Of a DNA stretch of 64,000 nt, positions 1 to 64,000 are shown piece after piece. The translations under genes were made by a program, and so were the position numbers. The notes beneath the pieces are model-generated. The model did not search any database, had not been told where the DNA came from, and saw only the letters and a program-made list of their open reading frames with translations. The DNA lies in the NCBI GenBank assembly GCA_965224025.1, contig OZ245033.1, positions 704,001-768,000 of the forward strand. The letters run 5' to 3'. This stretch comes from Candidatus Multivorans sp. (GTDB lineage: Bacteria; Acidobacteriota; Thermoanaerobaculia; Multivoradales; Multivoraceae). How positions within the stretch are numbered: position 1 is the first letter of the stretch; each line of letters starts with the position of its first letter.

Positions 1-67
1 AACAAGTTTCCTGTGCGTCAGCGCGGCGCGGACGCCGCGACTCGACTCCTGGGCGCCAAAGACGCCG

Positions 68-1477
68 TTAGGGGACGGGCTCGAGTTGCAGCCCGGTCAG
101 CAGCAGTGTCGGCGCGCCCACCGCTCCGGGCGCCGGCAGGAACCGGAGGTCGTCGCCGACGGCGCTGATTCCGCGGAACAACTGGCGGATCGAACCTCTG
201 AGCCGCGCCCTCGGGATGGCGCCGAGAATGCGGCCGTGTTCCACCACGAAGCCGGTCGCATCGATCTCGAAGTTCGATTCCCGGCCGTTGTCCGAGAGTG
301 CGAAGGTGGCGTGGCGGCGCCCGCCCGGAACGCGGTCCAGCAGATAGCACCCGCGTCGGATTCCATTCCGGATCGCATCCGCGGACTCCGGGCCGCGCGC
401 GATGTAGAGATGGGAGTGGCTGATCTCGGGCGGCGCCCGCCAGCCCGACCGGCGCCGGCAGCCGGCGGCGGAGAAACCCGACCAACCATCATCCTCCCAG
501 GTCAGCAGAGGCTCGCCGGGTTCTCCGTCCCGGACCAGCGCCACTGCCCGCGTGGGCACGCCCTCGTCATCGATCGGGGACCTGATCCAGCCGGTCTCGA
601 GGGCGCCGTCGTCCAGGATCTGCAGGTCCGGCGGTCCCAGCGAGTGCCCTGAACCGAGGCGCTGAAGCGTCTCCCAGCCGTCGCGGCCCCTGAACAGGGG
701 GCCGAGCAGAGCCAGCAGACTGGAGGCCAGTGCGGGCGCCGCCGCGATTTCACCGGAAGGCAGGACCGGTGCGGGTGCGGCGGTCGCGAGCGTCAGCCGG
801 TCGGCGACCTCGGCGGCGATGGCGCGCGCATCGAAGCCCGTCACTTCGCTGGCCGCACGGTAGAGGCTGCAGGAGCCGCGGACACCGTTTCGTTCGACGG
901 CGAACTCCATGTCGACCGTCGCGAGGCGCAGTGAGGTCCGTCCGGTGACTCCAGCGCTGTTTGCAAGCATGGACGCGCTGGCGCCGTCGTCCAGTCTTGC
1001 CCGGATCAGGCGGCTGCCCGGAAGTTCGTTACGGGTTCGTTCCAGAATGCCGCAAATGAGGTCTCGGCCGAGAGCTTCCGAGTCGTTGGCCGCAACATCC
1101 TTCTTGCCGGGGTTGGGCGGCGACGCCTTTCGAATGTCTCGTGGCGGCAATCGGAGCGAACCCGGCCTCAGGGAATGACGATTCAATCGACGCCAGCCGC
1201 CGGGAGCAGGTAGCGGGCCGGACTCGGCAATGAAGAGCGCCCCGCTCGCGCCTCCCGCGCGCAGGGCCCACCCTCTCTCTTCGACGTTGCCCACGTGAGA
1301 GCGCCAGTCCTCTGGGGCGGACGGCGACGCGATGCCGGGCCGCCAAGGGTCGATTTCGATCCGGAGGCTGCCTCCGGCCTTGACGTAGAATTCGGCGCTC
1401 GATGCGCCGGTGCGATTCGTCACCGCGGTCAGCGCCGTCCTGAGGGCCTGAATGGTTGGCAACCGGAGTGGCTTCAA
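68..1477 (-). CDS. TldE/PmbA-family metalloprotease partner subunit
   Basis: C-terminal motifs DDEGVPT..LVRDG and G..RG.IRQLF..I.AVGDDL...GAPTLL. Probable TTG start overlaps the tldD stop (TTGA). The listed ORF to 1939 is over-extended. Confidence 0.75.
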   Translation of the reverse strand: MKPLRLPTIQALRTALTAVTNRTGASSAEFYVKAGGSLRIEIDPWRPGIASPSAPEDWRSHVGNVEERGWALRAGGASGALFIAESGPLPAPGGWRRLNRHSLRPGSLRLPPRDIRKASPPNPGKKDVAANDSEALGRDLICGILERTRNELPGSRLIRARLDDGASASMLANSAGVTGRTSLRLATVDMEFAVERNGVRGSCSLYRAASEVTGFDARAIAAEVADRLTLATAAPAPVLPSGEIAAAPALASSLLALLGPLFRGRDGWETLQRLGSGHSLGPPDLQILDDGALETGWIRSPIDDEGVPTRAVALVRDGEPGEPLLTWEDDGWSGFSAAGCRRRSGWRAPPEISHSHLYIARGPESADAIRNGIRRGCYLLDRVPGGRRHATFALSDNGRESNFEIDATGFVVEHGRILGAIPRARLRGSIRQLFRGISAVGDDLRFLPAPGAVGAPTLLLTGLQLEPVP

Positions 1478-2808
1478 TCCAGCCCCTCCAGGCGCACGGA
1501 CGGGCTGCGCGCCCATACCGGCAGGAGAGCCCCGCCCTTCACACACCATCCAGCGCCGGCGGCCAGCGGGCGGTCGCCAACCGCGGTTACAGCCGCTAGG
1601 AGGTCGACCGTGCGCGACCGGATCGCCACCGGTCCCACGTAGTCGACCGGACCGCTGGCGCCGATCCGCCGGGCGCAGGGCGCTCGCAGCACACAGCCGC
1701 CATCGAACGGGTTCAGCGTGCCGCTGTCGAACTCGCCGATGTAGAGGCCTCCGGCGGCTTCGCGGAACAGTTCCGCTTCGGGCAGATCGCTGGGAAGCAA
1801 CTCCAGGTGCGTGGTGCGCGGGCCCGGCAACAGGTGGCGGCTGGCGCGGCGTGCGGCGCCCGGAATCAGGCGCTGGTAGCGGCCGGCCCAGGAGAGGTCG
1901 GCCAGCGGCTGCCGTACGCGGCCCCGGCGGAGCAGCCACCGGGCGATGACTGTCGTGCCTTCATCGTCGCTGAAACGTCCGCAACCATCCGGCGCCAGGC
2001 GGGGATCGTCTACAACGTCGAGATGGACTTCGCCCAGCTTCAAACCGACCACGCTTTCCGGGGCCCCGGTCAGGGCCAGGGTGTCCGCCTCCAGCGTGTG
2101 GCCGACGACTTCGTGCAGCATCACCGCGGCGGCGCAGGGTCCGAGGACGATGACGCGAGGCGTGTCCGGATGCTCCGGCAGGTTCCGCGACCTGAGCCGA
2201 TCGACCAGGCACGCGGCGATCGGATCGAGATCTTCGTCCGCCAGCGATGGCAGCAGACCTCCCCAGACGCCCCAGGGCGTTTCCACGCGCAGGCTGAAGT
2301 ACTCCTCGAACTGGCTGGGAGCTGACATGTGCCCGTGAATCACCTGAACCTGCCGGCGGTGGCGCCGAACGGTGACCTCCATGGGGAAGCCCACACGGCG
2401 CCGATTGACCGCCCGTCCGAGTTGCCGCTCGGCCCGCTCGATGTCCGCAAGACGGAGTGGCGGCCAGCGACTGACCTTGATCTTCGGAAGCGGCCCGATC
2501 GAACCGGCCGTGCCGGTTACCCGGTCGCAGCAGGAGGCGAAGGCGTGTCCCGAGATCGTGTCGGCAGAGGCCAGACGACTGCTGCCCGCCTCGATTCTGC
2601 GCACGGATAGACCCTGCTCCCGTCGCAGGCGGAGGCGGTCCTGCGTGCCTCCGGGCAGCAACTCGACCGTCTCCAGACGTTCGAAGAACGCTTCCGTGCG
2701 TTGACCCGGGTGCAGGGTAGGCCGGGCCAGGGCCAGGGCATCGGTCAGCGTGGGGGCGTCCGAGGCCAGCAAGTCATTCGGCCGCGCTGCGGTGGCCGTC
2801 GTTTCCAT
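1474..2808 (-). CDS. tldD: TldD-family metalloprotease
   Basis: [11 protein letters not shown] (HExxxH), DDEGT, PRTTHL, WCVKGG..LPV; start METTATAA. Confidence 0.8.
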
Positions 2809-2878
2809 GGATGTGATTCTAGGAGGCCGCGCCGCAGAACGCAGCGAACCGAAGGCCTGTGGTAAGAAAGCCGCTCGG

Positions 2879-4465
2879 ATGACCAGGGTGCAGGAGCCAG
2901 TCGGAGCGGACGGCTCGGTCCGCGGCCAGCAAGCGAGCGAACTGGAGCAGCGGCTTGAACAGTCGCGGTTGGGCGGCGGCGCCGAACGCATAGAACGTCA
3001 GCACGCTAGCGGCAAGCTGACCGCGCGGGAGCGGATTGATCTGCTGCTCGATCCGGGGTCGTTTGTCGAGATCGATGCGCTCGTGACGCACCGCTGCACC
3101 GACTTCGGCATGGCCGAGCAGCGCATCCCGGGTGACGGCGTGGTGTGCGGGCATGGTCGGGTGGATCAGCGTCCAGTGTACGTCTTCGCCCAGGACTTCA
3201 CCGTCTTCGGCGGTTCGCTGTCCGAGACGAACGCCCGCAAGATCTGCAAGGTGATGGACTTGGCTGTCGAGAACGGCGCCCCGGTCGTGGGTTTGAACGA
3301 CTCGGGCGGCGCCCGCATCCAGGAGGGTGTCGCCTCTCTGGGGGGCTACGCCGACATCTTCCTCCGCAACACGCTGGCCTCGGGGGTGGTGCCCCAGATC
3401 AGCGCGATCATGGGGCCCTGCGCGGGCGGCGCGGTCTACTCGCCGGCGATCACGGACTTCGTGCTGATGGTCGAGGGCACGAGCTACATGTTCGTGACCG
3501 GACCGGACGTGATCAGGACGGTGACTCACGAAGATGTCTCGATGGAGGAGTTGGGCGGAGCGAAGACGCACGCGAGGCGGAGCGGCGTGGCGCACTTCAC
3601 CGCCCCCGACGACAAGGCTTGCCTGCTGGCCGTCCGCGAGCTCCTCGGCTACCTGCCCGGCAACAACCTGGACGATTCGCCGCGGCGGCCGACCGACGAT
3701 CCGTATGACCGCGAGGCGCCTGAACTCGACGAGTTGGTGCCGGTCGACCCGAACAAGCCCTACGAGATCGGCGACCTGATCCGCGCCGTCGTCGACGACG
3801 GCCGCTTTCTCGAAGTCCACCGCAACTTCGCCCAGAACATCATGGTCGGCTTCGCGCACTTCGGCGGCCGCAGCGTGGGCATCGTCGCCAACCAGCCGAA
3901 CTACCTCGCCGGCGTGCTCGACATCGACGCGGCGGTCAAGGGCGGTCGGTTCGTGCGCTTCTGCGACGCCTTCAACATCCCGCTGGTCACCTTCGAGGAT
4001 GTGCCGGGTTTCCTGCCCGGCGTGCAGCAGGAGCACGGCGGGATCATCCGCAACGGCGCCAAGCTGCTGTACGCGTTTGCCGAGGCGACGGTGCCGAAGA
4101 TCACCGTGATTACCCGCAAGGCCTACGGGGGCGCCTATTGCGTGATGGCCAGCAAGCACCTGCGCACGGACGTCAACCTGGCCTATCCGACCGCGGAGAT
4201 CGCGGTCATGGGGCCGAGCGGGGCGGTCAACATCCTGTACCGCCAGCAGATCCGGAACGCCGAGGACCCCGAGGCGCTGCGCGAGCGGATGGCCGCGGAG
4301 TACCGGGAGAAGTTCTCGAACCCCTACGTGGCGGCGGAGCGCGGCTTCGTCGACGCAGTGATCGCGCCGCGCACGACCCGCCACAAGATCGTCCGCGCGC
4401 TGCGGCAGCTCAAGGGCAAGCGAAGCGGCGTGCCGGCCAAGAAGCACGGCAGCGTGCCGCTCTAG
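2879..4465 (+). CDS. Acyl-CoA (propionyl/methylmalonyl-CoA) carboxylase, carboxyltransferase beta subunit
   Basis: [53 protein letters not shown]. Confidence 0.93.
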
Positions 4466-4549
4466 CGGAACAGGCCGGAGCAGCGGTTCACCGAGAAACC
4501 AAGCGCTAAGAGAACAACAACAGCGCAACGACGGGGAGCGACCGAACGA

Positions 4550-5062
4550 ATGAGCGACATCAGGGTGGGGATCGTCATGGGCAGCGATTCGGACTGGCCG
4601 ACGATGAAGGCCGCGGCGAAGGTCTGCGCCGACTTCGGCGTCGGCTGCGAGTCGCGGGTTCTCTCGGCCCACCGGACCCCGCGGGAGACCGCCGAGTGGG
4701 CCGAACGCGCGGCTGAGCGAGGCATCGCCGTGTTGATCGCCGGCGCCGGCGGCGCCGCCGCTCTGCCGGGCGTGGTGGCGGCTGCGACCACCCTGCCGGT
4801 GGTCGGCGTCCCGGTGGCGAACGGTCCGCTCAACGGCGTCGATGCCCTGCTGGCGATCGTGCAGATGCCGCCGGGCATCCCGGTCGCTACGGTGGGCGTG
4901 AACCGTGCCGGCAACGCGGCGCTGCTGGCGCTTCAGATCCTGGGGCTCGGCGACGCCGATCTGGCCGCCGCGCTGACCGACTACCGGCGCCGGATGGGTG
5001 AGCGCGTGGCGGCCGCCGACGAGCGCGTCCGGCTGGACTCCGAAGCGCTGGAGAGTGCATGA
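4550..5062 (+). CDS. purE: N5-CAIR mutase PurE
   Basis: IVMGSDSDW, SAHRTP, AGAGGAAALPG, QMPPGIPVATV. Confidence 0.96.
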   Translation: MSDIRVGIVMGSDSDWPTMKAAAKVCADFGVGCESRVLSAHRTPRETAEWAERAAERGIAVLIAGAGGAAALPGVVAAATTLPVVGVPVANGPLNGVDALLAIVQMPPGIPVATVGVNRAGNAALLALQILGLGDADLAAALTDYRRRMGERVAAADERVRLDSEALESA

Positions 5063-5496
5063 AGTTCGCGCTCGGCGCCGACCACGCCGGAGTCGAGTTG
5101 AGAGACGAGTTGGGCGAGATTCTGCGTGCCCGCGGAATCGAGGTCGTCGACTTCGGCACCGACGGATCGGCCCCTGCCGACTACCCCGACAAGGCAGCGG
5201 CGGTGGCGCGAGCCGTGGCGTCGGGCGAGGCCGACCGCGGCCTGCTGGTGTGCGGCACCGGAGTCGGCATGGCGATGTCGGCGAACCGTTTCGCCGGGGT
5301 CCGGGCAGTCAATCCGAGCGACAGCTTCACGACCCGGATGTCCCGCGCCCACAACAACGCGAACGTGCTGGCCCTCGGCGCCCGCGCCCTCGGCGCCGGC
5401 CAGGCCTCCGAACTGCTCGAAGTCTTCCTCGACACGCCCTTCGACGGCGACCGCCACACCGGTCGGGTCGAGAAGATCGACCGTGTCGTCGAGTAG
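5059..5496 (+). CDS. rpiB: Ribose-5-phosphate isomerase B
   Basis: GADHAG, DYPD, CGTGVGM, RAHNNANVLALGAR, RH..RV.KI. Confidence 0.96.
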   Translation: MKFALGADHAGVELRDELGEILRARGIEVVDFGTDGSAPADYPDKAAAVARAVASGEADRGLLVCGTGVGMAMSANRFAGVRAVNPSDSFTTRMSRAHNNANVLALGARALGAGQASELLEVFLDTPFDGDRHTGRVEKIDRVVE

Positions 5497-5791
5497 CACA
5501 CGCCTGCGGCGGCGCACGGAGGATCAACCTCCTGGTGCCGCTCGCGCTTGGTCGGAGGGCGGGGAAGTTGCGCTCGCTGCGCCTCACTCCCTCCTGATGG
5601 ATTTCGGTTTCTGTGACGACATGGGCAGTCGCACGTTCAGAGCCACCTGGAAGTTGATCCTCCGTACCCCGCCACGGACTGGACGTCGTCGGCGTCTATG
5701 GTGCTTCCCTGGCGATTTGGCCGCGGTAGCCGGATCCGCGGCGCCGCCCCGTCAGTTGCGTAGCGCGTTGCCGAGCTCCGCCGGCCGTTCT

Positions 5792-5820
5792 CTGGGTGCG
5801 CGGATCTTCTGGTCCGCATC
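5792..5820 (+). repeat. REP-like palindrome, family A (degenerate)
   Basis: ctgggtgcgcggatcttctggtccgcatc matches 18075-18103 ctgggtgcgcgggccttctggcccgcatc. Confidence 0.75.
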
Positions 5821-5934
5821 GGTCGGAGTGGTGCCGTGCGCTTTGCAATGGGCGAGTAGGGTCTCAGCATGCCCGGCCACATGAACGTCTTGCTCGCCGA
5901 AGCGCACACCTTGTCTCTGGGTGAGCGGACAGTT

Positions 5935-7281
5935 TCATCTACGGTAGCCGGTGACGAGGTCCCGCGCTGCCGCTGGTACACCGCAGCCGGCGCGCAGGGC
6001 CGATCGGACCTCGCCGACCAGATAGAGCGAACCGGTGACGACCAGGGTGCGGGCTGGGTCGCTCGGAGCGGCCAGAAAGTGGTTTAGCGCGTCTGTTGGA
6101 TCGTGGGCGATCAGCACTCGGCGGTCGCCGAGGAGTGGCTGCAGGTCGTCGGGCGAGATGGCCCGCCGGTGTTCGGGGGCGGTCAGAAGGATCCTGTTGG
6201 CCCGGTCGGCCAATTGGGGCAGGCAGCGTTCTGGTTGCTTGTCGCTCAGGGCGCCGTACAGGAGGTCGAACTCCAGGCCAGCCTCGTCGAGGTAGGAGCG
6301 AAGCGCGGCGGCGCCGGCGGGGTTGTGTGCCGCGTCGAAGAGCACGCGGCGGGGAGTGGCGTCGACTTCGATCTCGACCCACTCGAGCCGGCCTGGCCAG
6401 CGGACCGCCTCCAGGCCTTGACTGGCGGCTTCGGGGGCGAGGTTCCGTCCGGCGAGGGTGCAGAACTCCTCTGCCGCGCGCACCGCCAGGGCGAGATTGG
6501 TGAGCTGGTGGCCGCCGGCCAGTGGCGCGCGGAACGGGTACTGTGCATTCGGTGTGGTCAACGAGAGATCCTGCCGGGCCTGGACGTGGCGGTGGAAGTC
6601 GACCTCGTCGCCCACATTGACCAGCCGCGCGCCGCAGACAGCCGCACAGCGGTGGAGTTCGCGTTCGACTTCCGGCCGTGAGCGCCAGGTCAGGCATGTG
6701 CGTCCCGGTCGCATGACGCCGGCCTTCTCGCCGGCGATCGAGGTCAGGGTCCAGCCAAGTTGCTGCGCGTGGTCGCGCGCGACGTGGGTGATCAGGGAGA
6801 GCACGGGTTCCGACACGTTGGTGGCGTCGAGACGGCCGCCCAGGCCGACCTCGAACACGGCAGTGTCCACCCGGTGCGCCGCGAAGTGCAGCCAGGCCGC
6901 CGCGGTCAGGCTCTCGAAGTACGTCGGCGGCGTTGAACGGGCGGCATCGAGCGCGTGGCGAAGGTGGGCGCCGAGTTCGGCCTCCGTGATCGCCATGCCG
7001 TCGATCCGGAGCCGCTCCTCGACGTGTTCCAGGTGGGGCGAGGTGTAGAGGCCGCAACGGAAGCCGGCGGCGGTCAGGAGCGACGCGAGCGCGGCGCTGG
7101 TCGAGCCCTTGCCGTTGGTGCCAGCGACCAGGATCGTGGGTATCCGCTGCTGGGGATTGCCGAGGGCGCCGAGGAGCCGGCGGATCGCGTCGAGGCCGAA
7201 CTTCCGGCCCCAGACCTCGAGCCGGTCGAGGATTTCCTGGGCCGAGGGTTTCGTTTGGCCGGTCACGTGGCGGCGCAGCAT
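5935..7281 (-). CDS. folC: Bifunctional folylpolyglutamate/dihydrofolate synthase
   Basis: VAGTNGKGS, YTSPHL, EVGLGGRLDATNV, WPGRLE, DAAHNP, TGSLYLVG; start approximate. Confidence 0.94.
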   Translation of the reverse strand: MLRRHVTGQTKPSAQEILDRLEVWGRKFGLDAIRRLLGALGNPQQRIPTILVAGTNGKGSTSAALASLLTAAGFRCGLYTSPHLEHVEERLRIDGMAITEAELGAHLRHALDAARSTPPTYFESLTAAAWLHFAAHRVDTAVFEVGLGGRLDATNVSEPVLSLITHVARDHAQQLGWTLTSIAGEKAGVMRPGRTCLTWRSRPEVERELHRCAAVCGARLVNVGDEVDFHRHVQARQDLSLTTPNAQYPFRAPLAGGHQLTNLALAVRAAEEFCTLAGRNLAPEAASQGLEAVRWPGRLEWVEIEVDATPRRVLFDAAHNPAGAAALRSYLDEAGLEFDLLYGALSDKQPERCLPQLADRANRILLTAPEHRRAISPDDLQPLLGDRRVLIAHDPTDALNHFLAAPSDPARTLVVTGSLYLVGEVRSALRAGCGVPAAARDLVTGYRR

Positions 7282-7290
7282 AGCGCCGCC

Positions 7291-7363
7291 GAACCCGGTT
7301 GGAGCGTCCCCGCGCCAACCGCGAACCAGTCCCTGCACCCGTCGTCGGGTGCAGGGATGGAAC
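7291..7363 (+). repeat. Double-hairpin palindromic element, family B (folC-yebC intergenic)
   Basis: Same 73-bp frame as 33113-33185; related copies at 13729-13799 and 43960-44028 (-). Confidence 0.85.
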
Positions 7364-7384
7364 TCCCGCTAGACTAGTCGCGTC

Positions 7385-8149
7385 ATGTCCGGTCACAGCA
7401 AGTGGAGCACGATCAAGCACAAGAAGGCGGCACAGGACGCCAAACGCAGCAAGGTCTTTACCCGCATCCTCAAGGAGGTTGTGGTGGCGGCAAGGCTCGG
7501 TGGCGGCGACCCGGGCGGCAATCCCAGACTGCGCCACGCGCTCCTTGAGGCTAAGGCGCGCAACGTGCCCGGAGACAACATCGACCGAGCGATCAAGAAG
7601 GGTACGGGGGAACTTGAGGGCGTGTCCTATGAGGAGGTCACCTACGAGGGCTACGGTCCCGGTGGGGTCGCGGTCCTGGTCGAGACGCTGACCGACAACC
7701 GGAACCGGACCGTGTCCGAGGTGCGGCACCTGTTCGCCAAGCACGGCGGAAACCTCGGCGACAACGGCTGTGTCGCCTGGATGTTCCACCGGCGGGGGTT
7801 CTTCGCGTTCGACCGCGCCGTCATGGAGGAGTCCGGGATCGACGAGGAGGCGCTGGTCGAACTCGCGCTGGAACTCGAAGCCGAGGACTTCTCGGTCGAG
7901 GAGGACAGCTTCAACGTCTACACCTCGGTCGAGGCCTTCCACGCCGCCAAGGACGAAGTCGAGGAGCGGGGCTTCGTGACCGGGCTCGCTCAACTGACGA
8001 TGGAACCGCAGAACCTGGTCCGGGTCGAAGAGGCGGTCGCGGGTCGGCTCGTGCGGCTGATCGATGCGCTGGAGGACCAGGACGACGTGCAGCACGTCTG
8101 GGCCAACTTCGACCTCGACGACGAGTTGCTGGAGCGGCTGGCCTCCTGA
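7385..8149 (+). CDS. yebC: YebC/PmpR-family protein
   Basis: MSGHSKWSTIKHKK, YEGYGPGGVA, TDNRNRT, DDVQHVWAN. Confidence 0.96.
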   Translation: MSGHSKWSTIKHKKAAQDAKRSKVFTRILKEVVVAARLGGGDPGGNPRLRHALLEAKARNVPGDNIDRAIKKGTGELEGVSYEEVTYEGYGPGGVAVLVETLTDNRNRTVSEVRHLFAKHGGNLGDNGCVAWMFHRRGFFAFDRAVMEESGIDEEALVELALELEAEDFSVEEDSFNVYTSVEAFHAAKDEVEERGFVTGLAQLTMEPQNLVRVEEAVAGRLVRLIDALEDQDDVQHVWANFDLDDELLERLAS

Positions 8150-8174
8150 TCGTCGCAGCGACGGGACCACGGCC

Positions 8175-8681
8175 TTGATCGTCCTCGGACTGGATCCGGG
8201 CAGCCGGTACACCGGCTACGGCGTGGTGGAGCAGGAAGGGTCGCGGCTGAGGGAGTTGGACTCGGGTCGGATCGCGCTGGTGTCCGAGGCGAGTCCGGCG
8301 GCGCGCATGGCTCTCCTCGCCGAGAGCGTTGAGCAGGCCCTCGACCGTTGGCAGCCGGCGGCCGCCGCCCTGGAGACCCTGTTTCATGGGCGCAACAGCC
8401 GCTCCCTGATCGCGCTCGCCCAGGCCCGGGGCGTCATTCTCTCGGTGCTGGGCCGGCGCGGCCTGGACGTGGAGGAGGTGTCGCCCGCCGAAGTCAAGAA
8501 GGCGGTGTGCGGCAACGGCCGAGCCGACAAGACCCAGGTGGCGCGCATGGTTGAGGTCCTGCTGGGAGCTTCGGCGGGCCGGCGAAGCGTGGACGCGTCC
8601 GATGCGCTGGCCGTCGCCATCTACTACGTGCAGCAGCGTCCGCTGCAGAGGGTCGTGGAGGCGGCGCGGTGCGCCCGTTGA
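8175..8681 (+). CDS. ruvC: Holliday junction resolvase RuvC
   Basis: LGLDPGSRYTGYG, QARGV, VKKAVCGNGRADKTQV, DASDALAVA; TTG start inferred. Confidence 0.94.
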   Translation: MIVLGLDPGSRYTGYGVVEQEGSRLRELDSGRIALVSEASPAARMALLAESVEQALDRWQPAAAALETLFHGRNSRSLIALAQARGVILSVLGRRGLDVEEVSPAEVKKAVCGNGRADKTQVARMVEVLLGASAGRRSVDASDALAVAIYYVQQRPLQRVVEAARCAR

Positions 8682-8718
8682 ACCGGGTGGAGTTGGCGGT
8701 TCCAATGCAGGGTCCGTG

Positions 8719-8727
8719 TGCTATATT
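8719..8727 (+). promoter_or_regulatory. Putative extended -10 promoter (TGcTATATT) of the exbB operon
   Basis: TGn-TATATT in a GC-rich background, about 135 bp before exbB; similar motifs at 17747, 37733, 42850, 56396. Confidence 0.5.
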
Positions 8728-8863
8728 GCTTCACCGTTCCAAGGTGAGCCAGGCACCCCTTTCGGTGTAGGGGTCACCGTCCGTCCAGAATCGCGTCCAC
8801 CGTCGGTGGGCGATTCAACTAGGCCCGTCGCTGGCGGGTACACAGGTTTGAGGAGGTAGCTAG

Positions 8864-9526
8864 GTGAACATTGGTGGCACGTTCTGGAAGTTGATGAACG
8901 AGGGTGGACCGGTCATGTGGCCACTGCTCGCATTTTCCGTCATCGCTCTTGCGGTGGTGGCCGAGCGGTTGTACGCGCTGTGGCGCGCCCGGATCAACGT
9001 TCACGAGTTCCTCCCCAAGGTGCGGAAGGCGCTGGTGGTCAATCGGTCGATCCGCGACGCGGTGAAGGTCTGCGAGGAGTACCGGGGTCCGGTCGCCTCG
9101 ATCCTCAAGGCCGGTCTGATGAAGTACGGCCAGCCCAAGGAAGACATCGAGAAGACGATCGAAAACGCGGCGCTGTTCGAGATGGGGCGCCTGGAGCGCG
9201 GTCTCGCGGTGCTGGCGACGACCGCCAACGTTGCGCCGCTGCTCGGCTTCTTCGGCACGGTGACCGGCATGATGGCTGGTTTCGACGCCCTCGCGGCGCA
9301 GGGCCTCTCCAACCCGGGCGCGGTCGCCACGGGCATCAAGGAGGCCCTGACGACCACGGCCGGCGGTCTCGCGGTCGCCATCCCGACGCAGCTCGCCTAC
9401 AACTACTTCATGAGCCGGATCAACAAGTTCGTGCGCGACATCGAGACCGCGGCGAACATGCTGCTCGAGACGTTCGGCGAGATGGAGCGCAGCGGCGTTT
9501 CGCCCGAGAGCGGCGAAGGCAGCTAG
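8864..9526 (+). CDS. exbB: MotA/TolQ/ExbB proton channel
   Basis: GGPVMWPL, APLLGFFGTVTGM, GIKEALTTTAGGLAVAIP; RBS gaggagg. Confidence 0.92.
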   Translation: MNIGGTFWKLMNEGGPVMWPLLAFSVIALAVVAERLYALWRARINVHEFLPKVRKALVVNRSIRDAVKVCEEYRGPVASILKAGLMKYGQPKEDIEKTIENAALFEMGRLERGLAVLATTANVAPLLGFFGTVTGMMAGFDALAAQGLSNPGAVATGIKEALTTTAGGLAVAIPTQLAYNYFMSRINKFVRDIETAANMLLETFGEMERSGVSPESGEGS

Positions 9527-9559
9527 AGTTCCTTCGAGCTCCAAGGCGAGGACAGCGAC

Positions 9560-9988
9560 ATGAAACTCAAGGCATCGATCGAGCACAAGCCGAACATCCC
9601 GACGGCCTCGATGGCGGATATCGCCTTCCTGCTGATCATCTTCTTCATGCTGACGATCACCTTCGAGGTCGACAAGACCCAGGTGCTGCTGCCGAAGACG
9701 ACCCTCAGGTACGAGATCCCGAAGAAGGCCGCCTACGTCTCGATCGATCCGAACGGTCGCATCCGGGTGTCCGACGGCCAGTCCCAGAGTTCGTTGGTCA
9801 GTGCGGCGGACGAGGTCCTTTCCATGGCCGCGACCGTGATCTCGACCGATCCCACCAAGACGTTCGTGGTCAAGGCCGACGGCGACGTGCCGTGGGAGAA
9901 GGTCGACGAAGTGCTGGACGCTCTCAAGCGGGCCAAGGTGCGCGATCTGCGCCTGCTGTCCGACCAGCGAACGGTCGACGACCTGTAG
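9560..9988 (+). CDS. exbD: ExbD/TolR biopolymer transporter
   Basis: [22 protein letters not shown]. Confidence 0.92.
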   Translation: MKLKASIEHKPNIPTASMADIAFLLIIFFMLTITFEVDKTQVLLPKTTLRYEIPKKAAYVSIDPNGRIRVSDGQSQSSLVSAADEVLSMAATVISTDPTKTFVVKADGDVPWEKVDEVLDALKRAKVRDLRLLSDQRTVDDL

Positions 9989-10036
9989 AGGATGCCGCGG
10001 TATTCTGGACCCTGACGTTACGGATGGAGGCTCAAG

Positions 10037-10474
10037 ATGAAGATCGAACGTGACCGCCCGGACGACGAGATTCCGACCTCGTCGATGGCGGATATCGCCT
10101 TCCTGCTGATCGTCTTCTTCATGGTGACGACCACCTTCACGGCTACCCGCGGACTCGACTTCGCGCTTCCGGAGGACGACGACAACCCGCCGGTCATCGA
10201 GAAGGAAGAGTCGGTGCTGATCGAGATCTTTCCGGGAGGGGAGCTCCGGGTGGACCAGAACCCGATGCAGCTCGGCGAGATCATCGAGTACCTGAAGCCG
10301 AAGCTGGAGCGGAATCCGAAGAAGCCGGTGATCATCCGGCCGGATGTTCAGACGCAGTACAAGCACATGGTCGAGGTGTACGACGAACTGCGCCAGGGCG
10401 AAGAGCACGGCCTGACGGAGCCGATCAACATCTCGGTGCCGACGCAGCGGGAAATCCAGAGCTTCTGGTACTAG
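10037..10474 (+). CDS. exbD: ExbD/TolR biopolymer transporter (second paralog)
   Basis: [23 protein letters not shown]. Confidence 0.92.
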
Positions 10475-10553
10475 CCTTGCCGCTCCCGGAATAGGACCGA
10501 ACCGGAACGAAGTTGGAACTACACGTCGACCTTACAGACAGGAGGTAACCCCG

Positions 10554-11327
10554 ATGAGTGACGAGAACCTCGAAGCGGCTGCATCCCCGGCCGCCGAATC
10601 CCCGGCCGCCGAATCCCCGGCCGAGGGGCCACAGGCGGAAGAAGCTGTTGCGCTGACGTCAGCGGAGCAGGGCTTGCTGACCTACGTTGAGGAAACCCGG
10701 GAGGACAACAAGACCTTCCGCTACTCGTTCGGGCTCGCGGTGCTGCTTCACGCGATCCTGTTGATCGTCAAGCTGCCCGATCTGTACGGCGACGTCGTGG
10801 CGCCGCCGCCGAAGCCCAAGGTCTTCGTGGTGCAGCAGGTGCGCTTCAAGCCGCCACCGCCGGAAGTGGAGCAGCAGATTCCGAAGCCCAAGTCGAAGAA
10901 GGTGCCGATCCCCGATCCGACGCCCGATGAGCCGGAACCGATCCGCATCGACGAGCCTGACGACATCGACATTCCGGAGGTCGACGATCTGGATCTGTTC
11001 GACCTGCCCGAGGCGCCGCCTCCTCCGGAACCGACCGGACCGATCTACGTCACCGGCGATGTGTCGAAGCCGGAGAAGATCAACGAGGTCAAGCCCCAGT
11101 ACACGGAGATTGCGCGCAAGGCGCGGATCCAGGGTGTCGTCATTCTTCAGGCAACGATCGACAAGAACGGCGACATTACGGACGTCAAGGTGTTGAAGGG
11201 CCTGCACATGGGCCTCAGCGAGGCCGCCGTGACGGCGGTCAAGCAGTGGAAGTTCAAGCCGGCGACCCTCAACGGCAAGCCGGTCGCCGTTTACTACAAC
11301 CTGACAGTCAACTTCCAGCTCCAGTAG
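10554..11327 (+). CDS. tonB: Energy transducer TonB
   Basis: One TM helix, Pro-rich linker, C-terminal [14 protein letters not shown]...WKFKPA domain. Confidence 0.92.
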
Positions 11328-11453
11328 GGGTTTGGGAGTTCAAGCCGGAGACGTGCTTGCGCCGGCCCGGCCGTCGTCATTAGCGAACCTGACCGTGAGC
11401 TTCCGAATGGAGCAACCCGGAGTACTTGGCGCCCCATGAAGGAGGCCCCATAG

Positions 11454-12632
11454 ATGACCAATCGCCGATCTGTTCTTGCCCTCGCTACGGCCTGCGCGCT
11501 GCTCGGAGCCTCCGTCGCGTCTGCCGGATGGGACGAGGGAGTCGCTGCGTTCAGGGCCGGCAACTACGCCCAGGCCATTGCCGAGTTCCAGCAGTTCGTC
11601 GAGGAGAGGACCGACGAAGAGGCACTTGTGGTGGGATACCAGATGCTGGCCCAGTCCCTGCTCCGAGGCGGCAAGGCCAAGGAGTCTGTGGCGGCGTTCC
11701 AGAAGCACCTCGAGTTGAAGCCCGGCGATGTTGGAAGCCAGATCGGGCTGGGGAAGGCGCACTACCAGTCCGGCATGCCCCGGGACTGCGTGGCGGCTCT
11801 GAACAGGCTGAACATCGGGAGCCTGCGGAAGCCCCACCAGATCCAGGTCTACCAGATGCGCAGCGCGAGCCAGGCAAGGCTTGGAAACACCCGTGGCGCG
11901 GCCGCCGACCTGGGGAAGGTCGCGGACTTGAAGGGGGATGCGAAGTCGCGCTTCGAGTACGGCAGGATGCTCCAGAACGACGCGCAACTCGACCCGGCGA
12001 TCAAAGCCTACGAACGGGCCGTGTCGATGGACGGCGGCCAGGCGGAGTGGAAGAAGACGTTGGTCAATGCCCTGAAGATCAAGGGTCGGAGCACCCAGGG
12101 TTCGGGTAAGACCGCCATCTACGCCAGGGCCGAAAGTGTCGCCCGCAGCCTGGTGGGGAGTAGTCCCTCCTTCGAGAACGTGCTCCTTCTGGGCGAGGTT
12201 CAGTTGGGCGCCAAGAACTACGAGGCGGCGGCGTCGACCTTCAAGCAGGCGATCTCCAAGAAGGGGAACGACTGGCATGCGCACTTCTACCTTGGGCAGG
12301 CGTATACGGCCCTTGAGCGCTTCAGCGACGCGGAAGGACCCCTGAACACGGCTTTGGGGCTCGCTTCAGGCGATGACGAAGCGCAGATCTGGAAGCAACT
12401 CGGCTTCGTCTTCGAGAAGCAGAAGAAGTACGAGCTCTCGATCGACGCCTACCAGAAGGGCAACGATCCGGCTGGCGTCGCCAGGGTGCGTGAGAACCAG
12501 CGGATCGAACAGGAAAACAGGGAAGCCGACGAGCACAACAAGAACATCGAGGAGTTGGAGCGCACGCGAGAGGAACTCCGCAGGCAACTGGAGGAACTCC
12601 CGGGCGCGGCGAACGATCCGCCGCGCCGCTAG
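11454..12632 (+). CDS. Secreted tetratricopeptide-repeat protein
   Basis: Signal peptide (ASA), repeated TPR-like helices, coiled-coil C-terminus. Confidence 0.85.
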   Translation: MTNRRSVLALATACALLGASVASAGWDEGVAAFRAGNYAQAIAEFQQFVEERTDEEALVVGYQMLAQSLLRGGKAKESVAAFQKHLELKPGDVGSQIGLGKAHYQSGMPRDCVAALNRLNIGSLRKPHQIQVYQMRSASQARLGNTRGAAADLGKVADLKGDAKSRFEYGRMLQNDAQLDPAIKAYERAVSMDGGQAEWKKTLVNALKIKGRSTQGSGKTAIYARAESVARSLVGSSPSFENVLLLGEVQLGAKNYEAAASTFKQAISKKGNDWHAHFYLGQAYTALERFSDAEGPLNTALGLASGDDEAQIWKQLGFVFEKQKKYELSIDAYQKGNDPAGVARVRENQRIEQENREADEHNKNIEELERTREELRRQLEELPGAANDPPRR

Positions 12633-12884
12633 GGATTCCGCGTTAGCGGAAGCTCTAGCGAACTCGTGCCGGTGCATGGGCCGTAGCGCCGGCATCGAGC
12701 GAGGCGGCGAGCGCGAGCCATTCGCCCTTCCAGGCTGAGCGGCTGACGCCGCCGGTCGCGGGTACCCGCCCATAGGTCGGGCCGGGACCGGGGACGTTCG
12801 CGCACCGCACGGAATAGGTGCGGCCGGCAACAGGTTGGAACGGGGGCATCACCCTTACACACCACCCGACAAGGGGGGCCCCGG

Positions 12885-13625
12885 ATGAGTGACACGAGCC
12901 CCGAGGCGGCTGGATCCCCGGCCGAAGAGTCGGTGACCGACGCTGTGCCCGCCACGTCAGCGGAGCATGGCCTGCTGACCTACGTGCAGGAGACGCAAAG
13001 AGACACCAGGACGTTCCGCTATTCACTGGGACTGGCTCTGTTCTTCCACGCGATTCTCCTGGTCGTCAAGCTGCCCGATCTGTACGGCAAGGAGCAGGCG
13101 GTGCCATCGGCGCCGCCGAAAGTCTTCGTGGTGCGGCAGGTGCGTTTCAAGCCGCCTCCGCCGACGGAGGAGATTCGCATCCCGAAGCCGAAGTCGAAGA
13201 AGGTGCCGATCCCTGATCCGACGCCGGATGATCTGGAACCGGTCCGGATCGAGGAACCGGAGCTCTACCTTCCCGAGGTCGACGAGCTGAATTGGAAGAT
13301 CGACGTGCCCGCGCCTCCGCCTCTGGAGACGCCCGGGCCGTTCGAAGTGACCCGTGACGTCGTCAAGCCGAAGAAGACCGTCCACGTCGACCCGCAGTAC
13401 ACCGAAATCGCGCGCAAGGCGCGGATTCAGGGTCGGGTCATTCTGCGCGCGACGATCGACCAGCAGGGTGACATCACCGATGTCGAGGTGCTGAGAGGTT
13501 TGCAGATGGGCCTCACGGAAGCCGCCGTGGCCGCGGTCAGGCAGTGGAAGTTCAAGCCGGCGACGCTGAACGGAAGGCCGGTCGCTGTCTACTTCAACCT
13601 GACCGTGACCTTCCAGCTACAGTAG
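12885..13625 (+). CDS. tonB: Energy transducer TonB (paralog of 10554-11327)
   Basis: Colinear with the first TonB; shared segments [17 protein letters not shown] and [14 protein letters not shown]. Confidence 0.9.
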   Translation: MSDTSPEAAGSPAEESVTDAVPATSAEHGLLTYVQETQRDTRTFRYSLGLALFFHAILLVVKLPDLYGKEQAVPSAPPKVFVVRQVRFKPPPPTEEIRIPKPKSKKVPIPDPTPDDLEPVRIEEPELYLPEVDELNWKIDVPAPPPLETPGPFEVTRDVVKPKKTVHVDPQYTEIARKARIQGRVILRATIDQQGDITDVEVLRGLQMGLTEAAVAAVRQWKFKPATLNGRPVAVYFNLTVTFQLQ

Positions 13626-13723
13626 GGACGAAGGCAGGGCTGTTCCAAAGTCGGCCGTTCCGAGGCCGGAGGTGCGGAAACGACTCCCGGATCAGGGGAT
13701 CGGCGCCGCGATGGCTCTCCGAG

Positions 13724-13820
13724 CCTGGGAACCCGGGTGGCGCGTCCCGCGCCACCCGCGAACCATCCGAGCGCCCGTCATCGGGCGTGCGGATGGCACC
13801 CGGGCGTCTCGCCCGCATCC
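13724..13820 (+). repeat. Composite repeat: family B element nested in a family A REP
   Basis: cctgggaacccggg[family B body ...ggatggcacccggg]cgtctcgcccgcatcc. Confidence 0.75.
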
Positions 13821-13918
13821 GGCGCGAAGCGCCGGACTTTGGAACAGCCCTGAGGGACGAAGGAGCAGGCCGATACTTGAGCCGCCCAATCCCGAAGGCA
13901 GCGGCCCTGGCCGGCCGC

Positions 13919-15412
13919 TTAGCCCTGGCCCAGCTTCCAACGCAGAATCTCCTGCGCCGCCCGGGGCTCGGCGCTACCTTGCGACGCCTTCATGACCTGG
14001 CCGACCAGGTAGCCAAGGGCCTGCTTGCGACCGCCACGGTACTCAAGGGCGGCCTTGGGGTTGGCCGCGATCGCGGCGTCGGCCCAGGCCTCGAGCTGAT
14101 CGTCGTCGCGCACCTGGCGTAGTCCGAGGCGATCGACGATCTGGTCGGGCGTCTCTTCCGAGTCCCATGCCTCGGCGAGCACGTCCTTGGCGGCGGTAGC
14201 CGACAGCTCGCCGGAATCGACCAGGGCCACGATGGCCGCCAGGCGCTCGGGCGCGATTAGTTGGACGTCCCGCTGCTTCAACTCGCGCAGGATCTCGGTC
14301 ATCACCCAGTTGGCGATCGACCTGGCGCCGGCTGGATGAGCGGCCACGGCGCTTTCGTAGTACGCCGCCAGGGCGACGCTGCCGGAGAGGCGCGTTGCTT
14401 CCTCGGCGCGCAGCCCGTAGGCGTCGCGGAACCGTGCACTCTTGTCCCACGGCAGCTCCGGGAGCACTTCCGCCTGACGCTCGATGCGGCGCTGAGTCAG
14501 CACCAGGGTGGAGAGGTCGGGCTCGGGAAAGTACCGGTAGTCGTGCGCTTCCTCCTTGGACCGCAGGGAGCGGGTGGCGCCGCTTGCCGGCTCGAAGCTG
14601 CGCGTCTCCTGCTCGACCTGGCCTCCGGCGGTCAGAATGTGCAATTGCCGCTCCCGTTCGTACTCGAGCGCCTTGGCGACGTGGCGGAAGGAGTTCAGGT
14701 TCTTGACCTCCGTCTTCGTGCCGAGCGTGCCTGTGCCGGCCGGACGCAGGGAGAGGTTGGCGTCGCAGCGCAGACTGCCCTCCTCCATGTTGCCGTCGCT
14801 GGCGCCGGTGTAGAGAAGGACCTGGTGGAGCGTCTGCAGATAGGCCTGCGCGTCCTCGGGTGAGCGAATCTCGGGTTCGGTCACGATCTCCACCAGGGGT
14901 ACGCCGCAGCGGTTGAAGTCGACCAGGCTCCGCCCCGGCAGCGGACCGCCTCCAGGCACCTCGTGGAGCAGCTTGCCGGCGTCCTCTTCGAGGTGGATTC
15001 GATGGAGCCGGACCTCCCGGCCGGACGGCAGCGGCACCGACCCGCCCTCGGCCAGCGGCTGGTCGTACTGACTGATCTGGTAGCCCTTCGGCAGGTCGGA
15101 GTAGAAGTAGTTCTTGCGCGCGAACACGGACCGCCGCCTGACCTCGCACCCCAGGGCCAACGCCAGCCGGATGGCGAGGTCGACGGCGTGCTGGTTGGTC
15201 ACCGGCAGGGTGCCGGGGTAGCCGACGCAGACCGGGCACACGAGCTCGTTCGGCTCGGCGCCGAAACGGTTCTCGCAGCGGCAGAACATCTTCGTTCTGG
15301 TGCGCAACTGGACATGGACTTCCAGCCCGATGACCGTTTCCCAGGCGGCATCGAGGGCTGCGGGAGAGACTCCCGGATTGGCCGTGCTCTGCGCTACGCT
15401 CATGACCGTCAC
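13919..15412 (-). CDS. gatB: Asp/Glu-tRNA amidotransferase subunit B
   Basis: VIGLEVHVQL, RKNYFYSDLPKGYQISQ, EEDAGK, NMEEGSLRCDAN, DYRYFPEPDL. Confidence 0.97.
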   Translation of the reverse strand: MTVMSVAQSTANPGVSPAALDAAWETVIGLEVHVQLRTRTKMFCRCENRFGAEPNELVCPVCVGYPGTLPVTNQHAVDLAIRLALALGCEVRRRSVFARKNYFYSDLPKGYQISQYDQPLAEGGSVPLPSGREVRLHRIHLEEDAGKLLHEVPGGGPLPGRSLVDFNRCGVPLVEIVTEPEIRSPEDAQAYLQTLHQVLLYTGASDGNMEEGSLRCDANLSLRPAGTGTLGTKTEVKNLNSFRHVAKALEYERERQLHILTAGGQVEQETRSFEPASGATRSLRSKEEAHDYRYFPEPDLSTLVLTQRRIERQAEVLPELPWDKSARFRDAYGLRAEEATRLSGSVALAAYYESAVAAHPAGARSIANWVMTEILRELKQRDVQLIAPERLAAIVALVDSGELSATAAKDVLAEAWDSEETPDQIVDRLGLRQVRDDDQLEAWADAAIAANPKAALEYRGGRKQALGYLVGQVMKASQGSAEPRAAQEILRWKLGQG

Positions 15413-15445
15413 GATGGCCGCGGCATCCTACAGCAGCTACCGGCG

Positions 15446-16141
15446 GTGAAGCGCCGGGTAGCGGCTACTACGGTCCACTGCCGCGGGCCGGTCCGGGCCG
15501 CCTTCCTGGGCGCGGCGCCGGGAGCGCGGGCGCTGGGGCCGGAGGAGGCCTTCCGACTCCTGGCGCGCGATGTCTCTGCTGCGGAAGCGGCCTCGCCCGC
15601 CTGGTTGAGGCAGCGGCACAGCGCCGAGGCGCTGCGGGCGGAGGCGCCCGGCCTGAGGGGAGAGGGAGACGCCCTGATCGTCTCTCGCGCCGGCGTCGCG
15701 GCGACCGTCTTCGTCGCCGACTGCGTACCGGTGCTGATCGCCGCAGGTGAGAGCGTGGCAGCCGTTCACGCCGGCTGGCGGGGGCTGGCGGGCGGCGTTC
15801 TCCCCTCGGCGATGCGGGAGTTGAAGCGTGCCGGCGCCGCAGATCCGGCCACGGCCGAGGCCTGGATCGGTCCGGCGATCGGGCGCTGTTGCTACGAGGT
15901 AGGCGAAGACGTGGCCGGCCAGGTGGAATCCGCGACCGGTTCCGAGGTCGTCATCCGCCGGCCGGGGCGCAAGCCGCACCTCGATCTGGTCCTGGCGGCT
16001 TCGAAGCAGCTTGCGGGTTTGGGCGTGGGCCGCGTCTCAAGTAGCGGTTGCTGCGTTCGTTGCGATTCGGACTGGTGGAGCTACCGCCGCGACGGCGCGA
16101 GCGCCGGCCGGAACTACGCCTTCATCTGGCGCGCCCCATAG
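15446..16141 (+). CDS. pgeF: YfiH/PgeF (polyphenol oxidase/laccase-domain) family protein
   Basis: ADCVPVL, HAGWRG, IGPAIGRCCYEVG, WSYRRDG; start uncertain. Confidence 0.88.
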   Translation: MKRRVAATTVHCRGPVRAAFLGAAPGARALGPEEAFRLLARDVSAAEAASPAWLRQRHSAEALRAEAPGLRGEGDALIVSRAGVAATVFVADCVPVLIAAGESVAAVHAGWRGLAGGVLPSAMRELKRAGAADPATAEAWIGPAIGRCCYEVGEDVAGQVESATGSEVVIRRPGRKPHLDLVLAASKQLAGLGVGRVSSSGCCVRCDSDWWSYRRDGASAGRNYAFIWRAP

Positions 16142-16147
16142 CGGGTG

Positions 16148-16465
16148 TCAGTCGGCGTCGGATGCCGCCCGGCGCGAACTGCGGCTGCGGGTCCTGCGGG
16201 TGGGGTCGATTCCCAGGGAGCGCAGGAAAGCGAGGTCGCGTCCGTTGATGCGAAACGCCGGCGGCGGTAGCGGCCGCCTGGTCGAAGAGCTCTTGTCGAC
16301 GCCGCTATCGTCGTCGTCGCTTCTCTTGCAGTCGAGGAAGAGGTTGAGCGTGTAGCCTTCGCGCCGGATCGACTCGAGCCGATCGTGGACCTCGGGCGAC
16401 TCGGCCATCGCCTCGCAGAGAGACCGGGTGAGTTCTTCGAGTAGTTGCTTGAGCCGGGGTTCCAT
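16148..16465 (-). CDS. Hypothetical small protein
   Basis: Natural-looking protein MEPRLKQLLEEL...DLAFLRSLGIDPTR; no function recognised. Confidence 0.7.
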   Translation of the reverse strand: MEPRLKQLLEELTRSLCEAMAESPEVHDRLESIRREGYTLNLFLDCKRSDDDDSGVDKSSSTRRPLPPPAFRINGRDLAFLRSLGIDPTRRTRSRSSRRAASDAD

Positions 16466-17525
16466 GGGCCGACGACCATTATCCCAGACCGCAGCCGGTA
16501 GCGGCACTCCGGATTCGCTACAGGGCGATACGGCCGTCTGGCGGCCGGTGCTCGACGCGCTGGCCGGGGCGGGCTGGGCGCCGGGCTCGTTCCAGCCTCT
16601 GGCCGGCGACGTCTCGGCACGGCGGTACGGCCGGCTGCGTCTTGCCTCGGGCGAGCAGCGGGTCGTCTGCAGCTATCCCGACGACATGAAGGATGTGGCG
16701 GCGCGCTTTGTGGTCGCTACCGAGCTGCTGGCTTCGGTCGCTGTGCCGACACCGAGGGTGGACCAGCACTCGCTCGAGCATCCGGTTTGGGTTCTCCTGG
16801 AGGATCTGGGCCCGCGAACTCTGTTCGAGCGCTGGAAGGAGGCCGGCGGCGCCTCCGAGGTGAACCTGAGTCGGCGACTGGCTGAAGCCAGGGAACTCAT
16901 CGGGCGGATTCAACTCCTGCCGCCCGACAAGGTACAGGCACTGGGCTCTCCGCCGCTGGACCGGGCCCTGTTGATGACTGAACTCGACCAGACCTGGGAG
17001 CGGTTCCTCGAACCGCAAGGTCTGGTTGCGGACCCGGAGCTGGCCGAGCAGCTCCGAGCCGTATGCGCTGCCATCTCCGGGCGGCTCGACTCGGCGAGGA
17101 GCGTGCCGTGTCACCGCGATTTCATGGCCCGGAACCTGATGCTGCGCGCGCCGGCCGCGGTTCCGCCGGGCGGCGCCGAAGAGCTGGTCGTGATCGACCA
17201 CCAGGATCTGCGCCTGGGGCCACCGTGCTACGACCTGGCCTCGCTCCTGAACGACACGTTGACGCTCTCGGTCCGAGAGCGGCAGGAGCACCTGTCGGCC
17301 CTCCAGGAAGACGCTGACCGGATGGCGCAGTACCACGCGGCGACGGCCCAGCGCACACTCAAGATCGCGGGCACCTTCGCGCACTTCGCGGCGGTCGGCA
17401 GCGACCGCTATCTGCAGTTGATTCCACCGGCCCTGCGGAGGTTCCTGGATGCCCTGGATGCTCTTCCCGAAGGGCGCGAGCTGGCGCCCTCGTTGCGCGG
17501 GGCCTGGGCGTCGGTTATCGCGTAG
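16464..17525 (+). CDS. Aminoglycoside-phosphotransferase-like kinase (AmgK-like)
   Basis: LAGDVSARRY, LEDLG, HRDFMARNLM, IDHQDLRLGP..YDLASLL, QR.LK..G.F; start uncertain. Confidence 0.85.
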   Translation: MGRRPLSQTAAGSGTPDSLQGDTAVWRPVLDALAGAGWAPGSFQPLAGDVSARRYGRLRLASGEQRVVCSYPDDMKDVAARFVVATELLASVAVPTPRVDQHSLEHPVWVLLEDLGPRTLFERWKEAGGASEVNLSRRLAEARELIGRIQLLPPDKVQALGSPPLDRALLMTELDQTWERFLEPQGLVADPELAEQLRAVCAAISGRLDSARSVPCHRDFMARNLMLRAPAAVPPGGAEELVVIDHQDLRLGPPCYDLASLLNDTLTLSVRERQEHLSALQEDADRMAQYHAATAQRTLKIAGTFAHFAAVGSDRYLQLIPPALRRFLDALDALPEGRELAPSLRGAWASVIA

Positions 17526-17527
17526 AG

Positions 17528-17581
17528 CCGCCAGACGCCTCGCAGGCTCGGAGTTTGGCCCCAGCCCCCACCTCACCAGGA
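17528..17581 (+). repeat. Repeat family E (gtttggccccagcccccacctcaccagga)
   Basis: Reverse-complement copy at 44041-44094; degenerate copy near 19270-19300. Confidence 0.75.
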
Positions 17582-17699
17582 GTCCGCGCGCCAAGGCTCA
17601 GGATGTTGCGTTCCGCCGCGCAGACTTCCATGGAACAAACCTGTTCCCCGCGCGGTAGCGCAGCGAGTACGCTGTGGGGACTTGCATGGAACGAGCCCT

Positions 17700-17745
17700 G
17701 TTCCCGTGCGTCAGCGCGGCGCGGACGCCGCGACTCGACTCCTGG
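17700..17745 (+). repeat. Repeat family C
   Basis: gtgcgtcagcgcggcgcggacgccgcgactcgactcctgg is identical at 13-52; related copies at 17965-17998 (-), 18240-18285 and 30819-30863 (-). Confidence 0.8.
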
Positions 17746-17783
17746 ATGCTAGTATCCGTACTCGACTTCGACAGGAGAACGCC

Positions 17784-17954
17784 ATGCCGTCCTTTGGCAT
17801 TCAAGAGCTACTCATCATCTTCGTCATCCTGATGGTCATCTTCGGTGGCAGCAAGCTGCCCCTCCTTGGCCGCGGCATGGGTGAGGGCATCCGCAACTTC
17901 AAGAAGGGCCTGCGCGGCGACGACTCCTCGGAACTCGACGAAAAACAGCCCTAG
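17784..17954 (+). CDS. tatA: Twin-arginine translocase TatA/E
   Basis: FGIQELLIIFVILMVIFGGSKLP.LGRGMGEGIRNFKKG; RBS caggag. Confidence 0.95.
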   Translation: MPSFGIQELLIIFVILMVIFGGSKLPLLGRGMGEGIRNFKKGLRGDDSSELDEKQP

Positions 17955-18074
17955 GAGCATCCACAGCGGTGGTCCGCTGCGCTGTCGCGCAGGGAACATG
18001 TGCATTCGGGTGTCGGGCCGCAGCGATTTCACCCACTTGCAGCAAGACATTTCATTCCTGCTGCTCCACTATCT

Positions 18075-18234
18075 CTGGGTGCGCGGGCCTTCTGGCCCGC
18101 ATCAGGCGCGATGCCGCGAAGCGGCGAGCGCGAGCCATTTCCACCGCGCCACCGTTCACAAAGAGCAGGCCTTCGGCCGGCGCGCTTTCCTGGCCGCCTC
18201 CGGCGGCAGCGGGTCAGAAGACCCGCGCACCCAG
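18075..18234. repeat. Inverted pair of family A REPs (REPIN/BIME-like)
   Basis: ctgggtgcgcgggccttctggcccgc at 18075 and gcgggtcagaagacccgcgcacccag at 18209-18234. Confidence 0.8.
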
Positions 18235-18285
18235 TCGGCGGCCAGTTCCCTGCAAGTCAGCGCTGCGCGGAAGCAGCGCTGACTC

Positions 18286-19041
18286 CTAGCCGCCGGCGAG
18301 GACGGCGAAGTCGAGGCCGCCCGGATTGACGGCCGACCACGCCGCGCGGTGGTGCGCGACGTAGAGGCGGAGGACGCCCTCCGTGAACTTCCGGGTTTCG
18401 CGGAAGGGGGGCATGCCATTGAAGCGATCGACCTTGCCGGGTCCCGCGTTGTACGCCGCGAGCGCCAGCACCAGATCGCCGTCGAAACGGCGCAGCAGGG
18501 AGGCCAGATAGCTCGCTCCGGCATCCAGGTTCTGGCTGGGGTCGTAGACGTTGGCCACGCCGAACTGTTCGGCGGTCGCCGGCATCATCTGCATCAGGCC
18601 GAGAGCACCTTCTGGTGAGACGGCCAGGGTGTCGAAGGCGGACTCGGTCTGCGCGACGGCCGCCACCAGCAACGGATCGATCTCGCGCCGCTCGGCGACG
18701 GCGACAATCTGGGCGCCAAATGGGACGTGCTGCATCCGGTCCCGAACCGCGTTCCCGTCGGCGGCGCCGATGAAGAGCGCGAAGCTCTCCTCGTGGGACC
18801 GAATCGTCTCGTACAGCGGCCGGCCAGCCAGGGATGTGCGGGCCGTCGCGGTACCCGATGCCGGGTCGAGCCAGGCCTGAATCTCCTCGAACAGAGCGAC
18901 GTCCTCGAGGTGCGGCGGCGCCGGCAACGAGTCGGGCTGCCTCCCGGGCGCGGTGTCCCGCACCGAGACGGCCAAAATGGCGGTGGCGGCCACAACGACC
19001 GCCAAGGCCTTCTTGCCGCTGCTGGTGTTCCAGATGTACAT
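18286..19041 (-). CDS. Lytic transglycosylase (SLT domain), exported
   Basis: TESAF, SPEGALGLMQMMPATA, LAAYNAGPG, PPFRETR; N-terminal hydrophobic segment. Confidence 0.9.
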   Translation of the reverse strand: MYIWNTSSGKKALAVVVAATAILAVSVRDTAPGRQPDSLPAPPHLEDVALFEEIQAWLDPASGTATARTSLAGRPLYETIRSHEESFALFIGAADGNAVRDRMQHVPFGAQIVAVAERREIDPLLVAAVAQTESAFDTLAVSPEGALGLMQMMPATAEQFGVANVYDPSQNLDAGASYLASLLRRFDGDLVLALAAYNAGPGKVDRFNGMPPFRETRKFTEGVLRLYVAHHRAAWSAVNPGGLDFAVLAGG

Positions 19042-19200
19042 GAGAAGAGTGGATTCGAGGGTCCTGGCCGCTGAGGCCCAGGTGGCCGCTGCAAGGACGG
19101 TCGCTTTCGGCGTTGCACGATCCGGCCGGTAACGACGGCGCGGCTTCGCGCCTGGAGGAATCCCCCGACCGTGGGAGAGAACGCCCGGCTGGACTTGCGA

Positions 19201-19216
19201 GCAAGGTGTATGCCAA
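19201..19216 (-). promoter_or_regulatory. Sigma-54 (-24/-12) promoter of the lytic transglycosylase gene
   Basis: Minus strand TTGGCATACACCTTGC has exact GG-N10-GC spacing. Confidence 0.75.
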
Positions 19217-19358
19217 CCCGTCAGCTTGCGCCGGAGAACGCAACGGAGTGCGTTCTGCGGCGCGGCGTGCTGGAGAGGTGGGGCTGGGGCCAAACAGGGC
19301 GTCCGCGAAGGGTTGGCTGCGGGTTCTTCGTTTCCCAGCCGACCATCTGGGCGGAGTT

Positions 19359-19652
19359 CTATTTCGATTGGATCCTCTTGCTGGATGTACGGTATTCAGC
19401 CGATTGGATGCGAAGGGCGTCGACCTTGGTGCGCAGTGTGTTGCGGTGGATGCCGAGGCTGTTTGCGGAGCGGTTGAGGTTGCCTTGGTTGAGACGTAGC
19501 GAAGCCAGAATGAACTGCCGTTCGAAGATCCGACGAGCTTGAGCCAAGGTGACGCCCCGGCTGACCAAATGCTTGACGAGGTGGTCAAGCTGGTCGCCTA
19601 GATCCTCCGTCGCGTCCTCGGGAACGCGGCCGTCTGCGCTGAGCTGCTTCAA
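19359..19652 (-). CDS. Stand-alone Fis-family helix-turn-helix protein
   Basis: FERQFI..SL..NQGNLNRSANSLGIHRNTLR.K. Confidence 0.85.
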   Translation of the reverse strand: MKQLSADGRVPEDATEDLGDQLDHLVKHLVSRGVTLAQARRIFERQFILASLRLNQGNLNRSANSLGIHRNTLRTKVDALRIQSAEYRTSSKRIQSK

Positions 19653-19761
19653 GGCGAGTCGCGTGCCGAAACGGCGATTCTAACACACCTGGGAGGCTTC
19701 GGGGCGATCCAGGAAGCGGCCTGCCTGAACGCAGCGGAGCGAGTTCTGTTGCGCCGTGTCG

Positions 19762-20646
19762 TCAGCCTTCGTCTTGCAGCCGCGACAGCGATTCGGTTGC
19801 CAGGCGAGCGGCTTCAGAGTCCGGGAAGCGTCTCGAGACTTCCCTGAAGCGGCGCTTGGCGCCCTCCGTGTCGCCGAGCCGCTCCAGGGTTCGGCCCACC
19901 TTGACCAGGGCGTCGGGAACCTTGTTTCCGAGCGGGTACTCGTGGAGCATTGTCTGGAATGCGGCCATCGCACCCCGGTTGTCGCCGCGGGCGAACCGGC
20001 ATTCGCCGATCCAGTAGAGGGCGTTGTCCGACAGCTCGCTCTCCGGAAAATCGTCGAGGAAGCGCTGGAAACCCAGTTCGGCTTCCACGTAATCACGGTT
20101 CAGGTAGTTCTCGCGAGCACGGTCGTAGAGTTCCTGGCCCGTCTCCTCGACGGTTGCCGGGACGCTGGATTCCTTGGCGGCGGCACTTGCGCCCGGTGCG
20201 GAGCCGGGTTCGGCCGCGTCGTTCGCCTCGACCTGCGGCGCATCCCTGGGCGCATCGTCGAGTTCCGTCACCTCGAGTACCTGCACCCGCGCCGGCGGCG
20301 GCGGTTCGAAGCGGACGGGTGGGGGAGGCGCGTTTGCCGCGGCCCTGACCTCCTCGAGAGCCTTCTCGAGTTCGACCATGCGCTCACGCAGCAGGGAGTT
20401 CTCCGACTCGCTCTCGGCGACCAGGCCTTCAAGCTGCTGGACCCGCTCTTCAAGTTGCTCCAGGTCGGCTCGGACACCCTCGTTGGGGGTTGTCAGGCGG
20501 TTCACGAACTCGCGCGGGGAGTCCGTGGAGGCGCAGCCGAGGCAGAAGCCGGCGATGGCGAGCGCCACGGGCACGCGAACAGATGCGGGCCGACGCCCGG
20601 GCGAGCGGCGGTGGCGCGGACAGCCGACGTCAGTTCTCGGCGCCAT
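19762..20646 (-). CDS. cpoB: Tol-Pal protein CpoB/YbgF-like lipoprotein
   Basis: Lipobox (LGC), coiled coil, TPR with DNALYWIGEC and KVPDALVKVG; start uncertain. Confidence 0.85.
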   Translation of the reverse strand: MAPRTDVGCPRHRRSPGRRPASVRVPVALAIAGFCLGCASTDSPREFVNRLTTPNEGVRADLEQLEERVQQLEGLVAESESENSLLRERMVELEKALEEVRAAANAPPPPVRFEPPPPARVQVLEVTELDDAPRDAPQVEANDAAEPGSAPGASAAAKESSVPATVEETGQELYDRARENYLNRDYVEAELGFQRFLDDFPESELSDNALYWIGECRFARGDNRGAMAAFQTMLHEYPLGNKVPDALVKVGRTLERLGDTEGAKRRFREVSRRFPDSEAARLATESLSRLQDEG

Positions 20647-20656
20647 CTTCGACCTG

Positions 20657-21583
20657 TTAGCGGCCCGCCAGATCGCGGCGGAGGCCATTGGGGAGAGCGC
20701 GCTCGTCCGAGTCTGGCTCCTCTGCACCGTCGGGGGGCGGCCGCCGCGGGGTTGGCGGGAGTTTGCTTCGCATTTCCCGGATCTTCTCCGGCGAAGGCAC
20801 TTTCTTGATCCAGGAACTGCCGGCGTGTTCGCTCCACAGCAGCTCGCAGGCGTCACGCAGATAGTCGACCGCCTCAAGCCCCGCGTCGGTGCTGGCCCGT
20901 TTGAGTATCTGGACGTAGGTGAGGCACATGAAGGCGTTGACCTTGTCCCGTTCCGGGTACGCCGGATACTCCTCGAGCATCTCCTTGAAGCGCTCGCCGG
21001 CCGCCCTGGGAGTGCGGAAGCGGTAGTAGAAGCTGCCGACGACGAACTCGTGCTCCGCCAGTTGGTTCCGGACCTCGACGATCTTCTGGGCGGCCTGACC
21101 GGCGTACTGGCTGGTCGGGTAGAGCCGGCGGACGTTCTGGAACTCGGTCAGCGCCTGACGCGCGGTCTGCTGGTCGCGGTCCGGTTTCTCGATCCGCTCC
21201 GCGAGCGCATCGGCGAGACGGAACTGGGCATACGCCGCGCGCTCGGAGGTGGGGAACCGGTTCAGGAAGTCGCGATAACGCTGCTCCGCTTCCACGTAGG
21301 ACTGGTAGCCGCCGCGCAGGAACAGTGCATCCGCGGCCAGCAGCAGACCCTCCCGGCCGGTCTCCGAGTTCGGTTCGACTTCGAAGGCGTGAACGAGGTG
21401 CTGGAGCGCCCGGGTGAACTTCTCGTCCTCCAGGAGCTGTTTTCCGATCTCGAGCGCCTCGGAGGACGACAGCCGGAGGATCGGATCGTCCTTGACGCCT
21501 CCACAGGCGACCACCAGAGTGAGCGTCGCCACAGCCAGCACCGTTCTTCCGGCCAGCAGCGTTCTTTCGGCAAGGGGCTTCAT
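20657..21583 (-). CDS. bamD: Outer membrane assembly lipoprotein BamD
   Basis: Lipobox VVAC, FLNRFPTS, PDRDQ, LAEHEFVVG.FYY. Confidence 0.9.
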   Translation of the reverse strand: MKPLAERTLLAGRTVLAVATLTLVVACGGVKDDPILRLSSSEALEIGKQLLEDEKFTRALQHLVHAFEVEPNSETGREGLLLAADALFLRGGYQSYVEAEQRYRDFLNRFPTSERAAYAQFRLADALAERIEKPDRDQQTARQALTEFQNVRRLYPTSQYAGQAAQKIVEVRNQLAEHEFVVGSFYYRFRTPRAAGERFKEMLEEYPAYPERDKVNAFMCLTYVQILKRASTDAGLEAVDYLRDACELLWSEHAGSSWIKKVPSPEKIREMRSKLPPTPRRPPPDGAEEPDSDERALPNGLRRDLAGR

Positions 21584-22233
21584 TCGTTGGCCTGCCGGCG
21601 CAGAGCCAGAAGCGCTTCGGCCGGGCGCGCAGCCGCGAAAACGCCCGAGCCCACGACCGCCACGTCGACGCCGGCCGCCGCGACCTCGTCGAGGTTCCCC
21701 GGCTTGATTCCGCCGTCCATTTCGATATTGGTCGAGAGCCCACGGGCCTTGACCATGGCGCCGAGTTGGCGCGCCTTGTCCAGTACGTTCGGCTGAAACG
21801 CCTGACCGGCGAATCCCGGCTGGACGGACATCAGAACGACGTAGTCCAGGTGCTCCAGGTAGGGGAGGAGATCGTCCAGCGGCGTCCCCGGGTTGATCGC
21901 CACACCGGCGCCTGCGCCCCGACCGCGAATTTGGGCCGCCAGGCGGGCCGGTTCGGTTGTCGCCTCGTGGTGGAACGACACCCAGACCGGCACACTGTCG
22001 AGGTAGCGGTCCATGAGCGCTTCCGGATTCGAGACCATCAAATGGATGTCGAAGCCCACGTGGCTGCGTTGCGCCAGGTCGGCAATCACCGGCGGACCGA
22101 AGGTGAGGTTGGGTACGAAGTGACCGTCCATCACGTCGACATGGATCAACTGGGCGCCGCCGTCCTCGCAGTGCTTGACGGCGGAAGCCAGATCGGCGAG
22201 GTCCGCCGCCAGGATCGAAGGCGCGATCTTCAT
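21580..22233 (-). CDS. rpe: Ribulose-phosphate 3-epimerase
   Basis: IAPSILAAD, HVDVMDGHFVPNLTFG, MSVQPGFAGQ, MDGGI. Confidence 0.97.
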   Translation of the reverse strand: MKIAPSILAADLADLASAVKHCEDGGAQLIHVDVMDGHFVPNLTFGPPVIADLAQRSHVGFDIHLMVSNPEALMDRYLDSVPVWVSFHHEATTEPARLAAQIRGRGAGAGVAINPGTPLDDLLPYLEHLDYVVLMSVQPGFAGQAFQPNVLDKARQLGAMVKARGLSTNIEMDGGIKPGNLDEVAAAGVDVAVVGSGVFAAARPAEALLALRRQANE

Positions 22234-22279
22234 CGTTCAGGTGCTCTGGGCGACGGGTTGTCTGGGAAACCTGGCGGGT

Positions 22280-23152
22280 TCAACGGCTTTCGTGCGCGGC
22301 GACGACCAGGGCGATCGAATCGCTTTGTCGCAGGGGATGGCCCGGCAGTGGATACTGACGCAGGATGATCCCGGCTTCGACGCCTTCGTAGGGCTCATAC
22401 TTTACTCTTCCGAGCCGGAATCCGCGCGTTTCGAAGTAGGTCCGAACGGGCGCTTCGGGTAGATCGATCAGATCCGGCATGACGAACGCCGCGCCCGGGT
22501 TGGCCAGGCTGACCATGACGTCGACCTGGGAAGACGGTTCGACCCGGCTGCCGGGCGGTGGACTCTGTCGGATGACGGTTCCGGGTGTGCCGAACTCGGC
22601 GTATACGCTCCGGCTCCTGCCCAGTTGCAGGCCGGAGGCCGCGAGACTGACCTGAATCGTTTGCGGGACCTGACCGGTCAGATCCGGAGTCTCGACGAAC
22701 TGACGTCCCCTTGACAGGTGGATGGCGACGCCGCTGTCCTGCTTGACGGCGCTTCCGGCCGGCGGATCGTGCCGGAGCACATGGCCCGCGGGGACGGCGT
22801 CGTCGTAGCGGTCCTCTTCGACCCGGCGCACCGTCAAGCCGGCGGCGGCGAGAGTGGCCTCGGCATGATCCACGTCCAGGCCGACCAGGTCGGGCACCGC
22901 GATCACTCCGCTGCGGACGAAGTTGGAGAGGGCCAGATAGGACGAGGCGCCGAGCAGCGCGGTGAGCAGGCCGGCGTACAACGCGCCCACGACGAGGCGC
23001 TTCAGCCAGCGCCGGCGCAGCGTGCGTGCGAGCCACCGAGCGAGAATTGTGGGCGAGAGTCGCGCGGAGCCCATCCTGCGCAGCGCGTTCATCGCGGACC
23101 GCGCGACTTTCTGTGCCGGCGCGGGGAAGGTCAGCTTCCGTTTGGCGGTCAT
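22280..23152 (-). CDS. Membrane-anchored PASTA-domain protein (3 PASTA repeats)
   Basis: TM helix followed by VPDLVG, TPDLTG and MPDLID repeats with Q.P.PG motifs; start uncertain. Confidence 0.88.
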   Translation of the reverse strand: MTAKRKLTFPAPAQKVARSAMNALRRMGSARLSPTILARWLARTLRRRWLKRLVVGALYAGLLTALLGASSYLALSNFVRSGVIAVPDLVGLDVDHAEATLAAAGLTVRRVEEDRYDDAVPAGHVLRHDPPAGSAVKQDSGVAIHLSRGRQFVETPDLTGQVPQTIQVSLAASGLQLGRSRSVYAEFGTPGTVIRQSPPPGSRVEPSSQVDVMVSLANPGAAFVMPDLIDLPEAPVRTYFETRGFRLGRVKYEPYEGVEAGIILRQYPLPGHPLRQSDSIALVVAAHESR

Positions 23153-23167
23153 CTGCGTCCCTTGCCC

Positions 23168-24478
23168 TCAGCGCCCCAGGGCGGGCAGGTTCTTCACCAG
23201 GTCGAAGTAGAGCGCGAACATCATGATTCCGACGATCACGACGAGGCCGAACTGGGTCACCAGGTTCTTGACCTTGGTGGACAGATCGCGCCGCAGAACG
23301 CTCTCGAACAGCAGGATGACGAGCTGGCCGCCATCCAGGACCGGGATCGGCAGCAGGTTGAGAATGCAGATGTTGAGGCTGATCAGGGCAGTCAGGAACA
23401 CGAGATCGCTGAAGCTCCGCCGGGCCGCCTGACCGCTGATCCTGGCGATCTCGATGGGCCCGGCGAGGGCGCTCTGGGGCGAGACGCGACGCTCGGCCAG
23501 CCTGCCCAGGAAGCCGAAGATCTCGGTTGTGGTCTCCCAGTTGATGCGCGCGCTCTCGATGAGGGCGGAGGCGGGGCCTGTGCGCTGGTACGAGAAGTGG
23601 CTGATCGCGATGCCGGCACGGCCGACACCGCCTTCGTTCGCCGGCACCAATCGGACCACGAGGCGCTCATCGCCGCGGCCGATCTCGACGCTCACCTCTT
23701 CGCCTGCGCGCGGCTCCACCAGCCGGCGGAAGTCGTCCGCGTCAGCGATGGGGTGGCCGTCCACTGCGTAGAGCGTGTCGCCGTACCGAATTCCCGCCTG
23801 CTCGGCGGGCGTTCCTTCAAACACCTGCCGAACGCGCGGCAGCAGGCTGGCGTACATGCCGGCGTCGCCCAGTTCGTGGCGGGGAATCCGGCGCGGTACG
23901 AGCACCGTGCTCAGCATCCTGCCGTCGCGTTCGAAATCGACGGCGAGACGCCGTTCCGGTGAAGTGAGAACGATGTTCGCGACCTCGCGCCAGCCGGACA
24001 CGTCCTCGTCGTCCAGGCGCAGGATGGTGTCGCCGGCCTGCAGGCCGGCCTCGGAGGCGGCGGAGTCCTGAGCCACGGCGCCGATCTCGGTGCTGAGGTC
24101 GCGGGGCCCCGCCAGCTCGGTGCCGGCCACCAGCACGGCCGCGATCAGGACGATCGAGAGCACGACATTGGCGGCGGGGCCGGCCAGGAGGACGACCATT
24201 CGCTGCCATCGGGGCTTGGTGATGAAGTCGCCGGCGTCGCCCGTAGGATTGGAGGGGTCGATCTCGGAGAAGGCTACGTACCCGCCCAGCGGCACCATCG
24301 CCAGCCGGTACTCCGTGCCGCTCCGCTCGAATCCCCAGAGCCGGGCGCCGAAACCGATCGAGAACACGCGGACCCTGATCCGAAACAGCCGCGCCGCCAG
24401 GAAGTGCCCCAGTTCGTGAACGAAGATGATCACGCCGATCACGACCAGCAGGGCCAGGATGTTGCTCAGGATGTTCAT
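23168..24478 (-). CDS. rseP: RIP metalloprotease RseP
   Basis: HELGH, FSIGFG, PLGGYV, two PDZ domains, NLLPIPVLDGG. Confidence 0.95.
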   Translation of the reverse strand: MNILSNILALLVVIGVIIFVHELGHFLAARLFRIRVRVFSIGFGARLWGFERSGTEYRLAMVPLGGYVAFSEIDPSNPTGDAGDFITKPRWQRMVVLLAGPAANVVLSIVLIAAVLVAGTELAGPRDLSTEIGAVAQDSAASEAGLQAGDTILRLDDEDVSGWREVANIVLTSPERRLAVDFERDGRMLSTVLVPRRIPRHELGDAGMYASLLPRVRQVFEGTPAEQAGIRYGDTLYAVDGHPIADADDFRRLVEPRAGEEVSVEIGRGDERLVVRLVPANEGGVGRAGIAISHFSYQRTGPASALIESARINWETTTEIFGFLGRLAERRVSPQSALAGPIEIARISGQAARRSFSDLVFLTALISLNICILNLLPIPVLDGGQLVILLFESVLRRDLSTKVKNLVTQFGLVVIVGIMMFALYFDLVKNLPALGR

Positions 24479-24514
24479 CGGGCTGAAAGGCGCGAACGGA
24501 GGCGCCCGCCGATG

Positions 24515-25711
24515 CTAACCGCCGAAACGCGCCAGGACTTCCCGGGCGTGGCGACGACCCCACGAATCCCAGGCCAGGGCCTCCTCGATGCTGTCCGGCT
24601 CGCCGCCGCCTGCCTGCCTGCCGTGGCGTTCGAGCACTCCGGCCACCACGGGCACGATCGCGGTGAATGGGGCCCTGCGGCTGAGAAACGCGTCGACAGC
24701 GATCTCGTTCGCCGCGTTCAGGACCGCCGGTGCGCCGCCGCTCTGGGCCAGGGCATCACGGGCCAGCGACGGCGCGGGGAAGAGGGCCGGATCGACTCGC
24801 CGGAACTCCAGTCTCGAGGTCGCCTGCAGCAGTTCACTCAGTTCGCCCAGCGCCTCGCCGCCGGGCCGCGGCCAGCGTTCGGGATACGACAGCGCGTACT
24901 GGATGGGGTACTGCATGTCGTTGGTGGAAATCTGTGCGATCCCGTTGCCACAGCAAAACTCGACGATCGAGTGAACGAGGGACTGCGGGTGGATCACGAT
25001 GTCGATCCGGGCGCCGGCCACGTCGAACAGGTAGCTCGCTTCGATCAACTCCAGGCCCTTGTTCATCAAGGTCGCGGAATCGACGCTGATCTTGGCGCCC
25101 ATGTCCCAGGTCGGGTGAGCAGTCGCCTCGGCGGGCGTCACCGCCTCCAGGGTGGTGGGATCGCGGTCGAGGAACGGACCGCCCGATGCGGTCAGCACCA
25201 GGCGGCGGACCTCCTGGGGGCGGCCCGCCCGCAGCGCCTGGTGGATCGCGGCGTGCTCGCTGTCGACCGGCAGGATGGACGCGCCCGAGGCGGCCGCCAA
25301 CCGGCGCAGCACGGGGCCGGCCGCAACCATCGCCTCCTTGTTGGCGAGCGCCACATCGGCGCCGGCTGCAAGCGCCGCTGCCGCGGGCCTGAGGCCTGCC
25401 GCGCCGACGATCGCCGTCACCACCAAGTCGATCTCGCCGGCGCCTACCGCTTCCAACAGCGCCTCTTCGCCGCTTGCCAGGCTGGTTCCTTCCGGCAATT
25501 CGCCGCGGAGCGCAGCTGCCGTGTCGGCGCCTGCCACGACGACGCAGTCGGGCCCGAACTCATGCGCCAATTCGACCAAGCGCGCCGGTCGCGTTCCGTG
25601 CGCCGCGAGCACCGAGACCCGTAGCCGGTCCGGATGGCTGCGGGACACGGCCAGGGTGGCTTCGCCGATCGAGCCGGTGGCCCCCAGTACGGCGACGCTG
25701 CGTCGGTTCAA
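24515..25711 (-). CDS. dxr: 1-deoxy-D-xylulose-5-phosphate reductoisomerase
   Basis: LGATGSIG, LANKE, PVDSEH, HPTWDMGAKISVDSATLMNKGLE; TTG start overlaps the cdsA stop. Confidence 0.96.
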   Translation of the reverse strand: MNRRSVAVLGATGSIGEATLAVSRSHPDRLRVSVLAAHGTRPARLVELAHEFGPDCVVVAGADTAAALRGELPEGTSLASGEEALLEAVGAGEIDLVVTAIVGAAGLRPAAAALAAGADVALANKEAMVAAGPVLRRLAAASGASILPVDSEHAAIHQALRAGRPQEVRRLVLTASGGPFLDRDPTTLEAVTPAEATAHPTWDMGAKISVDSATLMNKGLELIEASYLFDVAGARIDIVIHPQSLVHSIVEFCCGNGIAQISTNDMQYPIQYALSYPERWPRPGGEALGELSELLQATSRLEFRRVDPALFPAPSLARDALAQSGGAPAVLNAANEIAVDAFLSRRAPFTAIVPVVAGVLERHGRQAGGGEPDSIEEALAWDSWGRRHAREVLARFGG

Positions 25712-26583
25712 GGCAGGGCTCCGGCCGCGCCGATCACGTAGCGGACCGGGACCGTCGGCCCGAAGGCGCCAATGGCGACAGCGAGGTACATCAGCGGCGT
25801 TGCCAGCATCACGCTGTCCAGCCGGTCGAGGAGGCCGCCGTGCCCGGGCAGCAGGTGGCTGGTGTCCTCGACCTGGGCCGCGCGCTTCAGCAGGGACGCC
25901 ACCAAGTCTCCGGCCTGACCCGCGCCGCCGCAGGCAAGCGCCACAAACGGAACCCCCAGTTCGAAGTCGTCCGGGCCGAGCCAGATCAGGAACACCACGA
26001 CGCCGACGCCTACGCTTGCGGCCAAACCGCTCACGGCGCCCGCGATCGTCTTCTTCGGACTGATGGTGGGGGCCAGGGGCCGGCGACCGAACGTCCGCCC
26101 ACCGTAGTAGGCGCCGATGTCGCCCAGCGCGGCTACGGCCAGAACCCAGAGCAGAAGCACGGGATCGAGGCGGTGAAGGTGGATCGCGGCGATGAGGAAC
26201 AGCCCCAGCCAGAGCGCCCCGAAAGAGAACAGCGCTGCGGCCGCCAGCCGGTCGCGCACCTCGGCGCGGCCGCCCAGCCCGATCGCCACCGCCATGGCGA
26301 GAACGGCCGTTGCCGCCAGGAACCAGAGGTCGAGGCCGGTGAGCCCGGGAAGGGGGACGATCTGGTTGTGGACGGCGCCTGCAAGCGCCACAAGGGCCAC
26401 GGCCAACCACAGCGCCAAGCGGAACTTCGGCGAGACGACGATCCGCTGCACCAGGGCGGCGAACTCCGCGGCCGCCAGCAGGACCACCACGGTGACGACC
26501 GCCACGAAGAACAGGGGCTTCAGGTACAGGACGATGGCTGTCGCCAGCGCCGCGGTCACACTCCCCGTGACAACGCGCTTCAT
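25708..26583 (-). CDS. cdsA: Phosphatidate cytidylyltransferase
   Basis: ISPKKT, GDLVASLLKR, LPGHGGLLDRLDS. Confidence 0.94.
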   Translation of the reverse strand: MKRVVTGSVTAALATAIVLYLKPLFFVAVVTVVVLLAAAEFAALVQRIVVSPKFRLALWLAVALVALAGAVHNQIVPLPGLTGLDLWFLAATAVLAMAVAIGLGGRAEVRDRLAAAALFSFGALWLGLFLIAAIHLHRLDPVLLLWVLAVAALGDIGAYYGGRTFGRRPLAPTISPKKTIAGAVSGLAASVGVGVVVFLIWLGPDDFELGVPFVALACGGAGQAGDLVASLLKRAAQVEDTSHLLPGHGGLLDRLDSVMLATPLMYLAVAIGAFGPTVPVRYVIGAAGALP

Positions 26584-27335
26584 TGCGGCCGACTGTATTC
26601 CACGTGCTCCAGACAGAGTCCCTGGGCCGGTACGTTGGGGCCGGCGGCCGAGCGTGGGCCGCCCTCGAGGAGCTTGGCAAAGTCATTCAGCGACCGGCGA
26701 CCGCGACCGACTTCGAGCGTGGTGCCGACGAGGGCGCGGACCATGCCGCGCAGAAACCCGTCGCCGGCGACGCAGAATCTCAGCTCGTCGCCGGCCTCGG
26801 TCCACGCGGCTTGGTGGATCGTCCGCTCCGGTCGGCCGTGGCTGCCCCCGGACTTGGCGAAAGCCGAGAAGTCGTGCCGTCCCAGGAGCAGGGAGGCGGC
26901 GCTCTTCATTCCTTCCAGGCCGAGTCCGGTCGGCGCCGGGACGACGAAGGGCGCCCGAAACGGGTCGATCACCGGGGCACGGCAGAGCCGGTAGCGGTAG
27001 ACCTTGAAGGCAGCGCTCTTGCGGGCGTGAAAGGCGTCGTCTACAGGGTCGGCGTCCAGCACTCGGATCGCCGTCGGCAGATGGCGGTTGGCGCCGTGGA
27101 CCAGGGCACGGCGGGTCTCCCGGGGCGCCGACCCCGCCGCCACCGTCAGGTGAGCCGCCTGGCCGCGGGCATGGACCCCGGCATCGGTACGCCCGGCGCC
27201 GTGCACGGTCACGTTTCGGCCGAGGATCCGGGCCAGGGCTTCCTCGACGACCTGCTGGATGCCGAGCGCATTGGCCTGACGCTGCCAGCCGGCGTAGTCC
27301 GTGCCGACATAGGCGATCCGCAGGCGGTACTTCAC
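26580..27335 (-). CDS. truA: tRNA pseudouridine(38-40) synthase
   Basis: Y.GT.YAGWQRQ, AGRTDAGVHA, FHAR, GFLRGMVR. Confidence 0.96.
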   Translation of the reverse strand: MKYRLRIAYVGTDYAGWQRQANALGIQQVVEEALARILGRNVTVHGAGRTDAGVHARGQAAHLTVAAGSAPRETRRALVHGANRHLPTAIRVLDADPVDDAFHARKSAAFKVYRYRLCRAPVIDPFRAPFVVPAPTGLGLEGMKSAASLLLGRHDFSAFAKSGGSHGRPERTIHQAAWTEAGDELRFCVAGDGFLRGMVRALVGTTLEVGRGRRSLNDFAKLLEGGPRSAAGPNVPAQGLCLEHVEYSRPQ

Positions 27336-28756
27336 GGCCGTCCCGCCCGCATCCGCCCATCAAGCAGGAACAGCACCAGCGGTGGCAGCCAGACCGCGCC
27401 GTAGATCCAGGGGAAGTAGTCGACGCCCGCGAGCGCCGGCAGGTAGGCCAGGGGCAGGGTCGCCGACAGCAGCAGCACGCTTCGCACTCCCAGCAGCGCC
27501 GCCCAGGGCAGTACCCAGATCAGGTACCAGGGATAGAGCGTCGGACTTGCAAGCAGGACGATGCCGATGGCGCCTAGCGCCGCGCCGGCCGCGCCGGGAC
27601 GCCGCCGCCAGAGGCGGAGCCACGCGGCGACGCCCGCGGCCAGGAGCAGGACGCGGGCGAGAAACTGGGGATAAGCGTAAGAGTAGAAGGTGTCCCATGG
27701 CGTTGCTGTGACCTCGCCGCCGAAGACCACCCGGACCGCGTGGACGACCCCCGCGGCCGCCCGGTCGAGTTGCAGCACGTCGACCAGCCGCCAGAGCGGC
27801 TCGTAGAGCGGGCCGTTGTACTCCCAGCGCAGCGCGTAGACGGCGAGGCCCGGAGGGACGCCGCCCGTCCAGACCAGAACGGCCGCCGCCCCTGGGACGA
27901 GCAGGCAGGTGGCGCCGAGGGCGAACAACCGGCCCTGCGGCCGGTCGCGCCGAATCCAGCTCCACCAGAGGGGGATTGCGGCAAGCGGAACCAGCTTGGC
28001 CAGCACGCCGAGCGCGGCGACGGCCCCGGCAGAGAGCGAACGCGGGGGGCCGGACGGGGAACCGCGCCGGACCGGGATCAGATAGACGCAGGCGATGACC
28101 AGCGAGGCGCCCAGCACGTCGACGTGGCCCATGCCGGCGCCCTCGATCACGACCAATGGATTCCAGACGTAGGCGAGAGCCGCCGCGACGGACCCGCGCC
28201 GTCGGGCGAGCGCGAGCAGCAGGATGCAGCCGATCAGGTCGACCGCGGCCAGCGTGAGCTTGTAGCCGGTGAGCGGCCGCGGCAGGAAGTTGGCGGCCGT
28301 AAAGAGGCTCAGGGCCAGAGGCGGATAGACCGTGGCGACGTCGCGGTGGGCGGTCCGCTGCCACAGGTCGTCGCGCAATCCGGTCAGGTCGGCGTCGTTC
28401 GGCGTGAGGCGGTACGGATTGGCGCCGGAAGCGGCGACCCGGCCGTCCCAGAGGTAGCGATGGACGTCGTCGGACAGGCTCGGCGCCAGCGGCAGCGCCA
28501 GCAGGCGCAGCAGCAGGGCGACGACGAGGACGCCGGCGACCGGCAGCTCGCCCGCCCCTCCCTGCCGCGCCGGTCCCAGCCGCCTCAGCGCCCGGAAGAA
28601 GGCGCCGAAGGCCAGCAGGAGCACTGCCAGGAAGAGAACGCTCGTCCAGGGCGCGTCGGCCGCCGGTCGCAAGCCGGTCCGGTCCAGGAGCAGGAGCCCG
28701 CCGAAGCACGCGAGCAGGGGCCAGGCGGACGCCGCCAGAGGGAGTGCCCTTGCCAT
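27332..28756 (-). CDS. GT-C fold membrane glycosyltransferase (GT87/DUF2029-like)
   Basis: LSDDVHRYLWDG, NPY..TP, YPPL, WNPL..IE...GHVD, PWY; many TM helices. Confidence 0.8.
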   Translation of the reverse strand: MARALPLAASAWPLLACFGGLLLLDRTGLRPAADAPWTSVLFLAVLLLAFGAFFRALRRLGPARQGGAGELPVAGVLVVALLLRLLALPLAPSLSDDVHRYLWDGRVAASGANPYRLTPNDADLTGLRDDLWQRTAHRDVATVYPPLALSLFTAANFLPRPLTGYKLTLAAVDLIGCILLLALARRRGSVAAALAYVWNPLVVIEGAGMGHVDVLGASLVIACVYLIPVRRGSPSGPPRSLSAGAVAALGVLAKLVPLAAIPLWWSWIRRDRPQGRLFALGATCLLVPGAAAVLVWTGGVPPGLAVYALRWEYNGPLYEPLWRLVDVLQLDRAAAGVVHAVRVVFGGEVTATPWDTFYSYAYPQFLARVLLLAAGVAAWLRLWRRRPGAAGAALGAIGIVLLASPTLYPWYLIWVLPWAALLGVRSVLLLSATLPLAYLPALAGVDYFPWIYGAVWLPPLVLFLLDGRMRAGRP

Positions 28757-28769
28757 ATCGTCGGCGTCC

Positions 28770-30251
28770 GTGCTTCTTCCCGTGTACTACGCCGTTCTCG
28801 GCACGCTCGCACTCTTCGGACTGCACCGGCTGGTTCTGCTGCTGGTGCTGCGCTTGGTCCGGTCACCCGCCAAGGCGGGTGGCTCGGTCGCAGCCGGCGC
28901 GGAGACTGAAGCCCGTTTGCCCCGGGTCACTGTGCCCCGGGTCACCGTCCAACTGCCAATCTACAACGAGCGCTACGTGGCCCCGCGCCTGATCGCCGCC
29001 GTGCTCGACTTTGACTACCCCACAGAACGGCTGGAGATTCAGATCCTGGACGATTCGACCGACGACACGGGCGAGCGGATCGAGGCCGCGCTCGAGGAGG
29101 CATCGAAGCGGGGTCGTCCGCTGCCGACGGTTCGCCACCTCCGCCGGCGCGGCCGCGAGGGTTTCAAGGCAGGCGCTCTGGCGGCCGGTCTGACCGAGGC
29201 GCGCGGCGAGCTGATCGCGATCTTCGACGCCGACTTCGTCCCCGGGCCGGACTTCCTGCGCCGCACGGTGCCGGCCTTCGCCGATCCCGGGCTCGGCATG
29301 GTCCAGGCGCGATGGGACCACATGAACCGGAATGACTCCCTGCTCACGCGCGCCCAGGCGGTGCTGCTCGACGGTCACTTCCTGGTCGAGCAGGAGGCGC
29401 GCTTCCGGTTGGGCTGCTTCTTCAACTTCAACGGCACCGCGGGCGTCTGGCGGCGCCGGGCGATCGAAGAGGCCGGCGGCTGGAAGTTCGACACGCTGAC
29501 CGAAGATCTCGACCTCTCCTACCGCGCGCAGCTCGCCGGCTGGCGCTTCGCGTTGATGACCGACCTCGCGGCGCCGGCGGATTTGCCGGCACGCGTCAAC
29601 GACTTCAAGAGTCAGCAGCACCGCTGGGCGCGCGGTACGGCCCAGGCCATGCGCAAGCTGCTGGGACGTATCCTGCGCAGCGCGGTCAGGCCGCGGGTCA
29701 AGCTCGCGGCGACGGCGCACCTGACCTCGGGTTTCTGCCATCCGTTGCTCGTCGCGCTGGGACTGCTGCTTCTGCCGGCCATCCTGCTGCGCCAGGAATC
29801 TCCGTACCTGCTGCTGTGGATCGACGCGCCTCTGTTCCTGCTCGGCACCGTTGCCGTGGCCGGCTGCTACGCCGCCGGCCAGCGCCGGGCCGGGCGGCCG
29901 GGTTCCCGGGCGTGGTTGGAGGTGCCGCTTGCGATGTCCGTTGGCATCGGCCTGTCGCTTCACAACTCGGCCGCGGTGGTTACCGGTCTGTTCCGCCGCG
30001 GCGGCGTGTTCGCCCGCACCCCCAAGATCCCGGCCGGCGCGCGAAACCCTCCCGCGCTGTACCGGTCGAACGCGGTCTGGAGCCTCTGGGGCGAAGCCGC
30101 GCTCGCGCTCTACTTCTGGGTCTGCATTGCCGCCGCCGGCTGGAGCGGCCGTTGGTGGTCCCTGCCCTTCCTGTATCTCTTCGCGCAGGGATACAGCCTG
30201 ATGGTGCTCGGCGGGGCTCTGCCGCGTTGGGGACGCCGAGCGCGGTTGTGA
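28770..30251 (+). CDS. Processive GT2 glycosyltransferase (cellulose-synthase/CslA-like)
   Basis: [38 protein letters not shown] (D,D,D,QxxRW). Confidence 0.9.
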
Positions 30252-30817
30252 TCCGCCCCCTCAAGAGACAGTCGCCTCCCGCCGCTTCGGGGCAGGCGGA
30301 GGTGGTCGTGCGGCCGGCGTCGCCGGCCGACGCTCCCTTCCTCCGGCGCTGGCGTTCCGAGCCGGCGGTGCGCCGCTTCCAGCCGCTGCACAACGTGTCC
30401 GTGTCCCGACTGCGAGCGGATCTGGCGTCGCAGCGTCCCCGGGACGTCTACCGCGGCCGGGGCGACCGCTACACCTGGCTGGTCGAGTCCGATGGCGAAC
30501 GCGCGGGATGGATCACGCTGGCGATCGTGAACTGGGAGCACGGGCTGAGCGAACTGGGGTACGCCCTGGCGACGCGCCACCATGGCCGCGGCACGATGAC
30601 CGCGGCATTGGGACAGTTGCTGCCCGAGCTTCTGCTCCGCACGCCAGTGCAACGCATCGAAGCGAGGTGCGCGGTCGACAACAAAGCGTCGCGGAAAGTG
30701 CTGGAGAAACTGGGGTTCGTTCACGAGGGCCTGCTCCGCTCGTACTTCGTCCTGCAGGGCCGCCGCACCGACCATCACCTGTACGCACTCCTGCGCGAGG
30801 ACTACATCCCCTCCTAG
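30248..30817 (+). CDS. GNAT acetyltransferase (RimJ/RimL-like)
   Basis: ELGYAL...HGRG, N.ASRKVLEKLGF.HEG.LR; GTG overlaps the upstream stop. Confidence 0.88.
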   Translation: MIRPLKRQSPPAASGQAEVVVRPASPADAPFLRRWRSEPAVRRFQPLHNVSVSRLRADLASQRPRDVYRGRGDRYTWLVESDGERAGWITLAIVNWEHGLSELGYALATRHHGRGTMTAALGQLLPELLLRTPVQRIEARCAVDNKASRKVLEKLGFVHEGLLRSYFVLQGRRTDHHLYALLREDYIPS

Positions 30818-30938
30818 GCGTCAGCGCAGCGCGTGCGCTGCGCTGACGCGCAGGGAACTGGCCGCGTACGCTGCTAGCCCCTCGCGGGTTGTACGCGCTA
30901 CAGTTGCCAACCTTGGATCGTCAGTTGTGGAGGTACGA

Positions 30939-31445
30939 ATGGTGAGCACTGGAACGGGGCAGGACGCGCGGCCGTCGCCTGCCGACTCCGCGCTGGAGAA
31001 CCTCGCAGCGGGCATCGCGTTGTTCTACGAGGGCCGGGTCGCCGAGGCCAGGGCTAGGTTCGAAGACGTGGTCACGGCCGGCGGCGAGAGCCGGTTCGTC
31101 ATTCGCGCAAAGGACTATCTTGCGGCATGCGAGCGCGCCGAGACACCGGCGTCCGGGCGCCCGGACGACGCCTTCATCGAGGCCGTGATGGCCAGGAACG
31201 ACGGCGACCTGGAGCGCACTCTCGAGCTTTGCGATGGCGGTGGGCGAGACCAGGATGACCGTTTCCTCTATCTGGCCGCGTGCGTGCGGGCAATGACGGG
31301 AGAACCGGAAGCCGCCCTCGACCTGTTGACGAAGGCGGTGGAACTCGACCCGAAGAACCGGGTTCGGGCGTACCACGACAGCGATTTCTCGTCACTGGAC
31401 GAGGACGAGCGCTTCTTGAAACTCGTCCATGACCTGAGCGCCTGA
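30939..31445 (+). CDS. TPR-like protein
   Basis: YLAAC...GEPEAALDLL.KAVELDP..R..A..DSDF.SL (TPR-end type C-terminus); RBS ggagg. Confidence 0.75.
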   Translation: MVSTGTGQDARPSPADSALENLAAGIALFYEGRVAEARARFEDVVTAGGESRFVIRAKDYLAACERAETPASGRPDDAFIEAVMARNDGDLERTLELCDGGGRDQDDRFLYLAACVRAMTGEPEAALDLLTKAVELDPKNRVRAYHDSDFSSLDEDERFLKLVHDLSA

Positions 31446-31446
31446 C

Positions 31447-32814
31447 GTGGCCGACGTCGCCGGCGCGGCCGTCATTCTCGCTGCCGGCGGCGGCGAGCGG
31501 CTGCGCTCGGAACGGCCCAAGGTCTTGCATCGCGTCGGCGGCAGAGCCCTCGTGGCGTGGGTTGTTGCTGCCGCGCGCGAGGCCGGTTGCACGCCCATCC
31601 ATCTGGTCGTCGGAAGCGGAGCGGAGGAGATCCGTTCGGTCCTCGAGGAAGAGGAGCTCGGCGGCCGGGACATCGTCTGGGTGGAGCAGCGGCAGCAGAA
31701 GGGCACGGGACACGCGCTCCTGATGGTCCGCGAGGTTCTGCGTGCCGACGCAGCCATTCTGGTCCTCTCCGGCGACGCGCCCCTGGTGCGGCCGGCGACT
31801 CTCCGGGAACTTCTCGGCCGCGCCCGCGACGGCTGGGGCAGCGTCGCAGTGGCCGATCTGGACGACCCGGGCGGTCTCGGTCGGGTGGTCCAGAGGAACG
31901 GATGGTTGGAGCGGATCGTGGAGGCGGCGGACGCCGGCGAGCGGGAGCTCGCGATTCGAACGGTCAACGTCGGGCACTACGCGCTGCCCGCTCCGGCGAT
32001 CTTCGACTGGTTGGAGAAGCTCGATACCAATAACGCCCAGGGCGAGTTCTACCTGACCGACGCCGTCTCCGCGGCCGCGCGCGAGAGTCCGGTTGCCTGC
32101 GTCAGGGTGGAGGACGCCTCGGAAGTGCTCGGCGTCAACTCGCGGGCCGAACTCGCCGCCGTCCAGCGCGTCCTCTACCGTCGCAGCGTCGATTTGCTTC
32201 TTGAAGCCGGGGTCACGATTCTCGATCCGGAGAGCGTGTGGGTGGACGCGGGCGTGACCGTCGGTCCGGACTCGGTGCTGCACCCCGGCGTCACCCTGCT
32301 GGGCGCCAGCCATGTGGGGCGCGGCTGTGCCGTTCACACGGGCGCCTGGCTGCGCGACAGCGTCCTCGCCGACGAAGTCGATGTACTGCCCTACTCGGTT
32401 CTCGACGGCGCCCGCGTCGCCTCGGGCTGCAGCGTCGGCCCCTTCGCCCGCTTGCGGCCGGAGGCGGTCCTGGACGAGGGCGCCCGGGTCGGCAACTTCG
32501 TCGAAGTGAAGAAGTCGATCCTTGGGCCGGGCGTCAAGGCTTCCCACCTCGCCTACCTGGGCGATACGTCGGTCGGCGCGGGCGCCAACATCGGCGCCGG
32601 AGTCATCACCTGCAACTACGACGGCAAGACGAAGAACCGCACGGTGATCGGCGAGGGAGCGTTCGTCGGCAGCGACACGATCCTGATCGCGCCGGTCGAG
32701 GTCGGCGCCGGGGGTTACACGGGCGCCGGTTCGGTGATCACCCGGGATGTGCCGGAGGAGACCCTTGCCGTCGGCCGCGCGCGCCAGAAGAACATCAAGC
32801 GCCGGCCGCGGTGA
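31447..32814 (+). CDS. glmU: Bifunctional UDP-GlcNAc pyrophosphorylase/GlcN-1-P acetyltransferase
   Basis: LAAG.G.R..S..PKVLH, NAQGEFYLTD, GPFARLRP, GNFVEVK, CNYDGK. Confidence 0.97.
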   Translation: MADVAGAAVILAAGGGERLRSERPKVLHRVGGRALVAWVVAAAREAGCTPIHLVVGSGAEEIRSVLEEEELGGRDIVWVEQRQQKGTGHALLMVREVLRADAAILVLSGDAPLVRPATLRELLGRARDGWGSVAVADLDDPGGLGRVVQRNGWLERIVEAADAGERELAIRTVNVGHYALPAPAIFDWLEKLDTNNAQGEFYLTDAVSAAARESPVACVRVEDASEVLGVNSRAELAAVQRVLYRRSVDLLLEAGVTILDPESVWVDAGVTVGPDSVLHPGVTLLGASHVGRGCAVHTGAWLRDSVLADEVDVLPYSVLDGARVASGCSVGPFARLRPEAVLDEGARVGNFVEVKKSILGPGVKASHLAYLGDTSVGAGANIGAGVITCNYDGKTKNRTVIGEGAFVGSDTILIAPVEVGAGGYTGAGSVITRDVPEETLAVGRARQKNIKRRPR

Positions 32815-32843
32815 CCCACCGCGGCGGCAAGGGCTGAACCGGC

Positions 32844-35267
32844 ATGGCGACCCGTGAGGGTGACTGCGCCCCGCATGTGGACTTCCGTTCCCGTCTGAAC
32901 CAGGAACAGTTGGCGGCGGTCACCCACGACGGCGGGCCGCAGCTCGTGATCGCCGGCGCCGGGTCGGGCAAGACACGGGTCATCACCTACCGGATCGCGT
33001 GGCTGATCGCCGAGCGAGAGGTCGAGCCGTGGCGGATCGCGGCGGTGACCTTCACGAACAAGGCGGCGGACGAGATGCGCGAACGCGTCCTCGACCTGGT
33101 CGGCGCCAACGCGAACCCGGTTGGCGCGCCCCCGCGCCAACCGCGAACCGGTCCCCGCGCTCGTCAGCGGGCGCGGGGACGGAACGTTTTCGTCGGCACC
33201 TTCCACCGGTTCTGCGTGCGCCTGCTGCGCCGCTACGGCGACCGCGTCGGGCTCCAGTCCGGCTTCGCGATCGTGGACGCGCCGGACCAGTTGCGGTTGA
33301 TCAAGGCGGCTCTCTTGGCGGAGGACCTCGACGAGCGGACGTTTCAGCCCCGCGCGGTCCAGGGCCGGATCAGCGCCGCCAAGAACCGTCTGCTGACGCC
33401 CGCCGCGTTCGAGCGCGGGGCCGAGGACTTCTTCGACCGTCATGTCGCCGTCGTCTACCGCCGCTACCAGGCTGAACTGCGCCGGGCCGGCGGCGTCGAC
33501 TTCGACGATCTGATCGCGCTCGCGGTGCGGCTGCTGCGCGATGAAGCGGAGATCGGCGCGCGCGTCCGTGGACGCTTCCGTCACCTGCTCGTCGACGAGT
33601 TCCAGGACACGAATACGGCCCAGCTCGAACTGATCAAGAACCTCGTTCTCGACCCCGACGGCTCAGTCTCCGGGTTGACCGCGGTCGGCGACGAGGACCA
33701 GAGCATCTACGGCTGGCGGGGGGCCGAGATCGACAACCTGCTGCGCTTCGAGCGCCACTTCCCGGGTTCTCACGTCCGCAAGCTGGAGCGCAACTACCGC
33801 TCGACCCAGAACATCCTCGACGCCTCGGGGGCCGTGATCGCGCGCAACGAGGAGCGGCGCGGCAAGACGCTGTGGACGGATACGGGCGCGGGCGATCCCC
33901 TGCGGCTCTTCTTTGCCGCCGATCACGAGGACGAGGCGCGTTGGGTGGTGAGGCAGATCGCGGCGCTTCGCAACGACGGCTTCGAATTCGGCGACATGGC
34001 GGTACTCGTGCGCACCAACGCCCAGACGCGGGCGATCGAAGACCAGATGCTGCGGAGCGACGTCCCGTACTGCCTTGTCGCCGGCGTCCGGTTCTACGAG
34101 CGTGCCGAGGTCAAGGATATGGCCGCGTACCTTCGGGTGGTCAACAACCCGCGGGACAACCTGTCTCTGCGGCGGATCCTGAACCAGCCGCGGCGGGGCA
34201 TCGGCCGCAAGACCGAGGCGTTCCTGCTGGTCCGGGCGGCGAAGATGGGCCATTCCCTGTGGGACGCGATCCGACTCGACCCGCTGCAGGAGCTGCCGGC
34301 GCGGCGCCGGCGTGCGGTCAATGGCTTTCGGGGCCTGATCGAGGCGCTCCGGAAGGAAGCCGAGCGCCAGCCGCTGGCCGAACTCGTGCGGGGGACGATC
34401 GTCGCAGCCGGGTTCGAGTCCCTGTACGGCAAGGGCGACGAGGAGGGACGGGAGCGGCTCGACAACCTCGGGGAACTGGTCTCCTCGGCGCGGGACTTCC
34501 AGACCCGCTACGGCCGTGAGGACCTGCCCGCCCGGATCCCGGCCGCCGCGGTCCTTACGCCCGGCGATCCCCTGGGCCCGGCTGCCGAGGAACCGGAGGC
34601 GGATCCGCCGACGAGTCCGCTGACGAACTTCCTGGACTACGTTTCGCTCGTCAGCGACACGGACGGCCTGAACGCCGAACTCGGCGTCGCGGTCATGACC
34701 CTGCACAGCGCCAAGGGTCTCGAGTACCCGGCCGTTTGGGTCACCGGCCTCGAGGACGGTCTGCTGCCCCACTTCCACGCCGGGGGCGGCGCGCGGGACA
34801 TCGAGGAGGAGAGAAGGCTGTTCTACGTCGGCATGACCCGCGCCGAGCGGCGGCTGTTCCTGAGCGGCTGCCGCCGCCGGATGGTCGCGGGGGTGTTCAA
34901 GGATCGGCAGCCGTCGCCCTTCCTCATCGACGTGCCGGAGGAACTTGTGGAGACCGCCCAGAGCCCGGGTATCTACGCCGGGCCCCGCACCGCGGGTGTT
35001 CGCAGCTTCTTCAGCGCCGATCGGTCGGTTGGGGTCTCGTACCGGCCGGCGCCGCCCTCGGGCGCCAAGCGTCGACCGCCGGGCGGGCCGTTCAAGCAGG
35101 CGGCCGGCGGCTTGCGGCCGGGTGCGCACGTCCGCCACGCCACCCTGGGCAAGGGCGTGGTCCTGCACCTGGACGGCCAGGGCGAGAACGCCAAGCTGAC
35201 GGTCTTCTTCGACAAGGCCGGCAAACGGAAGCTGGTCCGCCGCTACGCGCCGCTGGAGGTTCTCTGA
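32844..35267 (+). CDS. pcrA: UvrD/PcrA SF1 DNA helicase
   Basis: AGAGSGKT, FTNKAA, DEFQDTN, VGDEDQSIYGWRGA, NYRST, TLHSAKGLE, EERRLFYVGMTRA, C-terminal Tudor-like domain. Confidence 0.95.
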   Translation: MATREGDCAPHVDFRSRLNQEQLAAVTHDGGPQLVIAGAGSGKTRVITYRIAWLIAEREVEPWRIAAVTFTNKAADEMRERVLDLVGANANPVGAPPRQPRTGPRARQRARGRNVFVGTFHRFCVRLLRRYGDRVGLQSGFAIVDAPDQLRLIKAALLAEDLDERTFQPRAVQGRISAAKNRLLTPAAFERGAEDFFDRHVAVVYRRYQAELRRAGGVDFDDLIALAVRLLRDEAEIGARVRGRFRHLLVDEFQDTNTAQLELIKNLVLDPDGSVSGLTAVGDEDQSIYGWRGAEIDNLLRFERHFPGSHVRKLERNYRSTQNILDASGAVIARNEERRGKTLWTDTGAGDPLRLFFAADHEDEARWVVRQIAALRNDGFEFGDMAVLVRTNAQTRAIEDQMLRSDVPYCLVAGVRFYERAEVKDMAAYLRVVNNPRDNLSLRRILNQPRRGIGRKTEAFLLVRAAKMGHSLWDAIRLDPLQELPARRRRAVNGFRGLIEALRKEAERQPLAELVRGTIVAAGFESLYGKGDEEGRERLDNLGELVSSARDFQTRYGREDLPARIPAAAVLTPGDPLGPAAEEPEADPPTSPLTNFLDYVSLVSDTDGLNAELGVAVMTLHSAKGLEYPAVWVTGLEDGLLPHFHAGGGARDIEEERRLFYVGMTRAERRLFLSGCRRRMVAGVFKDRQPSPFLIDVPEELVETAQSPGIYAGPRTAGVRSFFSADRSVGVSYRPAPPSGAKRRPPGGPFKQAAGGLRPGAHVRHATLGKGVVLHLDGQGENAKLTVFFDKAGKRKLVRRYAPLEVL
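33113..33185 (+). repeat. Family B palindromic element inside pcrA (in frame)
   Basis: Aligns without gaps to intergenic 7291-7363; translates as NPVGAPPRQPRTGPRARQRARGRN. Confidence 0.85.
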
Positions 35268-35468
35268 GCATCGGGGAATACAGACTTGGGTAGACGGCCG
35301 GTGGATGAGAGCCGTCGCTCTCCTGGTGGTTGTAGTGGCTTGTCCGATGCTGAGTCCCTCTCTGCCAACGTACGTGACACAGTCGTCGGAAGCTCACCTC
35401 CATCTGGAGCGTTCTCCACACCAGCCGCCCCATCACTGGGACAGCCAACGACACCCAACGGAGCAAGC

Positions 35469-36389
35469 GTGCGAAACCTCCTGCTGGCAATCGCCATGGC
35501 AGTCACATTCGGATCGGCCGGAATGGGCCAAGAGATGCCACCACTTCCAGAGACATGGGGGCGCTACTGGCCGGATTGGGGGCACGAATGGATGTCTGTG
35601 TCGGTGGCGCTGAATCCTGACGGCAGCGTGTCGTCAAAGCTGCCCGACAAGTCCCGCGAGAAGTTCGAGGAACAGATAGCGAAATTCGAGCGGCTGTTCG
35701 GCTCCGCTTCCGAGCATGGACTCGAGGAGGGCGTCGTAGCGCCCAAGAAGTTCTGTCCGCCCGAAGGCACCATCGCCTGGGGCAACAAGATTGCGGAGAA
35801 TCTGGGATCCATCCTGCTTCTGTCCGAAGTAGCGGTGAAGGCGACGATCGACTCGGTGTCGCTCGGATTCGGCACGGGCGGTTATCCAAAGGCCCTCATA
35901 GGCCTCACGGACGTGGAGCCTCTGAGGAGCCGTTCTCCAGTGCCCGAGTACGCGGTGTTCCCGATTGGGCAACTGGTAGCCCACGGCCATGTGTTCTGTG
36001 GACATCGGGGACAGATCGGGACAGGAGAGTACCGAGGTCCGTATCAGCCGCGAGTTGGTTCGCAGATCGTCCTGATCGGAGGCTGGCGAGACGGCACGGT
36101 GTTCCTGGGTTCATCGGACGCCTGGTATGCGGAGTTGAACGACGGCGCTCTCGAATGGAGGTTCGGAGGGTACGAGGGAAGGACACTCGAAGACGTGACG
36201 AACCTCATCTCGAGGCTCGAGACGAGGGGTTTGTTTGAGCAAACGGACCACTTGGCCAGGGCCGAACAGCACTCAAAGGAGCGGGTGCGGTTCGGGCAGG
36301 CGTGGGGAAGGGCAGTTCGACGTGGCTGCGAGCCGGCCGTCATCAATCGTGAAGGCGGCGAAATCGTTGACTGCGAGATCGAGCAGTGA
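35469..36389 (+). CDS. Hypothetical secreted protein
   Basis: Signal peptide VRNLLLAIAMAVTFGSAGMG; visibly lower GC than the flanks; no family recognised. Confidence 0.65.
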   Translation: MRNLLLAIAMAVTFGSAGMGQEMPPLPETWGRYWPDWGHEWMSVSVALNPDGSVSSKLPDKSREKFEEQIAKFERLFGSASEHGLEEGVVAPKKFCPPEGTIAWGNKIAENLGSILLLSEVAVKATIDSVSLGFGTGGYPKALIGLTDVEPLRSRSPVPEYAVFPIGQLVAHGHVFCGHRGQIGTGEYRGPYQPRVGSQIVLIGGWRDGTVFLGSSDAWYAELNDGALEWRFGGYEGRTLEDVTNLISRLETRGLFEQTDHLARAEQHSKERVRFGQAWGRAVRRGCEPAVINREGGEIVDCEIEQ

Positions 36390-37600
36390 TCGTTCGGGCG
36401 GTTCTCCTGGCCCTCATCACATCCAGTCTCTCGACGACAACCGAAGCCCACGCCCAACAGACGACGCAGTGCACCCTCAAGAGGGACCAGAATCGAGCGA
36501 CCTGAACCCGTTCCACGGAGACTGCCCGCCGGACTGCAAGCTGTTTCCGTCTGACCCGCGATGCGGGGACGTCACGTACGAAGTCTGCTGGGGCCGATAC
36601 GTGGATACGGATGGCGACGGAGAGCTCGAATGCGTACCGGCGGAGTTGAGTGGCATGAGCCGGGACTTCAACTGCAAGGTCTACGAATCAGGCGATCCCC
36701 CGAACAACGATGGGCCACGGGGCGCTTCCGATTCCACGCCCACCTGGGGCTGCACGAATCTGAGCGGCACCCTTGACGACTCGTTGGAGAAGTCTTCCGG
36801 CGGGAACCCACACGCTCCCGGTGTACCCGTTCGCCGACGGAACAGGCGACTACACGCTGGCCGTGACGTATGTCGCCGACCCTCTTCCGTCGCCGATCGC
36901 GAAGATCCTGCCGTTCACCAGTGAAGTCACGACCCATTCGTCGAGCACGTTCAGGTTCTCGCTGACCGAGAGCACCGACATCACGGTGCTGATCTCGGAA
37001 CTGACCGCGGACTTCGACTGCCGCGTTGAGCCCGAGACGGAGTGCTCCAACAACCGCGGAACTCTCGACGACTCGTGGTCTGGAACGCTCGAGTCCGCGA
37101 CTCACTCGTTGACCGTGTACCGCACGACCGTGCCAGCGGCTTCTTCAAGCTCGCCGTCTACAGAACCGGTGAGCCGCCGCCAGCGGAGGACTCCGACGAG
37201 GACGACGATTCGGACGACGACGAGGATGGCGATGACGACCCGGACCCGCCCGGCGCCCCGACGCTTTCGGGCAGCGTCACCGTCACGAGCACATCCTGAC
37301 CTGGACCGCGCCGACGAGAAGCAGCGACATCACGGGCTACCGGTTGGAGTCCCGAGCCTCCGCAACCACGAACTGGAGTTCCCCGACGGGTGGTTCCGCG
37401 ACCGCATCAAGCCTGAGTGCCACCACACTGACGTGGAACATCGTCACTTCGGCCTCGGCGGTTCGGTTCTACCGGGTTGTAGCGTCCAACGAGGACGGAG
37501 AAGGCCCGTGGTCCAACGAGATCAAGCTGGAGTCCGACGGCCCGCATGACCCGGCACTATCGGGTCAGAGCCTCCAACGCCGGCGGCAGCGGGGCCTGGT
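36386..37600 (+). pseudogene. Frameshifted secreted protein with beta-sandwich (PPC-like) repeats, acidic linker and fibronectin type III domain
   Basis: Signal peptide (GTGA overlap, AHA site); protein-like segments in several frames, with repeated L.....DF.C.V...C.N..GTLDDS and FN3-like LTWTAP..ITGYRLE..YRVVASNEDGEGPWS. Confidence 0.7.
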
Positions 37601-37756
37601 CGAACGAAGTGGTCCTGACTTCGGGCGGGTGAACCGTACCGAGTGGTCGGGGAACTACGGTAGTCAGTACACCCGTCACCCCACGACCGCCGCTTGGCAA
37701 CCACCCCTATAGGCCCCTGAGCAGCGGCCTGCTGCTACACTCCGGCGCCTGCCTGT

Positions 37757-37830
37757 CGGGGCGTGGCGCAGTCTGGTAGCGCACCTGCCTTGGGCGCAGG
37801 GGGTCCTCAGTTCAAATCTGGGCGCCCCGA
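37757..37830 (+). tRNA. tRNA-Pro(TGG)
   Basis: Acceptor cggggcg/cgccccg, anticodon arm cctgc-cttgggc-gcagg, T-loop ttcaaat; no encoded CCA. Confidence 0.93.
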
Positions 37831-37873
37831 TATCGCTCGCATGCCCGGGCCTCGGCTACCCTGTCGCTTTCAC

Positions 37874-37950
37874 CTGCCTGTAGCTCAGATGGATAGAGCG
37901 GCGGCCTTCTAAGCCGCGGGTCGGGGGTTCGAGTCCCTCCAGGCAGGCCA
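37874..37950 (+). tRNA. tRNA-Arg(TCT)
   Basis: Anticodon arm gcggc-cttctaa-gccgc, ggttcgagtcc, CCA end. Confidence 0.95.
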
Positions 37951-37979
37951 GTCGCCTTGGAGTTCAGTCGGATAAGTCT

Positions 37980-38056
37980 GGTGGGTGTAGCTCAACCGGT
38001 AGAGCACTTGATTGTGGTTCAAGTGGTTGGGGGTTCAAGTCCCCTCACCCACCCCA
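37980..38056 (+). tRNA. tRNA-His(GTG)
   Basis: Anticodon arm cttga-ttgtggt-tcaag, G-1 present, C discriminator, CCA. Confidence 0.95.
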
Positions 38057-38083
38057 TGTCCGTTTTCGTTTCCTCCCATTCAC

Positions 38084-38160
38084 GCGCCCGTAGCTCAGCT
38101 GGATAGAGCGACGGCCTCCGGAGCCGTAGGTCAGGGGTTCGAATCCCTTCGGGCGCGCCA
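38084..38160 (+). tRNA. tRNA-Arg(CCG)
   Basis: Anticodon arm acggc-ctccgga-gccgt, ggttcgaatcc, CCA. Confidence 0.95.
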
Positions 38161-38253
38161 CATTCCTGCAGACCTCCTTAGGGGAAGTTGCAGGCGCGCA
38201 GCAGAAGAAGGAGGAGGAGCGAGGCTTGCGCCTCGCGCTGTGCTTCTCGGAAA

Positions 38254-38305
38254 GCCGGTCTCCGGCCGGCGTCAGGCGCGCCGCCGCGAAGCGGCGCGCG
38301 CGAGC
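38254..38305. repeat. Extended family A REP; inverted partner of 39424-39475
   Basis: Reverse complement matches 39424-39475 at 48 of 52 positions (manual alignment). Confidence 0.85.
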
Positions 38306-38338
38306 CGTATGCTCTGACGAGATATCGACCCGGCACCG

Positions 38339-39424
38339 ATGACGACCACCGAAACGACACCGTCCAGACCCCTCCGAATCCTCCTGGTTCGCCTTTCGGC
38401 AATCGGCGACTGCCTGCACGCGGCGCCGGTGGCGGCGGCGCTTCGCCGCGCGCATCCGGGGGCGTTCATCGGCTGGGCGATCCAGGAGCCTGCCGCGACC
38501 CTCTTGCGGGGCTGCCCCGGCGTCGACTGCTTTCATGTCTACCCTCGCCGGGGCCGCGGCATTGCGGCGCGGCTTGAGGCGTTCCGCCGCTTTCGCCGCG
38601 AACTCAGAAGCTGCCGCTACGACGCTGCAATCGATGTCCAGGGTCTCACGAAGAGTGGGCTGGTGGCTTGGTGGAGCGGCGCCCGGCAGCGAGTGGGCTT
38701 TCGCGGTGGACCGGCGATGGGCAGCCGGGAGCTGAATGCCCTGTTTCTGAACCGACGCTTCGCCGTTGACCCTGCCGTGACCCACGTCGTCGACCGCAAC
38801 CTGGCGCTGGTCCGCGCCTCGGGATTGGCCGGCAAGAAAGCCCCGATCGCGGAGTGGCGGCTGCCCGACTACGCAAAGCCCGAGGCCCTCGTCTTTCTCG
38901 AGCGCCACGGCCTGGGCGCCGGTGGCTATGCGGTGGTATCGCCCGGGACGATCTGGCGCACGAAGCACTGGCCGCCGGGCCATTTTGCGGCCGCGGTGCG
39001 GCGCTTGGCGCGGGAGCGCGGCTTGCCGGTGGTCGTCGTCTGGGCGGGCGAGGAGGAACGTCGGGTGGCGGAGCAGATCGTGGCCGGCGCCGGGGATGGC
39101 TGGCCGATCCTGCTCGCACGGCCGACCGATCTGCGCGAGCTGGCGACCCTGTTGCGGCACGCGGCCCTGTTCCTGGGTTGCGATTCCGGCCCAGCCCATC
39201 TGGCCGCTGCACTCGACGTGCCGTGCGTATCCGTGTTCGGGCCGACGGATCCTGCCCGCAACGGCCCCTACGGGCCGCGGTCCATCGCCGTGCAGATCGA
39301 CCAGCGGCTGGAATGCCAACCATGCTGGCGGCGCACCTGCAGCCGCGGCGACTTCGCGTGTATGGAGCGGTTGGATGCCGACCAGGTCGTGGAGGCTTGC
39401 CTGAGAAAGCTCGACACGGCCTAG
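38339..39424 (+). CDS. GT9 ADP-heptose:LPS heptosyltransferase (WaaC/WaaF-like)
   Basis: ILLVRLSAIGD, DVQGLTKS, K.WP, G.DSGPAHLAAAL, FGPTDP. Confidence 0.9.
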   Translation: MTTTETTPSRPLRILLVRLSAIGDCLHAAPVAAALRRAHPGAFIGWAIQEPAATLLRGCPGVDCFHVYPRRGRGIAARLEAFRRFRRELRSCRYDAAIDVQGLTKSGLVAWWSGARQRVGFRGGPAMGSRELNALFLNRRFAVDPAVTHVVDRNLALVRASGLAGKKAPIAEWRLPDYAKPEALVFLERHGLGAGGYAVVSPGTIWRTKHWPPGHFAAAVRRLARERGLPVVVVWAGEEERRVAEQIVAGAGDGWPILLARPTDLRELATLLRHAALFLGCDSGPAHLAAALDVPCVSVFGPTDPARNGPYGPRSIAVQIDQRLECQPCWRRTCSRGDFACMERLDADQVVEACLRKLDTA

Positions 39425-39690
39425 CTCGCGCGCGCCGCTTCGCGGCCGCGCGTCTGATGCCGGCCGGAGGCCGGCGTACCTGTACCTTTCTCGGGTGGAT
39501 TCTGGTGGGTCGTTGAGAGAGGTGGAATCGACCAGTAGCCGTCGCGGCTGCGGTAGCTGTGGGAAACCGGCTTGCCGGTTTTCCAAGGTCCGGCGGGAAA
39601 CGGTCTGCCGTTTTCCGCGGGACCGGCAGCTTCCGCAGCCGAGACCGCCGGTCGGTTGCGTCTCCGGCCTGCCGGAGTCACTGAAGGAAA

Positions 39691-39845
39691 GTCGGCAAGC
39701 AGCCAGGAGCGACCACCGGCGTACTGTGCTTCGAGCACCTGGCTGGGACCCGTGCCCTGGCTGCTTCGCCGCGTTGGACGCCCAGTGGAGAGTCAGTGCC
39801 TTAGAGCACCAGTACAGGTACGGGCAGGCAACGCGGCATGCCGAC
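39691..39845 (+). ncRNA. Bridge RNA of the IS110 element (target- and donor-binding loops)
   Basis: Outer stem gtcggca/tgccgac; stems aagcagccagg/cctggctgctt and gccgcgttg/caacgcggc enclose guides matching the target and the donor junction; 5' end uncertain. Confidence 0.88.
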
Positions 39846-39880
39846 CAGGCAACACTACCGCAAGGGAGAAGGAGGACGAG

Positions 39881-41134
39881 ATGACCAGGACGTGGTTCGT
39901 CGGCGTGGACTGGGGGTCCGAGACCCACCACGTGTGTGTGCTGGATCGGGACGGCAAGGTGAGGGGGGAGCGGGCGTTCGACCACAGCGGCAAGGGACTT
40001 GCCGCCATGGCCGACTGGCTCCTTGGACATACCCGACCGACGTCTCCGGACGAGATCGGCGTCGCCATCGAGGTGCCGCACGGACCGGTGGTCGAGACTC
40101 TCCTGGAGCGGGGCTTCGCCGTGCATTCGATCAACCCCAAGCAGCTCGACCGCTTCAGGGACCGCTTCTCCGTCGCCGGCGCCAAGGATGACCGCCGCGA
40201 TGCACGGGCGCTCGCCGCCGCGCTTCGCACCGACCCCGAGTGCCTGAACCGCGTGCAACCATCCGATGCAGCCATCGTGATGCTGCGCGAGGTGTCCCGC
40301 GGCCGCAAGCAGTTGGTCGGCCAGAAGAACCGCCTGGAGAACCAAGTCCGCGACCAGATCTGGCGCTACTACCCGCAGTTTCTCGCCGTGGTCAAGAACG
40401 AGGTGTCGGCGCCCTTCGCGCTGGCCTTGTGGCGACTGGCGCCGACCCCCGGCAAGGCTCGACGGCTGCGCGAAGCCACGCTCGCCAAACTGCTCAAGGA
40501 ACACCGCATCCGGCGCCTGACCTCCGCCCAACTGCGCGATCAACTGCGGGCCGAGCCGATCGCCGTTTCCCCGGACACCGTTAAGGCCGCCGTCGAACAC
40601 ATAGGACTCCTCCGGCCGGTGCTCGACACCGTCTGCCGCCAACTCGCCGACGCCGACAAGCGGCTGGAGCGGATGACCCGCGCACTCGAGGCCCCGGCCC
40701 AACGGGAAAACGACGACGACTCCCCTAAGCCGAGCGACGCCGCCATCCTCAGGTCGCTGCCCGGACTCGGCAAGGTCGGCCTCGCCACCCTGCTCTCCGA
40801 GGCCGATCAAAGCCTGGGCCGCAGAGACCACGAGGCACTGCGTTGCCTCTGCGGAGTGGCGCCGGTGACCGTCAAGTCCGGCAAGAAGCTCATCGTCATG
40901 CGACGACTCGCCGCCAACGAACACCTCAGCGACGCCGTCTATCACTGGGGACGAGTCGCCATCCAGCACGACCCGATCAGCCGCGCCAAGTACGACGCCA
41001 TGAAAGCCCAGGGAAAGACGCACGGACGCGCCATCAGACAACTCGTCGACCGACTCCTCGGCGTCGCCTGCGCCATGCTCCGAGACCGAACTCTCTTCGA
41101 CCCCAACAAGCGATGCCATGCCCAGGTCGCATGA
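39881..41134 (+). CDS. IS110-family recombinase/transposase (417 aa)
   Basis: RuvC-like DEDD (VGVDWG, AIEVP, KDDRRDA); Tnp20-type region LPGLG...GVAPVTVKSG with the catalytic Ser; RBS aaggagg. Confidence 0.96.
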   Translation: MTRTWFVGVDWGSETHHVCVLDRDGKVRGERAFDHSGKGLAAMADWLLGHTRPTSPDEIGVAIEVPHGPVVETLLERGFAVHSINPKQLDRFRDRFSVAGAKDDRRDARALAAALRTDPECLNRVQPSDAAIVMLREVSRGRKQLVGQKNRLENQVRDQIWRYYPQFLAVVKNEVSAPFALALWRLAPTPGKARRLREATLAKLLKEHRIRRLTSAQLRDQLRAEPIAVSPDTVKAAVEHIGLLRPVLDTVCRQLADADKRLERMTRALEAPAQRENDDDSPKPSDAAILRSLPGLGKVGLATLLSEADQSLGRRDHEALRCLCGVAPVTVKSGKKLIVMRRLAANEHLSDAVYHWGRVAIQHDPISRAKYDAMKAQGKTHGRAIRQLVDRLLGVACAMLRDRTLFDPNKRCHAQVA

Positions 41135-41292
41135 CCTCCCTGACCCGCAGCAGCCTCCCCAAAACACACTTGCTAAAGGGTGGAGAGTCCCAGCGGTAGG
41201 GCGTCGGCGTGGCGGGAACCTCTACTACAGACATCATGGCTCGCTGCGGTGGATACGGCTCGGGCGGGCCACTGCTTGGCATACTTCGATCG

Positions 41293-41547
41293 ATGCACGA
41301 CGAACCCGCCGCCGATCCGCCGCTAATCCGCCCGCCGGCGTTCGACCGGATCACTCTCCGGCTGCTTGTGGCGGCGCTGGTCGCCGGTGCGCTGACGGTG
41401 CCGATCGTCATGTCTTGGCGTGACTTCAGTTGGCTCATGGCGCTCTCCAGTGCCGCCGGTATCGCTCTCCTGATCTTCTTCAGCGGCCGTGCCGCGCGGG
41501 TCCTGAACTTCGAGTGGCGCCGGCCGCCCTTCGAGCGGGAGGACTAG
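41293..41547 (+). CDS. Small two-TM hypothetical membrane protein
   Basis: Two hydrophobic helices; ends 3 bp before the NUDIX gene. Confidence 0.6.
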   Translation: MHDEPAADPPLIRPPAFDRITLRLLVAALVAGALTVPIVMSWRDFSWLMALSSAAGIALLIFFSGRAARVLNFEWRRPPFERED

Positions 41548-41550
41548 GAG

Positions 41551-42114
41551 TTGAAGAAGGTCCGTCCCTGGCGCGTCGAGGCCAAGCGTTCGGCCTTCGA
41601 CCACCCGCTGCTCAGGGTCGAGACCCAGGAACTCCGGGCCGGCGCCGACCGCCGAGAAGCGCTGGTTCTGCGGTCGGCCGACTGGGTCAACGTGATCCCC
41701 CTGATCGAACCCGGATCGACGGCCGACGGACCGACCGTCGTGTTCATCCGTCAGTGGCGGTTCGGGCGCGCCGCGGAGTCGCTGGAGATTCCGGGCGGCA
41801 TCGTCGAAGCGGGTGAGGACGCGGAGGTTGCCGCGGGACGGGAACTGCACGAAGAGACCGGCTACCGGGCCGGCAGGATCGAGCGCCTCGGCGTGGTCGA
41901 GCCCAACCCCGCCATCCTCGACAACGTGTGTTCGCTGTGGCTGGCTCGCGACCTGACCCTTACCGGCGATCCGATCGGCGACGGCAGCGAGGAGCTCGAG
42001 GTCGTCCACGTGCCCTTGCGCGAGGTTACCGAGCGGATCGCGAGCGGTGAGATCCGCCACTCGCTCGTCGTCACCGCCTTCTACTTCTTCGCCCGGCGCT
42101 ACGGTTTCTCTTGA
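41551..42114 (+). CDS. NUDIX hydrolase (ADP-ribose pyrophosphatase-like)
   Basis: Nudix box PGGIVEAGEDAEVAAGRELHEETGY. Confidence 0.92.
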   Translation: MKKVRPWRVEAKRSAFDHPLLRVETQELRAGADRREALVLRSADWVNVIPLIEPGSTADGPTVVFIRQWRFGRAAESLEIPGGIVEAGEDAEVAAGRELHEETGYRAGRIERLGVVEPNPAILDNVCSLWLARDLTLTGDPIGDGSEELEVVHVPLREVTERIASGEIRHSLVVTAFYFFARRYGFS

Positions 42115-42842
42115 GCGAACGTCGGCAACGGCCCGTCCGGGCCGCGGCGCGCCGCGGCGCCGCGCCGCTTCGGGGCGTCTCCTTCGACGCCACGGGCACG
42201 CTCTTCGTCTGCCCGCGCCGCGGTGAGATCTACGCCGAAGTCCTTGCCCGGCACGGTCTGCGCCTTGGCCCGGACGAGATCGAGACCGGCTTTCGGACCG
42301 CCTGGAGCGAACTCGACTGCCGACTCGGACGCGGCGAGGACCGCTACGGCAGCCATCCGGACGGCGCCCGCGGCTTCTGGCGCGAGCTGCTGGAGCGATC
42401 GTGCGCGCTGCTCGGGAAAGAAGCCCCCGGGCCCTTTGCGGCCGCCGAGTTGTTTGCCCGCTTCGAACGCGCGGACGCCTGGGAGCTTGGCCCCGGCGCC
42501 CGCGAGGTGCTGGCCGAACTGCGGCGCCGGGGTCTGCGGGTCGCGGTGACGAGCAACTGGGACCGCCGGTTGCCCCGTGTGCTGGCCAACCTCGGCCTGG
42601 GCGCCGACATCGATGCCGTCATCTGCTCCGAGGACGTGGGATCGGCGAAGCCGGCCGAGACGATCTTCCTTGCCGCCTGCCGGGAACTCGATCTGGAACC
42701 GGCGTCGGTCCTCCACGTCGGCGACGCCAAGATCGAGGATCGGGAGGGGGCCGAGGCGGCAGGCCTGCGGGCGCTGTGGCTGAATGCCGCGGAAGGAGAC
42801 ATCGGGGTGCTCGAAGAGGTGCTCGACTACGTCGGGGATTGA
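42111..42842 (+). CDS. HAD-IA family hydrolase
   Basis: FDATGTL, TSNWD, KP...IF, HVGD...D..GA. Confidence 0.9.
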   Translation: MSERRQRPVRAAARRGAAPLRGVSFDATGTLFVCPRRGEIYAEVLARHGLRLGPDEIETGFRTAWSELDCRLGRGEDRYGSHPDGARGFWRELLERSCALLGKEAPGPFAAAELFARFERADAWELGPGAREVLAELRRRGLRVAVTSNWDRRLPRVLANLGLGADIDAVICSEDVGSAKPAETIFLAACRELDLEPASVLHVGDAKIEDREGAEAAGLRALWLNAAEGDIGVLEEVLDYVGD

Positions 42843-42880
42843 CGCCGACTGCTACACTGCCCCATGGCGGGGAGGGCGCA

Positions 42881-43387
42881 ATGAAGATATCGACCAAGGG
42901 CGAGTACGGTATCCGCGCCATGCTGTACGTGGCGATGCACTCGGACGCCGGTCCGGTGCCGAGCCACGAGATCGCGATCAACCAGGGCGTCCCGGAGCCG
43001 TACCTGCGCCAGATCCTGGCGGCCCTTGCCCGCTTCCACTTGATCCGCTCGAATCGGGGCCCCCAGGGCGGCCACCTGTTGGGACGGCCGGCCGAGCAAA
43101 TCTCCATGCACGACATCCTGGTCGCGCTGGAGGGGCACACGACGTCGATCGACCACATCCTGGCTCAGCCCTGCACGATCGGTGTGGGGCCCAAGCACTG
43201 CGCGATCCGCGAGGTCTTCTTGAGCGTGAAGGAGGCGGTCGAGAACATCCTCTGCAACTTGAGCCTCGCCGATCTAGCCGAACGCCAGCAGGAAGTCTGC
43301 GAGTGCAAGATCGAGATCCCGCACGACCTGCCGCCGGAGCGCCTCCACGGTCTGCCGGGGCGGCCGCTGCACGTGCTGGGCGACTGA
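42881..43387 (+). CDS. Rrf2-family transcriptional regulator
   Basis: MKISTKGEYGIRA, YLRQIL, S.RGPQGGH.L, C-terminal Cys residues. Confidence 0.92.
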   Translation: MKISTKGEYGIRAMLYVAMHSDAGPVPSHEIAINQGVPEPYLRQILAALARFHLIRSNRGPQGGHLLGRPAEQISMHDILVALEGHTTSIDHILAQPCTIGVGPKHCAIREVFLSVKEAVENILCNLSLADLAERQQEVCECKIEIPHDLPPERLHGLPGRPLHVLGD

Positions 43388-43959
43388 CGGTCGGGGCCGG
43401 GACACGCCGGCGGTTCATCCGTCGCCGCGGCGGGCGTGCTCTCGCGTTGTTCCTGTTGCCGGCGGTGGCGCTCGCCTGGTCGTGCATCGTCCCCGCGGAT
43501 CCGGCGCCGCTGGACGACGGCGAACTGGAGAGCCTGACGGTGGCGCCGCCGCGAGACTCCGTGTTCCGGCCGGACGAGGATCAGCAGGAGCGCCGGGCGC
43601 CGGCTGCTGCCCTCGGCGGTCGGCTTCCGGGCGCCTTCCCGGAGGGCTTCCCGCTCCCGGACGGGTCCACGGTGTTCGACTTTGGCGCCGCCCCGCAGGA
43701 AGACGAAGGCGAAGAACCTGTTGCGGTGGAGTTCGTGAGCCTGCGGCTGCCCCTGGGCGCTCCGGCGGCCCGGGAATGGCTGCTGCGCGAGGCGCAGGCC
43801 GCGGGTTGGCGTGCGGCGTTGGGAGGCACCATGACCTTCCGGCGAGGTGACGAGTGGGTCCGGGTTGCGATCGAACCGGGCAGGACCGCCGGCAACTCGG
43901 GCGCCCGCTTCGAGTACCCGAAACTCCAGGAGGCCTCGCCACAGAACGCAACTGAGTAA
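43384..43959 (+). CDS. Hypothetical lipoprotein
   Basis: Arg-rich n-region, hydrophobic h-region, AWSC lipobox-like motif, LP..FP..FPLP motif; start uncertain. Confidence 0.55.
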   Translation: MTVGAGTRRRFIRRRGGRALALFLLPAVALAWSCIVPADPAPLDDGELESLTVAPPRDSVFRPDEDQQERRAPAAALGGRLPGAFPEGFPLPDGSTVFDFGAAPQEDEGEEPVAVEFVSLRLPLGAPAAREWLLREAQAAGWRAALGGTMTFRRGDEWVRVAIEPGRTAGNSGARFEYPKLQEASPQNATE

Positions 43960-44094
43960 GTTCCATCCAAGCGCCCGCTGGGCGCTCGGACTGGTTCGCG
44001 GGTGGCGCGAGTCACGCCGCCTGGGTTCTGGGCCGCGGCCTCCTGGTGAGGTGGGGGCTGGGGCCAAACACGGAGCCTGCGACGGTTTGGCGGC
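43960..44094 (-). repeat. Composite repeat: family B copy (43960-44028) plus family E copy (44041-44094)
   Basis: Minus strand reads gaacccaggcggcgtgactcgcgccacccgcgaaccagtccgagcgcccagcgggcgcttggatggaac. Confidence 0.8.
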
Positions 44095-44165
44095 GCTGAG
44101 CGCGGACCGCTGTTAGCATCGGGTGCCGCCGCTCAGGCGGTCGGAATCGTGAAAGACATAGGTTT

Positions 44166-45083
44166 GTGATCGGAACAGCGGGTCCCTTGACCCTCAAGCG
44201 CGCGGAGAAGTACGGCTTCTGCGCCGGCGTGCGCATCGCCGACAGGACCGTGCGAAAACTGGCCGCGGAAGGCCGGAGCGGGAAGATCCTGGGCCAGTTG
44301 GTGCACAACGAGCACGTCGTCTCGGATCTGGTGCAACTGGGCTTCGCCACCGCCTCGTCGCTCGACGAAGTTCGGGCCGGCACGATCGTGTTTTCGGCGC
44401 ATGGCGTGCCGCCGTCCTTTCATCGCCGGGCGCTGGAGCGCGGCCTGCTGGTGGTCGACACGACCTGTCCGTTCGTCTACGACGTGCACGAGGAGGCCCG
44501 GCAGGCGCTCAAGGCTGGCTTGCACGCAGTGTTCATCGGCGATTCCGCCCACCGCGAGGTGATTGGCTACACGCGGGATCTCGACCCCGGCGACTACGAC
44601 GTCGTGCTCACGACCGGGGATGTCGAGCGAATCGACTTCGACCGCGACCCCAGGGTGAAGATCTTCTACCAGACCACTCTGAACAGCGAGGAGTACGAGG
44701 ACGTGGCGCGGGCGATCGAGCGCGCGGCCGGCCACGCCGAGCGGGCGGACACGATCTGCTACGCGACCAAGGAGAACCAGGACGCGGCGCGCGCCCTCGC
44801 GGCCGATCCCGAGATCGACTGCATCGTGGTGGTCGGCGGGCGGCACAGCGCGAACACCAGGCATCTGTGGGAGACCTGCCGGGCCACCCAGCCGCGCAGC
44901 TATCTCGTTCACGGTTCGGACGATCTGCGGCCAGGCTGGTTCGCGGAGTGTCGGGCGGTGGGAGTCACCGCGGGCGCCTCGACGCCGGACACGATGATCG
45001 AGGAAGTCGAGGGCGCGATCCAGTTGCTGGCCACGTCTCCGGGCCCGACCGGGCCGATCCCCGCCGCTGAGGCCCCGCTTTGA
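44166..45083 (+). CDS. ispH: HMBPP reductase IspH/LytB
   Basis: GFCAGV, VHN, SAHG, DTTCPFV, QTT, TICYAT..NQ, S.NT, TAGASTP. Confidence 0.96.
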   Translation: MIGTAGPLTLKRAEKYGFCAGVRIADRTVRKLAAEGRSGKILGQLVHNEHVVSDLVQLGFATASSLDEVRAGTIVFSAHGVPPSFHRRALERGLLVVDTTCPFVYDVHEEARQALKAGLHAVFIGDSAHREVIGYTRDLDPGDYDVVLTTGDVERIDFDRDPRVKIFYQTTLNSEEYEDVARAIERAAGHAERADTICYATKENQDAARALAADPEIDCIVVVGGRHSANTRHLWETCRATQPRSYLVHGSDDLRPGWFAECRAVGVTAGASTPDTMIEEVEGAIQLLATSPGPTGPIPAAEAPL

Positions 45084-46375
45084 GGGTTCTGGTCATCGGC
45101 AACGGTGGCCGGGAGCACGCGCTCTGCTGGCTCATCCGGGAGCGGGCGCCTGCGACGGAGCTCTACTGCGCGCCGGGCAGTCCGGGTACCGGGGAGTGCG
45201 GCGAGAGCGTGGCGATCGATGTTTCGGACATCGAGGGGCTGTGCCGGTTCGCGGCTGAGCGGGCGATCGACCTCACCGTGGTCGGCCCCGAGCTGCCGCT
45301 GTCTCTGGGCATCGTGGACGCGTTTCGCGAGCGCGGTCTGCGCATCTTCGGACCCTCCCGCGCCGCCGCGCGCCTGGAGAGTTCCAAGGTCTTCGCCAAG
45401 GAGTTCATGCACCGGCACGGCGTGCCGACCTCCGACTTCGTGGTCACCGGCGACCGGGACACCGCGCGCTGGGCCGCGGAGCGCTTCGGATTGCCGGCGG
45501 TGCTCAAGGCAGACGGGCTCGCCGCCGGAAAGGGCGTACTGATCGTGTCCTCGCCGGCGGAGCTTGAGGCCGCCCTGGACGTGTTCTTCGTTGCCCGCCG
45601 CTTCGGTTCGGCCGGCGCCCGCGTTCTGATCGAGCCCTTCGTGCTTGGCGAGGAGGTTTCCTTCATCGCGTTCTGCGACGGCCGGCGGGTGCTGCCGCTC
45701 GCGACCTCCAAGGACTACAAGCGGATCGGCGACGACGACGCGGGCCCGAACACCGGCGGCATGGGCGCCCACAGTCCGGCGGGAATCGTCTCCAGGGAGC
45801 AGGTCTCCGAGATCATGAGCGAGGTCATGGAGCGGACGGTGGCCGGCATGGCCGCCGACGGCACGCCCTTCTCCGGCGTGCTCTACGCGGGTCTGATGAT
45901 GAGCCCGGACGGTCCCCAGGTACTCGAGTTCAACGTCCGGCTGGGCGACCCGGAGGCGCAGGCGCTGCTGTTGCGGCTGGAGGAGGACCCGGTCGACCTG
46001 TTCGCCGCCGGCGCCGACGGCGACTTCGGACGCTCCGAGCTCGCCTTCGACTCGGGCGCTTCGGCCTGCCTGGTGCTGGCCAACGAGGGCTACCCGGGGA
46101 ACGCGGCGTCGGGAGACGCGATCGAAGGGATCGAAGCCGCGCGAGCGCGCGAGGGCGTGGTCGTGTTCCACGCCGGCACCGGCCGCCGGAACGGCCGGGT
46201 CATCGCCACCGGCGGACGAGTGCTGAACGTCTGCGCGGTGGGCGACGACCTGGATCGGGCCCTCGCGCGGGCCTACGAGGGGGCGGCCCGGATCGACTGG
46301 CCGGCCAAGGCGATGCGCTCGGACATCGGCCGGCGGGTGCTCGCTGGCACTGCTATGGGAGCGGGCCTGTCGTGA
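45080..46375 (+). CDS. purD: Phosphoribosylamine-glycine ligase
   Basis: G.GGREHAL, VGPELPL, KADGLAAGKGV, GPNTGGMGA, EFNVRLGDPE. Confidence 0.97.
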   Translation: MRVLVIGNGGREHALCWLIRERAPATELYCAPGSPGTGECGESVAIDVSDIEGLCRFAAERAIDLTVVGPELPLSLGIVDAFRERGLRIFGPSRAAARLESSKVFAKEFMHRHGVPTSDFVVTGDRDTARWAAERFGLPAVLKADGLAAGKGVLIVSSPAELEAALDVFFVARRFGSAGARVLIEPFVLGEEVSFIAFCDGRRVLPLATSKDYKRIGDDDAGPNTGGMGAHSPAGIVSREQVSEIMSEVMERTVAGMAADGTPFSGVLYAGLMMSPDGPQVLEFNVRLGDPEAQALLLRLEEDPVDLFAAGADGDFGRSELAFDSGASACLVLANEGYPGNAASGDAIEGIEAARAREGVVVFHAGTGRRNGRVIATGGRVLNVCAVGDDLDRALARAYEGAARIDWPAKAMRSDIGRRVLAGTAMGAGLS

Positions 46376-47124
46376 GTTGCGGCGGCTGCAGCTTTGCGGG
46401 TCAATCGACCGCCGTTGAGGACACGTTCGTCGGCGTGCGCTTCGGCGAGGAGACGAACCTGACCCTCTGCCGCACGGGTGGCGAGCTGCTGGCCCGCGGC
46501 GACGAGGTGGTCGTGTCGATGAAGCCGGGTCCGGCCTACGCTCGGGTGGAGAAGTCGCCCATGCCGGTGTTCAAGCCGTGCCAGAAGTCGAGCGCCCGGA
46601 CGTTGATTCGGCGGGCGGACGACGCCGACCGTGCTGCGAGAGAACGGCAACTGACGAACCAGGTGCGCGGCAGGACGTTCTGCCGTGAGCGGGCGCGGGC
46701 GCTCGGCCTGGAGATGAAGGTGTCGCGGGTGGACTTCAGCCTGGATGGGCGCAACGCGACGTTCTACTTCACTGCCGAGCGGCGGGTCGACTTCCGGCAG
46801 TTGCTGCGCGACTTGAGGGGCCGCTTCAAGTCCCGGGTGCGACTGGTTCATGTCGGGCCGCGGGACGAGGCGCGGCTGCTCGGCGGCGTCGGCATCTGCG
46901 GTCGGACGCTGTGCTGTTCGACCTGGATCGACGACTTCCGGCCCATCTCGATCCAGATGGCCAAACGCCAGGGTGTGAGTCTCAACCCGTCCAGGATCTC
47001 CGGCCAGTGCGGCAGGCTCCTGTGCTGCCTCGCGTACGAGGATGACGACTATCGTCGCCGTCGTCCGAGCGACAGGCCCTGGTCGGGCGCTCGCGACGGT
47101 GGTGCGTTGCCGGTCCTGAGCTGA
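46372..47124 (+). CDS. ricT: PSP1/RicT (YaaT) family protein
   Basis: FYFTAERRVDFRQL, GICGRTLCCS, MAKRQG.SLNP..ISGQCGRLLCCL.YE. Confidence 0.9.
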   Translation: MSCGGCSFAGQSTAVEDTFVGVRFGEETNLTLCRTGGELLARGDEVVVSMKPGPAYARVEKSPMPVFKPCQKSSARTLIRRADDADRAARERQLTNQVRGRTFCRERARALGLEMKVSRVDFSLDGRNATFYFTAERRVDFRQLLRDLRGRFKSRVRLVHVGPRDEARLLGGVGICGRTLCCSTWIDDFRPISIQMAKRQGVSLNPSRISGQCGRLLCCLAYEDDDYRRRRPSDRPWSGARDGGALPVLS

Positions 47125-47127
47125 CGC

Positions 47128-47197
47128 GGATGCGGGCGAGACGCCCGCGTTCCCAGGGCGGATGCGGGAGCGGATCGCGCCACCCGGGTTCCCAGGG
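47128..47197 (-). repeat. Family A REP plus partial family B start, between convergent genes
   Basis: ggatgcgggcgagacgcccgcgttcccaggg is the reverse complement of 60780-60810; cgcgccacccgggttcccagg is the reverse complement of the start of the 13724 composite. Confidence 0.85.
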
Positions 47198-47202
47198 GGC
47201 GG

Positions 47203-48642
47203 CTACGAGGCGCCGCGGCGGGTGAGCACCGCCGGGACCGTCTTGAGGAGGATCTTGAAGTCGAGCGTCGGCGACCAGGAGTCGATGTACTCCAGGTCGA
47301 GTTCCATCCAGCGGTCGAAGTCCAGATCGCTGCGGCCGCTGACCTGCCACAGACAGGTGATGCCCGGCTTCATCGACAGACGCCGCCGCTGCCGCCTGGT
47401 GTACGGCTCCTTCTCCTCGAGAGGCCTTGGGCCGACCAGACTCATGTCGCCGCGCACGACGTTCCAGAATTGCGGGAGTTCGTCGAGGCTGAACTTTCGC
47501 AGGTAGTGCCCGAGAGGAGTGATCCGCGGATCGCGGTGCATCTTGAAGGCGGGACCGTCCATCGTGTTCAGGTGCTTGAACTCGCCCCGCTTCGCGTCGG
47601 CGTCCGCGACCATGGTGCGGAGCTTGTACATGGTGAAGCGGCGACCGTTCAGACCGCAGCGAGTCTGCCGGTAGAGCACGGAGCCGGACGAAGTCATCTT
47701 GATCAGGAGCGCCAGCAGCAGCATCACGGGCAGGCTGATCGCCAGCAGGACGACGCCGATGCAGATGTCGTAGAAGCGCTTGAACAGCATCAGGGGAACA
47801 CCGGACGGCGCCGGCGACAGGGTGACAACGGGCCGGCCGGCCAGGGAATCGAGTTGGACCTGGCTGTGGGCCGGCGGCAGCAGGTCGAGCGCGATGCGGG
47901 TCTGGATGCCCAGTTCCTGCAGCGCCTCGAAGATCTTCTGCAGAGCGGGCAACTCATTGGGAGTGATGGCAAAGAACACGTCGTCGACCACGTGCTCGGA
48001 GACGATGCGCAGGATGTCGTCGACGCCGCCCCAGACCGGTTGCGCAGTCTCGGCGGGCCTGCTCCCGTCCGTGTGGATCAGGCCGACGATCCTGAGGCCC
48101 CAGTAGGAGTGGTCCTCGATCGACTCGGCGAGTTGCCGAGCCGCTTCCGGGGTGCCGGCGATGAGCACGGCTCGCTGGTTGAAACCGTGTTGCCGCAGGT
48201 CGCGCGAGAGGATGCGCAACGCGATCTTCTCGGCCAGCAGCAGCAGGCCGGAAAGGCCTGAGAAGAGAAGCAGCCAGGTTCGGCTGAGGCGGTCCTGGAG
48301 CAGGATCTGGTCCAGTTGGAGGACGAAGACGGCGAACAGGATCAGGAATGTGGCAACTGCCGACACCTTGAGGATCGCGGCTGCCTCGGTCCTCAGGTCG
48401 GCGGTGCGGTGCGAGCGGTAGCGCCGAGTGGCGATGAGCGGCGCCATCCAGGTCAGGAGCGCCAGCGGCAGCAGTGGCAGATGGTCGCTCAGTGGATAGA
48501 GGGGACGGGGGAAGAGGCCCGGCAACACCTGGGGGAACAGTCCGCTGCGGATCGCGTAGGCGAGAAAGAACGCTGCCGCGACCAGCGACAGGTCGAGGGC
48601 GAAGACCAGGGCGGCTTGCAGTCGAATGCTTTGTTTCAACAT
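47203..48642 (-). CDS. Undecaprenyl-phosphate sugar-1-phosphate transferase (WcaJ/WbaP family)
   Basis: KRFYDI, YRQTRCG.NGR.F...KLRTM, DPRIT.LG..LRKFSLDELPQ..NV..GDMSLVGPRP, KPGIT..WQVSGRS. Confidence 0.93.
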   Translation of the reverse strand: MLKQSIRLQAALVFALDLSLVAAAFFLAYAIRSGLFPQVLPGLFPRPLYPLSDHLPLLPLALLTWMAPLIATRRYRSHRTADLRTEAAAILKVSAVATFLILFAVFVLQLDQILLQDRLSRTWLLLFSGLSGLLLLAEKIALRILSRDLRQHGFNQRAVLIAGTPEAARQLAESIEDHSYWGLRIVGLIHTDGSRPAETAQPVWGGVDDILRIVSEHVVDDVFFAITPNELPALQKIFEALQELGIQTRIALDLLPPAHSQVQLDSLAGRPVVTLSPAPSGVPLMLFKRFYDICIGVVLLAISLPVMLLLALLIKMTSSGSVLYRQTRCGLNGRRFTMYKLRTMVADADAKRGEFKHLNTMDGPAFKMHRDPRITPLGHYLRKFSLDELPQFWNVVRGDMSLVGPRPLEEKEPYTRRQRRRLSMKPGITCLWQVSGRSDLDFDRWMELDLEYIDSWSPTLDFKILLKTVPAVLTRRGAS

Positions 48643-48806
48643 GGCTTGCGCCGCTTCAATGCGGCCTGCGCTGTTTCAACGTGGCTTGCGTGTCTCAACG
48701 TGGGTTGTGGCGCGGAGCACTCCCGGCCGGGAGTCTATCCGCCCCCCGCCCGCTGGCGGGAGCGCGGGTACTGTGTCCGCATCTGGCCCGCGAGTTCCGG
48801 CCGCCC

Positions 48807-51047
48807 TCAGCGCCGTTCACAGAGCCGCCTGAACAGCTCCTCGTACTGGTCCGTGACCCGGTCCCAGTTGAACTCGGACGACGCCCGGCGAGCCGCTTGT
48901 TCGCCCAGGAGACGCGCCCGCACCGGATTGCCGGTGGCCTGCTCGAAGGCCGCGGTGAGTGAGGCCGGATCCTGAACGTCGAAGTAAATGGCGGCCTCGG
49001 CGGCCGTTTCGCGGTTGGCCGGTTCGTCGTTGACCAGCACGCAGTTGCCGTAGCCCATCGCCTCGACCAGGGCCGGATGGGTGCCGCCGACCTCGGTGGC
49101 GTGCACGGTCGCGAGCGCGGACGAGAGCAGGCCCCGGTAGCGGTCGCCGTACACGGCGCCCGGGAAGCGCACCCGCGGATCTGCGGTCCTCTTCATCTCG
49201 GCGATGAAGTCCGAGGCGTAGGGCGCGTCGCCGACCATGACCAGTTGCAGGTTTCCGCCTGCCCGGGCGTAGGCGGCGACCACGCGGTGCGGGTTGTTCT
49301 CCGGTTCGAAGCGGCTGACGTAGAGAAAGTAGCGCCGGGGCTCGAGTCCCAGCTCGTCCAGGACGGGGTGAGAGACGATGGGTCGGGGCTCGACGCCGTA
49401 GCGGATCATCGTCGTGTCGCGGCCGTACCGGTCGCGGTAGTGGTCGGCGATGACTTCGGCGTCGCTGACTGTTGTGCCAGGCAGCAGACAGGCCAGCCGT
49501 TCGGAGACCGAATACACGAGGCGGCCGGGCCAGCCCCACTTTGCTCTTCGCTTCTCGATCCCGTCCACGTGCAGGGCGGTACCGAGACGCCGCAGCCAGA
49601 GCAGGGGCAGGAAGACCGCATTCGCGCCGTTGACGACCAGTGCGGCGCGGGCGCCGCGGGCGCGGAAGACCGCGTGGAGGCAGGAGAGCAGGGTGTGAAC
49701 GGGAGTGTCTCCGTACTTCGTTCGCAGCGTCGGCAGGACGACCAGGTCGACCCCGCGGTGGGAGCGAAGCCGCCGGTCGACGTAGTGGGACCGGCAGTAG
49801 ACGGTGACCGGCCAACCGCGCGCCGCCAGACGGGGCGCCAACGCCTCGATCATCGTCTCGTAGCCGCTGTAGGCCGCGGGTATGCCGCGGCTGCCGAGGA
49901 TCAGAATTCTCGGCCGATCAGCGTAGAGCGGCAGGGAGGCCCGCCCGAACCACCGTGCCGTCGCGCGCGGCGGCACGCGGCGGCGGCTGCGGACGAGGCG
50001 GCGCCGCTTGAGGATGCGACGGCGGTTGCGCCACAGCCAGGCGTAGGCGGCCAGCGACGAGGGCTCGCGCAGCAGCACGTAAGCGAGGATGCCGAGTTCC
50101 CGGATCGAGGTCGCGGGCAGGGTGCGCGGGGCGTCGGCCAGACTGCGATGGTAGATCTGCAGCAGGTAGCGGTTCTTGAGCGAATGGAAGTTGATCTCCC
50201 TCGACATTTGGCGCCGCCGCCGGGGCAGGTTGACGCGGCCGTGCAGCGCGCGGGCCCGGGGTTCATAGAGCACCTCCCAGCCCCGTTCTCGCAGCCGGAA
50301 GCAGAGTTCCGCGTCCTCGCGGTAGGAGTGGAAGTCGCCGTCGAGGACCTGGCCCGCGACCGCCGCGTCGCGCAGCGCGGCGCTCAGGAACAGGGTCGCG
50401 GCGCCGCTGCCCCCGAACACCCGCTCCGCTACAGGATACTGGCCGCGGTCGACCTGGTCGGCGCCGCGATCGATATGGCGCCAGCTTCGGGTGAGCGCCA
50501 TGCCGCAAGCGTCGATTCGCCGGCTGTCGGTGCGCCGGCCGTGGCGCGGGCCTTCTGGCCCGCGTTTACGGCATCCAGCCGCAGGCGGGTCCTCGTCGGC
50601 GTCAGTCCTCAGCAGGCGACCGGTGACCGCGCCCACAGGTCGTTCGCTGCTCGTGAACCGTTCGAGGCACGCGATCAGGCGGACCGCGTAGTCCGGCGAG
50701 ACCCAGGCATCGGCGTTCAGGCTCAGCACGTAGGTCGGTGGCCCGACCGTCTCCGCGCCGCTGCCGAAGGCGGTCTCAAGCGCCCGGTTCAGGCCGCCTG
50801 CGAAGCCGGTGTTCTCGTCCAGCGCGATCAGCTCGACCGGGAAGGGCGCCGAATCCGCGCCCTCTCGAAGGCGTTCGAGGGTGGCGTCCGTACTGGCGTT
50901 GTCGACCACGATGAGGCGGAATGGCGGGCATTCGAGCGACGCCAGCGCTGCGAAGAAGCGGGGCAGGTTGGCGGCGTCGTTCCAGGTGACGGTGCAGATC
51001 GCGAGGTCGGCGTGGGAATCACCCTTGGGTCCGCTTCCGGCGTTCAC
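48807..51047 (-). CDS. Fused GT2 + GT4 (DUF1972-like) glycosyltransferase
   Basis: N-half VDNAS.D, N.GFAGG.N, LNADA, EDAE; C-half GSRGIPA.YSGYET, SRFEPENN, EAMG.G; GTG start overlaps the upstream stop. Confidence 0.87.
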   Translation of the reverse strand: MNAGSGPKGDSHADLAICTVTWNDAANLPRFFAALASLECPPFRLIVVDNASTDATLERLREGADSAPFPVELIALDENTGFAGGLNRALETAFGSGAETVGPPTYVLSLNADAWVSPDYAVRLIACLERFTSSERPVGAVTGRLLRTDADEDPPAAGCRKRGPEGPRHGRRTDSRRIDACGMALTRSWRHIDRGADQVDRGQYPVAERVFGGSGAATLFLSAALRDAAVAGQVLDGDFHSYREDAELCFRLRERGWEVLYEPRARALHGRVNLPRRRRQMSREINFHSLKNRYLLQIYHRSLADAPRTLPATSIRELGILAYVLLREPSSLAAYAWLWRNRRRILKRRRLVRSRRRVPPRATARWFGRASLPLYADRPRILILGSRGIPAAYSGYETMIEALAPRLAARGWPVTVYCRSHYVDRRLRSHRGVDLVVLPTLRTKYGDTPVHTLLSCLHAVFRARGARAALVVNGANAVFLPLLWLRRLGTALHVDGIEKRRAKWGWPGRLVYSVSERLACLLPGTTVSDAEVIADHYRDRYGRDTTMIRYGVEPRPIVSHPVLDELGLEPRRYFLYVSRFEPENNPHRVVAAYARAGGNLQLVMVGDAPYASDFIAEMKRTADPRVRFPGAVYGDRYRGLLSSALATVHATEVGGTHPALVEAMGYGNCVLVNDEPANRETAAEAAIYFDVQDPASLTAAFEQATGNPVRARLLGEQAARRASSEFNWDRVTDQYEELFRRLCERR

Positions 51048-51949
51048 CGACCGCTCCAGGCCATCGAGGCCGCCGCGGCCAGGCGACTCAGACCGACCAG
51101 CGCCTCGCGGCGGTTCCGCGCGCGGCGGGGCCGGCGAAGCGGCAGCAGAGCGATGCGGAGCAGAGCGGCGACGACCAGCATGAGATTCAGCACGAGAGCG
51201 GTGCCGCGGCTGTGGTGCTTGCGAGCGTATCGGTCCAGGTTGCGGTAGTAGGCGAGCAGGAAGGGGCCGTACCCGAGGCGCGGTACGGAGGCGCCGAGGC
51301 CATGCCGGAAGGTGGCGTTCGGCCAGTAGCGGATCGTCTCGCCCAGGTCGCGGAGCCGGCGGGCGAGGTCGACGTCCTCGAACCAGGCGGGCCAGAACTC
51401 TTCGTCCATGCCCCCGGCGGCATCGAAGGCGTCGCGTCGGAGCAGAAGGGCGCAGGCCGCCGGCTGCTCGAGGGGCGATCCGGCCGGCGGCTCGGGCATC
51501 GCTCTGGGCTCCGCGAAGCAGCAGTAGCCGAGCAGCGTTCGCAGGTCGGGCAGCCTGCGCAATTGCCAACCGGCCTGGGAAGCGCCGCTCCGGTCCACCA
51601 GCCGGGGCGCCAGGCCGACTGCTTCCGGGTGCCGTTCCATGCCCCGAACCAGGGATTCGAGCGCTCCGGATTCGGGCCTGGCGTCGGTGTTCAGGATCAG
51701 CAGCAGGGATCCCCCAGCATCCGCCGCGCCGCGGTTGATCGCCGCTGCAAAGCCGAGATTGCGGCCCGGTTCGAGGACGTGGACGTTCGGCCGGCCGGCC
51801 CCCAGTTCGCTCAGGTTTCCGCCCGAGCCGTTGTCGACCACGATCAGTTCGAACCGTCCTTCGCGGGGCCAGCTCTCGACAAGGAGCGCGAAGTTGTCCT
51901 CGTCGTGCCAGTGCGGCGCCACCGCGGTCAGAATCGGAGTGTCGATCAT
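51044..51949 (-). CDS. GT2 glycosyltransferase
   Basis: VVDNGS, NLGFAAAINRG, LNTDA, GGMDE.F...FEDVDL. Confidence 0.9.
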   Translation of the reverse strand: MIDTPILTAVAPHWHDEDNFALLVESWPREGRFELIVVDNGSGGNLSELGAGRPNVHVLEPGRNLGFAAAINRGAADAGGSLLLILNTDARPESGALESLVRGMERHPEAVGLAPRLVDRSGASQAGWQLRRLPDLRTLLGYCCFAEPRAMPEPPAGSPLEQPAACALLLRRDAFDAAGGMDEEFWPAWFEDVDLARRLRDLGETIRYWPNATFRHGLGASVPRLGYGPFLLAYYRNLDRYARKHHSRGTALVLNLMLVVAALLRIALLPLRRPRRARNRREALVGLSRLAAAASMAWSGR

Positions 51950-53079
51950 CGCCCGATTCCGTCGTCGTCCTGAGGGCTCCAGGTCGACTGCCCGCGGCCG
52001 AAACCGGCGAAGCGCGGAAGGAGCCGGAACGCCCGGCACCAGGCGAACAGGAGATCCACGGGTCCCGGGCGTCGTGGATCGCCCGGCAGCGTTTCGCCCT
52101 TCCGGCCCCGGAGCATGTCGACCGCATCCTGAAACAGGAGTCCGGGCAGCCGGCGCCAGAAGGTCCGGCCGAGCCGCGTCGCCAGAACCAGCAGACGATT
52201 GCAGTAGATCCGGCGGACGCGCCGCCGGGCGGCGCGGGGGCCCCGGCTCGACAACGCGCCGGCATGTTCGATGCGCGCCGCCGGCGCCAGCGCCGCCTCG
52301 TACGATGCCCGGCGCAGCCGGTCGGCAAGTTCGACATCCTCGTAGTAGTTGTCGAGCCGCTCGTTGAAGGGTCGGAGCGGTTGACCCGCCGGGCTCACCG
52401 CGACAAGCGCGTCGCGCCGGTAGATGGCGGCGGTCGCGGAGACGCCGTACACGGGTCGCGGCGCACCAGCGGGCGGCGGCGCGAATTCGCCGCGGTCGAC
52501 CTGAACCGCCTGCCACCGGTGGTTCCAGGCCAGGCCGGCGCCGTCGATCCGTACGTCGCTGCCGTCGCCGGCTGGAAGCAGGTTGATCCCCTGCGCCGCC
52601 GCGACCTGGGAGTCGGGGGAGGGCGTCGGGCCGGCCGCGGCGCATGCGCCGAGCGCCTCCAGCAACGCCCGGGTCCAGCCGGTCGCAAGCACGGCGTCGT
52701 CGTTCACCAGGGCGATCCACCCCCCAACGCTGGCGGCGATGCCGCCGTTGGCGGCGCGGGCGAATCCCGCCGGCCGGGGCAGTTGCACGATCCGCGGCGC
52801 TTCCTGGAACGCGGCGGGATGATCCGACGCGAGTTGCCGCGCGAGCGCTCTGAGGGCTGCCGGCCCGCCGGCCAGCGTCTCGGTACCCGGCGCCACGTCG
52901 CGGCCGGTCGCTGCCGGGTGCTGCCAGACGACGATCAGTTCGGCCGCCGCGGCGGTCTCTGACGCGTCCCTGTAGATGGACTCAAGGCATTCTGCGACGT
53001 GTTCGGGCACACCGACCGTTGGAACCACGTAGGAGAGTGCCGGCGCCTGTGCCGACCCGGCGTCGCAGCAGGCGATCAA
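51946..53079 (-). CDS. GT2 glycosyltransferase
   Basis: GFARAANGG, VNDDA, YYEDVELA.RL. Confidence 0.87.
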   Translation of the reverse strand: MIACCDAGSAQAPALSYVVPTVGVPEHVAECLESIYRDASETAAAAELIVVWQHPAATGRDVAPGTETLAGGPAALRALARQLASDHPAAFQEAPRIVQLPRPAGFARAANGGIAASVGGWIALVNDDAVLATGWTRALLEALGACAAAGPTPSPDSQVAAAQGINLLPAGDGSDVRIDGAGLAWNHRWQAVQVDRGEFAPPPAGAPRPVYGVSATAAIYRRDALVAVSPAGQPLRPFNERLDNYYEDVELADRLRRASYEAALAPAARIEHAGALSSRGPRAARRRVRRIYCNRLLVLATRLGRTFWRRLPGLLFQDAVDMLRGRKGETLPGDPRRPGPVDLLFAWCRAFRLLPRFAGFGRGQSTWSPQDDDGIGR

Positions 53080-54938
53080 GGTGAGGCAGTCCGGCCGACG
53101 TGGAGAGCGTGGAAGAGGATCACCTCGACCTCCGCGGGGAGCTCCGGATCGCGGACGATCACCAGGTCACCGCGTCTACAGAGCGGAGCGAGATCGAACT
53201 CGGCACGGTAGCGGGTGCCGAAGAAGGGACCGTCGGCGCCGGTCGCGACCCAGTGGAGCCAGGGTGCGCGGCCCGCGGCGGCGCCGCTTTCACGGGCGGA
53301 CCACTCGCCGGTGTGATCGCCGTGTTGTAGTTCCAAGGAGTCCTCCGTCAGTTCGGCGCCGATCCGGGCCACCGTTTGACCCGCGGCAACGCCGCCGCCG
53401 TGGGCAACCGCCGTATCGAGCACCAGGGTTCCGCAGCCGGCCGCTTCGGCTGCCCATCGCGGCTGGTCCGGGGTCAGCACCTGCCTTGGCGAGCTGAGCA
53501 GCGTCTGCCGGGGTAGGAACGCTCCCCAGGAGCCGAGTGCCGCCGCCGTCAGCACCACGGCGCCGACCGCCAGCACGATGGCACGGGGCGCGGGCGCCCT
53601 CCGCACGAGCGTGCCGACGCCGCGCCCGATCAGGATCAGGACGATCAGTCCGAGCCAGCGATCGAATGCGGTATCGAGTCCGAGCGCGCTCAGTCGATCG
53701 TCTAGATGCGCGGCGCGGAGCCACGGATAGGTGGCTGAGAGAGTGGCGAACACGAGCAGACTGCCCTGCCAGCAGAACCCGAACACGGCCGCATCGCCAC
53801 GCAGGCCGATACCCTGCCAGGGCCCGGCCGGAGGCGGATCGTCGGCGGATACGGCGCTCGGCCGCTGCGCGCTCAGCACGGTCCACAGCGCGATACCCGC
53901 CAGCAGGGCCTGCGGAGGCGGCAGGAAGCGCAGGCCGGCGAGCGAAAGCAGAACGGCCGCCGCCACCGTGTGCAGGTTGCCCCGACCGGCCAGGTTGGGC
54001 GCGGCAAGGAGGACCAGGGGCAATCCGGCAAGCGCCAGGGGCCAGGGCGCCGCCGCCGCGGGCGGCAGCCCGAGGGCCAGGGCGCCGGCCAGAACGAGGA
54101 CGATGGCGAAGGCGAATCGGCGCCAGACGACGGCGGCCGCCATTGCTGCGAGCAGAACCCCGAACGCGGGCTCGCGGACGAAGACGAGCCCCAGGACCAG
54201 CGTCAAGGCGAGCCCCAGCACTGCCGCCGCCACCGACCAACGCTCCTCGAGGGCCCGAGCGGCCGCGTCGGCGAGCGCCGCTGCGGCGAGCACCAGGACG
54301 ACGTTCGAGCGGACGCCGCCCGCGGCAAGGATCACGGCGGCTGTTCCCGCCAGGGCCGGAGCGCCCATGCGGGCGAACAGGGCGGTCAGAAGGACCGCTG
54401 CCGCGGCGGGAATGGCGACGAGTACGACCAGCAGCCGGAGCGTTGGACCGTCGAGCAGCTCCCCCTGCCGCAGGAGCAGGTTGAATCCGATCAGCGCCGA
54501 CATCAGGGTGCCGCCGAGGCGTATCAGGCGTGCCGGCGCCAGGGCGCCGGGCGGCGCCAGCAGATCGGCCCGGCGGGCGAGCAGAGTGTCCACGAGAAGC
54601 GCCGCGGGACCCAGACAGAGCAGGGCGCCCACCGCGGTCGCGCGGCCCGGACCGTCCGGGGGTACGGCCGCGAACGCAACCACGGTCAGGACCGGCAGCG
54701 CCAGCGCGGCCGGGCTGAATGGGCGCCGGGCGGCGCCCGCGGCGGCGATCAGGACGGCCGTTGCGGCGAACGCGAGGTAGCGTCCTTCAGCCGCCGCCTC
54801 CGCATCGCGCTCGACCGCCGCCAGGGAGGCCATCGCCAGCCCTGCCAGCAGGGGCGGCAGGGCGGCGGTCCACGGGGGTGACGGGGCCGACCCGGGACGG
54901 GCCGGCGCGGAAGCGGATTCAGTCGTCAATTGAGCCAT
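53076..54938 (-). CDS. Polytopic membrane protein of unknown function, first gene of the GT cluster
   Basis: Many Ala/Leu TM segments and a soluble C-terminal domain; stop overlaps the next GT2 start. Confidence 0.7.
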
Positions 54939-55051
54939 CCTTGCGGTGCCGGCGAACCGTTGGAAGACTGCCGCCGCCACTCCGCCGCGTTCATCGTTGG
55001 CAGCGCGCCATCCTTGCCGTGGCGGGCAAACGTTGGAAGACTGCCACCGCC

Positions 55052-56344
55052 ATGTTGCCCCGAGAACTGCTCAGAAGCGAACCGCAACGGGTTGCGGACG
55101 CCCTCGAGGCGCGCGGCGTCGATGCCGTGCTGGTCGACCAATGGGCGACCTGCGACCTGCGCCGCCGTGAAGCGCTGACCGAACTCGAGGAACTCCGTCA
55201 CCGTCGTCGGTTGGCTGGTCGCGAGATTGGCAAGCTCAAGGCTCAGGGCGAGGCAAAGGAAGAAGACGCCTCCAGACGCATTCTAGAGATGACGGAGCTC
55301 AAGGCCCGCATCGAGGGCCTTGAAGACATCGTGGCGCAGGCCGAAGAGGAGCTCGTCGAAACGGAGCTCAAGGTCCCGAACATCGCTGACGAGACGGTCC
55401 CGGTCGGCAGCGACGAGTCGGCGAACCGCGTCGAGCGGGTCGTCGGCGAGCTGCCCGAGTTCGACTTCGAGCCGAAGGCGCACTGGGACATCGGCCCGGA
55501 GTTGGGGATCCTCGACTTCGAGCGCGGCGCCAAGCTGGCTGGGGCCCGGTTCACCATCTACTTCGGCTGGGGGGCACGCCTGGAGCGGGCCCTCGGCGCC
55601 TTCATGCTCGACCTGCACACCGAGGAGCATGGCTACACCGAGGTCCTGCCTCCCTACCTGGTCAAGCGCGAGTGCCTGTTCGGCAGCGGCCAACTGCCGA
55701 AGTTCGGGGAGGAAGTGTTCCACGTCCAGCCCAATTCGCGCTACCTGATCCCGACCGGCGAAGTGCCCCTGGTCAACCTGCACGCCGGCGAAGTGCTCGA
55801 CGAGGATCAGTTGCCCTTGTGCTACGCCGCGCTCACGCCCTGCTTCCGCGCCGAGGCCGGGTCGTACGGTCGCGACGTGCGCGGACTCATCCGCCAGCAC
55901 CAGTTCCACAAGGTCGAGTTGGTGCAACTGACGACGCCCGAGACCAGCCACGACACGTTGGAGCAACTGACGGCCCACGCCGAACGCGTGCTGCAGCGAC
56001 TGGAACTGCCTTACCGGGTCGTGTCTCTCTGCACCGGCGACATCGGATTCGCCATGGTCAAGACCTACGACCTGGAGGTGTGGCTTCCCGGCCAGCAGGC
56101 GTACCGGGAGATCTCCTCTTGCAGCAACGCCGAGGCGTTCCAGGCGCGGCGCGTGCGTACCCGCTTCCGGCCGCGGGAGGGCGGCTCGCTACGCTATGTC
56201 CACACCTTGAACGGTTCGGGCCTGGCGGTTGGGCGGACCCTGATTGCGGTGCTGGAGAACTGCCAGACAGCGTCAGGTTCGATACGCATTCCGGCTGCCC
56301 TCCAGCCGTACGTCGGCGGGGTCGAGGAGATCCCGGCAGCCTAG
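55052..56344 (+). CDS. serS: Serine-tRNA ligase
   Basis: [62 protein letters not shown]. Confidence 0.97.
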
Positions 56345-56422
56345 GCTGCGTGCGCCACGGAACATGGCGTACGTCGATCTTCCTGCCGCGCACGCTGCTA
56401 GTTTGGAGAATTCTGCCGCCTC

Positions 56423-56513
56423 GGAGGGGTGGCTGAGTGGTCGAAAGCACCGGTCTTGAAAACCGGCGTGGGTTGATAGCCCACCGTGGGTTCGAATCCC
56501 ACCCCCTCCGCCA
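56423..56513 (+). tRNA. tRNA-Ser(TGA)
   Basis: Anticodon arm ccggt-cttgaaa-accgg, long variable arm, ggttcgaatcc, GCCA end. Confidence 0.96.
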
Positions 56514-56533
56514 CACCTTGGCCCGGTGACCGG

Positions 56534-56611
56534 TGGTCACCGGTCTTGGCGTGTTCCAGAATCGGCGTGGAAATAACCGACCGCTGGTTCGAATCCCACC
56601 CCCTCCGCCAC
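56534..56611 (+). pseudogene. Degenerate tandem copy of tRNA-Ser
   Basis: Retains caccggtcttg, aa(t)cggcgtgg and a perfect 26-bp 3' end; no 5' acceptor strand. Confidence 0.65.
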
Positions 56612-56653
56612 TCCGGGCTTGAGGAGCGCTACGCTTGGGTTGAAGAGGTAGTC

Positions 56654-57565
56654 GTGAACAGAAGACCGTCCGATGCATGGCAGGCCGAGATCCGGGCGGA
56701 GCTGGCCAACCTTGAGGAGATCGCGCTGGCGACCAAGCCGTCGTCCGGCGATCTTCCAAGTCTGCACGGGGTGGACATCAACGGCGCCTCCATGCCGCTG
56801 CGCCAGGCGATAGGCGGCGACCACCTGATCTACCTCGATTTCAAGCAGCGGTACGACCTGGACCGCCGCATCCGCGAGGCGGAGGCGGCCGGCAACGCGC
56901 GGGTCGTGGCGGGCCTGCGTCAGTCGCAGCAGCGCGCCGGCGTGCTGGTGGCCGATGTGTCGGGCCACAAGGCGACGGACGCCCTGGTGGCGGCGATGCT
57001 GCACCAGGCGTTCCTGCTCGGGGCGTACTACGAACTCGACCTGTTCGGCGAGATCACGACCCGGCTGTTCGAGCACATCAACCAGCGCTTCTACAAGTCG
57101 ACCACTCTGAACAAGTACCTGACCATGCTCTACGGCGAAGTCTCGGAGCACGGGAAGTTCCGTTTCTTCTCGGCCGGCCACCCCGCGCCTCTTCTCTTCG
57201 CCGGCCGCCCCGGCCGCATCGAGCACCTCCGCGAGGACCAACTGGTCCGCTTCCCGCCGGTCGGCATGTTCGCCTCGAACGCCTACATGGACGAGTTGGT
57301 CGACCCGGGTCCCCTTGGCTACAAGCGCCCCTATGAAGTCAGCGAACTCGACCTGCTCGAGGCCGGCGATCTCCTCCTGCTCTACACGGACGGCTTCGCC
57401 GAACACGGCGGCGATCGCTACCTGGCGGAACGAGCCGAGGGGCTTCTCGAGGCCGTCCGGGGCCGGAGCGCGAGCGAGATCTGCGAGCGCCTCAAGGAGG
57501 ACCTGCTCGCCTTCGCGCCGCCCGAGGACGACATCAGCTTCGTGGTGATCAAGAAGACCGAGTAG
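56654..57565 (+). CDS. Stand-alone SpoIIE/RsbU-type PP2C phosphatase
   Basis: IGGD, ADVSGH, T..YG, SAGHP, LLYTDG, EDDISFVVI. Confidence 0.88.
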   Translation: MNRRPSDAWQAEIRAELANLEEIALATKPSSGDLPSLHGVDINGASMPLRQAIGGDHLIYLDFKQRYDLDRRIREAEAAGNARVVAGLRQSQQRAGVLVADVSGHKATDALVAAMLHQAFLLGAYYELDLFGEITTRLFEHINQRFYKSTTLNKYLTMLYGEVSEHGKFRFFSAGHPAPLLFAGRPGRIEHLREDQLVRFPPVGMFASNAYMDELVDPGPLGYKRPYEVSELDLLEAGDLLLLYTDGFAEHGGDRYLAERAEGLLEAVRGRSASEICERLKEDLLAFAPPEDDISFVVIKKTE

Positions 57566-57693
57566 CGAGCCGAGCGACCAGACCGGGAGCGGCGGCGTCG
57601 CCGCCGCTGCGTGCCAAATCCCGAAGGGGCAGAGGGCGGAACCCTCATCCTGTATCGTTGAAAGTCCCCACTCAGAAACTTGGAGAGTTCACG

Positions 57694-59613
57694 ATGCCCG
57701 TGACGATGCTCCCACGGTCCGCTCTGCTGGCCTTCGCCGTCGCCGCTCTAGCCTGCGCCGGGCCGCCGGCCGACGACGCGCCCGGCCCCTCGCGCTCCGG
57801 CAGCGCTGGCGCCACGCCCGGAGACGCCGCCGACCGGGTCGCCCTGTTCGGGGACATGCACATCCACACGATGTACTCGCACGACGCCTTCATGGGCACC
57901 GTGCGCACCACGCCGGATGACGCCTACCGGTACGCCAGGGGGGAGGCGATCCCACACCCCTCAGGCGAACAGATCCGGCTCTCCGGCGCGCCGCTCGACT
58001 TCCTCGCGGTGACCGACCATGCGGAGTATCTGGGTGCCCTGGCGGCGCTGATCGATCCCTCGAGCCCGACCTATGGGCATGCGTTGACCGACGATCTGAT
58101 CACTGGCCAGAGCGGCGGGAACCGGGCGCGGCTGGGTGCGCTGAGCCGGGTGCGGGAACTGGCCCGCGCGGGCGATCCGATCAACGGCCCGGATGTGCGC
58201 GGAAGCGCCTGGCAGCGGATCATCGAGGCGGCCGAGCGCCACAACGATCCCGGGCGGTTCACCGCCCTGATCGGCTACGAGTACACGATGGGGGTAAGCA
58301 GCCGTCACCTGCACCGGAACGTCATCTTCCGCGGCAGCGAGGCGCCGGACCTGCCCTTCAGTTCCCTCGACGGCGACCCCGAGGACCTCTGGACCTGGCT
58401 CGACGGTCTGCGCGAGGAGGGGATCGAGGCGCTCGCGATGCCGCACAACATGAACCAGAGCGACGGCCTGGCCTTTCCCGACCGGGAGACGTGGAAGGGC
58501 GCGGAGATCGACGCCGCCTTCGCTGCCAAGCGGATACGGAACGAACCGGTAGCCGAGATCAGCCAGCAGAAGGGCACGTCGGAGGTCCATCCGTCGCTGT
58601 CGCCGAACGACGAGTGGGCCGACTTCCAGATCGTCCAGTACTACCTGGATCGGGTCAACAACACCGACCCGATCTCGGTCTTCAAGGGCGGCTACTGGCG
58701 GGACGCCCTCTTGACCGGGCTCGAGATGGAGGCGCGCCTGGGCGTGAACCCCTACGCTCTCGGTGCGATCGGATCGAGCGACAGCCACGTCAGCGCCGGC
58801 TCCTTCGAGGAGGACAATCGCTTCACGTCGAGGGTGAACACGCCCCAGGCGCGCGGTTCCGCCTACAGCGAAGAGGATGGCGGCTGGGAGAGCTTCTGGA
58901 CGCCGCGCCAGGCCACGCACGGCACCGGCGGCCTGGCCGCGGTATGGGCCGGCGAGAACACCCGCGCCGCGATCTTCGACGCGCTGAAGCGCCGGGAGTC
59001 GTTCGCCACCTCGGGCACCCGCATCCGGGTGCGCTTCTTCGGCGGCTTCGGGCTCGATGAGGCCCTGGCACGGACTGCGGACCCGGTCGCCGCGGCCTAC
59101 GAGCACGGCGTGCCGATGGGCGGCGACCTCGAAGGCGGCAGCGCCGACGAGTCCCCTGGGAACGCGGGCGTCTCGCCCGCATCCGGCGACGGCGCACCGA
59201 GCTTCCTGGTCTGGGCGCTGCGCGACCCGGAGAACGCCTGGCTGCAGCGGGCCCAGGTCATCAAGGGCTGGCAGGAAGACGGCGAAGCGATGGAGCAGGT
59301 CTACGACGTCGTCTGCTCTGACGGTCTCGAGCCGGACCCCGAAACCCACCGCTGTGATGACAACGGCGCCCAGGTCAACCTGGACGACTGCTCGATCAGC
59401 CGCGACAAGGGCGCCGTCGAACTCCGGACCACCTGGACCGACCCGGACTTCGACCCCGGCGCTCGCTCCTTCTACTACGTCCGCGTGCTCGAGAACCCGA
59501 CCTGCCGCTGGTCGACCTGGGACGCGCTCAGCCTCGGCATCGAGCCGAACCCCGACCTCCACGCGACCCACCAGGAACGGGCCTGGAGCTCGCCGATCTG
59601 GTACACACCATGA
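57694..59613 (+). CDS. DUF3604 (PHP-like metallohydrolase) lipoprotein
   Basis: Lipobox ALAC, FGDMHIHTMYS.DA, AVTDHAEYLG, LHRNVIFR, PHN.N.S.G, YYVRVLENPTCRW, QERAWSSPIWY. Confidence 0.88.
   Translation: MPVTMLPRSALLAFAVAALACAGPPADDAPGPSRSGSAGATPGDAADRVALFGDMHIHTMYSHDAFMGTVRTTPDDAYRYARGEAIPHPSGEQIRLSGAPLDFLAVTDHAEYLGALAALIDPSSPTYGHALTDDLITGQSGGNRARLGALSRVRELARAGDPINGPDVRGSAWQRIIEAAERHNDPGRFTALIGYEYTMGVSSRHLHRNVIFRGSEAPDLPFSSLDGDPEDLWTWLDGLREEGIEALAMPHNMNQSDGLAFPDRETWKGAEIDAAFAAKRIRNEPVAEISQQKGTSEVHPSLSPNDEWADFQIVQYYLDRVNNTDPISVFKGGYWRDALLTGLEMEARLGVNPYALGAIGSSDSHVSAGSFEEDNRFTSRVNTPQARGSAYSEEDGGWESFWTPRQATHGTGGLAAVWAGENTRAAIFDALKRRESFATSGTRIRVRFFGGFGLDEALARTADPVAAAYEHGVPMGGDLEGGSADESPGNAGVSPASGDGAPSFLVWALRDPENAWLQRAQVIKGWQEDGEAMEQVYDVVCSDGLEPDPETHRCDDNGAQVNLDDCSISRDKGAVELRTTWTDPDFDPGARSFYYVRVLENPTCRWSTWDALSLGIEPNPDLHATHQERAWSSPIWYTP
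59154..59184 (+). repeat. Family A REP inside the DUF3604 gene (in frame)
   Basis: ccctgggaacgcgggcgtctcgcccgcatcc is identical to 60780-60810; reads PGNAGVSPAS. Confidence 0.9.
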
Positions 59614-59726
59614 CCTCGTCTCCCTCGTGGGTACGAACGGAGCCCTGCTGGAGCGGTATCGGTAGGGCCGGCGTTGCGGAGTAAAGGAGCTCGGCCTCCG
59701 GCCGGCTCTGTGGAAGACACGCGCGA

Positions 59727-60752
59727 GGCGTCGCCGGTGTAGAAGGCGAGGCCGGAGGGGGCGATGGACGGCAGCCAGAAGATGGCCGGCTCCTCCATGC
59801 CTTCGCTCCAGAAGCGCTCGGAGATGCGGACCCCGTTGTAGTGACGGCCGTAGGAGACCACCGGCCAGCCGTAGTTCTTGCCGGGTTCGATGGTGTTCAG
59901 CTCGTCGCCGCCCTGCGGGGCGTGCTCGGTGGTCCAGGGCTGGCCGGTCTCGGGGTGCAGCGCCAGTCCCATCTGGTTGCGGTGACCCATCGAGTAGATC
60001 TCGGGCTTGTGCCCTTCCTTGCCGACGAAGGGGTTGTCGTCCGGGACGCTGCCGTCGAGGCGCAGGCGGAGCAGCTTGCCGGCGTGGCTGTTCGGGTCCT
60101 GGGCCAGCTTGGCGTGGCAGAAGAAGCTCTGCGTGCCGTCCACGAGGTCGGCGCCGAAGGCCCCGCCCATCGTCATGAACATGATGTCCTCGCCGGGCAC
60201 GAAGGCGAGCCGGGCAGCGGCGATCGATCCGCCCCAGGGCTCGGCCACGAAGACGTCCTCGACGTCGACGAGCGACATGCCGTTGAGCCGGCCGCGCACC
60301 AGGGCTACGGTGCCCTCGCGCCCGGAGATCTGCCTGGTGTAGGTGAGGTAAACGTATCCGCTGCCGGCGAAGTGCGGGTGAACCGCTACCTCCATCATCC
60401 CGGCGAGGCTGCGGGCCAGGACGTCGTCCGGCACGCCGGAGATCGGCTCGTCCACGAGCACGCCGTCGCGGACCAGGCGCAGCGCGCCGCCGCGCTCGGT
60501 CACCAGCATGTCGCCCTTGGGAAGGAAGGCGAGGGACCACGGGCGGTTGAGACCCCGGACGACGACCGAGACCTTCACTTCGGGGATCACGTGGGTGTTC
60601 ATGATCCACGGCTCGTCGGGCAACTCGACCCGCGGGATACCGCTCCCCCTGCCGCCATAGCCGGTCTGGGCCGCGGCCTGGCCGGCGATGCCGGCGGCGA
60701 CGAGCAGGAGCATGGCTATCGGGATCAGTCGCTTTTCGGTCGTTCGGTTCAT
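59727..60752 (-). pseudogene. PQQ-dependent soluble sugar dehydrogenase (YliI/GdhB-like), C-terminally truncated
   Basis: PWSLAFLP.GD.LVTER, P.DNPF, YS.GHRN..G, GGDELN...GKNYGWP, APSGLAFYTGD; homology then stops at a REP-like sequence. Confidence 0.75.
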
Positions 60753-60779
60753 CGTGTGTCTCCGTCTGGTTTCCGTCGG

Positions 60780-60810
60780 CCCTGGGAACGCGGGCGTCTC
60801 GCCCGCATCC
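60780..60810 (+). repeat. Family A REP
   Basis: Hairpin gcgggcg-tct-cgcccgc; identical copies at 59154 and 47128 (-). Confidence 0.9.
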
Positions 60811-60812
60811 GC

Positions 60813-61250
60813 CTAGCCATCCTCCTCATCCGACTCCGATTCCGGCTCCGAGTCGGATTTCGGCCACTCGGCGCCCTGTTCGATCCACCGACGGATTGTC
60901 TCGATCTGCTCCTCGGTCAACTGCGTGCCGGCCTCGTAGGGCGGCATCCGCATCTCCGCGAACTCGGAACTCACGCGGATGTAGAGCTCGCTGTCGTCCG
61001 GGTCGCCGGGCGCGATGTTCGGATAACCGCCGAGGTCGGCGAAAGCGCGCTCCTTGATGTCGAGCCTGAGATTCGCTTCCCGGCGCGCACGGTCCTCGCC
61101 GTGGCACTCGTAGCAGAAGCCCTCGAGGATCGGCTTCACCCGGGTGGCGTAGTCGACTTTGCCCTCCGTCTGGCCGTTTGCCCGTGGGGCCCCGATCCAG
61201 CCTGCGACCAGCAGGGCCAGCGGAACGGTGGTCAGACGGCGCGCTCTCAT
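60813..61250 (-). CDS. Mono-heme planctomycete-type cytochrome c domain protein
   Basis: Signal peptide, VKPIL...CYECHG, LRLD, PGDPDDS.L..R, RMPP, I.RWI.QGA. Confidence 0.85.
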   Translation of the reverse strand: MRARRLTTVPLALLVAGWIGAPRANGQTEGKVDYATRVKPILEGFCYECHGEDRARREANLRLDIKERAFADLGGYPNIAPGDPDDSELYIRVSSEFAEMRMPPYEAGTQLTEEQIETIRRWIEQGAEWPKSDSEPESESDEEDG

Positions 61251-61431
61251 CCCTTTCTCTCCCCTACAAACGAAGAGACCCGCGGCGGCTCAGCGGTTCG
61301 AGCTGCTCGCAACGGGTCTCGGCTACAGTGTAGCCCCTTTCCCGACAGTGGACATGGCGACCTGGGGGTGGCAACCGGCGGCGGCTCTGCGGACGGTGGT
61401 CCGGGAAGGGTAGCCACGAGGAGAGGGACGG

Positions 61432-62661
61432 ATGCGAAGGCGTGAGACGAAGCGGGCGGGGAGGGGGAGCGGGCTGCTGACGGCTCTCGCGGCCCTGGTC
61501 ATCGGCTGCGGAGCGGCATCGGACGGCGAGGGCAGCCGGCGACTGGCCCTTCCACTTCACGGTCGACGACGAGCGGGAACTCGTGTTCCTGCCTCTCGCT
61601 TCGCCGATTCCGTTCGCCTACGGCGGCGACCGGCCGGGCGCCAACCTGTTCGCCAACGCGGTGGTCGCGGTCGACATCCGGACCGGTGAGTACCGCTGGC
61701 ACTTCCAGACCATCAACCACGACATCTGGGACCACGATCCGCCGGCGCCGCCGGTGCTCTTCGATGTCGAGCGCGGCGGGGAGACGATCGACGCGTTCGC
61801 CGTGACGACGAAGTCCGGCTATCTCTTCATCCTGAACCGGGAGACGGGCGAAGCGGTGTTCGGCGTCGAGGAGGGGCCGATGCCGGCGAGCGAGGTCCCG
61901 GGGAACAGACCCACCCGACGCAGCCAATTCCGTCGACGACGCCGGCGCTGGGGCGGGTCCGCTACGAGTCGGGCGACCTGGTGACGGCCGACGACACGAG
62001 CGCCGAGCACGCGGAAGCCTGCGCGGAGCTCGTGGAGAGCAACGGTCCGCTCCACAACGAGGGGCCCTACACGCCTTGGCTCCACAAGGACGCTGGCGAG
62101 AGCGGTGCGACCCTGCTGTTCCCGGGGCTGGCGGGCGGGCCGAACTGGGGCGGCGTCGCCTTCGACCCGGCCAACCGGCTTCTGCTCGCCTTCAGCCAGG
62201 ACGTCGGCACGATGGCCTGGGTCGAAGAGCATCCGGAGGCGGACCCAGCTACTTACGTTCTGCGAGTGGCCCGTCCGTTCTCCTTTGCGGTCCGCATCGG
62301 CGACCAGTCCTGGCCGTGCCAGAAGCCGCCGTGGGGTCAGGTGACCGCGGTGGATGCCGAGACCGGCGAGGTCGCTTGGCAGCGCCCGGTCGGCGTCACC
62401 GCGGGATTGCCGCCCGAGAAGCAGGAGACGGGCCGACCAGGGCGCGCCTCGGCGATCGTCACGGCGGGCGGGCTTGCCTTCATCGCGGCCACGGATGACC
62501 GCCGGTTCCGAGCTCTCGACGCCGCTACCGGCGAAGAGTTGTGGTCGACGGAGTTGCCGCGTCGGGAGAACGCGAATCCGCTGACCTATCTGGGCGCGGA
62601 CGGCCGCCAGTACGTGGCGGTCGCGGCGGCGGAAGAAGTCGTCGCGTTCCGGCTGCCGTAG
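61432..62661 (+). pseudogene. PQQ quinoprotein (glucose dehydrogenase-like), internally deleted and frameshifted
   Basis: Lipoprotein signal, DWP, GGDRPGANLF, WHFQT..HDIWD.D, GG.NWGG, PCQKPPWG, P.TY.G.DGRQYV, spread over three frames. Confidence 0.8.
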
Positions 62662-62679
62662 GCCGCGGGGCACCCCCGA

Positions 62680-62717
62680 AGCAAGGTGAGAGGTTTCGCC
62701 TCGCGCGATACCCCCGC
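62680..62717 (+). repeat. Repeat family D; direct-repeat partner at 63924-63961
   Basis: 34 of 38 positions identical by manual alignment; core gcgaggcttcgcctcgc also near 38219 and 62744. Confidence 0.8.
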
Positions 62718-62857
62718 CTCCGGCCGGCTTCTGAGCAAGCCGCGCGAGGCGTAGCCTCGCACCTTCTCCTCCGCGGCGTTCTCCTCCCGTTGGGCGTCGC
62801 CCCGGACTGGTACAGTTGCCACCTTCGTTTCCCAGCGCCCGCGCGGCCGCGACAGCG

Positions 62858-63913
62858 ATGTCTTCACACGACGAGAGCATGGGCCCCGAGGGCTACGACC
62901 AACCCGCCATCGAGGCCTGGATCGCCGAACACGTCAACGCCCTGCGACCACCGCTCCGGTGGACGCGGCTCGAGGGCGGCCACTCGAACCTGACCTACCG
63001 GCTCGACGACACAGAAGGCCGCGCGGCCGTCATCCGGCGTCCGCCGCAGGGCGTGCTGCTACCCAAGGCACACGACATGAGCCGGGAGTGGTCGTTGATC
63101 TCGGCGCTCGGGCCCACGCCTGTGCCGGTGCCGCCGGCGCTCGCGTTCTGCGAGAGCCCCGACGTAACCGGCGCCTGGTTCTACGTCATGGGCCTGGTCG
63201 ACGGGCATCCGCTCTACAGTTCCGCTCACACGGAGGAGTGGGTGCCCGAGGAGCGGCGCGTGAAGCTCGCGCATTCCTTCATCGACGTGCTCGCCGAGCT
63301 CCACGCCGTCGATCCGGATGAGGTCGGGCTGGGTGAACTCGGCAAGCGGGACAGCTACGTCGGCCGGCAACTGCGGACCTGGTACCGGTCCTGGACCGCG
63401 TCCGTGGAACCGGCGAACCTCGACGACCCGCGCGCGCACGAGCTGCAACGGTACTTTCTGGACCATCTGCCGGAGCAGGGGCCGGCGCGCGTCGTCCACG
63501 GCGACTACGGGCTGCACAACTGTCTCGTGGGACCGGACTCGACGATCGCCGCCGTCGTCGACTGGGAGATCTCGACCCTCGGCGATCCGCTGGCCGACCT
63601 CGCCTACGCGATGAACCAGTGGACGCCGGCGGTGGACACCATGCCGAGCGGCCGGGGCGGCGCCACCGCGGCGCCCGGCTTCCCGGCGCGGGAGGAGTTG
63701 CTGGAGCGCTACGCCGAGCGCACCGGCAGGAATATCTCGCACCTGGACTACTACGTGGGCTTCAACCGCTGGAAGTCGGCGGCGATCGTCCACGGCGTCT
63801 ACGCGCGCTACATGGAAGGCAAGAAGAGCACCGAGGGCGTCGACATGGACGAGATGCGCGAGCGCATCGTGAGGACCCTGGACCTGGCCGAAGAGGCGGT
63901 GAGCAGGCTGTAG
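62858..63913 (+). CDS. Phosphotransferase family protein (APH/ACAD10-N-like)
   Basis: GGHSNLTY, RRPP...AHDM.RE, VHGDYGLHN, VVDWE.STLGDPLADL. Confidence 0.9.
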   Translation: MSSHDESMGPEGYDQPAIEAWIAEHVNALRPPLRWTRLEGGHSNLTYRLDDTEGRAAVIRRPPQGVLLPKAHDMSREWSLISALGPTPVPVPPALAFCESPDVTGAWFYVMGLVDGHPLYSSAHTEEWVPEERRVKLAHSFIDVLAELHAVDPDEVGLGELGKRDSYVGRQLRTWYRSWTASVEPANLDDPRAHELQRYFLDHLPEQGPARVVHGDYGLHNCLVGPDSTIAAVVDWEISTLGDPLADLAYAMNQWTPAVDTMPSGRGGATAAPGFPAREELLERYAERTGRNISHLDYYVGFNRWKSAAIVHGVYARYMEGKKSTEGVDMDEMRERIVRTLDLAEEAVSRL

Positions 63914-64000
63914 GCCGGCCCTGAGCAAGGAGCGAGGCTTCGCCTCGCGCGGTACCCCCGCGTTCCGCCGCTCCGCGTCGTCGCGCGGAGGCCGGCCGGA

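Follow-up and report, generated by a model that had tools for sequence, protein, structure and literature searches.

An IS110-group insertion sequence of Candidatus Multivorans is very likely guided to one subtype of a REP-like repeat by a bridge RNA from its own left end

How does an insertion sequence settle in one version of a short repeat when its host carries commoner versions of the same repeat elsewhere? The question is raised by an IS110-family element in the window, by which we mean the whole 64,000-nucleotide stretch of Candidatus Multivorans DNA that was analyzed. We conclude, with a probability of about 90%, that this IS110-group insertion sequence chooses its insertion site by means of a bridge RNA that its own left end encodes.

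An IS110-family element inside a REP-like repeat

The element and the two halves of its target occupy the following positions.

39456–39480, forward strand: left half of the REP-like target, comprising gatgc (39456-39460), a hairpin, cgta and the core CC (39479-39480)
39481–41188, forward strand: IS110-family element, 1,708 bp between two CC cores
39881–41134, forward strand: recombinase gene, 417 aa, with the Pfam domains DEDD_Tnp_IS110 and Transposase_20
41189–41194, forward strand: second core CC (41189-41190) and right target CAGC (41191-41194)

The recombinase matched the entire DEDD_Tnp_IS110 profile (PF01548; E = 1.5e-32, profile positions 1-155 of 155), and its C-terminal domain matched Transposase_20 (PF02371; E = 1.1e-12). 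Compared with IS621 (8wt6), it aligned in two stretches (E = 2e-11); D10, E64, D104 and D107 aligned with the acidic DEDD residues of IS621, and S333 (in KSG) with the IS621 serine (in ESG). The right end of the element lies about 57 nt beyond the stop codon. No terminal inverted repeats were found beyond chance: the two ends matched at 9/14 positions, a similarity equaled or bettered by 355/500 shuffles. At all junctions, a CC core flanks the element on both sides. The DEDD domain, the PF02371 serine, the presence of a core with no terminal inverted repeats, a two-loop RNA and the complementarity of its loops all place the element in the IS110 family.

The genome contains 12 full-length copies with 97-100% identity, together with two copies bearing leader deletions, one split copy and fragments. 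Because the flanks beyond the repeat differ between copies, these represent separate insertions. A tblastn search with the recombinase returned copies of this one lineage only, and no second IS110 lineage in the window's genome.

The target contains the hairpin CCGGCC-gga-GGCCGG at 39460-39474. Empty repeats of other subtypes are present in the same window.

47129–47156, forward strand: empty REP copy of the commonest subtype, GGGCG-aga-CGCCC-GCGTTCCCAG, with two left-guide mismatches
59156-59165 and 60782-60791, reverse strand: like empty copies, gatgc-GGGCG-aga-CGCCC-GCGTTCCCAG, given as window matches
18075–18087, reverse strand: empty REP copy of subtype CCCGCGCACCCAG, with one guide mismatch at the sixth base 5' of the core
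18222-18234, forward strand: second copy of the CCCGCGCACCCAG subtype, a window match

The original prediction, which was made from the sequence of this stretch, held that the restored empty site has the same frame as other copies of the repeat. We found this frame on the forward strand at 47147-47156 (the tail match of the first copy above) and on the reverse strand at 59156-59165, 60782-60791 and 18075-18084, the last of which reads GGGCC-agaa-GGCCC-GCGCACCCAG. Further copies that the prediction had not listed are present at 5792 (reverse), 18225 (forward) and 58132 (reverse). The motif GCGYWCCCAG occurs seven times in the window, as compared with 1.54 expected, and 0/100 shuffles reached seven.

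On both strands of the three contigs of the genome, we counted 4 copies of CCGGCGTACCCAG, 40 of CCGGCGCACCCAG, 124 of CCCGCGTTCCCAG and 55 of CCCGCGCACCCAG. Of the 1864 CGNNCCCAG sites, 402 have a perfect stem (4 bp or more) directly 5' of them, and the main hairpin subtypes number 122, 43, 36, 36 and 12 copies. The family is thus a short imperfect palindrome with a conserved tail, present in hundreds of copies, as is characteristic of REPs. At a threshold of E <= 0.001, the window's genome, with a listed completeness of 100%, yielded no RAYT (Y1 transposase, PF01797); the same search matched in 6 of 14 known genomes used as a control. Since RAYT was not found, we call the repeats REP-like.

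A two-loop RNA that spells the target and the element's ends

The left end of the element is non-coding and contains the predicted RNA, which lies 5' of the recombinase gene. The positions of the RNA, its guides and the neighboring leader features are as follows.

39691–39845, forward strand: bridge RNA of ~155 nt, with an outer stem GUCGGCA/UGCCGAC around two stem-loops
39716–39725, forward strand: left target guide CCGGCGUAC(U), same sense as the left target and core on the top strand
39742–39749, forward strand: right target guide GCUGGG, then AC; complement of top-strand CC+CAGC
39785–39794, forward strand: left donor guide GUGGAGAGUC, the same as the element's last bases and the first core C
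39812–39821, forward strand: right donor guide GUACAGG, then UAC; complement of CC+TGTAC at the left end
39483–39488, forward strand: TACCTT, left-end hexamer resembling a -10 element, read directly
39523–39660, forward strand: long, very stable hairpin module of the leader, 5' of the bridge RNA and partly deleted in two copies
41170–41175, forward strand: TTGCTA, hexamer resembling a -35 element, at 13 nt from the right end; the putative other half of a junction promoter

Both stem-loops fold into a large internal loop and an apical hairpin. Support for the structure comes from our own alignment of 21 variant sequences, in which the consensus has 31 scaffold pairs, 98.2% of cells are paired and 11 pairs are changed on both sides. 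None of 500 shuffles reached the real value of this covariation, and pairing dropped to 27-42% in slid controls. Rfam 15, run on 39300-41400, contained no model for the bridge RNA and gave one chance microRNA match (20.1 bits, against a gathering score of 110).

Loop 1 spells the target, CCGGCG(U/C)AC ... GCUGGG, and loop 2 spells the element's own ends. The sequence CCGGCGTAC is present at 39716-39724, and by the strand rule for guides described in PMC11208160, the left target guide would pair with the target's bottom strand. Position 39722 in this guide is U in 5/14 copies and C in 9/14. After each right guide stand bases that correspond to the handshake guides described in PMC11208158: the AC that follows the right target guide is the complement of the GT that closes the right end, and the UAC that follows the right donor guide is complementary to GTA of the T-form left target (the form with T in CCGGCG[C/T]ACC). 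The right donor guide is invariant among copies, and in relatives the left donor guide is conserved and co-varies with the right end (GTGGAGAGT, GTGGGAAGT and GTGGGGAGT).

The spacing between TTGCTA and TACCTT would be 17 nt, and would exist only in a circular form in which the ends are joined. TAnnnT is kept at the left-end position in 22/22 variant groups with ends found, and CTTGnnA occurs at equal distance from the right end in 22/22. We infer that the two hexamers form a putative promoter assembled across the joined ends; in IS621, a promoter is described as reconstituted across RE-LE (PMC11208160). Contigs from four public runs over 39250-41450 consisted of short pieces that were uninformative either way, with no joint, empty-site contig or circle junction among them. 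The region 39481-39880 folds at -216.9 kcal/mol (z = -7.06). At other places in the genome, IS21-family elements carry segments about 85% identical to the leader hairpin module at their ends.

Occupied sites, relatives and rival explanations

To obtain occupancy, we counted sites genome-wide. All 17 left junctions are at CCGGCG[C/T]ACC, 12 in the C form and 5 in the T form, and all 15 right junctions are at CC+C[A/G]G (9 CCcagt, 4 CCcagc and 2 CCcgg). Perfect sites were occupied in 17/61 cases, leaving 44 empty, as compared with 0/140 sites with one mismatch (Fisher p = 2.7e-10). The unoccupied one-mismatch sites include the more abundant REP subtypes CCCGCGCAC and CCCGCGTTC, and none of the 17 junctions lies in a CCCGCGCAC, TCCGCGCAC or CCCGCGTTC subtype. 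These results bear out two claims of the original prediction, that the element is confined to one sequence subtype and that the other REP subtypes mismatch the left guide and stand unoccupied. A third was right in part: the target is of the CCGGCG type, but the T form that had been named is the minority (5 versus 12 C). The programmed target is CCGGCG[C/T]A-CC-C[A/G]G[C/T], mostly in the C form, of which 40 sites are empty; four T-form sites are empty.

A preference for the T form (5/9 versus 12/52 occupied) was not significant (p = 0.10, or 0.11 with CCGG empties counted). Nor was the agreement between guide base and flank base within the genome significant: U guides were found in T, T, C, C and C sites, and C guides in seven C and two T sites (p = 0.58). 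The two of nine C-guide copies in T-form sites have a C-A mismatch two bases from the core, a situation that needs trans action of another copy's RNA or a later mutation. Two guide alleles segregate in the window's genome, a U allele that could wobble onto both T and C forms and a C allele that would fit only the C form. The handshake guide still suits the T form, the less common of the two and the one with the larger occupied fraction (5/9 versus 12/52).

The perfect hairpin frame is present in 13/17 occupied and 30/44 empty sites. Since 4/17 occupied sites lack the perfect hairpin and keep the 11-13-nt sequence, it is the sequence that is read, not REP membership as such. The bases that distinguish the subtypes fall in the stretch read by the left target guide, which overlaps the 3' arm of the hairpin, and only REP-like repeats with a CCGG... 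stem are read because of this overlap.

From 80 fetched loci, 78 were used together with the window, and 27 different target loops were distinguished. MAGs labeled Candidatus Multivorans are the closest relatives that carry the element. Across the 27 variant bridge RNAs the scaffold is kept with compensatory pairs, and the guide segments follow their own flanks. Left guides matched their own flank consensus at a mean of 8.52/10 positions, as compared with 5.62 for non-cognate pairs, and right guides at 6.26/8, as compared with 4.35. Low right-flank scores at L059, L063 and L075 are artifacts: in two of these loci the right end abuts another copy's left end, and in one the first of two matches was scored. 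Even for unrelated targets, such as GGGGTC-CC-TTTTCA, GCGATC-CC-ATTTGG and GTGGACG-CC-TCCCC, the spelling falls in each case in the same two positions of the loop.

The original prediction also called for sister IS110 copies with other guides. None was found in the window's genome, but such a pair is present in a related genome, G001. There, a lineage of 12-13 copies with the guide ACGGCGCAC resides in gccggcgcaCC (11/11 examined), and a single-copy sister with the guide ACCGCGCAC resides in gacccgcgcaCC; one guide base differs between the lineages, along with the corresponding target base. Viewed by stem, the guide ACGGCGCAC goes with CCGG-stem repeats and ACCGCGCAC with GACCC-stem repeats. 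We would suggest only tentatively, and consider it rather doubtful, that one-base changes in the left guide let sister IS110 lineages share out the subtypes of one REP-like family, as a natural and ongoing retargeting of bridge RNAs and niche partitioning within a genome.

In the relative L026-L030, 3/5 copies occupy sites that mismatch the left guide at two distal positions, indicating that distal guide positions are not always strict. The claim that subtype specificity is set by the RNA holds in its core, with this amendment. The absolute discrimination observed here at the sixth base could therefore have a further cause, for example the stem-loop itself or few founding events.

Could it be the recombinase, and not the RNA, that recognizes the structure or the sequence of the REP hairpin DNA, with the match between leader and target being incidental? 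In favor of this, 13 of the occupied sites contain a perfect hairpin that overlaps the target with its 3' arm, and for ISPpu10 a gain in efficiency from a target stem-loop is reported in a preprint (10.64898/2026.03.19.712850). The same preprint, however, finds base pairing to be required and the stem-loop only enhancing. Moreover, the four occupied sites without a hairpin keep the sequence, and relatives with a very similar protein and scaffold enter unrelated, non-palindromic sites that are spelled in their loops. We consider recognition of the hairpin by the protein very unlikely.

Even less probable is insertion at low specificity followed by selective loss elsewhere, which would leave copies in a harmless repeat subtype. 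Visible copies are indeed survivors only, and by a crude coding call, empty target sites mostly lie outside coding sequence, with 8/44 inside as compared with 1325/2000 random positions (66%). By the same crude measure, 58/124 copies of the commonest subtype lie within coding calls. The other REP subtypes are, however, equally intergenic-looking and far more numerous (124, 55 and 40 copies) with none occupied, and every junction has the identical 11 nt and core. The idea that the element uses an abundant intergenic repeat as a safe harbor is plausible on this crude coding call.

That CCGGCGTAC is a piece of REP captured from an old flank, and no working guide, is scarcely credible: the genome is rich in such repeats, and the leader module shared with IS21-family elements suggests earlier uptake of foreign sequence, but CCGGCGTAC occupies the internal-loop position, between conserved stems, where each relative carries its own target, and it has a right guide as its counterpart on the far side of the apical hairpin.

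Proposed mechanism and comparison with known systems

In targeting by the bridge RNA, the reading that we prefer, the element would excise as a circle, by analogy with IS621. The joined ends, ...GGAGAGT-CC-TGTACC..., would bring TTGCTA and TACCTT to promoter spacing, and transcription would proceed through the long leader hairpin and then the bridge RNA. In the target loop, CCGGCG(U/C)AC would find its complement on the bottom strand of CCGGCG(T/C)A+C, and GCUGGG its own on the top strand of CC+CAG(C/T); strands would then be swapped at the CC core by the DEDD/Ser recombinase. The commoner subtypes, GCCC-G or GTCC-G, differ at the sixth base 5' of the core and would be skipped. Natural target variants would mostly be wobble-compatible (U versus T/C at -2, U versus A/G in the right target and G versus C/T). 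Among the repeat subtypes CCGGCGCA, CCGGCGTA, CCCGCGCA and CCCGCGTT, only CCGGCGCA and CCGGCGTA would be expected to recombine.

Bridge RNAs that target REPs have already been published for IS621 and ISPpu10; the lineage is new and the mechanism known. Supplementary data of the bridge-RNA papers may already list this element family or its CC-core relatives. What the locus adds is a natural case of bridge-RNA targeting, well resolved, from a high-GC lineage that has been little studied. The sequence is known for all 61 target sites, of which 17 are occupied; a single base separates the repeat subtypes that are used from those that are not, and the guide has a natural U/C polymorphism. Together with the 27 related CC-core guide/target pairs, these provide a basis on which to test the rules for mismatches and wobble, the preference for a core and what the target stem-loop contributes in bridge recombinases.

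Similar to the element described here, IS621 of E. coli has a DEDD and Ser recombinase and a left-end RNA with the target loop first and the donor loop second. As described in PMC11208160 and PMC11208158, its left guides are also in top-strand sense, its right guides are complementary and the core is among the paired bases. There, too, each right guide is followed by handshake bases, the right and left ends supply the -35 and -10 promoter halves, respectively, and a REP serves as the natural target. The differences are a protein similarity that is only distant (E = 2e-11), a core of CC instead of CT, and a recombinase of 417 aa as compared with 328 residues in the solved IS621 chain. In addition, the left end here is ~400 nt, with an extra hairpin of ~140 nt between the promoter half and the bridge RNA, whereas the IS621 RNA is 177 nt from the promoter, and the host is of a high-GC lineage, not Escherichia coli.

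All copies of ISPpu10 and ISPpu9 of Pseudomonas putida are likewise reported in one conserved REP sequence. In this system, a GC-rich 5' extension of the target forms a stem-loop overlapping the left target, wobble is tolerated, and recombinase and RNA act in trans (10.64898/2026.03.19.712850; PMC12288879). The target sequence is another one there, and the core is reported as CT. By contrast, several REP subtypes coexist in the present genome, of which one is used, and the guide base two from the core is polymorphic among copies.

Elements of the IS1111 group have subterminal inverted repeats and an RNA 3' of the gene, whereas the RNA here is 5' of the gene and no inverted repeat beyond chance is present. 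What the element shares with that group and its seekRNA is the recombinase family and RNA-guided site choice (PMC11187229). The known picture, in which IS110 elements use REPs as insertion sites via an RNA, is unchanged by this locus.

The element, its insertion site and the host repeat

Reading of the sequence places the IS110-family element within the span 39456-41194 of the window, as follows.

Layout of the insertion (window coordinates)
from 39456: left flank gatgc
39460-39474: hairpin CCGGCC-gga-GGCCGG, then cgta
39479-39480: left core CC
39481-41188: insert, 1,708 bp
41189-41190: right core CC
41191-41194: right flank cagc

The single long gene in the insert (39881-41134) encodes a 417-aa product bearing both IS110 recombinase domains in Pfam (DEDD_Tnp_IS110, 1.5e-32; Transposase_20, 1.1e-12). 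Comparison with solved structures matched this product to IS621 (8wt6, E = 2e-11), and D10, E64, D104, D107 and S333 were aligned to the acidic residues and serine of IS621. The upstream gene, a family-9 glycosyltransferase, ends at 39424; the insert thus lies just beyond a gene end.

The unoccupied repeat copies cited in the original prediction exist in the window with the same frame, and three more are present. GCGYWCCCAG was observed 7 times in the window against 1.54 expected, a count reached by 0/100 shuffles. Genome-wide, a perfect stem of at least 4 bp stands directly upstream of 402 of the 1864 CGNNCCCAG sites, and individual 14-mers were counted in the same way.

Genome-wide counts of the main repeat 14-mers
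GCCCGCGTTCCCAG: 122 copies, 120 with stem
GCCCGCGCACCCAG: 43 copies, 38 with stem
GCCGGCGCACCCAG: 36 copies, 27 with stem
GTCCGCGCACCCAG: 36 copies, 34 with stem
ACCCGCGCACCCAG: 12 copies, 11 with stem

Hairpins with the tail GCG[C/T][A/T]CCCAG number several hundred in this genome despite no detectable Y1/RAYT: the Y1 transposase (RAYT, PF01797) was not found in the assembly, listed as 100% complete, in a search whose control worked. Accordingly, we term the repeats REP-like. Several unrelated 14-mers ending in CCCAG, with 15-16 copies each and no hairpin (e.g. GGGTTCGCGCCCAG and GGCAGCGCGCCCAG), suggest further multi-copy elements besides the present IS110.

BLAST against the assembly (3 contigs, 5.14 Mb, 67.6% GC) detected 12 full-length copies of the element with 97-100% identity, 2 further copies whose leader lacks 75-95 nt, 1 copy split in two, and a few fragments; tblastn found no second IS110 lineage in the same genome. 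The two parts of the split copy lie on the minus strand, towards opposite ends of contig 1 (13083-13635, element positions 1-551; 5044245-5045405, positions 548-1708), and reflect either an interruption of about 15 kb spanning the contig ends or a rearrangement between copies.

Bridge RNA and its guides

The 400-nt left end folds at -216.9 kcal/mol (z = -7.06 against shuffles). Its 3' part, 39691-39845, is predicted to form an outer stem around two stem-loops, both with a small apical hairpin above a large internal loop; a search of Rfam recognised it by no model. Four guides were assigned within the target loop (loop 1) and the donor loop (loop 2).

Guides of the bridge RNA (window coordinates)
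39716-39725: loop 1 left guide CCGGCGUAC(U), same sense as left target plus core
39742-39747: loop 1 right guide GCUGGG, after the apical hairpin, complement of CC+CAGC
39785-39794: loop 2 left guide GUGGAGAGUC, same sense as right end plus first core C
39812-39818: loop 2 right guide GUACAGG, complement of CC+TGTAC at the left end

The IS621 bridge RNA is described with the same strand arrangement and with the core within the pairings (PMC11208160). The loop 1 right guide is followed by AC, which complements GT of the right end, and the loop 2 right guide by UAC, which complements GTA of the T-form target (T two bases from the core; C in the C form). The handshake guides of IS621 are reported to match the final bases of the opposite partner in this way (PMC11208158). 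At 39741, beside the right target guide, contigs from each of the four public runs over the region carry T instead of G. The resulting UGCUGGG is shared with relatives L001-L004 (right flanks CCCAGCA) and may represent a natural lengthening or retuning of that guide in other populations.

We analyzed the best 80 of 178 relatives from species-representative genomes. The closest among these 80 (71-93% protein identity) come from MAGs labelled Candidatus Multivorans, followed by Thermoanaerobaculia (65%) and Vicinamibacterales and others (56-59%). In 78/80 loci plus the window, we located the left junction and both loops, yielding 27 distinct target loops; of the other two loci, L076 lacks the donor loop and L046 the left junction. 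Alignment of 21 of the 27 variants, with six near-duplicates omitted and two pairs inside the right guide removed, gave a consensus of the same two stem-loops, in which 31 pairs had 98.2% of cells paired and 11 pairs were changed on both sides (0/500 shuffles as good; slid controls, 27-42% paired). The variable parts were the guide segments, which track the flanks: left guides matched their own flank consensus at a mean of 8.52/10 versus 5.62 for non-cognate flanks, and right guides at 6.26/8 versus 4.35, three low right-side scores being artefacts of tandem copies or the parser. Unrelated targets were read at the same loop positions (GGGGTC-CC-TTTTCA, GCGATC-CC-ATTTGG, GTGGACG-CC-TCCCC and GTGATAG-CC-TTGTC). 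Loci L026-L030, with guide UCCGCGCAC, occupy tccgcgcac twice and gccggcgcac three times; distal mismatches are therefore tolerable in that relative.

In the joined form, 17 nt would separate TTGCTA (41170-41175) from TACCTT (39483-39488) downstream of it, and we infer a promoter across this junction of the element ends. All 22 variant groups with ends found have CTTGnnA equally far from the right end and TAnnnT at the matching left-end position, and a promoter rebuilt across joined ends is reported for IS621 (PMC11208160). No transcript was seen among the public runs, none of them listed as RNA, and neither the circle junction nor the empty allele was found in contigs (short pieces) of four such runs over the region. 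In relatives L059 and L063, the right end is followed by CC and directly by the left end of another copy (GGGGAGT-cc-tgtac), an arrangement that is either a tandem, head to tail, or a chromosomally fixed circle-like junction.

A long double hairpin in the leader (39533-39656) is about 85% identical to a segment beside the end of another repeated element. Such segments lie on contig 1 at 3672584-3672706, 4048787-4048918, 2474161-2474283 and 1301954-1302035 (about 562-684 in locus L081). The element at L081 encodes IstB-like (1.3e-23) and integrase-core (2e-07) proteins and is therefore of the IS21 family, so that two unrelated insertion sequences share one structured module. The module is absent from relatives at 56-59% identity (left end to gene about 235 nt versus about 400 nt), and most of it is deleted in two copies in the host genome.

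Target occupancy and guide variation

Left junctions were located by searching for the left-end pattern irrespective of flank. CCGGCG[C/T]A-CC preceded the element at 17/17 of them (12 C, 5 T), and the 15 right junctions read CC-cagt (9), CC-cagc (4) or CC-cgg (2). Outer flanks differ between sites, indicating separate insertions rather than duplicated segments.

Each genomic site was then scored by its mismatches to CCGGCGYAC, the 9-nt guide, with C-CAG following. Empty perfect sites numbered 44 (40 C, 4 T), with a further 13 ending in CCGG, and 140 empty sites had one mismatch. Hence 17/61 perfect sites were occupied versus 0/140 one-mismatch sites (p = 2.7e-10), the guide match being perfect at all 17. 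Subtype CCCGCGCAC (55 copies) has a single difference, at the sixth base upstream of the core, and CCCGCGTTC (124 copies) and TCCGCGCAC (40 copies) have two differing positions each. A perfect hairpin accompanied 13/17 occupied and 30/44 empty perfect sites; therefore, the sequence is the factor common to the occupied sites, and the repeat merely supplies most copies of it. By a crude measure (long open frame with high third-position GC), 8/44 empty target sites were called coding versus 1325/2000 random positions.

One of the 13 CCGG-type sites is in the window (20953-20965, minus strand), an empty perfect T-form left-guide match then CCGG (CCGGCGTACCCGG), with no REP hairpin. Targets and copies cluster at two places on contig 1. 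At 296891-298661, two empty perfect targets (298626, C form; 298661, T form) lie no more than 65 nt past the end of a copy (296891-298598); at 2007136-2027153, three copies (2007136, 2020657, 2025446) lie inside 20 kb with empty targets at 2025263 and 2025390.

Sister elements with a guide for another repeat subtype had been predicted, and they are present in the genome of a relative (G001). In one lineage, of 12-13 copies, the guide is ACGGCGCAC and the right guide is ACUGGG, and the site is gccggcgcaCC...CCcagt in 11/11 examined. Its sister occurs only once (L021, which coincides with L082); the guides there are ACCGCGCAC and, on the right, GCUGGG, and the site is GGGTC-agaa-GACCC-gcgcaCC...CCcagc. 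Guide and target differ at the same positions between these lineages, the single-copy one being one observation only.

Within the host genome, 5 copies have U and 9 have C at guide base 39722. The U-guide copies occupy T, T, C, C and C sites, all fitting U-A or U-G pairs; the C-guide copies occupy C sites in 7 cases and T sites in 2, where C-A mismatches would arise two bases from the core. Across these 14 copies, association of guide base with flank base was not significant (p = 0.58). Among all perfect sites, T-form occupancy (5/9) was higher than C-form occupancy (12/52), but not significantly (p = 0.10). The two C-guide copies in T sites could result from trans action of another copy's RNA, as reported for IS621 (PMC11208160) and named for ISPpu10 (10.64898/2026.03.19.712850), or from later mutation.

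Taken together, the observation behind the original prediction is confirmed. Its interpretation, an IS110 programmed against one REP subtype and leaving the others unoccupied, is supported overall by the occupancy contrast and by guides that track flanks, but needs amendments.

Relation to known IS110/REP systems

Judged by sequence, the present element fits every IS110 family feature that can be tested in this way. IS110-family elements in REPs have long been known (Tobes and Pareja 2006, PMC1525189), the association of IS621 with REPs is cited in PMC11208160, and the RNA basis of IS110 targeting was shown in 2024 (PMC11208160, PMC11208158). For ISPpu10, a 2026 preprint describes one REP sequence as the sole target, with wobble tolerated and a target stem-loop overlapping the left target (10.64898/2026.03.19.712850). 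A full-text literature search returned no paper combining IS110, Acidobacteri* and bridge RNA, and a search for Multivorans with Thermoanaerobaculia returned unrelated papers only. The main value of the element is as a clean natural data set for guide/target rules. It differs from known IS110/REP systems in its CC core, its long leader with an extra hairpin, its host lineage, and its use of one among several coexisting repeat subtypes.

Follow-up and report, generated by a model that had tools for sequence, protein, structure and literature searches.

A multicopy IS110-group insertion sequence with a predicted two-loop bridge RNA in a genome of 'Candidatus Multivorans'

In the window, the whole 64,000-nucleotide stretch of DNA that was analysed, a gene for a 417-aa recombinase is preceded by a long non-coding segment, and the question raised by this locus is whether that segment encodes an RNA that tells the recombinase where to insert. 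The initial annotation had read positions 39691–39845 as the bridge RNA of an IS110 RNA-guided recombinase, with guides for its own target and donor junctions. Our analysis leads to much the same reading. The region 39481–41190 is very probably one of 12 full-length copies of an IS110-group element, the left end of which would encode a two-loop bridge RNA; guided insertion in the manner of IS621 is proposed by homology.

The left junction reads ccggcgta-CC-tgtac (39471–39485) and the right junction gtggagagt-CC-cagc (41180–41194); every junction, guide and hairpin string of the initial annotation was found in the sequence exactly where it had been placed. The CC core is single in the 43 empty sites of the genome described below and stands on both sides of every copy. 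The ends of the element (tgtacc... and ...gagtcc) form no terminal inverted repeat. A 5-bp inverted repeat, aaagg and ccttt, is present further inside, and a shorter version of it occurs in relatives, the ends of which are mostly AAAnG and CTTT or CCTT. The left end comprises 400 nt (39481–39880) and contains the RNA, versus 56 nt in the right end (41135–41190). Elements of the IS1111 group share the DEDD recombinase and RNA-guided targeting, but have the RNA in a long right end and subterminal inverted repeats of 7–17 bp (PMC11208160). The long RNA-bearing left end and the short subterminal repeat thus point to the IS110 group rather than to IS1111. The parts of the locus, all on the plus strand, are as follows.

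39471–39480, plus strand: left target half-site of 8 nt with the core CC (39479–80), read from the sequence; 3′ flank of a REP-like GC hairpin
39481–41190, plus strand: insertion sequence assigned to the IS110 group, 1710 bp with the right-hand CC included
39481–39485, plus strand: right donor half-site tgtac, read by the right donor guide (RDG) jointly with the core
39483–39488, plus strand: −10-like hexamer TACCTT, paired with the −35-like box at 41170–75 in the circular form only
39523–39660, plus strand: long imperfect hairpin in the left-end leader (fold, −95.1 kcal/mol)
39662–39677, plus strand: 5′ stem-loop CTCCGG / loop cctg / CCGGAG (fold)
39691–39845, plus strand: predicted bridge RNA core (fold; match to covariance model R1 at 168.4 bits)
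39698–39766, plus strand: target-binding arm, with outer stem, left target guide (LTG) 39716–24, linker U 39725, hairpin 39726–38, right target guide (RTG) 39742–47 and handshake bases AC 39748–49
39768–39837, plus strand: donor-binding arm, with outer stem, left donor guide (LDG) 39785–94, hairpin 39796–809, RDG 39812–18 and handshake bases UA 39819–20
39871–39876, plus strand: Shine-Dalgarno-like AGGAGG, 4 nt 5′ of the ATG
39881–41134, plus strand: recombinase gene, 417 aa, with predicted catalytic residues D10, E64, D104, D107 and S333
41170–41175, plus strand: −35-like hexamer TTGCTA in the right end (consensus scan)
41175–41179, plus strand: aaagg, short subterminal inverted repeat of ccttt (39485–89), flanking the donor site
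41180–41190, plus strand: left donor half-site of 9 nt with the core CC (41189–90), read from the sequence
41191–41194, plus strand: right target half-site cagc (cagt, cagc or cggt in other copies)

The LTG, ccggcgtac, repeats the left target arm together with the first core C, and the RTG, gctggg, is the reverse complement of the core and the right target arm. In the donor loop, the LDG (gtggagagtc) repeats the last nine bases of the element and the first core C, and the RDG (gtacagg) is the reverse complement of the core and the first five bases of the element. Both left guides form a Watson-Crick match to the first core C only; the base that follows is U (39725) in loop 1 and A (39795) in loop 2. 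Both right guides span the two core bases. Apical hairpins of the GTGC..GCAC type separate the guides of each loop. The fit of the four guides to the half-sites of target and donor therefore follows the published strand pattern of IS621, in which left guides equal the top strand and right guides pair with it over 4–7 nt (PMC11208160), and the bispecific layout proposed in the initial annotation is borne out to this extent. As a chance control, the left end (39481–39880) was subjected to 20,000 mononucleotide shuffles. Of these, 73 contained the LTG 9-mer, 10 the LDG 10-mer, 601 the RDG 7-mer, and 5,593 the RTG 6-mer, but none contained the four strings together.

The protein encoded at 39881–41134 matched PF01548 (DEDD_Tnp_IS110; 1.5e-32, residues 7–165) and PF02371 (1.1e-12, residues 288–371), as well as NCBIfam model NF033542, 'IS110 family RNA-guided transposase', with 174.3 bits at a cutoff of 140. 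The assignment of the recombinase to the IS110 family made in the initial annotation agrees with these matches. Among solved structures, IS621 (8wt6) was matched with E = 2e-11 and ISCro4 (9t56) with E = 1.5e-9, the latter in the Tnp domain. Residues D10, E64, D104, D107 and S333-G334 align to D11, E60, D102, D105 and S241-G242 of IS621 (the chain numbering is offset by 2), of which D11, E60, D102, D105 and S241 form a composite active site (PMC11208158). An alignment of 20 homologues shows no variation at any of the five catalytic residues. The alignment to IS621 falls into two blocks, with query residues 132–261 opposite chain residues 133–171, so about 91 extra residues should lie in the coiled-coil region. 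Judged from this gap in a HMMER alignment, the coiled-coil region is probably about 90 aa longer than in IS621. Of 8,000 candidates scored, at least 7,735 proved to be homologous, and among the 120 that were listed, lengths of 413–430 aa prevail. The CC core, in turn, is common to every relative examined. Both the CC core and the 417-aa length reported initially are thus present, but as distinguishing marks of the element they did not stand, being the norm of a large clade.

The genome (5.14 Mb, 3 contigs) was searched for further copies. It contains 12 full-length copies with 97–100% identity, two more lacking about 75 nt of the left end, and several fragments; a decayed solo bridge-RNA fragment also exists, and no second IS110 lineage was found in this genome. 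The initial annotation had considered that other copies might lie in flanks unrelated to the loop-1 guides. Instead, all 12 full copies share their flanks, with ...CCGGCG(T/C)ACC on the left and C(A/G)G(C/T) on the right, as loop 1 prescribes. The 417-aa frame is intact in 10 of the 12. Of the copies in the genome, L012 carries an early frameshift and L004, L013, and L014 a C-terminal one. The 14-bp empty site CCGGCG(C/T)ACCCAG(C/T) occurs 43 times, beside 17 left and 15 right occupied junctions. A perfect GC hairpin of at least 5 bp overlaps the left half-site at 14 of the 17 occupied and 30 of the 43 empty sites, compared with 294 of 2000 background CCGGCG sites. As a rule, then, a GC hairpin has the left half-site as its 3′ arm or 3′ flank, and the target is a REP-like repeat, as for IS621 and ISPpu10. 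In Logan contigs of three public runs, which belong to two studies, 11 letters different from those of the window separate 39418 from 41268, and about 7% of the flanking positions differ from the window. The intergenic region thus exists in a related strain that lacks both the element and the repeat units next to it.

Base 39722 of the guide is polymorphic among the copies, U or C, and mirrors the two variants of the target. In the 15 copies with a left end, the fit of the guide to the copy's own flank was exact in 10, involved a U.G wobble in three (U versus a C:G target), and a C.A mismatch in two (C versus a T:A target). The two mismatched copies suggest that the RNA of another copy acted in trans or that a mutation came later; probably, some copies were placed by another copy's RNA or mutated afterwards. 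The T variant was found at 5/17 occupied versus 3/43 empty sites (Fisher p = 0.035, a post hoc comparison of small numbers).

The left end starts about 40 nt before the RNA in most Vicinamibacterales relatives, and about 200–210 nt before it in the clade of the window. The extra leader of about 170 nt holds the long hairpin at 39523–39660. The leader module 39533–39667 recurs with 84–88% identity at four places without an IS110 gene, where the solo modules stand at the end of another repeated element; an IstB (IS21-type) gene adjoins one of them. In two natural copies of the element, about 75 nt of the leader are absent. A simple consensus scan revealed no sigma-70-like promoter in the linear element. 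In the circle only, a TTGnnA box 21 nt before the right end and TACCTT at the third base of the left end would come together as a promoter-like pair with 17-nt spacing. This pair is at the same position in 45/45 distinct junctions, but it is weak, with 7/12 agreement to the sigma-70 consensus in the window copy, and its −10 box overlaps bases that are conserved as the donor site. No match to a circle or tandem junction was found in the assembly.

These observations bear on the possibility that the locus is a recently dead relic, which keeps the architecture of a bridge-RNA insertion sequence but has lost, in this host, either the production of the RNA or the function of the enzyme. The lack of a recognizable promoter in the linear form, the broken copies, and the decayed solo fragment would all agree with such a fate. 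It is nevertheless improbable, as most full copies keep the 417-aa frame and are nearly identical, the catalytic residues are intact, and the guide polymorphism at 39722 follows the target variants. From the sequence, we infer an element that may be active; it may also be intact, with a recombinase that may be reprogrammable, as had been suggested in the initial annotation.

To follow the guides beyond this genome, species-representative genomes were scanned with the homologue alignment, which gave 80 loci. The nearest relatives, with 91–92% amino-acid identity, belong to 'Candidatus Multivorans' MAGs (Thermoanaerobaculia, Acidobacteriota). Further relatives were found in other Thermoanaerobaculia and in many Vicinamibacterales, and then scattered in Rhodothermales, Alphaproteobacteria, Gemmatimonadota, and others. 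In 78 of the 80 loci, the sequence preceding the gene could be aligned; L088, in which the bridge-RNA region is disrupted, and L099, in which the gene is near a contig end, were left out of the alignment and of the guide, handshake, and junction counts. In the resulting 79 elements (the window and 78 loci), the ends were located from the element's own donor guides alone. The reverse complement of the own RDG was present upstream of the bridge RNA in 79/79 elements, and the own LDG 9-mer downstream of the gene in 71/79. Whereas the donor guides hardly vary, the target guides differ widely and form 32 classes, all with the CC core; a variable loop 1 and a conserved loop 2 are also described for the published elements, with a 5′ stem-loop ahead of them (PMC11208160).

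The covariation of guides and targets across homologues, proposed as a check in the initial annotation, was evident. On the left and right sides, contiguous matches between guide and flank had mean lengths of 7.0 and 6.1 nt, respectively, in 62 distinct cognate combinations, compared to 2.6 and 2.55 nt for non-cognate pairs. When the guides were permuted among the 32 classes, each with one representative, the observed total was not attained in any of 10,000 permutations, either on the left or on the right. Between clades, the left guide moves by one base with respect to the core, and the score allows for this. The covariation counts are inflated by kinship, as many of the 79 elements are relatives of one another. 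The bases following the right guides gave a further correspondence. Handshake bases AC (39748–49), after the RTG, complement the two donor bases left of the core (positions 6–7) in 41 of 48 distinct combinations, and the first base after the RDG complements the target base left of the core (position 7) in 47 of 48, with four different bases involved; as a control, the post-RTG bases were complementary to the element's own target in 0/48. This complementarity points to the handshake design.

Folding of 39691–39845 gave a minimum free energy of −79.2 kcal/mol (z = −4.14), and none of 200 shuffles folded as well. The two loops of like design described in the initial annotation are both present in this fold, each arm consisting of an outer stem, an internal loop with the guides, and the GTGC/GCAC apical hairpin. 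In addition, a closing helix (39691–97 / 39839–45) encloses both arms, which are only 1–2 nt apart. Since RNAalifold, applied to MAFFT alignment A2, recovered the target-arm stem and both apical hairpins but mis-paired the donor-arm stem, pairs were counted on the structure from the window's own fold. For alignments A2 and A3 and for the model search, each distinct upstream sequence was represented once, or a subset of the 80 loci was taken.

Stem covariation was counted on a MAFFT alignment of 38 distinct sequences, using the window-derived structure minus guide-guide pairs. In this alignment 83.7% of cells were paired, versus 76.0% in shuffles (0/500 reached 83.7%) and 30–43% with a slid partner, and changes on both sides, i.e., compensatory ones, occurred in 26 of the 45 pairs. 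The outer stem of the target arm had 11/13 compensatory pairs and 95% of cells paired. A covariance model, R1, was built from the trimmed alignment and found the RNA once in 62 of 63 sources, with 92–172 bits; the disrupted locus L088 was missed and L099 was found. The model-fitted alignment gave 29/45 compensatory pairs and 88% of cells paired, although such an alignment leans towards the model; in the outer stem of the donor arm, 7/9 pairs were compensatory and 95% of cells paired. The expectation that the stems covary was thus confirmed on both alignments. The scan with covariance models suggested initially succeeded with our own model only. A search of 39300–41400 against Rfam 15 at E ≤ 1 yielded no family except a chance miRNA match (E = 0.75), and at the gathering thresholds the whole window contained five tRNAs only and no bridge-RNA family.

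The same data bear on a coding interpretation, by which the 'bridge RNA' region would be the N-terminal part of a longer transposase with its frame open upstream of the ATG at 39881. An ORF does run from TTG 39572 to 41134 (520 aa), and one database protein of this genome (P0001) has been called at 623 aa. Most of the 120 listed homologues, however, have the shorter length given above and align from residue 1–5, and AGGAGG precedes the ATG at 39881 by 4 nt. Moreover, the region evolves by compensatory base-pair changes and its loop-1 guides vary freely with the flanks, which is unlike the behaviour of coding sequence, so we regard this interpretation as highly improbable. Gene callers can evidently swallow a bridge RNA into an over-long transposase ORF, which calls for caution in annotation. 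It is equally improbable that the guide matches are passive DNA leftovers without an RNA role, e.g., scars of nested insertions, for although the target is an abundant genomic repeat, fragments of which could occur anywhere, the four-guide arrangement has fixed positions and strands in 79 elements, the 32 target-guide classes match their own flanks, and the four strings never came together in the shuffles.

With the bridge RNA as the preferred reading, the course of insertion can be outlined by homology to IS621. Loop 1 would read the target through a 9-nt copy of the top strand on the left and a 6-nt complement of the core and right flank, and loop 2 would read the right and left ends of the element, which abut as the donor site in the circular form. 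The element would be excised as a circle, and the recombinase would assemble on the two loops, with D10, E64, D104 and D107 as a RuvC-like site and S333 as the nucleophile. Target and donor would then be cut beside the CC core and their top strands exchanged with the help of the handshake bases. Resolution of the Holliday junction would leave the element inserted in a REP-like hairpin repeat of the host.

In most respects the element resembles IS621 of E. coli (PDB 8WT6; PMC11208160, PMC11208158). The two have the same domain order (RuvC-like DEDD, coiled coil, Tnp), a bridge RNA in the left end upstream of the gene, and the same order of 5′ stem-loop, target loop, and donor loop, the two loops being of one design. 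The 9-nt LTG followed by a single U (39725) and the apical hairpin corresponds to LTG A50-U58 and linker U59 of IS621 (PMC11208158), and handshake bases after the right guides, a 2-bp core, and a repetitive palindromic target are likewise shared. In contrast, the protein is distant from IS621, as seen from the E-value and the two aligned blocks; IS621 has a CT core and 326 aa versus the CC core and 417 aa found here, and the 400-nt left end with its extra leader of about 170 nt differs as well. ISCro4, or IS622 (PDB 9T56; 10.1101/2025.05.14.653916), is similar in its 14-nt two-strand recognition and handshake guides. Its core is CT, as in IS621, to which it is closely related, and it has been shown to be active in human cells (10.1101/2025.05.14.653916), whereas the core of the element in the window is CC. 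ISPpu10 of Pseudomonas putida (10.64898/2026.03.19.712850) is by its description alike in its target: all of its insertions are in copies of a single intergenic repeat with a GC-rich 5′ extension that folds into a stem-loop; the role of the target hairpin is experimental for ISPpu10, as opposed to an association in the present element.

A further structural difference concerns the way in which the two loops are joined. In IS621 they are connected by a linker (nt 98–110) with loop ends about 80 Å apart (PMC11208158), while here the closing helix surrounds both loops and the joint is 1–2 nt long. The descriptions of IS621 examined in PMC11208160 and PMC11208158 are without a closing helix, and a full-text literature search found no closing stem or three-way junction of a bridge RNA or IS110 element, although the orthologue tables of Durrant may already list the clade, the core, and the structures. 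The helix is formed as a duplex of at least 5 pairs in 37 of 38 sequences and its sequence differs among clades. It was 77% paired with 6/7 compensatory pairs in the model-fitted alignment, which leans towards the model, and only 63.9% paired in the MAFFT alignment, partly owing to misalignment. Only 17 of the 38 duplexes beat 95% of shuffles, a control that is weak in GC-rich RNA. If the closing helix is kept when the complex is active, a synapse like that of IS621, with its loop ends so far apart, cannot receive both of its loops from a single RNA molecule. For IS621, two RNA molecules per synapse have been suggested (PMC11208158). We therefore tentatively propose, as a possibility that we hold to be rather doubtful, that the target and donor loops of this clade are tied by the conserved closing helix and the 1–2-nt linker into a structural variant of the bridge-recombinase machine, in which two RNAs per synapse would be needed or a differently shaped synapse would be spanned by the longer coiled coil. 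If so, the clade with tied loops would be more than another orthologue.

The class of elements was described in 2024 and predicted in thousands of elements, with bridge RNAs predicted in 85.7% of the IS110 elements of ISfinder (PMC11208160). For IS621 and its relatives, the literature already covers the mechanism, the arrangement of the loops, handshake bases, targets of REP type, and a promoter at the junction, and in its biology the element is an ordinary example of the mechanism published in 2024. Its peculiarities are modest, yet specialists may wish to look at the closed three-way RNA with minimal linker in combination with the longer coiled coil, at the CC core, at the variation of a guide base among copies of a single genome, and at the leader that it has in common with an IS21-type element. 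Bridge recombinases are under development as programmable tools for DNA insertion, inversion, and excision, and natural orthologues are the raw material for them; the CC core, the longer coiled coil, and the closed three-way RNA can be compared with IS621 and ISCro4. The genome also holds a natural record of specificity, with 60 target sites (17 occupied left junctions and 43 empty sites) and two guide alleles, to which the 32 guide classes of the relatives are added. The source is a little-studied uncultured acidobacterial lineage, in which the element has recently expanded and is mostly intact.

The REP-like repeat family of the source genome (G000) consists of a GC hairpin, for example GCCGGC-loop-GCCGGC, followed by GCACCCAGT, and some of its copies stand in tandem, such as those at C1:298626 and 298661. 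Across the whole genome, the exact 14-bp target was found in 43 unoccupied repeat copies. In contigs of three public sequencing runs from two studies (X1, X2, and X4), window positions 39418 and 41268 are joined, with 11 other letters between them; the strain from which these contigs originate is ~7% diverged and has neither the element nor the flanking repeat units. Transfer RNA genes of the window, detected with Rfam model RF00005 at 61–69 bits, are as follows:

37757-38157, four clustered genes, ~1.3 kb upstream of the element
56423-56510, fifth tRNA gene, farther along than the cluster

In two relatives, L070 and L076, the core and then the initial bases of a left end come immediately after the right end of the element, which means that these assemblies hold either tandem copies or a right-end/left-end junction.

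The left end of the element carries a leader module, also found at other loci of the genome:

39533-39667, leader module of ~125–135 nt, two GGGAAACCGG-type hairpins within a long stem

Copies with 84–88% identity (L018–L021) were located on C1 of G000 near 3672584, 4048787, 2474161, and 1301954, where they lie at one end of another repeated element, which has tandem terminal repeats. An IstB gene (PF01695, 2.6e-77) is adjacent to this repeated element. A piece of one mobile element seems to have been captured by the other.

Variant and decayed copies of the IS110 element were also present in G000:

C1:598851-600480, L013/L025, element copy without positions ~62–136
C1:3853425-3855042, L014/L023, element copy without positions ~62–136
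C1:4322373-4322573, L017, solo decayed fragment, element positions 158–358

The positions missing from the first two copies fall within the leader hairpin, and both copies share with a further copy, L004, a C-terminal frameshift resulting in a 436-aa frame. The solo fragment is limited to the 5′ stem-loop plus most of the bridge RNA, with one base altered in the right donor guide; neither an element end nor a gene was present beside it.

In the window, the reading frame (39572-41134) remains open through the bridge RNA, giving 520 aa from a TTG start, and a database protein of this genome, P0001, is annotated at 623 aa. The bridge RNA can be absorbed by gene callers into over-long transposase calls.

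Follow-up and report, generated by a model that had tools for sequence, protein, structure and literature searches.

The window analysed in this work is a stretch of 64,000 nucleotides from Candidatus Multivorans sp. (Acidobacteriota), and the features considered here are a gene for an IS110-family recombinase, a structured RNA upstream of this gene, and the ends and flanks of the mobile element in which both are located (Table 1). The recombinase matches two Pfam families, DEDD_Tnp_IS110 (PF01548; 1.5e-32) and Transposase_20 (PF02371; 1.1e-12), and aligns with two solved structures, those of the IS621 transposase (8wt6, E 2e-11) and, in the Tnp domain, of ISCro4 (9t56, E 1.5e-09). Residues D10, E64, D104, D107 and S333 of the protein lie opposite residues 13, 62, 104, 107 and 243 of the IS621 chain, which, with the chain offset of 2, correspond to D11, E60, D102, D105 and S241, the catalytic residues given for IS621 in the available part of PMC11208158. 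By alignment, the protein combines the N-terminal DEDD RuvC-like domain of the IS110 group with a C-terminal Tnp domain containing the catalytic serine.

Table 1. Features of the IS110-family element and its insertion site (positions in the window; t and d, target and donor positions)
Feature	Positions	Strand	Basis
Element, one 1710-bp copy	39481..41190		ends of other copies in the same genome
Recombinase gene, IS110 family, 417 aa	39881..41134	+	Pfam domains and structure alignment
Left target (LT), gccggcgta	39470..39478	+	flank common to other genome copies; identical to left target guide 39716-39723
LT positions t6-t7, TA	39477-39478	+	
Left core copy, CC	39479..39480	.	copy ends
Element left end = right donor arm (RD), tgtaccttt	39481..39489	+	identity among copies starts here
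Long hairpin module, about 140 nt	39523..39660	+	inverted repeat, fold
Bridge RNA core, target-binding and donor-binding loops	39697..39837	+	covariance model R1, 151.6 bits; consensus fold
Left target guide (LTG), ccggcgtaC	39716..39724	+	string; LT sense plus first core base
Target-loop internal hairpin (helix 2), gtgc ttcga gcac	39726..39738	+	consensus fold
Right target guide (RTG), gctggg	39742..39747	+	complementary to top strand CC+cagc (41189-41194)
Target-loop handshake guide, AC	39748..39749	+	complementary to donor d7 = T (41188) and d6 = G (41187)
Left donor guide (LDG), gtggagagtC	39785..39794	+	sense of right end 41180-41189
Donor-loop internal hairpin (helix 6), gtgc cttaga gcac	39796..39809	+	consensus fold
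Right donor guide (RDG), gtacagg	39812..39818	+	complementary to CC+tgtac (39479-39485)
Donor-loop handshake guide, UA	39819..39820	+	U39819 : t7 = A39478; A39820 : t6 = T39477
Element right end = left donor arm (LD), gtggagagt; d6-d7 = GT	41180..41188	+	string and copy ends
Right core copy, CC	41189..41190	.	string and copy ends
Right target (RT), cagc	41191..41194	+	string and copy ends
Target of the window's element, with core: GCCGGCGTA-CC-CAGC			

Boundaries, copies and target site of the element

The gene and the RNA belong to one copy of a repeated IS110-family element with the core dinucleotide CC on both sides. A DNA search of the window's own genome retrieved about 15 further copies with 97-100% identity, and the alignment of these copies (9 left ends and 15 right ends) was used to set the ends of the element. 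The identity breaks off exactly at ...GCCGGCG(C/T)A-CC-TGTACC... on the left and at ...GGTGGAGAGT-CC-C(A/G)G(C/T)... on the right, where the hyphens set off the core. Because the other copies in the same genome end there, the junctions were assigned as target, CC and element. The element starts with TGTACC... and finishes with ...GGAGAGT, has no inverted terminal repeats, and is bounded by the same core dinucleotide on either side; among the copies in the same genome, every left end that could be read also has CC separating the flank from the element.

The left target corresponds to the 3' foot of a hairpin repeat that is rich in G and C (gccggc-nnnn-gccggcgca-cc-cagt). About 70 sites of this repeat are scattered genome-wide, at times in tandem (e.g., G000:C1 298624 and 298661); in the window (39425-39478), the insertion target is located 55 bases past the stop codon (39422-39424) of the upstream gene. 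The genome retains 70 unoccupied 13-mers of the form CGGCG(C/T)ACCC(A/G)G(C/T). The proposal that every perfectly matching site is occupied was rejected, as one CCGGCGTA-CC-CAGC site and two near-perfect sites are empty. Neither a joint of the right end to the left end nor a contig with an empty site was found in the Logan contigs of four public runs, which are short over the repeat and blind to rare forms. At the right junction of two relatives (L089 and L093), the right end and CC are followed directly by a left end (GTGGGGAGT-CC-TGTAC...), which represents either copies arranged head to tail or a donor junction that has become fixed in the genome. A scan of positions 39350-41300 with the sigma-70 consensus yielded 0 promoter-like sites in the linear copy.

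Predicted bridge RNA with target-binding and donor-binding loops

Within the window, the covariance model R1 has a single match, which is located upstream of the recombinase gene in the left end of the element. The consensus fold of 22 distinct RNAs from the relatives, which align over their full length, predicts a structured non-coding RNA with two internal loops. In the longer alignment, the RNAalifold consensus contains 33 base pairs, 11 of them with changes on both sides; in the trimmed alignment, 30 pairs remain, with 98.0% of the 657 cells paired and 11 double-changed pairs. None of 500 shuffled alignments scored as high, and slid controls were 28-44% paired. Within helix 6, a C:G pair is replaced by U:A in 7 of the 22 sequences. 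A search of positions 39300-41400 against Rfam returned no bridge-RNA family; a microRNA match in the same region (E 0.75) was dismissed as a chance hit caused by the long hairpin.

The four guide segments of the RNA correspond to the target flanks and to the ends of the element itself, and co-change with them in the relatives. The left target guide is written in the sense of the left target and therefore pairs with the bottom strand. The right target guide follows the right flank lineage after lineage (GAAAAGG with CC-TTTTC, CAAATGG with CC-ATTTG, GGGGAGG with CC-TCCCC, GACAAGG with CC-TTGTC, and GGGAGGG with CC-CTCCC), and for this reason the assignment of the guides is considered sound. For the donor loop, two plasmid relatives have the right donor guide GAACAGG together with the left end TGTTC. 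The target loop would read the genomic site GCCGGCG(T/C)A-CC-CAG(C/T), and the donor loop would read the joined ends of the element, ..GGTGGAGAGT-CC-TGTACC...

Elements of the IS1111 group were considered as another possible affiliation. As reportedly described by Siddiquee et al. in 2024, these elements are RNA-guided members of the IS110 family whose guide RNA (seekRNA) contains target and donor guide segments and is said to be encoded downstream of the recombinase gene. The position of the only R1 match, upstream of the gene, led us to reject this assignment for the window's element.

Proposed handshake bases in the window's copy

In IS621 from Escherichia coli, handshake guides were defined as bases 81-82 and 166-167 of the 177-nt bridge RNA, and their pairs with the exchanged DNA strands were resolved by cryo-EM (PMC11208158, available part of the text). 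A previous reading of the window, made from the sequence only, had proposed that both loops of the RNA contain such bases, that is, that each loop is extended by a dinucleotide matching the junction formed by recombination. Both extensions were confirmed. The right target guide together with AC (39742-39749, gctgggac) has the reverse complement gtcccagc, which is the right junction at 41187-41194, and the right donor guide together with TAcg (39812-39822, gtacaggtacg) has the reverse complement cgtacctgtac, which is the left junction at 39475-39485. AC and UA are located directly 3' of the core-pairing GG, in the place of the IS621 handshake bases. Each of them is complementary to positions 6-7 of the non-cognate DNA, as in the IS110 group, and neither is complementary to the cognate DNA. 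Before exchange, AC forms no pair with the target ..TA and UA forms no pair with the donor ..GT; AC is unable to pair with its own target because t6-t7 is TA, and the donor dinucleotide d6-d7, GT, pairs with both of its bases. In the window's copy, pairing is gained only after strand exchange, with 0 of 4 pairs before and 4 of 4 pairs after it, as the sequence-only reading had stated.

These observations support the handshake interpretation. We assign a probability of about 0.85 to the reading of the region as the bridge RNA of an IS110-group insertion sequence, in which the bases 3' of the core-pairing GG are handshake guides. By analogy with the IS621 work, the pairs would form on the exchanged strand and would set the direction of the reaction. 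Once the recombinase had cut and swapped the top strands, AC would pair with the arriving ..GT of the donor and UA with the arriving ..TA of the target, and the pairs gained would drive the reaction in the direction of insertion. Both junctions of the integrated copy would already contain these pairs, which should hold back excision.

The complementarity could also be a product of chance, or a by-product of GC-rich repetitive sequence, without any handshake function. It involves only 2+2 bases, the pattern was sought after the junctions had been seen, the target-loop pair is beyond the reach of covariation, and one lineage (L112, L116 and L119) has no donor-loop handshake pairs. Nevertheless, we consider this explanation very improbable. 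Given the base composition of the bridge RNA, the joint probability of AC and TA at two fixed places, P(AC) x P(TA), is 0.0016, with no correction for the free choice of the pattern looked for; the bases occupy exactly the positions defined in IS621; and the first donor-loop base follows t7 through four pair types (see below). The covariation in relatives is a stronger argument than the composition figure and holds for one of the four bases.

The match of the donor loop had been proposed to run four nucleotides into the target sequence, with the caution that the last bases may belong to a stem. In the window's copy, the longer match is present, since c39821 and g39822 face the target C and G, but it is not conserved: in relatives that share the target GGGGTC, the places of 39821-39822 are taken by CC, AA or AC, and no covariation is seen. 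The caution was well placed, as the two extra bases are outside the conserved guide and G39822 can pair with C39783, a possible fourth base pair of the basal stem of the donor loop in the single-sequence fold.

Covariation of the first donor-loop base with the target

Covariation of the handshake dinucleotides with the junction bases across homologs had been suggested as a check of the handshake interpretation, and its outcome differs between the two bases of the donor loop: the first base follows t7, whereas the second base does not covary. The comparison was based on 80 related loci from a scan of one genome per species, with proteins 56-93% identical and with hosts from Candidatus Multivorans, Thermoanaerobaculia, Vicinamibacterales, one Azospirillum, and one gammaproteobacterial bin. 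A model search of the phylum (151 genomes) matched 4 genomes including the window's own and in this way added 3 genomes. Among the 81 loci examined (80 and the window), 79 were parsed, and two with a replaced or divergent target loop (L076 and L106) were left out.

In these 79 loci, the first handshake base forms 78 Watson-Crick pairs and one G.T pair with t7 of the actual left flank. When reduced to 29 distinct combinations of guide and flank, the set contains 28 Watson-Crick pairs and one G.T pair, whereas the permutations gave 12.5 on average and none of 10000 reached 28. The relatives are not independent and, therefore, this result exaggerates the support. What can safely be said is that, whatever the tree, the pair of the first base and t7 has changed on both sides at least three times, since four Watson-Crick pair types are represented: U:A in Multivorans and Thermoanaerobaculia, G:C in most Vicinamibacterales, C:G in L072-74 and L105, and A:T in L113, L114 and L117. 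In the extended set of 93 insertions, composed of the 79 loci, 6 more loci from the three added genomes (L112, L113, L114, L116, L117 and L119) and 8 more copies from the window's own genome, there are 89 Watson-Crick pairs, one G.T pair and three mismatches.

Pairing before exchange is absent in the window's lineage and occurs in several of its relatives. A handshake G can wobble with the donor T7 before exchange in 42 of the 93 insertions. In L113, L114 and L117, the handshake AG faces the flank CT and forms A:T7 and G:C6; the A:T7 pair also forms with the donor before exchange, and so there is no net gain. In L112, L116 and L119, AA faces the target CC, so that one pair (A:T7) forms with the own donor before exchange and none forms after it. 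These three loci and L133 come from one genome (G088); their AA runs opposite to the handshake rule, yet three copies exist.

Five more distant relatives are encoded on plasmids (L137-L141; 45-54% protein identity). Their handshake and flank dinucleotides are GA/CC in L137, GG/CC in L138 and L139, GC/TC in L141, and UC/TC in L140, where the handshake base does not pair with t7 of its own site. L140 and L141 are close to each other and differ both at position 7 of the left target guide (A versus C) and in the handshake base (U versus G); therefore, the two have changed together.

The latter case bears on another explanation, according to which the covariation reflects an RNA-RNA contact within the bridge RNA, between the donor-loop handshake base and position 7 of the left target guide. 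This guide and the target top strand have the same sense, so that a base that complements t7 always complements position 7 of the guide as well, and in L140 the handshake base matches its own guide and not the actual flank. However, one or two pairs between two loops occupied by DNA are unlikely to be stable, and the cryo-EM structures of IS621, as described in the available text, put the handshake bases on the exchanged DNA strand. We regard such a contact as extremely improbable, and pairing of the first base with the exchanged target strand is retained as the preferred explanation.

Second donor-loop base and target position 6

For the second base, the comparison gives a different picture, and an alternative reading has about even odds in our assessment. 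It holds that only the core-adjacent base of each loop is a handshake guide. A39820, c39821 and g39822 would then be fixed scaffold with an incidental match to the target, which arose when a C-to-U change at position 6 of the left target guide opened sites with T at t6 to the sublineage. In agreement with it, the second base is A in 28 of the 29 distinct combinations, whatever the base at t6. Its 12 Watson-Crick pairs are close to the permutation mean of 11.2, with 5542 of 10000 permutations as good, and over the 93 insertions 43 Watson-Crick pairs stand beside 50 mismatches. The free variation of the extension bases against one same target and the pairing of G39822 with C39783 in the single-sequence fold, both described above, point in the same direction, and so does the published covariation across IS110 orthologues, which the available part of PMC11208158 gives at position 7 only, for both substrates.

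The window's own genome and its closest relatives indicate how the match may have arisen. All 16 RNA copies in the genome carry UA, and the readable left flanks are CA in 6 of 9 cases (an A-C mismatch) and TA in 3 of 9 cases, including the window's. The left target guide is polymorphic among the same 16 copies: GUA, found in 6 of them, fits T6 sites and, by wobble, C6 sites, and GCA, found in the other 10, fits C6 sites only. One GCA copy (829093-) is located at a TA site. All relatives with 65-76% protein identity have GCA in the guide and CA in the flank, and GUA is confined to the window's sublineage and L031-L034. A39820 pairs in the window's copy because its site has T where most sites have C. 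The most plausible reading is thus that the A:T6 pair of the window results from a recent C-to-U change in the guide together with the choice of site, and that A39820 is not an adapted handshake base.

On the other side, the second handshake position of IS621 pairs after exchange and its reprogramming alters efficiency, according to the available published text, and for this reason even an incidental A:T6 pair may still act. G at the second base is always accompanied by C at t6 (L095, L113, L114, L117, L138 and L139), which is a hint and no more. Finally, T6 sites are occupied in 3 of 10 cases and C6 sites in 6 of 69 cases, small numbers for which the left target guide is a confounder; the difference (Fisher p = 0.028 for 15-mers and 0.14 for 12-mers) is too weak to lean on.

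A tentative and rather unlikely extension of these observations is that the second base serves as a fixed 'latch', with the variation at t6 setting the reversibility of insertion copy by copy, and that the C-to-U change in the left target guide (6 of 16 copies) opened the T6 sites to the element. If so, insertions at T6 sites with 4 of 4 pairs, including the window's, would be harder to excise than insertions with 3 of 4 pairs at the abundant C6 repeats. The latch would then represent a natural retargeting of a guide that alters the handshake strength and thereby the balance of insertion and excision.

Target-loop dinucleotide

The target-loop dinucleotide is AC in 85 of the 93 insertions, AU in 7 and GC in one, and each of these is able to form Watson-Crick or wobble pairs with the donor ..GT. 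All 93 insertions and the five plasmid relatives share the donor end ..AGT, although the left end does change in the latter. Since the donor ..GT is invariant, the target-loop AC is outside the reach of covariation. The assignment of AC as a handshake guide is proposed from its position, its complementarity and the published IS621 data. AC and the donor ..GT are merely both conserved, and a structural role for AC would explain this equally well.

Comparison with characterized IS110-family systems

The element resembles IS621 in most of its organization. Both systems have a recombinase with a DEDD RuvC-like domain and a serine Tnp domain, and an RNA encoded in the left end upstream of the gene; in both RNAs, each of the two loops has a left guide in sense orientation and an antisense right guide spanning the core, with a hairpin between them. 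Positions 6-7 of the other substrate are complementary to the two bases that follow the core-pairing bases on the 3' side, with covariation at position 7 only (for IS621, within the part of the publication available), and the target is a repeated hairpin-like sequence. The differences concern the core, which is CC here and CT in IS621; the right target guide of only 6 bases; the recombinase of 417 amino acids, which is distant from its IS621 counterpart (E 2e-11, two short stretches); and the presence of the hairpin module (about 140 nt) within the left end. The number of handshake pairs rises from 0 to 4 in the window's copy, as deduced from sequence alone, whereas wild-type IS621 goes from 1 pair before exchange to 3 pairs after it (PMC13626964, available text). 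The same source shows that handshake bases tune insertion versus excision and states that the pattern is conserved among IS110 elements.

The second system for comparison is IS622/ISCro4, which was used in human cells (bioRxiv 10.1101/2025.05.14.653916; PDB 9t56). Its design rule, as given in the available part of the preprint, requires that donor and target differ at position 7, and this rule is obeyed here (T versus A); the layout of the loops and of the handshake bases is also the same. In contrast, IS622 and ISCro4 are close relatives of IS621 with a CT core, whereas the window's element belongs to a separate subfamily, found here in Acidobacteriota and alphaproteobacterial plasmids.

The element is a clean natural example of a known handshake mechanism. 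Both the handshake guides and the covariation at position 7 were already published (PMC11208158 and PMC13626964), and relatives of the window's element may already be covered by the per-ortholog covariation tables of PMC11208158. The additions made here are small: a subfamily with a CC core, a clean 0-to-4 configuration, and a pairing constraint that applies, in this subfamily, to the core-adjacent base only. They provide an independent natural confirmation of the handshake rule far from IS621, with another core, an acidobacterial host and relatives on alphaproteobacterial plasmids. They also sharpen the rule for this subfamily, where the core-adjacent base alone is constrained and the second base is fixed and pairs or does not pair depending on the site. 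For the development of tools, the subfamily offers a second core (CC) and ready natural pairs of guides and targets. For the genome itself, the element represents ordinary mobile-element biology.

Neighbouring and variant elements

The long hairpin module is nested in the left end between the tip of the element and the bridge RNA. Solo copies with about 87% identity are located at positions 2474161, 3672578 and 4048787 of G000:C1, and another copy, at 1301954, is partial. The Multivorans and Thermoanaerobaculia relatives contain the module and the Vicinamibacterales relatives lack it; it may be a small mobile or repeat element.

Three relatives (L113:1355-1441, L114:1365-1477 and L117:1662-1774) have an extra stem-loop, similar to a target loop, upstream of the usual two. 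The left guide of this stem-loop, CACCGCACTCC, matches the real insertion site, and the loop that aligns with the target loop of the window specifies another left target, GATGCATT. These RNAs may be three-loop bridge RNAs with two alternative targets; the second target has three one-mismatch sites in one genome, and the single-sequence fold is no better than those of shuffled sequences (z -0.74). The two loci left out of the covariation analysis look like recombinant or decayed copies. In L076, an unrelated sequence has taken the place of the 5' half of the target loop, the 3' half of this loop and the donor loop are retained, and the right flank fits the guide of another lineage; in L106, the upstream region is divergent.

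A second IS110-family element of about 1.66 kb is found outside the window in about 15 copies (e.g., G000:C1 225120-226780). It is inserted in another repeated site, CTAGG-AG-nnTGCGCGGCAG, many of which are left empty, and its left end contains sense copies of both the target (CTAGGAG) and the right end (ATGCAAG).
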